A DNA stretch of 29,840 bases from positions 1-29,840 of IMG/VR virus record IMGVR_UViG_3300012940_000082, one strand, 5' to 3'. Source of the stretch: a virus. Its lineage: Duplodnaviria; Caudoviricetes. The notes beneath the pieces were generated by a model, which was not told the origin of the DNA, searched no databases, and saw only the letters and a list, made by a program, of their open reading frames with translations. Shown here piece after piece: positions 1 to 29,840 of the stretch; within the stretch, counting starts at the first letter, position 1; the number at the start of each line of letters is the position of its first letter. The position numbers and the translations under genes were made by a program.

Positions 1-59
1 TGGCGTACGACGACATCGCCGCCGCCGCGCGCGAACTCAACATGGAGCCGCCGCGATGA
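1..59 (+). CDS. 3' end of a hypothetical phage protein (partial)
   Basis: Open frame ...AYDDIAAAARELNMEPPR* with GC-rich third positions; its TGA overlaps the next ATG (ATGA). Confidence 0.55.
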   Translation, partial: AYDDIAAAARELNMEPPR

Positions 60-196
60 GCTGCGACGGCTCCGGCAAGCTGCCGTGCCCGGCGTGCGAG
101 GGCTGCGGCACGGTGATCATCAACGCGGGCGTCCTGTCTCGCGGGCCCATCAGGGTCGAGGGCTGCCCGGACTGCAAGACGGGGGATGACGCATGA
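56..196 (+). CDS. Small Cys-rich zinc-finger-like protein (46 aa)
   Basis: Not in ORF track; MSCDGSGKLPCPACEGCGTVIINAGVLSRGPIRVEGCPDCKTGDDA with CxxCxGxG and CxxC; ATGA overlaps at both ends. Confidence 0.7.
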   Translation: MSCDGSGKLPCPACEGCGTVIINAGVLSRGPIRVEGCPDCKTGDDA

Positions 197-579
197 CGCG
201 ACGTGCCTGGGACGATCCGATGCCGGCAGATGAGGCCATCGACGGAATCCTCGCCGCGGCCAAGGAGGGGGACGTCTTGGCTGAACTGTCCGACAGGCTC
301 GTCGACCTCGCCGGAGGGATCGGCGGCGGCCCGCCTTGGCCACCCAACAACTACGGCGCGGTCATGTCGCTCCTGGAGGCCGCCAAGCTCATGAGCAATG
401 CGAAAGCCGCCCTGGATCGGGCCTCGCTTCTGGTGGCCGAAGGGGCTTGCAGGGCCGACTTCGTGCCTTCGGATCGGGGTCGCAGCATCACGCCGGCGGG
501 GTGGAGATACAGGCTGCAGCAGGCCGGCTATTCGTCCTTGGAGATCGACCGAATGGCGAAAGGAGAGCCTCCTCAATGA
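193..579 (+). CDS. Hypothetical phage protein (128 aa)
   Basis: ATGA-coupled upstream and downstream; normal amino-acid composition. Confidence 0.75.
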   Translation: MTRRAWDDPMPADEAIDGILAAAKEGDVLAELSDRLVDLAGGIGGGPPWPPNNYGAVMSLLEAAKLMSNAKAALDRASLLVAEGACRADFVPSDRGRSITPAGWRYRLQQAGYSSLEIDRMAKGEPPQ

Positions 580-854
580 ATCCCTGCGACGGCGCCGGCC
601 GCATCCCGTGCACCTGCGGCGCGGCGGAGTACACGGCGGCCCGCGGCTACTTCCGGGCGCCGCCGCCCTGCACCTGCGAACGGGAGTGTCCGGGGTGCGA
701 GGCGTGCAGGCCCGAGGGCGACGCGGCGAAGCACGCCGAGCTGTCCACCTGGTATCACGCGAAGATCGGCACGGCCCCGCCGCGGGCCAAGGCGGGGCGG
801 GCGGGAGAGGCCAAGGCGGCGGACCCGCAGGGGCGGCTCAAGCTGGAGGGGTGA
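576..854 (+). CDS. Cys-rich hypothetical protein (92 aa)
   Basis: Start re-called to ATG 576 (ATGA overlap, AGGAG upstream); MNPCDGAGRIPCTCG...CTCERECPGCEAC. Confidence 0.7.
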   Translation: MNPCDGAGRIPCTCGAAEYTAARGYFRAPPPCTCERECPGCEACRPEGDAAKHAELSTWYHAKIGTAPPRAKAGRAGEAKAADPQGRLKLEG

Positions 855-858
855 CGAG

Positions 859-1095
859 ATGGCGAAGAAGACGATCCCGAACACGTGGTTCAAGCTCTGC
901 GAGATGCTCCGGGCGAACGGCTACAACGCCGAGCAACTGGCCGCCGCCCGCGTCGGGTACGAGCTCGGTGGCTACGCGGCGTTGAGCAGATGCGCCCACC
1001 TGTCGAACCCAGACGCGGTGTACAGAGCTTGGGCCGAGCGATATCCGGACGCCGAGGCAGGGGCCGCCGACGCCCTCGAACGCAGCAAGCGGTAA
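859..1095 (+). CDS. Hypothetical phage protein (78 aa)
   Basis: GGAGG RBS, 4-nt gap after previous stop. Confidence 0.7.
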   Translation: MAKKTIPNTWFKLCEMLRANGYNAEQLAAARVGYELGGYAALSRCAHLSNPDAVYRAWAERYPDAEAGAADALERSKR

Positions 1096-1158
1096 CTGAC
1101 GCCCATCCCGGCCGGCGTGGCGCGGGGGCGGATCGACGAGGCGACGAGGGGGGTTGCG

Positions 1159-1887
1159 ATGAGCGAGATCGAGGTGGGGAGCGAGTGGCGGGACGACGAC
1201 AGCGGGCTGGTCGCCCGTGGTGAACGGGTAAAGGTGGTCAAGGTCGAGCGGTACTCGGTCGTCATTGAGGCGATGGACGGCGAGTTGAAAGGCGAAACGT
1301 GGAAGCTGGACAGGGCGTGGTTCCTCAAGAAGTTCTCGCCGGTAGTCCCCGCCGACGCCCCGCCGGCGACCCCGCCGCACTACGACTTCGCGATCGAGCC
1401 ATGTCGGGCGTGCGGCGACGAGAGCAAGGCGGAGCTGCACGACACGGACCTTGAGCCGTCGGTGCGGTGCATGCGGTGCGGGGCCGGCGGCGTCCGGTGC
1501 GGCGACGCGGTTGAGGCGGTCGAGGTGTGGAACAAGGCCCAGGAGGAGCAGGACGTGAAGACCTTCGCGAGCGGTGCCGCCCGCAGCCTTGACGCCGAGT
1601 CCGTGCGGTACGACCTGGTGAGCCCCGTCGGCCTGCGCCGGCTGGCCGAGACGTACGCCGAGGGGGCGGAGAAGTACGGGCCGGGAAACTGGCTCAAGGG
1701 CATGCCGGCCAGCGACCTGCTCAACCACCTGCTGCGGCACGTCGACCTCTACCGCTCGGGGGACCGCGACGAAGACCACCTCGCCCACGCCGCGTGGGGG
1801 CTGTTCGCCCTGATGCACTTCGAGGAGACCAGGCCCGACCTCATGGACCTGGTGGACTTCGCAGTCAATCCGGGGGCCGACCGCTGA
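1159..1887 (+). CDS. Tri-domain protein: SH3-like N-terminus, Lar-like zinc ribbon, DUF5664 (dATP/dGTP diphosphohydrolase-type) domain
   Basis: Start re-called to ATG 1159 after GAGGGGG; middle PCRACG...VRCMRCGA...EAVEVWN matches Lar restriction-alleviation pattern; C-terminus RYDLVSP...LAETYAEGAEKYGPGNWLKG...LLRH...HLAHAAW matches DUF5664 pattern. Confidence 0.8.
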   Translation: MSEIEVGSEWRDDDSGLVARGERVKVVKVERYSVVIEAMDGELKGETWKLDRAWFLKKFSPVVPADAPPATPPHYDFAIEPCRACGDESKAELHDTDLEPSVRCMRCGAGGVRCGDAVEAVEVWNKAQEEQDVKTFASGAARSLDAESVRYDLVSPVGLRRLAETYAEGAEKYGPGNWLKGMPASDLLNHLLRHVDLYRSGDRDEDHLAHAAWGLFALMHFEETRPDLMDLVDFAVNPGADR

Positions 1888-2099
1888 TGCACCCTGTCCA
1901 CAAACGCCGGGTCCACCGCCCGCCGCGCCGCCCGTGCGGAAAGGTCGCGCACGACAACGCCGCGCAGGCCGCACGCCACATCGCCAGCCTGGTCGCCGCC
2001 GGGGCCGACGAGCCCTGGCGGGGCCCGCTGCACGCCTATCGCTGCCCCGACTGCGGGGCGTACCACGTGGGGCACACCGGGAGGAGGGCAGGGGGATGA
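1887..2099 (+). CDS. Small zinc-binding phage protein (70 aa)
   Basis: TGATG coupling; PCGKVAH...AYRCPDCGAYHVGH, a common phage C..CxxC..H pattern. Confidence 0.75.
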   Translation: MHPVHKRRVHRPPRRPCGKVAHDNAAQAARHIASLVAAGADEPWRGPLHAYRCPDCGAYHVGHTGRRAGG

Positions 2100-2386
2100 C
2101 CGCGAAGACGATGCTGACGATCCAGGACCTCGCCGCCCGCTGGGGCGTGACGCTCCGCCAGGCGAAGGCGGCGGCGATCCAGGGCGGCGTGCCGATGATC
2201 CGGCTCAAGCCGACGCGGCACCACATCAGCTGGGCGACCACGCGGTTCGACCCCGGCGACGTGGAGGCGTGGGAGGCCGAGAGGCGCCGGGCCGTCGCCG
2301 CCGAGGCGAGGCCCGCGCCGGAGCCCGCGAAGATCAAGCCCCTCGGCCGCCGCCCCGCGGTGCCGAACCACCTCGGCCGGTGGTAG
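2096..2386 (+). CDS. xis: Excisionase-like winged HTH protein (96 aa)
   Basis: Start re-called to ATG 2096 (ATGA); MLTIQDLAARWGVT...RFDPGDVEAW is a MerR/AlpA-type recombination directionality factor pattern; adjacent to integrase. Confidence 0.7.
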   Translation: MTAKTMLTIQDLAARWGVTLRQAKAAAIQGGVPMIRLKPTRHHISWATTRFDPGDVEAWEAERRRAVAAEARPAPEPAKIKPLGRRPAVPNHLGRW

Positions 2387-3551
2387 GCTTTCGGTCCGCC
2401 GCCGCCAGGGCCGAGGCGGCGGCGACGACGTGCTCGTCGCGCAGGTGGGCGTACGTCCTGGCGATCATGGCGGGCGACGTGCCGAGGAGGTCGCCGATGG
2501 TCACCAGGTCGACCCCCTGCATCACCAGCCGCGACGCCGCGAGATGCCGCCACAGGTAGCCGCGGATCCGCCCCGTGTCGGCCGGCAACTTCACCCCGTC
2601 GGCGACCGCCGCCTCCCTCGCGCGACGGGTCGCGTGGGCCAGCAGGGCGGGATACCATGGCTTCCCCGTCGCGGACCGGAAGATGAGGTCGCCCGGCGAG
2701 GGCGAGGTCCGCTCGAACAGCCGGCGGAGCGGCCGGACGACGGACGGCAGCAGGACGATCCGGCGGGCCTTCCCGCTCTTGCGGGCGTTCTTCCACTCGG
2801 CCCGGACGAGCGTCCCGTAAACCGCCCCCGACGGCATCCGGCCGGCCTCCCACCGCACCTCGCCCCACGTCGCGCGGTAGAACTCGGACGGCCTCGCGCC
2901 GGTGGCGACCAGGCAGCGCTGGAGCAGCGTGAAGCCCGGGTCCGCGTTCGCCCGGAGCCAACGCAGCCACCGGGCCGCGTCGCCTCGCCCGCAGATCGCG
3001 ACCCCGGCCGGCCTGGGGGACGGCGGCCTGAAGCCCACGAACGGATTCGCAGCGAGGATCGGAGGCGACCCGCCGCCCGGCCTGGTCGCCCACCTGAACG
3101 CCGTCCTGACGATCCCCGACGCGGTGGACAGGTAGGAGGCCGACACCTTCGAACCCGCCCTCACGCCCGGCCGGTCGCCCCACTGAGCGATGATCGACTC
3201 CAGGTGCCGGAGCCTCACGTCCCCCACCGGCGTCGCCCCGAACTTCACGCCGTCGACCGCGAACCCGGCGGCCTTCGTCAGCACCACCTTCGCCAGGCGG
3301 ACCGACTCGGCGTCCATGTCGCCCCGCGCGAGCCTCGCGCGGCACGCCTCCAGGTAGAGGTTGAACAGGTCGGCGACCCGGACGTCGGCCCGCGGGGCGG
3401 AGAGCTCGGCGGCGAGGGCCGAGTACCACGCCCACGCCGCCGCCTTGTCCCGCTCGCCGATCTCGCGAGGGGCCGAATAGCGGGCCCCCTTGATCGTCGT
3501 CGACCAGCAGGAACGGTCCTTCCTCCACCAGGGTCCGCCGGGCCTCGGCAT
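2334..3551 (-). CDS. int: Tyrosine recombinase / phage integrase (405 aa)
   Basis: ATGARPSE (Arg I), EWKNARKSGKARRI (Lys), YLWRH (HxxR position), IGDLLGTS, RTYAH (Tyr); N-terminal arm-binding-like segment and NPF motif. Confidence 0.92.
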   Translation of the reverse strand: MPRPGGPWWRKDRSCWSTTIKGARYSAPREIGERDKAAAWAWYSALAAELSAPRADVRVADLFNLYLEACRARLARGDMDAESVRLAKVVLTKAAGFAVDGVKFGATPVGDVRLRHLESIIAQWGDRPGVRAGSKVSASYLSTASGIVRTAFRWATRPGGGSPPILAANPFVGFRPPSPRPAGVAICGRGDAARWLRWLRANADPGFTLLQRCLVATGARPSEFYRATWGEVRWEAGRMPSGAVYGTLVRAEWKNARKSGKARRIVLLPSVVRPLRRLFERTSPSPGDLIFRSATGKPWYPALLAHATRRAREAAVADGVKLPADTGRIRGYLWRHLAASRLVMQGVDLVTIGDLLGTSPAMIARTYAHLRDEHVVAAASALAAADRKPTTGRGGSAPRGGGRGA

Positions 3552-3853
3552 AGCATGGCTCCCGTCCGTCGAAGTGGTTTAGCACCCGCGAATAGTGACC
3601 ATGCTATCCGATTTCCAGGGTATAATGCAGTTCTCAGTAGCTGGCCGACATGCGGTGCGACTCAGGCGACCCCTCGGTATTCCGCCGTAACCACCGATGC
3701 CCCATAGCCTTGCCAAAAACCAACCGAAACACACGTTCAGCCAGTTTGAACCGCGATATACTCCGTGGAATCCGTTTTAACCGGGGTTTAGTACCGCGAA
3801 AAGCACCCGGCGCATGAAAAAGCCCCGGCCGGGGCCGGGGGGAGGGGGGAAGG
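3552..3853. promoter_or_regulatory. Integrase-adjacent intergenic region, candidate attP and divergent promoters
   Basis: Visibly AT-richer; TATAAT at 3621-3626; repeated GTTT-N-ACC(C)GCG-like motifs at 3577, 3744, 3774, 3786. Confidence 0.5.
3817..3840 (-). terminator. Intrinsic terminator on minus strand upstream of attP/int
   Basis: Minus strand CCCCGGC-cccg-GCCGGGG-C-TTTTT: 7-bp GC stem, 4-nt loop, U tract. Confidence 0.6.
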
Positions 3854-4126
3854 GTGATGGACGACAGGGACCGGAGCAAGGCCGAAGCGATCGCGTACGC
3901 GTTGGAGCAGCTGCTCCGGCCGCCGCTCGGCGACGTCGGCGTGCGGGAACTGGAGATACGGGCCGTGATGTCGCCGGACACGGGGATGCCCGAGCCTGAG
4001 CCGGTGCGGGTGTCGATCGGCGTGGTCCGCGAGTTCATGCGGGCGTTCGGCCGGGAGGACATGCAGCGGCCGTCGGGCGTCATGAGCGTGGCGACGTTCC
4101 TCCGCGAGATCCGGAAGGAGGGGTGA
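3854..4126 (+). CDS. Hypothetical protein (about 90 aa)
   Basis: G-rich RBS before GTG 3854/ATG 3857; good codon bias. Confidence 0.7.
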   Translation: MMDDRDRSKAEAIAYALEQLLRPPLGDVGVRELEIRAVMSPDTGMPEPEPVRVSIGVVREFMRAFGREDMQRPSGVMSVATFLREIRKEG

Positions 4127-4128
4127 CG

Positions 4129-4584
4129 ATGAACAAGCAGCAAGTCTACGACGCGGTCAACTGGGACGCCGTCATGAGGGCCCCCAGGTACGCAGGCGGC
4201 CACGAAGAAGTCATGCGGGCGATGTACGAGGGCCGCGCGGAAGTCATCGACCATTGGGTCATGAATGACTACCAAGGCGAGCTCGCGATCGCCTGGAGGT
4301 TCCCGGACGGTTCGGTAGCGGTCCTGACGGATTACTTCGGGTCATGCTCCGGCTGCGACGCCTGGGAGAACGCGACCGACGACGAGGCGAGGACGATGGT
4401 CAAGTCGCTGGCGTCGTCGGCGAGGGTCTTCCCGTCGGTCAACGAGGCGGCCGAGTTCTGCCGGACGGCCAGCGACGACGCCGCGAACTTTCCGTTCCGC
4501 GCGGCGAGGAATCTCGACCTAAGCGGGAACCTGGACGCACGTCAGCGATGCACGTCGCCAGTCGAATACTACGACGAGGATTGA
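4129..4584 (+). CDS. Conserved phage hypothetical protein with GSCSGCD motif
   Basis: GGAGG RBS; NDYQGE...DYFGSCSGCDAWE motif; alternative GTG start at 4123. Confidence 0.8.
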   Translation: MNKQQVYDAVNWDAVMRAPRYAGGHEEVMRAMYEGRAEVIDHWVMNDYQGELAIAWRFPDGSVAVLTDYFGSCSGCDAWENATDDEARTMVKSLASSARVFPSVNEAAEFCRTASDDAANFPFRAARNLDLSGNLDARQRCTSPVEYYDED

Positions 4585-4644
4585 CTCGGCCGCCACGCCC
4601 CGGCGGATCCGCGGCGGGGACGAGCGGCTGGGGTGATCTCGCTC

Positions 4645-4866
4645 TCACCCCGTCGGCGGCCGGACCTCCGCGGCGAGCGGGGCGAACCGCCTGGAGGTCG
4701 GCCCTCCCCCGTCGTCGGCGATGGTCGCGGCCAGCGGGGCGAAGCGGCGAGAGCCCCCGTCGGCCACGGACGCGGCGAGGGGGGCGAAGTAGCGGCGGCG
4801 GGCGGGGGGCGGCGCGAAGCCTCCCCCGAACGGCGGCGCCAGCGAGACGAGACGCGACAGCCTCAT
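4645..4866 (-). CDS. Small protein with three RR(Y)FAPLAA repeats (73 aa), last gene of late operon
   Basis: ATGA overlap with upstream fibre gene; repeat conserved at protein level with synonymous changes. Confidence 0.6.
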   Translation of the reverse strand: MRLSRLVSLAPPFGGGFAPPPARRRYFAPLAASVADGGSRRFAPLAATIADDGGGPTSRRFAPLAAEVRPPTG

Positions 4867-6143
4867 GAGGGGGCCCCCGTGCTCTCATTGCCGGCCCCGT
4901 CGTCCGTCAGGGCCTGTACGGTGCTGGGCGAGCCCGCCAGCGTCGAGACGGTCAGGGCCGTGGGGGTCTTCGACGCCCGGCCGAAGCGGGCGACCAGCCA
5001 CCGCAGGAGCTGCGGGAACGTCCAGGTGGACATCGGCCCGTCGTCGGCGACCGTCGGCTCGGCCGTGGCGATCGCGTCGAGCCCGTCGGCCGCGAGCCTG
5101 TAGCCGTCCCGGGGGATCGCCGTCAGGCCGTCTCCCGCGGTACCCACGGTGGACGCGAGGGACGCCAGGGCCGCCGCCGTCGCGGGCGCGTAGCCCGGCT
5201 GCGAGGCCGCCAGCGTGACCGCCGGCAGGTTGGTCAGGCCGTCGCCAGCGTCGCCGACCTCGGAGGCGAGGGACGACACCGCCGAGGCCACGGAGGCGAG
5301 CGCCGACGCCGTCGCGGGGGCGTAGTAGGGCTGCGTCGCGTCGAGCTGGACGGGGCCGCCGCCGGAAGCGGGGACGTTGACCATGGCGCCGCTGGAGAAC
5401 ACCCCCGCCGACGCGAACAGGGCGTCCGTGAAGTCCGCCGGGATCTGCGACGCGGTCGCCAGCGACGGGATCGAGTCCAGGTAGCCGGCCCGGGTGGAGG
5501 TCAACCGCGTCAGCAGCGTCCCGACGCCGGCCGGGTCGGGGATCGCGGTCAACCCGTTGCCATTGGTGCCGACCGTCGCCACCAGCCCGGCGAGGGTGGA
5601 CTCCTTGGCCGCCGCGTAATTCGGCTGGCTCGTCGCCAGCGTCACGGGAGGCAATCCGGTCAGGCCGGCGCCCGCCGCCCCCACCGTCGTGACGAGGGAC
5701 GCCAGGGCCGCCGCGGTCGCCGGGGCGTAGTTGGGCTGGGACGAGGCGAGCGTGACGGGCCCGATCGCGGTGAGCCCGGCCCCCGCGGCCCCGATCCGGG
5801 CGTAGGCGTCGCCGGTCTGGGGGGCCACGGAGCGATTCTCCAGGCTGAACGCCGCCAGCCAGTAGCCGGCCACGGACACGCCGTTGACGGTCCCCGCCGA
5901 CAGCCGTAACGAATAGTCGCCCTTGACGAACGTGGCCGGATCGACCGACGTGTCGACGACGACCTCGTAGACGCCGGCCGAGCCGGACAGCGAGACCCCG
6001 CCGGACGGCGTCAGGACGGACCCGCCGCGGACAACCGCCACTGCGGGAGACGTGATCGCGGTCAGCGCTCCGGACGAAAGGAGCGAATTCAGGGGGATGC
6101 GAAGCGTGGCCCCTCTCAGGAAGTCGCCGTAGTATTCGATCAT
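4863..6143 (-). CDS. Ala/Gly/Thr-rich repeat protein, probable tail fibre or appendage (426 aa)
   Basis: Start re-called to ATG 6143 (ATGA overlap, MIEYYGDF...); 37-aa repeats; distal tail operon position. Confidence 0.75.
   Translation of the reverse strand: MIEYYGDFLRGATLRIPLNSLLSSGALTAITSPAVAVVRGGSVLTPSGGVSLSGSAGVYEVVVDTSVDPATFVKGDYSLRLSAGTVNGVSVAGYWLAAFSLENRSVAPQTGDAYARIGAAGAGLTAIGPVTLASSQPNYAPATAAALASLVTTVGAAGAGLTGLPPVTLATSQPNYAAAKESTLAGLVATVGTNGNGLTAIPDPAGVGTLLTRLTSTRAGYLDSIPSLATASQIPADFTDALFASAGVFSSGAMVNVPASGGGPVQLDATQPYYAPATASALASVASAVSSLASEVGDAGDGLTNLPAVTLAASQPGYAPATAAALASLASTVGTAGDGLTAIPRDGYRLAADGLDAIATAEPTVADDGPMSTWTFPQLLRWLVARFGRASKTPTALTVSTLAGSPSTVQALTDDGAGNESTGAPS
5112..5795 (-). 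repeat. Intragenic degenerate 111-bp (37-aa) repeats
   Basis: IGAAGAGLTAIGPVTLASSQPNYAPATAAALASLVTT (from 5795), VGAAGAGLTGLPPVTLATSQPNYAAAKESTLAGLVAT (from 5684), VGDAGDGLTNLPAVTLAASQPGYAPATAAALASLAST, plus partial copies. Confidence 0.9.
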
Positions 6144-7342
6144 CGAATCAGCCCCGCGTTGAGGAGTGTCGCGAACCCGCCCGTCGCCGCGTCGTATCCG
6201 ATCTCCAGCGCCCCGATCGCCGTGTCCGCGTTGCGCGTCCGCCCGAAGCGGTCCAACGTCGGCGGCGTGTAGGACCCCGCCGGCACCTTGTAGATCGACA
6301 GGTCGTCGGGCGTGAGCGTCGGGCGCCGGGTCGTCCCGAAGGCCCGGCCGTCGTCGAGGTCGATCGCCGGGCGGACGTTGACGTACGAATGGGCCCCGAC
6401 CGACACCAGGGTCCGGGGCGTCGCCGAGTTGAGGACGTTGTAGTCCTCGGCGACGTGCGTCGAGTCGCCCGCCTCCAGCCCCGTCCCGGTCCCCTGGATC
6501 AGGCAGCCCCGCACGACGTTGGGCGTCGCCAGCGACTTGCCGGTGACCCCCGGGTAGACGCGGATGCCGTAGCCGATGCCAAACACTGTGCAGTGCTCCA
6601 CCAGGAAGCCTCGCGCCAGCTTGCCGCCCGAGCCCCCGGCGATCCGCACGACGACCCCGATGCCCTGGTTGCCGCAGGTCGGGACCATCCGGCAGTTGCG
6701 GACCGCGACGTTGGCGTCGTACTCCCCCGCCTGCTCGTAGATCGCGAGGTCGAGGCACGTCGACTGGTACGGCGAGGCCGAGGTCAGGTCGCAGCGCTCG
6801 ACGACGTGATCCATCGCCCCGCCGCCCGTCGCCCCGGTGATGGACAGGGCCGAGTTGGAGTTGCCGGTCCGCTCCGTCGCGAGGAGGAGGCAGTCCCGGA
6901 TCGCCCAGCCCGTCCCGCCGACCACGGAGACGCACGAGCCCTTGTAGGTGCCCGTGCCCATCCCGCCGAGGAACTTGATCCGCTCGAGCGTCACGTAGCT
7001 CTTGCTCGATGCCGAGAGGCAGGGGACCGACAGGACGTTGGCGTCGTCCGACCAGGCCGCCCACGTCACGGGGCCGGTGCTCGGCGTGGCGTAGCCGCCG
7101 GCGGCGAAGCCGGCCCCGTCGCAGTCGCCGACGATCCGGAGCGTGTTCGTCGAGGTCGGGGCCAGGGCCAGCGTGAAGCCCTCGTAGTAGACGCCCGGCT
7201 CGACGTAGATCACGGACGCGCTCGTCAGCGTGATCGCCGGGGTCGGGCCGGCCGCCTTGCCGATCGTCTTCCAGGGGTTCGTCGCGGTCCCCGTCCCCGT
7301 CGTGTCGTTGCCGCGGGAGGCGCTCACATAATAATTAGCCAT
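6140..7342 (-). CDS. Right-handed beta-helix (pectin-lyase-like) protein, probable tailspike/depolymerase (400 aa)
   Basis: N-terminal YYVSASRGNDTTGTGTATNPWKTIGKA (DUF1565-type cap), IYVEPGVYYE, periodic xxRxC/ERC/RNC/EHC rungs, C-terminal DRFGRTR..TAIGALE. Confidence 0.8.
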   Translation of the reverse strand: MANYYVSASRGNDTTGTGTATNPWKTIGKAAGPTPAITLTSASVIYVEPGVYYEGFTLALAPTSTNTLRIVGDCDGAGFAAGGYATPSTGPVTWAAWSDDANVLSVPCLSASSKSYVTLERIKFLGGMGTGTYKGSCVSVVGGTGWAIRDCLLLATERTGNSNSALSITGATGGGAMDHVVERCDLTSASPYQSTCLDLAIYEQAGEYDANVAVRNCRMVPTCGNQGIGVVVRIAGGSGGKLARGFLVEHCTVFGIGYGIRVYPGVTGKSLATPNVVRGCLIQGTGTGLEAGDSTHVAEDYNVLNSATPRTLVSVGAHSYVNVRPAIDLDDGRAFGTTRRPTLTPDDLSIYKVPAGSYTPPTLDRFGRTRNADTAIGALEIGYDAATGGFATLLNAGLIR

Positions 7343-7595
7343 CGATCACCCCCGCGGCGTCCCGCATCGCCATCTCCATGAGCATGTCCACGACCGGGGC
7401 GAGGTCGGCGGCCGTGGCCGTCTCGGCCAGCCACCGCGAGAGCAGGACGGGGTCGGGCCCCGTGTCCGCGACGTACTCGCCGGTGGCGGAGTCGGTCCAC
7501 GTCGCCTCGCCCTCGACGTCGAAGCCGAAGGCGATCGTGATGGCGCCGGGGACCCGGCGGACCTCCCGGCGCCGGAAATCCAGTGTCCTGGGCAT
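7335..7595 (-). CDS. Hypothetical tail-region protein (86 aa)
   Basis: GAGGA RBS, 8-nt overlap with the beta-helix gene. Confidence 0.75.
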   Translation of the reverse strand: MPRTLDFRRREVRRVPGAITIAFGFDVEGEATWTDSATGEYVADTGPDPVLLSRWLAETATAADLAPVVDMLMEMAMRDAAGVIDG

Positions 7596-7610
7596 GGCGG
7601 TCCTCGCTGG

Positions 7611-7961
7611 TCAGTCGGCCCCGCAGATGATCTCGGCGTCGCGGCGGCACATCGCCTGCCGCAGCTCCCCTCGGCTCCCGTCGGGGGCCAGCAGGTAGAG
7701 CTTGACGACGACCCCGGGGCGGGAGAGGACGCCGCGGGGGATCGCGACGTACTGGGCCCGCGGGTCGGACCCGTCGCGACGCTGCGACATCGGCCGGAGG
7801 CAGGCGGCCGAGTCCTCGGTCGTCCACTTCTCGGCGGTCCAGTCCCAGTAGAGCAGCGGCTCGACGGAGCCGTCGGGGCCGACCTGGGTCTCCTCGATGA
7901 CGGCGCCGAGGGGCGTGCCGTATACGGCGACGATCGGGTCGGGATGGTACGTGACGGGCAC
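7611..7961 (-). CDS. Hypothetical protein (116 aa)
   Basis: Start re-called to GTG 7961 after GGAGG; MPVTYHPDPIVAVYG...LLYWDWTAEKWTT. Confidence 0.65.
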   Translation of the reverse strand: MPVTYHPDPIVAVYGTPLGAVIEETQVGPDGSVEPLLYWDWTAEKWTTEDSAACLRPMSQRRDGSDPRAQYVAIPRGVLSRPGVVVKLYLLAPDGSRGELRQAMCRRDAEIICGAD

Positions 7962-8047
7962 GGCGGGGCCTCCGGGGTGGAAGGGCGGGGAGAGCAGCAG
8001 GAGGGACGAGAGGACGCTGGGCGAGGCGGACATGGGCGGCCTCGGCA

Positions 8048-8752
8048 TCAGGGGCGGCGGGAGCGGGCCGCGGCGACGATGGAGAGCTTGGCTGCGGCCC
8101 GGGCCTCCGCCTCGCCGGCCCTCGAAGCCGTCGCGAGGCGGGCCGTCGCGTCGCGGGCGCGGCCCCGTCGCACGGCGGGCCTCGTCGTCGCGTCGCGGGC
8201 GAATTCGTCCTGGTAGTCGGCGAGCGCGATGCGGAGCATGCCGATCCCGGCCAGGGTCCGCTTGCCGACCCAACGCGGCGACATCCCGACGGCCGACGCG
8301 ATCTCGGACCGCTCCTGGGACAGCCGCAGCTTCCGGCCCATCACCTCGGCCTCGCCGCGGGGCAGCGAGGCGACGGCCGCGCGCAGGTCGATGGCCACGC
8401 AGGGCTCCGGCGCCGGCCTCTTGGCCGACGCTGCGGCCTTCGCGGCGGCGAGGGCGTCCGTCGCCTGCCAGTCGAGCCGCTTGCCGAACGCGAGCCGGTG
8501 CATGGCCCGCCTCGCCGCCGTGGAGGCCAGCTCCGGCGAGGCCGACGGGTCGCGCAGCCGCATCGCGACGAGGGCCAGGGCCCCTTGCTGGTAGAGGTCG
8601 TCCTCGTCCACGACGCGATGGTCGGGCATCCGCCGGGCGACCTGGCGGGCGGCCCTCCCCAGCGTCGCCAGGTCGTCCGGCGTCAGCTCGACCGGCTCGG
8701 CCGGCGCGTACAGCGTCAGCCTCCGGGCCTTGCGCGTCGGTCCCGCCGGCAT
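8048..8752 (-). CDS. Sigma70-family RNA polymerase sigma factor-like protein (regions 2 and 4; 234 aa)
   Basis: Start re-called to ATG 8752; VDEDDLYQQGALAL (region 2.2-like) and LRAAVASLPRGEAEV...EIASAVGMSPRWV...LRIAL (region 4 HTH). Confidence 0.75.
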   Translation of the reverse strand: MPAGPTRKARRLTLYAPAEPVELTPDDLATLGRAARQVARRMPDHRVVDEDDLYQQGALALVAMRLRDPSASPELASTAARRAMHRLAFGKRLDWQATDALAAAKAAASAKRPAPEPCVAIDLRAAVASLPRGEAEVMGRKLRLSQERSEIASAVGMSPRWVGKRTLAGIGMLRIALADYQDEFARDATTRPAVRRGRARDATARLATASRAGEAEARAAAKLSIVAAARSRRP

Positions 8753-8754
8753 GG

Positions 8755-9219
8755 TCAGTCCCCGAGCCCCCACAGGCCGCGGCGGTTCGCCTTCGCGTCG
8801 GCCTCCAGGAGTTGGAGTTTCGCCTCCATCACGGGGTCGACCCGGAATTCGGTGTAGGCCCGGCCGTAGCCCAGCCGGACCAGCTCCTCGTTGACGCAGG
8901 TCCCGTCGGGCAGGAAGACCCAGGCCAGGCGGCGGCCGTAGCGGTCGGCGGGGCGGGAGACCGTGTCGGGGACGAGGCGGACGGGCCGGCCGGTCAAGAT
9001 TCGTTTGGTGTACGCGGACGCCTCGGGCCCGTACGGCTGGACGCCCTTGGTGGGATGGACGGTTTCGGGGGTGTCCACGCCGAGCAGGCGCACGGACACC
9101 CGCCTCCCGTCCTCCTCCACCACGATGGTGTCGCCGTCCACGACGCGGACGCACTCGACCTCCGGCGGGAGGGCCGGGGGGCGCAAGAGGGCCGCGACGA
9201 TCACCGCTCCGAACATCAT
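8755..9219 (-). CDS. Thermonuclease (SNase-like) family protein (154 aa)
   Basis: VRVVDGDTI, VRLLGVDTPE, PYGPEAS, DRYGRRLAWV, VNEELVRLG, RRGLWG; short hydrophobic N-terminus; ATGA-coupled start at 9219. Confidence 0.92.
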   Translation of the reverse strand: MMFGAVIVAALLRPPALPPEVECVRVVDGDTIVVEEDGRRVSVRLLGVDTPETVHPTKGVQPYGPEASAYTKRILTGRPVRLVPDTVSRPADRYGRRLAWVFLPDGTCVNEELVRLGYGRAYTEFRVDPVMEAKLQLLEADAKANRRGLWGLGD

Positions 9220-9545
9220 CCGCACCAACTCACCTCCCGCAAACAAACCATGCAGTCCCGCAGCGTGGCGTCCCGCCCCAGAGCGTAGCACCGATGGCTG
9301 CCCGAGCAACCGCACGCCGGCGGCCCGGCGTAGAGGCAGGCCAGCTTGCCCATCCGCATCGCCTTGCGGGTGCCGGAGAGGTCGGCGACGGGGCGGGGCG
9401 GCGGGAGCGGCCCGGCGGCAAGTCGCTCGACGAGCCTCCGGTACGCCTCGCGTTGGAGCTCGTCGGGGTTGGCCTCGCTCGTCAACCAGCGATAACGGTC
9501 GTGGCCGGTCGTCGCCACGACCCGGTCAAGTTGATCGCCAGTCAT
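9216..9545 (-). CDS. Cys-rich hypothetical protein (109 aa)
   Basis: ATGA-coupled at 9545; C-terminal C...CGC...C...CxxC...C (7 Cys). Confidence 0.75.
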   Translation of the reverse strand: MTGDQLDRVVATTGHDRYRWLTSEANPDELQREAYRRLVERLAAGPLPPPRPVADLSGTRKAMRMGKLACLYAGPPACGCSGSHRCYALGRDATLRDCMVCLREVSWCG

Positions 9546-10327
9546 TCGGTCAGGCTCCATGTCCCCGAGGCCGGCATGAAGCAGGAGCCCGGCGAGAAGA
9601 ACGTGAACGGGCCCGAGGCCGCCAGGGACGGCGGGCAGGCGTACGACGTCGGACTAGAGTTGAACGCGGAGACCTGTTCGGACGCCGCTGTATATCCGTC
9701 CGGCTTGGGGCACCCGTTGGGGATTCCCCACGAGCTACGGAACGTCGCGGCGAACTGGAAGTACGCGATCGTCAGGGCGCCGCCTCGGAAGAAGAACGAG
9801 ACGGTGGAGGCGTAGGGCGGGTTGAACGCCCCGGACCCCGGATAGCTCGGCGTGTCGCAGCCCGCGCCGCAGCCGCTCGTGTAAGTCCTGGCGAGCGAGC
9901 CGGCCCAGGCCGCCCCGCCCGGCGCGGAGGGGTTGTACGTCAGGACGGCGGTCCCGAACGACGTGGTGAGATACAATGTGGCCGAGGCCGGCGTGGCGCA
10001 CGCCGTGCCCTGGGGGATGCAGGCGTACCCCGCAGCCACCGTCAGGTTCACGTTAAGCTGCGTCGTCGAGGGGCACGTCGTGGCGTTGAACGTCCGCGTG
10101 TGCGTGACGAATCGCGGATGGGTCACCTCGGCGTAGTAGGACCCGTTCCCGGGGACGAGGACGGTCGCCTGGCCCGACGAGTTCGTCGTCGCGGCGCCGT
10201 AGGAGACCGTCTTGGACGAGGAGTTCCAGACCTGGAGCGTCGCCCCGGGCAGGAGCTGGCTCCGGCACCCCACGACCACCGCCGTTACCGGGCAGGTGCC
10301 CCCGCAGCAGCATCGACGCCGGCTCAT
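9542..10327 (-). CDS. Cys-rich tail-associated protein with prealbumin/carboxypeptidase-regulatory-like domain (261 aa)
   Basis: Start re-called to ATG 10327 (ATGA); MSRRRCCCGGTC, LPGATLQV...ATTNSSGQA...GSYYAEVTHPRF pattern; 13 Cys. Confidence 0.7.
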   Translation of the reverse strand: MSRRRCCCGGTCPVTAVVVGCRSQLLPGATLQVWNSSSKTVSYGAATTNSSGQATVLVPGNGSYYAEVTHPRFVTHTRTFNATTCPSTTQLNVNLTVAAGYACIPQGTACATPASATLYLTTSFGTAVLTYNPSAPGGAAWAGSLARTYTSGCGAGCDTPSYPGSGAFNPPYASTVSFFFRGGALTIAYFQFAATFRSSWGIPNGCPKPDGYTAASEQVSAFNSSPTSYACPPSLAASGPFTFFSPGSCFMPASGTWSLTE

Positions 10328-10701
10328 TCGCACTCCTCCGGCTCGACCCATCGCACGCCGAACTTGTCGACCCAGCTCATGACGTGCTTCCCGCTCGAGA
10401 TCGCGGCCCCCGCGTTCTTCGCCGCGAACGTCGCTCCGGTCGCCGTCAGCGTGCCGGTCGTCGCGTCGTAGGCTTCGATGGTGCCGCTTCCGGGGGTAGT
10501 CCCCGACCTCGCCGTGATCGCCGTGGTCGCCTTGCCGACGATCAGGGAGGAAGAGCCGCCGTCGCGGGGGGCGCCCATGCCGCTCGCCATCTTGTCGAGC
10601 ATCTGCGACATGCGGGCGAGCTCGGACTCCATCTCGCGACGGGCCCGCCGCTCGTCCTCGAGCCGCCGCTCGATCTCGTCGAAGAACCAGGCGGTGCTCA
10701 A
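10324..10701 (-). CDS. Tail-tip protein, N-terminal coiled coil plus beta domain (125 aa)
   Basis: TTG start overlapping upstream TGA; ends WVEPEECE. Confidence 0.7.
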   Translation of the reverse strand: MSTAWFFDEIERRLEDERRARREMESELARMSQMLDKMASGMGAPRDGGSSSLIVGKATTAITARSGTTPGSGTIEAYDATTGTLTATGATFAAKNAGAAISSGKHVMSWVDKFGVRWVEPEECE

Positions 10702-13196
10702 GGCGCGTCCCTCCAGTCCTGCCCGCCGTCGGCGGCGTCGCGGGCCTTCTTCTCGGCGTTGCGACGGTCGATCTCGGCGCGTTGCCGGGCCGCCGCGTCC
10801 TCACGAGTTCGTTGGGCTTGGGTCGCCTCGGAACTCTTCCTGAACTCGTTGGCCGTCGCCTTCGCCCGCCCGCCTTCTCTGACCCGGGCGGCCTCCTGGT
10901 TGCGGGCCTCCGCCTTCCTCTTGCCCTCGGCCTTGACCGCCTCGCCCTGCTTGGCCCTGGCGGCGGCGTTGGCCTCGCCCTGCCGCTTCACCGCGTCGGC
11001 GTTCCCGGGATTGCGGGGCTGCACCGGACCGACTCGGTCGACGGGCGAACGGCCGGCCGGCTTGTAGGGCCGCTCCCCGGCCGGCGTGTCATCGCGGGGC
11101 GACCGCGGGTCTCTCGCCGAGGTCGGGGCCGTCATGCCCGTCGTTGGGGCGAAGTCGTTCTGTAGCAGCGAGTCGAGGCCAGAGACCGCTTGGTCCACCG
11201 CTCGCGAAAGGCCCCCTGAATCGAATCCGGAGCCTCCGTAATCCATTGCCCCGTAGGGCGACATCCCGCCCCCCATCATGCCGAAGTCGACGAGTCCGAG
11301 CGTCCCGTCCTCCGGGCGCCGCTCGGGCTGCATGTAGGCGGCCAGGCTGTAGCTCGCGCGGCGATTCGACACCGAGAGCGTCGTCGTGTGGTGCGAGGCG
11401 GCCCCGCTGTTCCAGGTCACGTCGATCTCGGTGACGGGGACGTTCGCGCCCTCCCATCCGGTGTCGTAGCCGACCGCCTCGATCGACACGCCGACGCCGA
11501 AGTCGAAGGCGGCCTCGTAGAGCTCCTGGATCGTCACCGAGCCCTCCACGATCGCGTCCTTGACGCTGTCGAGGAGGTCCTGGGCGTACGCCTCGACGTT
11601 GACCTGGTTCGCCGGGTCGCGCCAGGAGTCCGCTGTGACGACCAGGGTGTTCTCCAGCCCCTCCACGTCGTGGCTCGTCCCGGCGTACCCGGTCGCGGGC
11701 TTCGTCGCGGTCAACGGCGTCTCGTAGACCGGCAGGAGGGCCCGGACGTCGGCCGGCGGCCCGCCCGCCAGGTTGTACGTCGGGGCGTAGAACAGGACCG
11801 TCCCGTCCACGGGGTTGATGCTGACGATGGGGTTGGGCGTCTCGTTGTAGGGCGGGTTCCCCGTGGTGCTCCAGCAGACGGACCCGACGGGGTAGCTGGT
11901 CTGGCTGGCCGCCGACCCCGTGGACGCGACGTAGATCGCCGGGGAGGTGAACTGCCGGCCGAGCGCGGCTGCGGCGGTCGGGTCGGCCACCTTGTACTTC
12001 CGCCAGACCAGCGACGCCCCGGAGCTGATCCCGTAGAGGACGTAGCGGTTGTAGTTGGTCGCCGGGAGCGGCCGCTCCAGCGTGAACGTCGATGTGCCGC
12101 CGCTTGACTTGGCGGTATTGGCGACGACCGGTGTCGAGAACCCCTGGTTGATCCCCGACCCTGCCGAGTACCAGGCGTAGAGGACGCCCCGACGGTTGGC
12201 CGGCCCCCACTCGTCGGTCCCCCAAGTGTCGGTCGTCGGGGTGCTCGTCAGCACGACGTGCGTCAGGTCGGTGACGCTCATCGTGCCCTGGGACCGGGCC
12301 GCCTGGTCCTGCAGGAAGTCCGCGGGTTCCCAGTCGGCCTTAGCCCCGGCGTTGTCGAACGAGCCCCACGCGAACTGCTCCACGAGCCCGCCGAGGGCCG
12401 TCGTGTAGAGCCGGGGCACGGCGATGCTCTGCCCGCGGACGAGGACCCGCTGGAAGCATTCCGACACGGACCGCGACAGGCCGGACGGCATCACCCGGGA
12501 GTCGCAGTCGCCGAGCGTCAGCACCAGCTCGGACACGTTGCGGACGTCCAGGAAGCGGATCGTCCCGTCGGCCGCGATCCGCGGGGCGTGATTCGGGGCC
12601 CACGCCTGAACCAGCGAGACGATCGCGGTCCACAGGCGTTCTCCGCCGGCCCGCACCCGCTCGGGCGGGACGACCGTCATGGCATCGAGGTCGGCGACCG
12701 TCTCGGCCGGGAGCGTCGGCGGCGACAGCGACGTGTAGTTGCCGATGCCGGCCGCGTCCAGCGCGTCGGCGTTCTCCTGCATCGTCAGGATGTCTTTGAG
12801 GATCTGGCCGACGGACCGCCCGGCCCGGGTCGGCAGGTAGAAGATGTTCTCCGGGTCGACGTTCCACGTCGCGAAGTCCATCTTCGTGTTGGAGTCGGTG
12901 AACGGGATCTTGTCGGCGCGAGAGGTAATGTCGAGGCACTGATAGACCCGCGTCCAGCCGAGCTCGGTGAAGTCGACGGGCCGTTCGCCGATGTCGCCGG
13001 CGAACCGCACCACGCCGTTGATCTTCAGCACGACCGGCTTGCCGAGGTAGGGGTCGACGACGTCCAGGGCCCCGCCCCGGCGGACCAGCGTCAGGGCGGA
13101 CAGGCCTCGCAGCCCCTGTCTCATCCGGGCCGGCCAGAGGTTGGCGGCCGGCATGCTGATCGGGACGCCGTCGATTTCGAGCGTCGTCGTCGCCAA
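10698..13196 (-). CDS. Large tail-tip / baseplate hub-like protein (832 aa)
   Basis: Directly after tape measure; hub-like segments (VVRFAGDI, YQCLD, IAADGTIRF, FQRVLVRG, VTEIDVTW); TTG start. Confidence 0.7.
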   Translation of the reverse strand: MATTTLEIDGVPISMPAANLWPARMRQGLRGLSALTLVRRGGALDVVDPYLGKPVVLKINGVVRFAGDIGERPVDFTELGWTRVYQCLDITSRADKIPFTDSNTKMDFATWNVDPENIFYLPTRAGRSVGQILKDILTMQENADALDAAGIGNYTSLSPPTLPAETVADLDAMTVVPPERVRAGGERLWTAIVSLVQAWAPNHAPRIAADGTIRFLDVRNVSELVLTLGDCDSRVMPSGLSRSVSECFQRVLVRGQSIAVPRLYTTALGGLVEQFAWGSFDNAGAKADWEPADFLQDQAARSQGTMSVTDLTHVVLTSTPTTDTWGTDEWGPANRRGVLYAWYSAGSGINQGFSTPVVANTAKSSGGTSTFTLERPLPATNYNRYVLYGISSGASLVWRKYKVADPTAAAALGRQFTSPAIYVASTGSAASQTSYPVGSVCWSTTGNPPYNETPNPIVSINPVDGTVLFYAPTYNLAGGPPADVRALLPVYETPLTATKPATGYAGTSHDVEGLENTLVVTADSWRDPANQVNVEAYAQDLLDSVKDAIVEGSVTIQELYEAAFDFGVGVSIEAVGYDTGWEGANVPVTEIDVTWNSGAASHHTTTLSVSNRRASYSLAAYMQPERRPEDGTLGLVDFGMMGGGMSPYGAMDYGGSGFDSGGLSRAVDQAVSGLDSLLQNDFAPTTGMTAPTSARDPRSPRDDTPAGERPYKPAGRSPVDRVGPVQPRNPGNADAVKRQGEANAAARAKQGEAVKAEGKRKAEARNQEAARVREGGRAKATANEFRKSSEATQAQRTREDAAARQRAEIDRRNAEKKARDAADGGQDWRDAP

Positions 13197-13199
13197 GTC

Positions 13200-15152
13200 T
13201 CACCGCCCCCTATTGAGCCGGGTCCGCGTCGTCCGCGCCTGCTGCTGGATGTTGCCGAACATGATCTGCTGCGACTGGATGACGCCGCTCATCTGCGCGT
13301 TGGCCTGGACGACTTCCTGGAGGGCCAGGATCGCCGCGCGGTCCTTGTCGACCTGGCCTTGCATCATCCGGAAGATCGACTGGGCCGCCCCCGCGATCTG
13401 GTCGGAGTTGAGGTTGTAGCCCTGCATGCCGGCGAAGCTCGCGAACTCGGATTCGAGCTGCGTCTTGAAGGCGTTGTCGCGGAGCTGCTGCCGCTTGTCC
13501 ATGAACTCGCGGAGGGCCTGGATCGTCGAATCGCGGGCCGACAGGCCGGCGTCGTTGTTCCGGAGCATCTGCTCCGAGATGCCGAGCTCCTCCTTGTTCG
13601 TCAGGTCCAGGCCGCCGAGCCCCGCCTGCCGGGCCTCCCGCGACTTCATGAAGTTGTCGAGATAGTCCAGGGCCTGGGACTGCCGAAGCTCCTCCGGCGT
13701 CGACTGCTCGGCCTGGCGGATCTCCTCCTCCTGGCGGGCCCGGCGGCCGGCCCGCTGCTTGTCGGCGGCCTCCTGTTGGTCCTGGAAGTCCTTGAACCGG
13801 GCGTTCCACTCGTTCTGCTGCTTCTGGAAGAACGCGTCGGCGTCGGCTTCCCGCTTCTGGTCGATCTTGGCGAACTCGCGGCCGAAGTTCGGGGCCATCT
13901 TCTCGAGGCGGCTGATGGAGTCCCGGCTGCCCCTGAGGGCGTCGGCGACGATCGCGACCGCTTCCTGATAAGTCCCGCCGATGTTCCCTTGCAGGTTCAT
14001 CGCGACGGCCTCGCCGCCGCCGGCTTTGCCGATCGCCGACTTGACGTCGTCGATCAACTGCCTGCGTTCCGGCCCGACGTCGCGGCCGATCCCTTCGACG
14101 GACCTCCGCTCGGCCGCCTGGTTCTGGGCCTGGGACTGGAGATTCCGGAGGCTCCCGAGCCGTTCCTGCTCCGGGAAGCTCAGCGCGTCCGTGAGCGACT
14201 TCTCCTGGAGGTCGGAGATCTCCTTGTTGATCCTGGCGAGCGTCCCATCGACACCTTCGAGGTCGCCCCGAAGCTTCGGGAGGGCCGCCTCCGACGCCTT
14301 CGACCAGAGGTTGACCAGCGACTCCCAATTGTCGACCAGGAGCCCAACGCCGACCGTGACGATGCCGACGGCCCCGGCCAGGCTCGCGGCGCTGGCCGCG
14401 CTCATCCCGCCGGCCGCGAGTTGCTGGACGATGATCGGGACGTTGTTCTGGACCGCTCGGAGCCCGCCGGCCAGGCCCTGCGTGCCGAGGACGCTCGTGA
14501 AGTCCTGAATCGCGTAGGAGGTCGAAAGGACGGACGACCCGAAACGGGACGCCTCCTTGCCCGCCTCGGCCATCGCGTCGGCCGAGCCCTTGACGACGCC
14601 GATCTTCCGCTGATAGACCGGCTGGATATCGATCAGGACTTCGCGGAGGGCGGCCTGCGCCCGCGTCTGCTCGACCGCACGGGCCACCGACTTGTCGTTG
14701 GCGGCCTGGACCTCCTGCATCTTGGCGTAGTTCGAACCGACGCCCGCGAGAACCTGGTAGCTCTCGGCGACGTCGCGGTTCGAGCTCGCGAGCGACTTGT
14801 TCCGGGCCTCGACCTTCCGGCCGACGTTCTCCAGCACCTCGTAGGTGTCGGCGACGATCTTCGGGGCGTCCTTGCCGAAGACCGTCTCGACGTCGTCGAC
14901 CTTCCGCAGGACGGCGTCCAGCCGCTCGAGCGACGCGGCGAAAGCGGTCGTCTTCGCCGTGGCGTCGTCGGTGATCGGGACGAGGCCGACGAGCCCCTTG
15001 TCTATGTTGGCCAGCGCCTCGATCAGAGGGGAGGCCGTCTGGTCTACTCCTTGTGCCGCATCCCGGATCTCCGATAGATTCGATGCAAGCTGTTTGGCCT
15101 TCTGGGCGGAGTCGCCCAGGTCGAGGTCCAACGGGATGCGGTTGTCAGCCAT
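13200..15152 (-). CDS. Probable tape measure protein (650 aa)
   Basis: Long Ala/Gln/Glu-rich helical protein with central hydrophobic segment (AAASLAGAVGIVTVGVGLLVDNWESL); located between tail tube and hub. Confidence 0.75.
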   Translation of the reverse strand: MADNRIPLDLDLGDSAQKAKQLASNLSEIRDAAQGVDQTASPLIEALANIDKGLVGLVPITDDATAKTTAFAASLERLDAVLRKVDDVETVFGKDAPKIVADTYEVLENVGRKVEARNKSLASSNRDVAESYQVLAGVGSNYAKMQEVQAANDKSVARAVEQTRAQAALREVLIDIQPVYQRKIGVVKGSADAMAEAGKEASRFGSSVLSTSYAIQDFTSVLGTQGLAGGLRAVQNNVPIIVQQLAAGGMSAASAASLAGAVGIVTVGVGLLVDNWESLVNLWSKASEAALPKLRGDLEGVDGTLARINKEISDLQEKSLTDALSFPEQERLGSLRNLQSQAQNQAAERRSVEGIGRDVGPERRQLIDDVKSAIGKAGGGEAVAMNLQGNIGGTYQEAVAIVADALRGSRDSISRLEKMAPNFGREFAKIDQKREADADAFFQKQQNEWNARFKDFQDQQEAADKQRAGRRARQEEEIRQAEQSTPEELRQSQALDYLDNFMKSREARQAGLGGLDLTNKEELGISEQMLRNNDAGLSARDSTIQALREFMDKRQQLRDNAFKTQLESEFASFAGMQGYNLNSDQIAGAAQSIFRMMQGQVDKDRAAILALQEVVQANAQMSGVIQSQQIMFGNIQQQARTTRTRLNRGR

Positions 15153-15166
15153 GGGGAGACGCCTCG

Positions 15167-15613
15167 ATGCGCGACGCGGGACAGTGGCTCGCCCTGATCG
15201 CGGCCATACTCTTCTTCTTCGCCTTCGCCGGCGCGTACATCGCCCAGGCCAAGGGACGCCCCGCGTTCGAGGGCGTCGTCTTCGGCTTCCTGCTCGGGCC
15301 CATCGGCCTGCTGATGACGGTCCTGATGCCGACGATCAAGCCGGCCGCCGGCGCCGGCCCGTCGCCTCAGCCGAACGGGTCGAAGGCCCTCGCCGCGAAG
15401 CCCAAGGAGGACGAGCGTCCCCGTTCGATGCGGCGGATCGGCGGGCCCGGCGACGACAAGGCCATGGACTTCGTGATGGAGATGATCAGGCAGACCGAGC
15501 CACAACCCGAACCTGATCCGACATCCAGGCAATTGCCGCGCGTCGTGCCTTCTCGCGGCCTTCGGGCCGAACCCCGCGAAGGTCGCGGACCGGAAGGCGA
15601 CCCGCGCCCCTGA
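15167..15613 (+). CDS. Antisense-oriented membrane protein (148 aa), moron-like
   Basis: Start re-called to ATG 15167; two hydrophobic helices around IAQAKGR...GFLLGPIGLL; fills the 333-bp gap in the minus-strand operon. Confidence 0.8.
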   Translation: MRDAGQWLALIAAILFFFAFAGAYIAQAKGRPAFEGVVFGFLLGPIGLLMTVLMPTIKPAAGAGPSPQPNGSKALAAKPKEDERPRSMRRIGGPGDDKAMDFVMEMIRQTEPQPEPDPTSRQLPRVVPSRGLRAEPREGRGPEGDPRP

Positions 15614-16088
15614 AGTGGGCCGACAGGAACGGCCGGCCGTTGACGGACACGACCTCGTCCCAGAAGCCGTACGCAGTCCAGAGGTCGGAGCCGGCCGAGT
15701 GTTCGTATCCGGTCCGCAGGTTCGTGATGACGCGGGAGAAGGCCCCGCGGGGGGCGAGTGGCGGGCCGCTCAACCTCCGATATTCATCCGGCCGGAGATT
15801 ATTATTCGTACCTGCCGGGTTGGGCCCGATGCCGCCGAAGACGCCCCTGCGGCCCTTGGCGTTGTTCTTCTGGCTCTTGGTGGGCTTAGCCCCCTTGCCG
15901 ACGGGCCGATACGTCACGGGACGCATGGGGTTGCCGTCCTTGTCGAGCCCAGCGAGGACGCCCCGCCTATTATCTTCGATGATCAGGCGTTGCCAGGTCA
16001 TCATCAAAGGACTTGCGTCAGGCGTGCCCAGGGCCCGGACCCGTGAGATGAGCCGGTCGAGGCCGCGCAGATCCACGATGCTGCTCAT
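15486..16088 (-). CDS. Virion morphogenesis / tail-completion-like protein (200 aa)
   Basis: Start re-called to ATG 16088 (ATGA); VDLRGLDRL..., GLDKDGNPMRP, AHFRGAGRLPVRDLRGV resemble Mu gpG-type proteins. Confidence 0.65.
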   Translation of the reverse strand: MSSIVDLRGLDRLISRVRALGTPDASPLMMTWQRLIIEDNRRGVLAGLDKDGNPMRPVTYRPVGKGAKPTKSQKNNAKGRRGVFGGIGPNPAGTNNNLRPDEYRRLSGPPLAPRGAFSRVITNLRTGYEHSAGSDLWTAYGFWDEVVSVNGRPFLSAHFRGAGRLPVRDLRGVRPEGREKARRAAIAWMSDQVRVVARSA

Positions 16089-17059
16089 CGGATGACCCTC
16101 AACACTTGCCGGCCGCCGGCCTCCCGCGTCACCGCGACGAGCCCGCGCCGGAACGCCTCGGCGAGCACGGCTTCGAACAGCCCGCCCAGCAGCTTTTCGA
16201 GCTGGTCGACGGACAGCCCCTGGCCGATCCCGGCGAGCAGGTTGTTGATGCCGGCCTCGATCCGCTCCGCCCTGGCTTGCACGGTTGGGCTCCAGATCCG
16301 CTGGAGGATGACGTTCGACTGCCCCCGGGTGACGGATGGTGCCATCCCCGGCCTGGCCTGCACCGGGGCCCGTCGGCTCCGCCAGTAGCGGGCCCACTCC
16401 TCGGCGCCCATGAATCCCGACGACCGGCCCTCGTCGATGGCACGCTGGGCGGACGCCTGGTCCGCCCCGATGCCGAACGTCGCGAAGCGGAGGTCCGTCC
16501 GGCCGGGCCGCTCGACGGCGGCGGGGGCTTGTGGAAACGTTACGTCGGCTTGCGTCGATACTCCGGGAGATCCGACGTAAGCCCCGGACTTCCACGCCCG
16601 CCAGGCCCGGATCGCCTGGGCCTGGACCCACGCGACGCCCTTGGGGGAGAGCCCCACGACATCGTAGCTCTTGCCCCGCCTGGCGTGGTAGGCGAGCACC
16701 TTCCCCCACTGGTCGCCCGTCCACGGGTCGTAGCGCCAGAAGAACTCGGCGTACTCCGTGTGGGCCTTGCCGGCGAGCAGCGACCGCGTGCGGGACAACC
16801 CCCGGCCCGGCATCAGGTACGGCGCCCTGGGGTCTCCCCTGCCGCTCGGCGTCATCTCGGAGCGGCGGTGCTTGCGGGTCGCCTCGGCGATCCCGGGCAG
16901 CGGCTCGCCCCGCGCGTTGAGGCCGCGGGAGAGCTCGAAGTCCTTCCGGCGCAGGCCGTAGTCGACCACGGCTTGCCAGAACCTCAGCCGCGAGTCCATC
17001 GGCTCGCGGGAGAGGCCGGGCGGGGCGATGCCCTTGATGATGTAGTAAGACGTCGCCAT
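16085..17059 (-). CDS. Virion morphogenesis-like paralogue with C-terminal extension (324 aa)
   Basis: N-terminal half aligns by eye with the downstream gene (GLNARGEPL, LMPGRGLSR, AYHARRG..YDVVGLSPKG). Confidence 0.65.
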   Translation of the reverse strand: MATSYYIIKGIAPPGLSREPMDSRLRFWQAVVDYGLRRKDFELSRGLNARGEPLPGIAEATRKHRRSEMTPSGRGDPRAPYLMPGRGLSRTRSLLAGKAHTEYAEFFWRYDPWTGDQWGKVLAYHARRGKSYDVVGLSPKGVAWVQAQAIRAWRAWKSGAYVGSPGVSTQADVTFPQAPAAVERPGRTDLRFATFGIGADQASAQRAIDEGRSSGFMGAEEWARYWRSRRAPVQARPGMAPSVTRGQSNVILQRIWSPTVQARAERIEAGINNLLAGIGQGLSVDQLEKLLGGLFEAVLAEAFRRGLVAVTREAGGRQVLRVIR

Positions 17060-17063
17060 GAGG

Positions 17064-17171
17064 TCAGATCGGCGAGGCGAGCACGAACAGGGCCACGACG
17101 GCGACGACGGCCGCGACGTAGGCGACGACCAGGGCGGCGAACTGGAGCTGGAGCCGGCGGTCCTCGGTCAT
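17064..17171 (-). CDS. Single-TM micropeptide (35 aa)
   Basis: ATGA-coupled, GGAGG upstream; MTEDRRLQLQFAALVVAYVAAVVAVVALFVLASPI. Confidence 0.65.
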   Translation of the reverse strand: MTEDRRLQLQFAALVVAYVAAVVAVVALFVLASPI

Positions 17172-17470
17172 CCCACCGCCTCCGGGTCGATCGCTTCCAA
17201 CTCGAAGTCGTAATGCTGCGTGGTCGAGCGGTTGTCGGGCCACGACACGTCGTAGAGCGTCGAGCCGGGCCGGGCGGTGATGCAGGTGACGAAGCCCCGC
17301 ACCATCGGGTCGCCGCCCTTGAGCCGCACCGTCTCGCCCCAGGCGTAGGCCACGACGATGCACTTCACGGCCTCTCCGTCCGGCGTCTCGTCGGGCACGG
17401 CGCGGAGCTCCTTGTCGCGGTAGTCGTTGCGGTCCCGGAAGTAGCGGATGACGTCCTCGCGGCCGGCCAT
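17168..17470 (-). CDS. Hypothetical protein, SH3/KOW-like (100 aa)
   Basis: GGAG RBS; WGETVRL...GFVT...YDVSWP...HYDFELE. Confidence 0.75.
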   Translation of the reverse strand: MAGREDVIRYFRDRNDYRDKELRAVPDETPDGEAVKCIVVAYAWGETVRLKGGDPMVRGFVTCITARPGSTLYDVSWPDNRSTTQHYDFELEAIDPEAVG

Positions 17471-17474
17471 CGGC

Positions 17475-17753
17475 TCACTCCTTCTTGGGCTTCGGCGTCT
17501 CGACGACCGTCAGCTCGGCGATCGGGTGGACCGACTCCACCCGGGACTTCGGCCAGGTGACGTAGGCCTTCTCGACGCTCCCCGTCTTGACGCCCTTCGC
17601 GTCGAAGGCGTCCTCGCCGTACCCGTAGATCACCCGGCCGAGCTCGCCGGGGCGGCTCTCGTGCGTCACGAAGTCGCCCGGCTCGACCTTGGCGGCCTCG
17701 GCCTTGGCGGGGGCCTTTTCTGCGGCCTTCTCGGACTTGGTCTCGTCGCTCAT
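17475..17753 (-). CDS. Hypothetical protein, SH3/KOW-like (92 aa)
   Basis: GAGG RBS; PGDFVTH...GRVI...YVTWP...HPIAELT. Confidence 0.8.
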   Translation of the reverse strand: MSDETKSEKAAEKAPAKAEAAKVEPGDFVTHESRPGELGRVIYGYGEDAFDAKGVKTGSVEKAYVTWPKSRVESVHPIAELTVVETPKPKKE

Positions 17754-17766
17754 CGTGGCCCCTCGC

Positions 17767-18747
17767 TCAGGCGTAGGTGAAGGCGAAGTCGGTCCCGGCG
17801 TCGTCGAGGATCGTGATGGTCCCCGTCCAGCGGTACGCGTTGTCGAGGGGCAGGTCCTCGTTCATCTCCGTCCACCGCCCCTTGGTGCCGAAGTCCATCG
17901 TCAGCGTGTTCGTCCCGTTGGCGAGCGTCAGCTCCACGTCGAGCGCGGTCAGGGCCCGGAACGACGCCAGGTCGTCGGGCGTCGGCTTGCGGTACAGGCC
18001 CACCTCGATGGTGATGGTCCGGCCGTAGAAGCCGATCATCAGGGGGTAGCGGCTCTCCCAGTTCAGCACCTGGAGCGTGTTGGTGAAGGTGACGTTGACC
18101 ATGTCGAACAGGGTGCGGGAGCTCCCGATCTTGAGCCCGCCGGCGAGGTGCGAGAACAACCAGGGGCCGCACGGGTAGTCGGTCCCGGCGGGCTCGGGGA
18201 ACTCCGTGGCGTCGGGGTCGGCCACCGTGCCCGCGGCGTTGGTGTCGTCGCGGATGCCGACCACGCCCGCGCTGAACGCGACGGCCGGGCTCTGGCGGCT
18301 CATCTGGAGCGCGAACGACTGGGCCTTGAGGCCCGACGCCCGACGCCGCTTGAGGGTCGACGCCTCCAGGACGGCGCGGTAGCCGCTGATGCTCGCCAGG
18401 TCGCCCACGGGCATGACGCCGGTCGAGTCGGTCGTCGTCCAGGGCGTCGTGCGGGCCGAGTTGATCCGGGTCGTCGCCCAGTCCATCAGGAACTTGGTCT
18501 GCACGGGGTAGAGCATCCCCTGCAGGTTGCCGCTCATCGCGTAGGTGTCCGCGTAGATGCAGGCGGGCGAATTGTAGCCGCCGCCGCCGGGGATGACCTG
18601 CGTCACCGGCTTCATCAGCGGGGTGAACTGGTTCGCCCCGTCGAGCCTCGGCACGATGGCGTTGGTGTTGAGCGTGCGGTCCCCGACGGCGATCGGGACG
18701 CCGAAGGACGTCTCCTGACGGAGCTCCACGAAATGGCGTGCGGGCAT
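17767..18747 (-). CDS. Major tail tube protein (326 aa)
   Basis: N-terminal ELRQETSFG motif, Thr-rich beta composition, position after head-tail genes. Confidence 0.75.
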   Translation of the reverse strand: MPARHFVELRQETSFGVPIAVGDRTLNTNAIVPRLDGANQFTPLMKPVTQVIPGGGGYNSPACIYADTYAMSGNLQGMLYPVQTKFLMDWATTRINSARTTPWTTTDSTGVMPVGDLASISGYRAVLEASTLKRRRASGLKAQSFALQMSRQSPAVAFSAGVVGIRDDTNAAGTVADPDATEFPEPAGTDYPCGPWLFSHLAGGLKIGSSRTLFDMVNVTFTNTLQVLNWESRYPLMIGFYGRTITIEVGLYRKPTPDDLASFRALTALDVELTLANGTNTLTMDFGTKGRWTEMNEDLPLDNAYRWTGTITILDDAGTDFAFTYA

Positions 18748-18765
18748 GGCGGGGGATACCTCGTG

Positions 18766-19266
18766 TCAGGAGTTGATGGGGCGGATGCAGGCGATGCTCA
18801 TCGCGCCGGTCGCGTAGAGGACGGCGGGCTGGCCGCCCGGCCCGTCGGCGGCGACGACCTGGGCGGGCCGCGGGAAGGTGATCTCGCCCGTCTCGGCCCC
18901 GGCGTCGCGGAGCTGCTGCTCGAAGGCCAGCTGCTTGTCGCGGGCGTCCTTGGGGTAGATCGCCCGCTCGATCGCCCCCCAGAGGTCGAAGTAGTTGGTG
19001 GCGTCGGAGTCGTTCGGGAGGTAGATCCGCACCTCGATGCCGAGGGTCGTCCTCCAGGCGTCCACGGCGAACCGCTCGTTGGAGTCGAACTGCGGGATCA
19101 GGACGACCAGCGGGCGGTCGTTGGCGACGGGGGCGTTGTCCTTGTCGGCGCCGTCCCAGCATCGCCATTCGACGCGACGGCCGATGTCCGGGTCGGTCTT
19201 GTGCTGGGCCACTATCCGCTTGTAGACCAGCGACCGGGGGTCTACGGGGATGCCTTCGATCGCCAT
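18766..19266 (-). CDS. Tail terminator-like protein (166 aa)
   Basis: Size and position just upstream of tail tube; RPLVVLIP, IEVRIY pattern. Confidence 0.6.
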   Translation of the reverse strand: MAIEGIPVDPRSLVYKRIVAQHKTDPDIGRRVEWRCWDGADKDNAPVANDRPLVVLIPQFDSNERFAVDAWRTTLGIEVRIYLPNDSDATNYFDLWGAIERAIYPKDARDKQLAFEQQLRDAGAETGEITFPRPAQVVAADGPGGQPAVLYATGAMSIACIRPINS

Positions 19267-19267
19267 G

Positions 19268-20128
19268 TCAGTAGCGGAGCCTCCGTCGCGCGGAGCCGAG
19301 CGGGATCGGCGAGAGGTCGGAGCCGGGGAACCGGGCGGTGGCGAGGATGAGCTCAGCCTCGGCCCGCGCCTGGTACTTCCCGCCCTCGGCGATGAAGTCC
19401 ACGGGGGCGTTGGTCATGCCCACGGCCCGACGGTAGAGCACGGCGAGCGTGCGGTAGACGCTGGCGCGGACGATCCGCATGCCGTCGGGCGTCGTCAGCT
19501 CCAGCGACCCGGAGCCCAGGGCCTCGGCGTAGCGGGCGGGGTCGCTCGGGCCCCAGTCCCAGCCCCACTCGTAGGACCGCAGCCGGTTGACCCCGCGCGT
19601 CGGGACGGCGGAGAGGATGGCGGCGTCGATCCAGTCGCGGGCGTCGGCCGCGACGTCGGCGAACCCCGTCTCGTCGTGCAGGTGGTCGGACAGGCGGTCG
19701 GCGAAGGAGCACTCGTCGCAGAGCTGCTTGTAGGTGTGGTAGGCGGGGCGTGCGAGGGAGGCCCCCGGGCCGTCCCGCAGCTCAACAGCGAACTCGACCA
19801 GCAGGGCGGAGAGGTCCGCCAGCTGGGTCCGGGCCCGGTAGGTCCCGGCGTCGAGGGCGTCGAACGACGCTCGCGGGAACTGCGTCAGGGCGTGCGGGTC
19901 GTTCGTGTCGAACGGCGTGTCGTCGTCGGGGCCGGCCAGCTCCGCCGGCAGCGTGGCGACGACGGCCCGGTCGGAGCCCGGCCAGACCTCGCACGTCAGC
20001 GGCTCGGTGCCGTCCAGCATCCCCGCGGCGGGCGAGTAGCCGCCGTTGCGGTCCGGGGCCATGATGCGGAATCGGACGGGCGACCCGTCGACCCCCTTGG
20101 CGACCTGGATGGTGAGCATCGCGTCCAC
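19268..20128 (-). CDS. Head-tail adaptor-like protein with N-terminal beta-sandwich domain (286 aa)
   Basis: GTG start; C-terminal PAYHTYKQL...ADARDWIDAAI...RASVYRTLAVLY resembles helical adaptor pattern; position after capsid genes. Confidence 0.6.
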   Translation of the reverse strand: MDAMLTIQVAKGVDGSPVRFRIMAPDRNGGYSPAAGMLDGTEPLTCEVWPGSDRAVVATLPAELAGPDDDTPFDTNDPHALTQFPRASFDALDAGTYRARTQLADLSALLVEFAVELRDGPGASLARPAYHTYKQLCDECSFADRLSDHLHDETGFADVAADARDWIDAAILSAVPTRGVNRLRSYEWGWDWGPSDPARYAEALGSGSLELTTPDGMRIVRASVYRTLAVLYRRAVGMTNAPVDFIAEGGKYQARAEAELILATARFPGSDLSPIPLGSARRRLRY

Positions 20129-20143
20129 CTGGATCGTGGAGGG

Positions 20144-20170
20144 GCCCCGGCGCGGGCTTCGCGCCGGGGC
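20144..20170 (-). terminator. GC-rich hairpin after capsid/decoration genes (terminator or mRNA-stabilising stem)
   Basis: Perfect 11-bp stem GCCCCGGCGCG/CGCGCCGGGGC, 5-nt loop, no U tract. Confidence 0.55.
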
Positions 20171-20177
20171 GTGAGGG

Positions 20178-20927
20178 TCAGCCGCCGGTGGAGTTCATGG
20201 CGGCGTAGACGTAGTCGACGGACAGGGTCTCGGCCGAGGCCGAGCCCGCCTTGACGCCGATCACGGGGTACATCGCGGCGAGGGAGGCGAAGGGGACCTG
20301 GTGGACCCCCACGCCCTTGCCGAGCTGCTCGGGCTGGTACAGGACGCCGGCCGTCTCGTCCTTGACCCAGAACCGCACGATGCAGGTCGTCGAGTCGTTG
20401 ACGTTGACGTCGATCGAGACCGTGTACGTCGAGCCGGAGGTGAACGCGCAGAGCGTCGCGTCCTTGGTCTGGGCCGTGCCGTTGGAGGTGGCGGCGAGCA
20501 GGCTCGCCCCGCCGTCCTTCTTGTAGATCACGGCCCCGCTGAAGCTGGACGGCACCCCGCCGCCGTCCGCCTGGAGGAAGCCGGCCGTGAGGACGGACGA
20601 CAGGCCCAGGACGAAGTTCGCGGCGTTGGTGGCGGCCTCGGTCAGCTTGAATCGGGCCTGGAAGTTGACCGACGTCCCGGTCTGCGCGCCCGACGCGGCG
20701 GCCAGCTTGAGGATGGGCTGCTGGGTGCTGAGCAGCTGGTAGTCGTTGTCGGCCCCGGCCGAGGGGATGTTGATCCACCCGCCCGGGAGCGTCGAGCTGA
20801 TCGCGAGCGTGCCCGTGGCCCCGTCGTTGGTCGACAGCCACTGGCCGTTCGTCGCGGCCGCGTCGAGCTTGGTGAAGTGGTCGAAGACGACCGGGACGCC
20901 GGTCGGCACGTTGAAGGGCATCGGCAT
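20178..20927 (-). CDS. Probable capsid decoration / accessory structural protein, concanavalin-like beta sandwich (249 aa)
   Basis: Immediately after major capsid; VFDHF..., FQARFKL, LSVDYV pattern; GAGGT RBS. Confidence 0.65.
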   Translation of the reverse strand: MPMPFNVPTGVPVVFDHFTKLDAAATNGQWLSTNDGATGTLAISSTLPGGWINIPSAGADNDYQLLSTQQPILKLAAASGAQTGTSVNFQARFKLTEAATNAANFVLGLSSVLTAGFLQADGGGVPSSFSGAVIYKKDGGASLLAATSNGTAQTKDATLCAFTSGSTYTVSIDVNVNDSTTCIVRFWVKDETAGVLYQPEQLGKGVGVHQVPFASLAAMYPVIGVKAGSASAETLSVDYVYAAMNSTGG

Positions 20928-20936
20928 CGTGTCACC

Positions 20937-21836
20937 TCAGTTCGTGTAGAGGACGCCGAGCCGCTTGGAATGCTCGGAGAAGACCTTGCCGTCGTGGAGG
21001 ATGAGGCCCCGGACGGCCGAGGCGAACGTGTCCTGGAGGCGGATCGTCTCCACCTCGCGGAACTTGCTGGCGTAGCTGATCGGGCGGCCCTGGCCGAACA
21101 GGTTGGCCGTGACGCCCGCGGCGGGCTTGGGCAGGTTGTTGGACCAGTAGATGTCCATCCCGCCGAGGTTGCCGAGGTAGTTCGCGACCGAGTCCGAGGT
21201 CATCCCCGGCCGGGCCGTGGAGAGGATCGTCCCGGCGACCGGGGCGAGCGCCTTGATGAGCGTCTCGTCCTTGGCGATCCACGCCTTGAAGTCCGGCCCG
21301 ACGATCGCCCACCGGCCTTCGCTGGGGACGTTCATCGCGTCGAGCTTCTGGTTCATCGCCACGACCTGGGCCCAGGTCGTCACGCCCGCCCCGGTGGCGG
21401 CCAGGGTGATCGGCGCGCCGACCGTCCCGATGACGTTGGAGGCGTGGGCGCTCGTGTAGTACGAGAAGATCTTGGTGTCGATCAGCTCGGACAGCGAGAT
21501 CGCCGCCTCGCGGGTGTACGGCTCCTCCAGGGGGAGGTCCGCCTGCGCCTTGTCGAGGTCGTCCAGCATGAACGCGAAATACTCCGCGTCGTTGACGACC
21601 AGCGGCTCCTTGGCCGAGGCGAGCTCCTGGTAGCTGATCGGCTGGCCCTTGGAGTAGGAACCCCAGGAGACCCGGCCGTAGGTGCGGACGTAGACGGTGG
21701 ACCCCGCCCGCTGCACGTCGCCTTCGTAGTCGGTGTTCGCGGCCACCATCATGGCCACGTTGCGCTGGTAGAGCTTCTGGATGACCAGCTTGCTCCACAC
21801 CTCGACGTTGAACGCCGAGAGGATGTTTGTCGGCAT
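20937..21836 (-). CDS. Major capsid protein, P22-coat-like HK97 fold (299 aa)
   Basis: FNVEVWSK, NTDYEGDV..AGSTVYV, F.LDDLDKAQ, LDAMNVPSEGRWAIVGP, VETIRLQDTFASAVRGL. Confidence 0.92.
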   Translation of the reverse strand: MPTNILSAFNVEVWSKLVIQKLYQRNVAMMVAANTDYEGDVQRAGSTVYVRTYGRVSWGSYSKGQPISYQELASAKEPLVVNDAEYFAFMLDDLDKAQADLPLEEPYTREAAISLSELIDTKIFSYYTSAHASNVIGTVGAPITLAATGAGVTTWAQVVAMNQKLDAMNVPSEGRWAIVGPDFKAWIAKDETLIKALAPVAGTILSTARPGMTSDSVANYLGNLGGMDIYWSNNLPKPAAGVTANLFGQGRPISYASKFREVETIRLQDTFASAVRGLILHDGKVFSEHSKRLGVLYTN

Positions 21837-21853
21837 TTCCTGGACCCCGTGGC

Positions 21854-22447
21854 TCAGGCGATGCGGAACGCGTCCCCGGTGGGTGACGTGATCTCGACCG
21901 CCTTCCCGGGTGCCGCCCCGCGGTCGCTCGCCGGGCCGGGAGGCCTGGGAGTGGGGGTGGGCTTGCCGTCACCGCCGGCTGCGGGCTCGAGCCCGTCCGG
22001 GCCCTTTTTGAGGTAAGGCTTCTCGGCGATCAGCCGGTCGACCTCGGCCCCGACTTTGGATTCGTCGATGGACGCGTCGTCGCCCCATTCGACCCGCTCG
22101 AAGGCGTCGGCCAGGGCGTCCTCGCGGACCTTGCCCTTGGCCGCCTTCTCGAAGGCCGCGCGGCGGTCGCGCGAGAGCAGGTCGGCCCGGAGCGTCTTGA
22201 GCTCCTCGGAGTGGCGGCTGGGGGCGTCCTTGACGGCCTGCTCGGCGTCCTTGACGGCCTGCTCCAGCTCCTTGATCCGGTCCTGGGCCTTGCCGAGGTC
22301 GCCGCCGGCCTTCTCCAGGTCGGCGATGCGGCCCTCGGCCTGCTTGAGCTTGGCCAGCGCGTCCCGCTCCCGCTGCTTGCGGCGGACGTTCTCGCCGGTC
22401 AGCTCCTGGATCCGGGAGTTCAGGCTCTTCACGAGTTCGTCGGACAT
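21854..22447 (-). CDS. Capsid scaffolding protein (197 aa)
   Basis: Coiled-coil N-terminus (ELTGENVRRK), EKPYLK motif and Pro/Gly tail; upstream of capsid. Confidence 0.8.
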   Translation of the reverse strand: MSDELVKSLNSRIQELTGENVRRKQRERDALAKLKQAEGRIADLEKAGGDLGKAQDRIKELEQAVKDAEQAVKDAPSRHSEELKTLRADLLSRDRRAAFEKAAKGKVREDALADAFERVEWGDDASIDESKVGAEVDRLIAEKPYLKKGPDGLEPAAGGDGKPTPTPRPPGPASDRGAAPGKAVEITSPTGDAFRIA

Positions 22448-22456
22448 GGCCGGGGC

Positions 22457-22723
22457 TTACTCCTTCTCGCCGCGGTACTCCGCGATCGCGGCCTTGACCG
22501 CCCTCGCGAGGCTCACGGCGTATTCGTCCAGGTCGACGATCCGCGACTCCGTGTGGCCGCACAGCGACCGCTCGACGACGCCCTCGGCGATGGCGACCTC
22601 GACGGGGTCGCCGAGGTCTCGCGCCTGCAGGCACGCGGCGGCCTCGTACTCGTGGGCCTCGACCTTGGGCGCCTTCGGTTCGACCTTGGCGGCCTTCTCG
22701 ATCTCGGTCTTGTCACTGGCCAT
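22457..22723 (-). CDS. Hypothetical head-region protein (88 aa)
   Basis: GGAGG RBS, 11-nt overlap with portal. Confidence 0.75.
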   Translation of the reverse strand: MASDKTEIEKAAKVEPKAPKVEAHEYEAAACLQARDLGDPVEVAIAEGVVERSLCGHTESRIVDLDEYAVSLARAVKAAIAEYRGEKE

Positions 22724-24236
22724 GGCTGGGGCCTCCTGGGGGCTCGGGGTTCGTCGGGGCCGGCGGGGGTTCGGCGGCCCTGAGCTGCTGCTGCTGCTTG
22801 AAACGTCGGTCGGCGGCGGCCTGGGGGCCGAGGTCCATCCGCTTGAGCTCGGCGTTGTCGTCGGCGACCCGCTGGAGGTGCTGGACCGCCTCGTCCCGGC
22901 TCGCGTACCTGAACCGCTCCTGGACGACCATCACGAGCGACTTGGACTCGTCCTGGAGCGACGCCTCGTCGGCCTGCATCTGCTCGAGCGTGGGGTCCTC
23001 GGGGGGCCAGCGGAGCGTGAGGTTGAGGCCCCGCGTCCCGGCCTCGACCGATCCGGCCTGGCCGTAGGCGACGCCCTTGACGGCGAGGATCGCCTCGGCG
23101 AGGTCGGTCTCCCACGCCTTCATCAGCTCGCGACGCTTGTCGGTGTAGTCGACGAGCGGCTGCTGCTCGGCCTTCTGGGACTCGCCGGACGGGAGCGACG
23201 CCTGGTTCATGCGGTAGAGGGTCTGGGGGACGCCCAAGCCCTCCATGACCGTGTCGATCGTCTTCTCGACGTCCAGGTGCCCGCTCTCGACGTCGAGCTG
23301 AGGCTGCGGGAACTCGATCCGGGGCTCCAGGGCCTCGTCGGCGATGTACGGCGGCACGCGGATGAAGTCGCCGGCCTCGTAGTCGGGGTCGGACGGGTTC
23401 CACCCCGCAGGGGCGTTGTAGACGTAGCCGCGCGGGGTGTGGTAGGCGTTCACCGCCGCGTCCATCCGGTCGATCTTCACGTCGATCGCGGCGTTGCGGT
23501 CGGCGAGGAAGCATCCCAGGCCCGGAGGCACCAGCGTGGTCGTCGGCAGCTCGTTGAAGATCAGGCCGAACGGGAGCCGGCCGTAGGGGTTCGGCCCCGA
23601 ACGCGAGGGGACGAACCGGGCCGCCACGCCGCCCGACGTCTGGCCGGGCGTCAGCTTGTCGGTCCAGTAGGTGCGGTAGAACCGGGGCGTCCACCAGGTG
23701 TAGCGGCGCTGCTCGTCGTACACGTCCCGGGTGATCACGTGGGCGACCTTCGTGGGGTCGTCGGGGGCCGGGTAGAGGATCAGCTGCGAGCGGTCCCAGA
23801 GGTAGAGCTTGATCGGCTTGAGCGACGCCCCGCCGAGGTCGGCGACCTGGACCGCCGCGACGCCCAGCAGGGTCGCCATCTCGTCGGCCGCGCCCATGAC
23901 CTGGTCGATCATGTTGTCGCGGTAGACCTCCTCCAGCTCGGCGCTCGCCGCCTCGTCGTCCTCGATCGACCGGGCCGGGCCGGGCGAGTAGGTCATCGAG
24001 CAGAGGATCTTGACCACGCGCCGCGTCAGCGGGTGCGTCTGCCGGGGCCGCGACTCCCACTGGGCCCGCGACTCGCCCCGCCGGAACGGGACGCGGTCGC
24101 CGCCGCGCAGGTGGAAGTAGTCGAGCGCGCGGAGGTCGTCCGCGATCCGCTCGGACTCCGCGGGGAAGCCCGCGAGGGCCGCCTCGTGGATCTTGCGGTC
24201 CTGCTCGGTCCATTCGTACTGCGGGGCGTCAGCCAA
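22713..24236 (-). CDS. Portal protein, SPP1 gp6-like (507 aa)
   Basis: ALDYF, PLTRRVV, NPYGRLPF, PSGESQK, LRWP motifs; follows terL; TTG start after GGAGG. Confidence 0.88.
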   Translation of the reverse strand: MADAPQYEWTEQDRKIHEAALAGFPAESERIADDLRALDYFHLRGGDRVPFRRGESRAQWESRPRQTHPLTRRVVKILCSMTYSPGPARSIEDDEAASAELEEVYRDNMIDQVMGAADEMATLLGVAAVQVADLGGASLKPIKLYLWDRSQLILYPAPDDPTKVAHVITRDVYDEQRRYTWWTPRFYRTYWTDKLTPGQTSGGVAARFVPSRSGPNPYGRLPFGLIFNELPTTTLVPPGLGCFLADRNAAIDVKIDRMDAAVNAYHTPRGYVYNAPAGWNPSDPDYEAGDFIRVPPYIADEALEPRIEFPQPQLDVESGHLDVEKTIDTVMEGLGVPQTLYRMNQASLPSGESQKAEQQPLVDYTDKRRELMKAWETDLAEAILAVKGVAYGQAGSVEAGTRGLNLTLRWPPEDPTLEQMQADEASLQDESKSLVMVVQERFRYASRDEAVQHLQRVADDNAELKRMDLGPQAAADRRFKQQQQLRAAEPPPAPTNPEPPGGPSHGQ

Positions 24237-25725
24237 GGATCGCTTCCTCCCGGAACGATTGCGTAAAGGCGTCGGCGAAGTCCGGCGACCGGCCCAGCCG
24301 CTCCATGAAGTCGGCCTTGTCCTCGAGGCAGTAGCGGTCGCCCTTGAGCTGGCCCCGGAGCTCGCGCAGCTCGTCGAGGATCGCGTCCAGCTCCGGGTGG
24401 CTGGGGATGTGGAACGGCCGGTCGTTGGGCTTGCCGTCGATGTAGGAGTCGGGGTCGAGCCGGCGGGCGAACGCGGCGGCCGTCGCCGACCGCATGTTGC
24501 CGAACCGCTTGCCGAGGTTGCGGCCGCCGAAGTAGGGGACGGCCCCCACGACGTGCTTGGCCGGCAGGGCGTTCTTCATCTTGGCCCCGGTGGTCCCCGC
24601 CGCGTCGTAGCTCACGTCGCACGCCTCGACGGACCACTTGTGCATCAGCTCGGCGATCACGCCGGCCGTCTCGTGGGCCCCGCCGAAGGCGTCGGCCCGG
24701 ACCTCCAGGATGCCCACGTCGTCCCGCACGACCACGACGCTCCGGGCGTTGCCGACGCCCTCGCCCACGTCGCAGGCGATGCGCCGCCTGCCGGCCTTCC
24801 TCGCCTTGCGCCAGGCGGCGGCGGAGGCCTCGGCCGCCGAGCTGATCGCCAGTTCCAGCCACTCGGGCTGGATCAGGATCTCCGACGAGAGCTTGGGGCG
24901 GATCGCGAGGACGTGGGCCTTGAACCACAGGGAGGCGCGGCCCCACTTGCGGGCCATCGCCTCGATCCAGGTCTTGTCGGCGAGCCCGACCGGCGACTTC
25001 TCCAGGCCGGCGTGCGGGCTGTCGGTGCTGGGGGTGTTGATGTACTTCACGGCCTGGGAGGCGGGGACGCCGTTGCGTTCGTCGGCCTCGCCGCGGAGGC
25101 ACAGGTTGACGAACCCGCCGACGGGCCGGATCGGGTTGCCGTAGCCGACCAGCTTGGTGTACTTCAGGCCGTCGAGGGCGTCCCAGACGTGGTCCTCCAC
25201 GCCCGACGCCTCGCCGACGAGCACGAGCAGGTTCTCGGCGTGCTGGCCCGACATGCGTTCGATCGTGGTGGTCGAGAACCCCAACGCCTGCCACCCCGGC
25301 TTGACTTCGAGCACCTGGGGGCTCGCCTTGATCCCTCCCGTCAGCCGCGCGGGGAGGAGTCCGGCCTTGACGAACGGGCAGCCCTCGATGGACCGCCGCA
25401 GCTCCTTCCAGGTCACCGAGCCGAGCAGGGTCTGCGACGGGCCGGTGACGACGACGAGCGAGTGGGGCCGCGTGTAGAGCCACCAGGGGACGATGCAGCC
25501 GCCGAAGAACCAGTCCTTGCCGAGGGCGTTGCCGGTCTCGATGGCGACCGTGTAGTGGTCGACGAGGGCCTTGGCCCAACGCTTCTGGATCTCGTGGCAG
25601 GGCGACCGGCAGAGCACCTTGTCATTGAAGAGGATCGGGTCGTTCCGGCACCGGACCAGGAGCCTCGCCAGCCTCTCGCTCGGCGTCCCTGAGGCGGTCT
25701 TCGATGTCGTCGTTGCTGGGGGCAT
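24229..25725 (-). CDS. terL: Terminase large subunit (about 498 aa)
   Basis: VAIETGNALGKDW (Walker A), LLVLVGEASG (Walker B position), GYGNP (motif III), IACDVGEG, SYDAAG, SPDFADA (RNase H-like nuclease); exact start uncertain. Confidence 0.9.
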   Translation of the reverse strand: MPPATTTSKTASGTPSERLARLLVRCRNDPILFNDKVLCRSPCHEIQKRWAKALVDHYTVAIETGNALGKDWFFGGCIVPWWLYTRPHSLVVVTGPSQTLLGSVTWKELRRSIEGCPFVKAGLLPARLTGGIKASPQVLEVKPGWQALGFSTTTIERMSGQHAENLLVLVGEASGVEDHVWDALDGLKYTKLVGYGNPIRPVGGFVNLCLRGEADERNGVPASQAVKYINTPSTDSPHAGLEKSPVGLADKTWIEAMARKWGRASLWFKAHVLAIRPKLSSEILIQPEWLELAISSAAEASAAAWRKARKAGRRRIACDVGEGVGNARSVVVVRDDVGILEVRADAFGGAHETAGVIAELMHKWSVEACDVSYDAAGTTGAKMKNALPAKHVVGAVPYFGGRNLGKRFGNMRSATAAAFARRLDPDSYIDGKPNDRPFHIPSHPELDAILDELRELRGQLKGDRYCLEDKADFMERLGRSPDFADAFTQSFREEAILG

Positions 25726-26119
25726 CGGGCTGCTTGTCCCGCCATTGGTCCGGGCGCCGGTTCTTGAGCCAGAAGATGCAGGCGGTGGTGTCGGGCGGGT
25801 AGTGCTGGACGTATTCGCCCTGGACGATCTGGCCTTCGTAGTTGAAGAGCTTCACCGCGTCGTGCGAGTAGCCCAAGGCCCGCCGGTAGAGCCGGTCGGC
25901 CACCTCGGCGTCGGCGAGGATCTTGCCGCTTTTTAGGGACTTACAAAACTCGGGATGGGCCTTCTTCCAACGGTTGATCGTGAGCTCGCTGACCTCGAAG
26001 AAGTCGGCCAAATCCTTGTCGGTCGCGCCGAGCCGGCAGAGCTTTGCGGCCTGCTCCGCCATCTCGGGGCGGTACTTCGACGGGGCCCCGCCGGGCTTCT
26101 TCGGGGCTTGTTTGGCCAT
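25622..26119 (-). CDS. terS: Terminase small subunit (165 aa)
   Basis: GAPSKY...LGATDKDLADFFEVSELTINRWKKAHPEF...LYRRALGY...YPPDTTACIFWLKNRRPDQWRDK. Confidence 0.9.
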   Translation of the reverse strand: MAKQAPKKPGGAPSKYRPEMAEQAAKLCRLGATDKDLADFFEVSELTINRWKKAHPEFCKSLKSGKILADAEVADRLYRRALGYSHDAVKLFNYEGQIVQGEYVQHYPPDTTACIFWLKNRRPDQWRDKQPDAPSNDDIEDRLRDAEREAGEAPGPVPERPDPLQ

Positions 26120-26150
26120 AGGGTCGACGTCTCGTCGAACGTGGGGATCT

Positions 26151-26810
26151 TCACGAGGGGAGCTTGGACGGGTCCGTGGGGATGTCGTCGCCGCTGAGGG
26201 TGTTGACGTTGTGCTCGATGGCCTCGACCTTGGCGGCCGTCTGCTTGACGACCTTGACGACCTTCTCCTGCTTGGCCTCGGCCCGGTCCTGCTTGTGCTT
26301 GTACTCGTCGAGGCTGGCCGTGAGGCTGGAAACAGTGGCCTCCATCTGGAGCAGCCGGCCGATCATCGCTCGGTTCTCAGTGCGGAGCTTGTCGACCTCG
26401 GTCTTGAGCTCCCGATTCTCGGCCTCGACCACTTCCAGCCTCGCCTCTGCCTTATTCCGGAGCTTAAGCTCCGCTTTGTAGTCGCCCCCCCAGGTCTGAT
26501 ACTCCCGGGTGTCCTCTAGGATCTTGGCGGCGGCGTCATCCGACCGATTCTTTCGGCGGGCCGCAGCCGCCATGAGGTAGAGCTGCACGCCGAAGGCGGC
26601 GAAGGCGAAGGCGGTCCCGGTCCACGCGACGTTGGAGCCGCCGAGCTGGCCCACGACGTCGCCAGCCTTGTCGCCGGCGGCGTCGGCGGTCTGGGCCACG
26701 CTCCCGGCAAGCGAGGCCAGCGCGCTGACTCCACCGGCCGCCACGGGGTATTGGATCAAACGGTTGGGCATATCCGCCTCGGCGGCCGAGGTCATCAGGT
26801 CGGTGGCCAT
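26151..26810 (-). CDS. Membrane-anchored coiled-coil protein, candidate lysis component (219 aa)
   Basis: TM segment AWTGTAFAFAAFGVQLYLMAAAA then RRKNR and long heptad-rich region; GGAGG RBS. Confidence 0.7.
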   Translation of the reverse strand: MATDLMTSAAEADMPNRLIQYPVAAGGVSALASLAGSVAQTADAAGDKAGDVVGQLGGSNVAWTGTAFAFAAFGVQLYLMAAAARRKNRSDDAAAKILEDTREYQTWGGDYKAELKLRNKAEARLEVVEAENRELKTEVDKLRTENRAMIGRLLQMEATVSSLTASLDEYKHKQDRAEAKQEKVVKVVKQTAAKVEAIEHNVNTLSGDDIPTDPSKLPS

Positions 26811-26871
26811 CGGGCTGCGTCGCCCTCCACGGTTGCGGCCCCGCGTCGGGCCTGGGATGCGGGGGCGGCGA

Positions 26872-27279
26872 TCAGGCCTTGGGCTTGCCGATGATCAGCG
26901 GCAGGAGCTTGACCAGCAGGTTGCCGAGGGCGATCACGATGGGCAGCACCTGGCCCGAGTCCACCTCGCCGTAGGTCGCGCCGAGCGTCGGCTTGGCGGC
27001 GAGGGAGTCCAGCGAGTCGGCGACTTCGTCGAAACTGCCGAAGTCGCTCGGGATCGCGACCGCGACCCCCATGCCGTCGACCTGGACGATCTCGACAGTG
27101 GATGGGGTGACCATGGAGGCCACGCCGACCACCGGCTTGCCGGAGCCGAGCGCCAGGCCCATGCCGTAGCCGATGACGTCGTAGGCGGCCTCCGCGAAGG
27201 CGACGTCGTACGTCGAGGTGCGGATGGCCTTGGTCACGACGGCCACCGCGTCGACCGGAAACTCTTTCGGGAAGGGCAT
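26872..27279 (-). CDS. Hypothetical protein with C-terminal hydrophobic helix (135 aa)
   Basis: Start re-called to ATG 27279 after AAGGA; ends VLPIVIALGNLLVKLLPLIIGKPKA. Confidence 0.75.
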   Translation of the reverse strand: MPFPKEFPVDAVAVVTKAIRTSTYDVAFAEAAYDVIGYGMGLALGSGKPVVGVASMVTPSTVEIVQVDGMGVAVAIPSDFGSFDEVADSLDSLAAKPTLGATYGEVDSGQVLPIVIALGNLLVKLLPLIIGKPKA

Positions 27280-27293
27280 CGGATCGGGTCCTT

Positions 27294-28100
27294 TCAGCGG
27301 GCCGGCGGGGCCGCGTCCTGGGGGTCTTCGTTGACGGCTCGGATGGAGTAGGCCTCGAACCACGAGGTCTTCTCGATGTGCCCACGGCGGAGCCAGCAGA
27401 AGCCGTTCAGGCCCCACCGCGTCCCCCACGAGTTGAGCATCCGCACGGCCCACTCGCCGTTGGCGAGCTTCTTGAGGCCGCCGCCGACCATAACCGCGTG
27501 GTTGCAGGGCCCGAACGCGGGCTCGGGCGGGCAGCCGTCGGCGTCGAGGTTGCCGCTCGACCAGCCGGCGGTGGCGCGGACCGCGAGGTTCAGGGCCCGC
27601 CGCTTGGCGACCTCGGAACAGATGGCGTCGAAGTCCTGGCCGACGGCGGATCCGATCTCGATGCGGAACCGCTTGGAGGCGGCCGAGGCCTCGTCCGAGT
27701 ACCGGCCGGAGAAGTCGCCGTATTTGACCGTCGACTCGGGCGCGACGCCCTGTCGGCAGAGGAGCAGGGCGTCCATGATGTTGGACCCGCGATCCCACCC
27801 CTTCACCAGCGAGCCGTAGACCCACCAGGCCGAGAGCGGCACGTAGCCGAGGCCCTGGATCGCCCGCGAGAACTCGGCCGAGGAGGCGGCGGCGTGGCCG
27901 TTGCACGCCCCGCGGCCATCCTGGTCCTTCGTGCCCACCTCTTCCGGCCACGCGTCGAACGCCTGGAGCTTGGAGCGGGGGATGACGTCCCCGACCGGGC
28001 CGGCGAACATCCGCACCTTGCCCTCGTCGGAGGGCGTCAGGTTGAGGATCCGCTTGTGGCCGTCGGGCGTGATGATCGACTCGAATTCGCCGGTGCTCAC
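27294..28100 (-). CDS. Papain-like cysteine peptidase, family C1 (268 aa)
   Basis: Start re-called to GTG 28100 (GTGA overlap); KDQDGRGACNGHA (Gln, Cys), NHAVMVGG (His), MLNSWGTRWGLNGF (Asn). Confidence 0.92.
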   Translation of the reverse strand: MSTGEFESIITPDGHKRILNLTPSDEGKVRMFAGPVGDVIPRSKLQAFDAWPEEVGTKDQDGRGACNGHAAASSAEFSRAIQGLGYVPLSAWWVYGSLVKGWDRGSNIMDALLLCRQGVAPESTVKYGDFSGRYSDEASAASKRFRIEIGSAVGQDFDAICSEVAKRRALNLAVRATAGWSSGNLDADGCPPEPAFGPCNHAVMVGGGLKKLANGEWAVRMLNSWGTRWGLNGFCWLRRGHIEKTSWFEAYSIRAVNEDPQDAAPPAR

Positions 28101-28666
28101 TTGGCGGCCCCCCTGAGCGCGCGGACCGCGGCGACCACGCTGTCCTTGTCCTGGACCTTGGGCAGCACCTTGATCACGGCGGCGGTCTTCTCGCCGGCCT
28201 TCTGCTCCTGCACCACGATGCACGGCAGTTCGCCGAGCTTATCGCGGATCTGCAGCCGGTCGATCACGTCCTGGTTGTCGTCGTAGGCCCGGGTCGTCGC
28301 CCCCAGCCCGATCAGCTCGGCCGAGTCCGTCAGGCTGCTCTTCACGCGGGCCTGATCCTGGGTCTCCGTCGCCTCGTCGAAGACGTAGGTGAGCCAGAGC
28401 TTGCCCGTGGCGACGGGGGCCGGCGGGGGAGTCGGAGGCTGCGGGTCGGGCGTGGGGGTGGGCGTCGGCCCAGGGCCGGGCTCCGGCGCGGGGTCGTTCG
28501 CCCAGGTGATCCGGATCCACCCGTCCCCGTACTCGACCTTCGTGGCCCCGGGGGTCTGCACCGTGTACGACCCGGCCGGCCCGACGATGATCGGCGGCGT
28601 CTGCGCCCCCGCGCTCGACGCGAGGAGCAGCGCGGCGAGCGGGGCGAGGATGAGGCGTGTCAGCAT
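28097..28666 (-). CDS. Secreted protein: signal peptide, Pro-rich linker, thioredoxin-like C-terminal domain without CxxC (189 aa)
   Basis: Start re-called to ATG 28666; MLTRLILAPLAALLLASSAGA|Q signal; PAPEPGPGPTPTPTPDPQPPTPPPAP linker; KLWLTYVFDE and ELPCIVVQ (cis-Pro-like). Fold call is tentative. Confidence 0.7.
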   Translation of the reverse strand: MLTRLILAPLAALLLASSAGAQTPPIIVGPAGSYTVQTPGATKVEYGDGWIRITWANDPAPEPGPGPTPTPTPDPQPPTPPPAPVATGKLWLTYVFDEATETQDQARVKSSLTDSAELIGLGATTRAYDDNQDVIDRLQIRDKLGELPCIVVQEQKAGEKTAAVIKVLPKVQDKDSVVAAVRALRGAAK

Positions 28667-28712
28667 GGGTAGGTTACGCCTGAGGCTGGTGGGCAAGGCC
28701 TGTTTCGAAACG

Positions 28713-28745
28713 CCCACGCCCCCGGGTGTGATCCGAGGGCGTGGG
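28713..28745 (-). terminator. 13-bp hairpin, possible weak terminator before the peptidase cassette
   Basis: Minus strand CCCACGCCCTCGG-atcacac-CCGGGGGCGTGGG (one G.U), followed by CGTTTC. Confidence 0.5.
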
Positions 28746-28774
28746 GTGTGCGATGCGGCGGGGATCGGGTTGTG

Positions 28775-28888
28775 TCAGGTCGGCCCGGCGAACAGGGCCA
28801 CCAGCAGGTACGCGGCGACGATCAGGGCGTAGACGGCGATGATGGAGACGAACTCCTGGGCGTTCAGCTCGTCGCCCTGATCGTCCAT
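28775..28888 (-). CDS. Single-TM micropeptide (37 aa)
   Basis: Not in ORF track; MDDQGDELNAQEFVSIIAVYALIVAAYLLVALFAGPT; GGAGAGGGGG RBS; nearly all GC-ending codons. Confidence 0.7.
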   Translation of the reverse strand: MDDQGDELNAQEFVSIIAVYALIVAAYLLVALFAGPT

Positions 28889-28901
28889 CGTCGCCCCCTC
28901 T

Positions 28902-29139
28902 CCGCCGCGCCGCGTGATCGTCGAGCGTCGGCAACCTGGGACCGGCCGCCCTTGATTTTGCCAGTCACGACAGCCGGCCCCAGGCAGGAGATAACAAGCC
29001 CCTCGCGTGCTTACGCTTCATGCGGCCCTCCGGTCGGGCGTCCGGCGGTCGATGAACACGCGAGGGGCCTGGATTGGAACCGCCGCCGGGTAGGGTTCGC
29101 GCTTCGAGATGTTGGTCTCGTGTGCACCCGGCGGCGGTT
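28902..29139 (-). ncRNA. Candidate structured RNA: four consecutive hairpins in late-operon leader
   Basis: Stems 29078-29091/29126-29139 (14 bp perfect), 28998-29009/29057-29068 (12 bp perfect plus inner helices), 28935-28950/28969-28984 (16 bp with 3 G.U on minus strand), 28902-28934 (bulged); no credible ORF. Confidence 0.6.
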
Positions 29140-29143
29140 GGCT

Positions 29144-29500
29144 TCACACCCCGCCCCGGAGTCCGGGGGAGGGCTTGTATTTCTTCCGATCCTTCGGCAG
29201 GGGCTTGGCCCGCATCTTCGGGTGGTCGTCGAATCCCGAGACGTAGCAGGTCAGGCACACGGTCGCTTCCCCCACCTGGATCGGGTCGTGTTCGCAGCGA
29301 GAGTGGTCGAGCCGCAGGGCGAACTCGTTCGGGCTCGGGATCCGCCCGGCCCCCGTCTCGGCGTCGTACGCCTCGGCGATCCACCGGTAGGCCGTCGACG
29401 CCGCCACGTCGAACTCCCGGCAGATGTCGGCCACCGGGACCGCGCTCCGCTCCAGGGCGATCACCAGGCGTCGAAGGTCTCGGCGGCTGAGCGTCGGCAC
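29144..29500 (-). CDS. HTH DNA-binding protein with C-terminal Cys/His zinc-site candidate (118 aa)
   Basis: VPVADICREFDVAASTAYRWI HTH; CEH...VCLTC; GTG start after GGAG, just downstream of promoter. Confidence 0.75.
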   Translation of the reverse strand: MPTLSRRDLRRLVIALERSAVPVADICREFDVAASTAYRWIAEAYDAETGAGRIPSPNEFALRLDHSRCEHDPIQVGEATVCLTCYVSGFDDHPKMRAKPLPKDRKKYKPSPGLRGGV

Positions 29501-29509
29501 TGGGCGTAC

Positions 29510-29544
29510 TCCGGGCGGGATAATGGGAGTTTATCCCGCCCGGA
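29510..29544. repeat. Perfect 14-bp inverted repeat around the -10 element (operator or cruciform)
   Basis: TCCGGGCGGGATAA-tgggagt-TTATCCCGCCCGGA. Confidence 0.85.
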
Positions 29545-29556
29545 ACTAGATGTCAA
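29528..29556 (-). promoter_or_regulatory. Near-consensus sigma70 promoter facing the late operon
   Basis: Minus strand TTGACA (29556-29551), 17-nt spacer, TAAACT (29533-29528), AT-rich upstream DNA in a high-GC genome. Confidence 0.8.
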
Positions 29557-29840
29557 ACAATTAGCAAGAACATGGTAGCAACTAGACTTGCGACCGATCC
29601 AAGTTCTCGCAGGGACGCCTCGGAATTCTCAATTCGATCAACCGTCCCCAGTCAGACCGAGGTGTACCGCGGGATCACAGACGCCCCGCTTTCCTCAGAA
29701 CCTCGTGGACGCAGCTAGGGTGCCGAGGCTTGCGAGGCCGCGACCGGAGCCATTCCAGGACGTCGCGAAGACCTTGCTCGTCGTGCTGGTGATGCGCGGC
29801 CAACGTTTCGATCAGAAGTCGCCCACTTCCAATCAGCGAA

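Follow-up and report, generated by a model that had tools for sequence, protein, structure and literature searches.

A C1A papain-type peptidase and a thioredoxin-fold partner as the likely replacement of the endolysin in temperate phages probably infecting Isosphaeraceae

Described systems and the layout of the locus

Multigene lysis in tailed phages is carried out by holin, endolysin and spanin (lambda S-R-Rz/Rz1), with SAR endolysins as signal-anchored variants of the hydrolase, and the genes usually lie either before terS or last, after the tail fibres. Holins are often unrecognisable. All known tailed-phage endolysins, to our knowledge, cut peptidoglycan or pseudomurein. Staphopain-staphostatin is a protease-inhibitor operon. 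C10 proteases on Bacteroides mobile elements are covered by PMC2873492, and papain-fold phage lysins, namely the CHAP/NlpC-P60 amidases and the pseudomurein endoisopeptidases PeiW/PeiP (C71), by PMC10318531. No protease-based phage exit was found in the literature searched. The nature of the planctomycete wall, protein or peptidoglycan, has long been disputed: peptidoglycan was detected and lysozyme-sensitive sacculi were reported (PMC4432640), and in Planctopirus limnophila peptidoglycan genes were dispensable and a YTV protein was among the essential genes (PMC10632474).

The locus was studied in a window (the whole stretch analysed, 29,840 nucleotides) that is a partial genome with no terminal repeat; the absence of a gene from the window alone therefore proves little. 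The five ORFs that a preliminary description had placed directly upstream of terS were all located there, on the minus strand (Table 1). Sigma-70-like sites were observed once, versus 0.3 ± 0.5 in shuffles. The regulator candidate heads the operon, and HTH and Cys-motif genes precede the cassette in the G023 and G520 prophages too.

Table 1. Features of the locus, with positions in the window.
Feature	Position	Strand	Basis or remark
Terminase small subunit (terS)	25622..26119	-	phrog_309, E 2.9e-55; start of morphogenesis genes
219-aa membrane protein, C-terminal coiled coil	26151..26810	-	TM at 66-84
135-aa protein, C-terminal amphipathic/hydrophobic helix	26872..27279	-	family c31
C1A papain-type cysteine peptidase (predicted), 268 aa, GTG start	27294..28100	-	PF00112
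Partner, 189 aa, thioredoxin fold	28097..28666	-	AF2 model, Foldseek
37-aa single-TM peptide	28775..28888	-	called as coding; TM 16-34
HTH plus Cys-motif protein, likely transcription regulator	29144..29500	-	HTH_23, E 3.3e-5
Sigma-70-like promoter TTGACA-17-TAAACT, upstream of operon	29528..29556	-	consensus match only

Compared with a holin-endolysin-spanin set, the locus is alike in its late-operon position, in a signal-less soluble hydrolase flanked by small membrane proteins and in having signal-anchored variants. It differs in that the hydrolase is a predicted C1A protease, not a muralytic enzyme, and in that an exported thioredoxin-fold partner is obligate; the membrane proteins of the cassette matched no holin or spanin family (Pfam, PHROGs), and no lipobox gene that could encode an o-spanin was seen in the window cassette. 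Protease-inhibitor operons (staphopain-staphostatin; C10) likewise couple a small partner gene closely to a papain-type protease on a mobile element; here the export signal is on the partner and not on the protease, the partner fold is that of thioredoxin, and N-terminal fusion of the partner occurs. With the CHAP, NlpC-P60 and C71 lysins (PMC10318531) the phage peptidase would have in common a viral Cys-His papain-like fold that opens the host wall. It differs from them as a C1A enzyme with a Gln oxyanion hole and an Asn triad residue, and in its partner protein, likely protein substrate and lack of a wall-binding domain.

The peptidase, its partner and the membrane proteins

The peptidase matched PF00112 above the cut-off (E 5.7e-7) and no other Pfam profile at E≤1; no CHAP, NlpC or C71 profile and no wall-binding domain was found. 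The C1A motif order (Gln-x5-Cys, His, Asn-Ser-Trp) was present, the catalytic Q60, C66, H201 and N223 (N223-S-W) were invariant across 49 aligned homologues, and the motifs were retained in 107 of 109 called peptidases. Eleven intein hits were obtained by regular expression, and P0230, a Cys-rich tail, was dropped. The AF2 model gave a papain fold (pLDDT 93), and all Foldseek matches listed for it were papain-family proteases. By sequence and model, the protein is a C1A papain-type peptidase with its catalytic set intact, as described at the outset; the earlier statement that it has no signal peptide also held, the sequence being without an N-terminal hydrophobic segment. The closest PDB structure was xylellain of Xylella fastidiosa (3OIS; sequence profile E 5.7e-14, fold E 1.7e-13), a bacterial C1A peptidase that shares the single domain and short N-terminal extension at about 20% identity. 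Xylellain-like host genes formed the outgroup in the tree and had neither partner nor phage context.

The partner is composed of a Sec signal peptide (predicted, by eye), a small beta domain, a Pro-rich linker and a thioredoxin-fold domain. That domain reached a pLDDT of about 95 in the AF2 model, the best Foldseek matches were thioredoxins (E 7e-4, probability 1.0, TM by target about 0.5-0.7), and the Atlas structure rows concurred. The thioredoxin likeness, Pro linker and GTGA coupling noted before were retained; a CxxC motif was present in 0 of 87 family members, 53 of which lack Cys altogether, so the partner is not a standard disulfide reductase, and a reductase role was rejected. It may instead be a substrate-targeting adaptor or a propeptide-like restraint. 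No longer homologues were found in a search that is weak by the tool's own note, and conservation in the partner alignment was too low throughout to allow a pattern scan. In the G380 prophage, a true WCGPC thioredoxin adjoins a distant C1-like gene.

At GTGA (28100-28097) the partner stop overlaps the peptidase start. In 110 of 118 loci the peptidase was preceded by the partner, and the -4 overlap recurred in 82 of 93 scored loci, counts that overstate independence because the loci are redundant. When IMG/VR records were chosen by their peptidase, all 22 contained the partner, and selection by the capsid protein recovered both genes on 19/19 contigs that extend 3.5 kb or more upstream (a close population). 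Purifying selection acts on both genes (dN/dS 0.13 for the partner; median 0.09 for the peptidase, in freshwater relatives).

The 219-aa protein had the TM segment and C-terminal coil ascribed to it. Basic residues follow the TM, which suggests from the sequence a cytoplasmic coil, unlike that of Rz. It gave generic coiled-coil matches only (Pfam, PHROGs). The gene that fills this slot in the G520 prophage is a homologue (E 1.8e-13), and those in G023 and G001 show weak homology; we regard the protein as a holin-like candidate. The 135-aa protein had no Pfam or PHROG match; its reported hydrophobic C-terminal helix is present, but is amphipathic rather than a clean TM. Its family (c31) or two other small amphipathic-helix families were found near the peptidase at 80 of 85 loci with enough flank, and two peptidases (P0189 and P0199) carry fused tails of a similar kind, so that it may be a membrane-disrupting component. 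The 37-aa peptide had no homologue in any fetched locus and was rejected as a conserved module member. The five genes are hence not the single conserved cassette first proposed: partner and peptidase alone are constant, the presence of an amphipathic-helix gene is nearly so, and the 37-aa peptide is unique. Release of the enzyme by a holin, also proposed, was not borne out by family matches, the small TM proteins of the cassette matching no Pfam or PHROG holin; in G517, no membrane gene lies beside the pair.

Genomic position, wall hydrolases and host

The module lies just before terS in the window, G001, G023 and G520, and last after the tail fibres in G517. In the freshwater relatives it lies among head genes. 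A protease occupied the module's slot at 12 of 39 Isosphaeraceae terminase loci, with at least three unrelated folds (C1, Trypsin_2 with a signal peptide, M10); this count takes in L191/L211 and L208/L217 on Cys/His motifs by eye only, and hhalign did not confirm them as peptidase relatives (probabilities 2% and 1%). The remaining 27 had no slot protease, L193, L196, L206 and L216 among them despite small TM genes. No muralytic family was found among 148 slot genes scanned. Relatives in genome contigs came from an HMM search, and pattern scans with the peptidase alignment or the capsid protein found none. The cultured/deposited phage collection yielded one unannotated uncultured record (28%), and no viral relatives of the window terminase were found.

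Seven of the best 150 distant relatives were fusions of a signal, lipobox or TM anchor, a Pro linker, a domain and the peptidase. The fused domain matched the partner thioredoxin profile at E≤0.005 in 5/7 (best E of shuffled controls 2.8). One, L271, is TM-anchored and lies within a phage late operon amid small TM genes; viral relatives of another, P0196, were not found. The fused forms make up a sister subclade outside that of the window (FastTree). The unfused peptidase may act in the periplasm.

No peptidoglycan-hydrolase family was found among 104 six-frame ORFs of at least 100 aa (Pfam) or 40 called ORFs (PHROGs) of the window, as the preliminary description had judged for the late operon. 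The sole 'lysis' label, phrog_2252 on 1117-1887, was rejected, the gene being a dATP/dGTP diphosphohydrolase by better matches. The result held in complete genomes: Pfam detected no muralytic family in the 377 representative ORFs taken from 8 complete phage genomes and G001, nor was one detected in 137 unannotated ORFs (PHROGs), in 25 gap ORFs or among the 59 genes of the two module-bearing prophages G023 and G517. Most ORFs of module phages match no family, so a hidden wall hydrolase is possible. The same libraries do recover GH24, GH108 and SLT from other Isosphaeraceae prophages, and GH24 and GH108 lysis modules occur in prophages of 13 and 2 of 121 genomes of this family; the notion that planctomycete prophages never carry endolysins was discarded on this account. 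None of seven lysozyme-bearing prophages had the module or a slot protease (0/7), and one of the module-free lysozyme prophages, G543, has a capsid protein 65% identical to that of the module phage G001.

The phage likely infects planctomycetes, and Isosphaeraceae are the likely hosts because the same cassette is present in the G023 prophage, which the cultured Paludisphaera soli JC670 carries on C114 from about 85.4 kb. All five module-bearing genomes encode YTV wall proteins; a PBP transpeptidase was matched in one (four without a match) and a Mur-ligase domain in two (in the family, 42 of 121 genomes, mostly with 1-2 matches). Five hosts of lysozyme prophages likewise had no PBP match, so wall-gene content does not separate the phage types, and the idea that lysozyme prophages track hosts with PBPs was dropped.

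The preferred reading and its rivals

Peptidase and partner are likely a conserved core pair of temperate phages that probably infect Isosphaeraceae, and likely replace the endolysin. We put the probability of protease-based lysis of a protein wall, with the pair standing in for the endolysin, at roughly 60%. In the late phase of infection, export would bring the partner into the periplasm; the peptidase, having no signal, would get there by a hole that one of the small membrane proteins likely forms. The two would then cut the cysteine-rich protein wall, with YTV-type proteins as the likely target, and the cell would burst. We infer lysis itself, its substrate and the parts of holin and partner. 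The original suggestion of an envelope protease in place of an endolysin gained from the spread over head types, the export fusions, the slot proteases, the YTV-encoding hosts and the lack of a muralytic enzyme; for its alternative substrate, peptide cross-links of peptidoglycan, the outcome was different, since host gene content points to protein. That Planctomycetia phages swapped muralytic for proteolytic lysis, with several unrelated proteases (C1A papain-type, other papain-like, trypsin-like, matrixin-like), often with a thioredoxin-fold helper, recruited to the endolysin slot against a load-bearing, disulfide-rich YTV protein wall, has in our estimate an even chance. If true, escape by protease would add a distinct means by which tailed phages open bacteria, and it would bear on the dispute over the planctomycete wall: a phage enzyme selected for wall breaking tells which material is load-bearing, here protein and not peptidoglycan, and would be a reagent for finding the target proteins.

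The pair could also be expressed in the lysogen for envelope remodelling or superinfection exclusion, the protease trimming surface or periplasmic proteins (e.g. phage receptors) and lysis being left to something else. Two Isosphaeraceae genomes (G505, G506) carry the three-gene module with phage genes absent nearby, so the module can serve the host; these copies nest beside a prophage copy in the tree (FastTree), all genomes examined are temperate (integrases), and a consensus sigma-70 promoter precedes the operon. We nevertheless consider this unlikely: the pair is core and not sporadic in a close population (the capsid-selected contigs), sits within the late operon in the same orientation, and is missing from lysozyme-bearing prophages, and the complete genomes gave no other lysis candidates. 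A lysis enzyme whose papain fold attacks a peptidoglycan, thin or divergent in this case, at its stem peptides or cross-links, like CHAP or PeiW/PeiP, would agree with the existence of CHAP and C71 phage lysins (PMC10318531), with the peptidoglycan detected in planctomycetes (PMC4432640), with the GH24 prophages and with the Amidase_2 genes of 114 of 121 Isosphaeraceae genomes. It is rather improbable in that sequence and fold place the enzyme in C1A, nearest to cathepsin/papain endopeptidases, with no CHAP/NlpC match or wall-binding domain, trypsin-like and matrixin proteases occur in the same slot, and module hosts are mostly without PBP transpeptidase or Mur-ligase matches.

A virion-related enzyme, whether it matures capsid or tail or is carried in the virion as an entry protease, is suggested by the many freshwater relatives in which the capsid or scaffold gene directly follows that of the peptidase, and a protein wall must also be breached at entry. 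Capsid maturation had been named as the case that would speak against lysis. A virion-related role, capsid maturation included, is very unlikely: five module-bearing genomes carry a separate prohead protease (S78 in G004, G009, G011 and G517; phrog_80 in G008), and the peptidase neither has a prohead-type S78/S49 profile nor is the sole head-module protease. The pair moreover accompanies HK97-, P22- and other head types, the partner and the fusions carry (predicted) export signals, and the host copies have no capsid gene. Least credible to us is a protease that works in the cytoplasm on proteins of host defence or regulation, its exported neighbour being unrelated or merely protective; the unfused peptidase does lack an export signal and no holin was identified, but in the fusions Sec, lipoprotein or TM signals precede a peptidase of this family, and the -4 coupling to the exported partner is tight.

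The peptidase and its partner

The window, which is the entire record (29,840 bp, GC 70%), is a fragment of a temperate phage whose minus strand carries the terS, terL, portal, scaffold and capsid genes; a terminal repeat was looked for and is absent, so the fragment is incomplete. The five cassette ORFs of the preliminary description were all present at the positions claimed (see table). By sequence, the 268-aa product is assigned to the C1A peptidases, and the reported intact active site held up: PF00112 scored above cut-off and Q60, C66, H201 and N223 were invariant in 49 homologues. The structure model was confident, with xylellain as the nearest solved structure. In the 189-aa partner, inspection by eye indicates a signal peptide; the protein also has a Pro linker and a domain of thioredoxin fold (Trx). 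The CxxC motif was absent from 87/87 members. Its gene overlaps the peptidase start by four bases, in agreement with the proposed coupling.

Coordinates of features in the window and in fetched loci
Feature	Sequence	Position	Strand
Integrase	window	3551-2334	
Thermonuclease (SNase)	window	8755-9219	-
Membrane protein	window	15167-15613	+
terS	window	25622-26119	
TM-coil protein, 219 aa	window	26151-26810	-
Amphipathic-helix protein, 135 aa	window	26872-27279	-
C1A peptidase	window	27294-28100	-
Partner	window	28097-28666	-
37-aa peptide	window	28775-28888	-
C1 peptidase, Mu-like phage	L001	3232-4937	
CsrA family	L127	6593-6784	
CsrA family	L130	3476-3673	
CsrA family	L134	6093-6281	
CsrA family	L136	5297-5494	
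CsrA family	L137	13855-14094	
CsrA family	L139	19545-19754	
C1-like gene and thioredoxin	L177 (G380)	7342-9273	
SNase	L180	16197-16676	
Three-gene form (63-65 aa amphipathic peptide, partner, peptidase)	L183 (G505)	6777-8556	
Three-gene form (same)	L187 (G506)	8035-9731	
Lipase_3	L207	11892-12950	
Lipase_3	L212	11811-12893	

The peptidase family comprised 367 clusters (50% identity) scoring below 1e-30, and its Atlas clusters were 80-98% viral. Intein-like inserts were found at the catalytic Cys or His in 10 of the best 150 representatives; sequences with an insert were P0021, P0035, P0036, P0090, P0096, P0102, P0109, P0114 and P0128 (at Cys), P0160 (at His) and P0203 (at both). Inteins tend to occur in essential enzymes, and the inserts fit such a role. 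Because they break active-site motifs, the peptidase would be inactive before splicing, and they might serve to time its action or to make it redox-dependent. A xylellain-like C1 peptidase without a Trx partner was also seen in a Mu-like phage (59% GC), downstream of the capsid gene, with a small TM gene on one side and a gene resembling that of a lipoprotein on the other; it is possibly an independent recruitment.

Scanning with an alignment of the peptidase retrieved 80 loci from viral and 42 from metagenome sequences, one being the window and many being near-identical freshwater phages. A peptidase was called at 118 loci: 98 had the partner directly beside it, 12 had it one or two genes off, and at 8, most of these close to a contig end, the partner was uncalled; the overlap was -4 in 82/93 scored loci. 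A small amphipathic-helix gene lay near the peptidase in 80/85 loci with sufficient flank, and the remaining neighbours were variable small TM proteins. In contigs chosen by capsid protein, largely a single population, both genes were present in 19/19 (3.5 kb upstream) and 25/26 (2.5 kb). Median dN/dS was 0.09 for the peptidase (253 pairs) and 0.13 for the partner (326 pairs). Of the cassette first described, the pair was conserved and an amphipathic-helix gene nearly so, whereas none of the fetched loci held a relative of the 37-aa peptide. For the 219-aa protein, the G520 prophage has a clear homologue in the corresponding slot upstream of terS.

Muralytic genes and the slot upstream of terS

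No peptidoglycan-hydrolase Pfam family was detected in 104/104 window ORFs of at least 100 aa (six-frame), in line with what the preliminary description said of the late operon, and the endolysin profile check it proposed found no muralytic family in eight complete relatives (six records with direct terminal repeats, two rated 100% complete). With the closest relative (G001, 56%) added, 377 representatives of at least 60 aa from 502 called genes were scanned with Pfam, 137 unannotated ORFs of 100-400 aa with PHROGs and 25 ORFs from calling gaps with Pfam; none of these, nor any of 59 genes of two prophages, matched muralytic, wall-binding, holin or spanin families. Since most ORFs match no family, a novel hydrolase is possible. 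Six of the complete phages have a gene for a translational regulator of the CsrA family.

Terminase matches occurred in 88/121 genomes of the Isosphaeraceae, and 39 loci were fetched, a non-random sample of stronger matches on long contigs. A slot protease amid small TM genes was found upstream of terS in 12/39, on the basis of Pfam in five (two C1, two signal-bearing Trypsin_2, one M10), profile comparison in three and motif only in four; beside two of the last four, a TM-anchored protein matches the partner Trx profile (81%, E 1e-5). Muralytic families were absent from the 148 of 167 slot genes scanned (loci L195, L227 and L230 excluded). Most of the other 27 loci had host or replication genes in the slot; two otherwise remnant-like loci have Lipase_3 genes there.

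GH24 was matched in 13/121 genomes and GH108 in 2/121. All seven cases examined (L251-L270, in Isosphaeraceae genomes G533, G541, G515, G445, G543, G476 and G534) were prophages with a classical tail fibre-TM-lysozyme module; the pair and eleven slot-gene queries were absent from 7/7, and S78 and ArdC were the only peptidases (150 of 163 mid-sized genes scanned). The capsid proteins of the G543 prophage and G001 are 65% identical. Against a base rate of 12/39, 0/7 alone is only suggestive. Five hosts tested had no PBP transpeptidase match; this would mean that these hosts keep a layer sensitive to lysozyme, or else that these prophages, whose gene families we take to look alphaproteobacterial, are stranded imports. 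A host jump or such imports may account for their presence. Amidase_2 was found in 114/121 genomes and M15_4 in 8/121 (chromosomal-looking in four loci examined), the former near-universal despite sparse Mur-ligase and transpeptidase matches in this family.

Host wall, site of action and alternative roles

The window integrase is 41% identical to one in Paludisphaera soli JC670 (Isosphaeraceae), in whose genome a prophage carries partner, peptidase, amphipathic-helix gene, TM-coil gene and terS in the window's order. Cysteine-rich YTV wall proteins were found in 5/5 module-bearing genomes vs 0/14 controls. A PBP transpeptidase was matched in one of the five and a single Mur ligase in two, vs 10/14 controls (genome completeness unstated); family-wide, Mur ligases were matched in 42/121 genomes, mostly one or two (completeness likewise unstated). 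In published work, YTV proteins, rich in cysteine, rank first in cell-wall preparations and occur solely in this group (PMC8567305, PMC12673574), and the mur, mraY, murJ and pbp2 genes of Planctopirus limnophila are dispensable, whereas its essential set includes a YTV protein (PMC10632474). On the other hand, sacculi sensitive to lysozyme have been demonstrated (PMC4432640).

In 7 of the best 150 representatives a Sec signal, lipobox or TM anchor is followed by a Pro linker, a domain and the peptidase. The partner Trx profile matched five (E 7e-7 to 5e-3) and a sixth at 0.08, and missed one; the best shuffled control reached E 2.8. One TM-anchored fusion, whose Trx match is weak (E 0.04), is encoded amid small TM genes in the late operon of a phage. 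In the tree the fusions are the sister subclade of the window's group, so evidence of export holds at family level. The search for longer partner homologues returned none.

We favour, at a probability of about 0.6, a module that would be expressed late, with the partner exported via Sec and the peptidase released through a membrane hole to cleave the protein wall. The amphipathic-helix protein might disrupt the outer membrane, by analogy with known amphipathic lysis peptides. Since it occupies the papain-propeptide position in fusions, the partner may restrain rather than aim the peptidase. Such a system would work like holin-endolysin lysis and differ by lacking a muralytic enzyme, the feature that defines that system. 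Papain-fold lysins are already known (CHAP, PeiW/PeiP), and these belong to families other than C1A and have glycan-peptide substrates (PMC10318531). In the portion of the full-text literature covered, outside subscription journals, no description was found, for phages of planctomycetes, of a lysis module with a C1 protease or a thioredoxin partner.

A peptidase acting on peptidoglycan is improbable. The virion enzyme named at the outset as a refuting case is more doubtful still: a separate prohead protease in five module-bearing genomes (G004, G009, G011, G008, G517) and varied head types argue against a maturation role. A cytoplasmic protease is very improbable. A benefit to the lysogen is unlikely, though the least so of these. 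In G505 and G506 the three-gene form is surrounded by host genes, with no phage gene in the 20-kb stretches examined, and in the tree it branches from within the prophage copies; it is possibly a domesticated wall-remodelling or programmed-lysis module.

The close peptidase family occurs in 6/121 Isosphaeraceae genomes (7 matches, E below 1e-33). The window peptidase groups with the G517 prophage copy, where the pair are the last genes, after the tail fibres. In a phylum sample (401 genomes) matches occurred in 13, chiefly long chromosomal C1 proteins. A prophage of another planctomycete (G380) has a distant C1-like gene, then one for a thioredoxin that bears a signal and retains WCGPC, and also an amphipathic-helix gene ahead of the terminase; the pairing is putatively a redox-active version of the peptidase/thioredoxin pair. 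The SNase gene is a repeated feature of the late region in this phage group (also cluster c28) and lies within the membrane-gene block in freshwater relatives; the window and P. soli copies have a hydrophobic stretch at the N-terminus. The opposite-strand membrane-protein gene in the window's tail region is moron-like.
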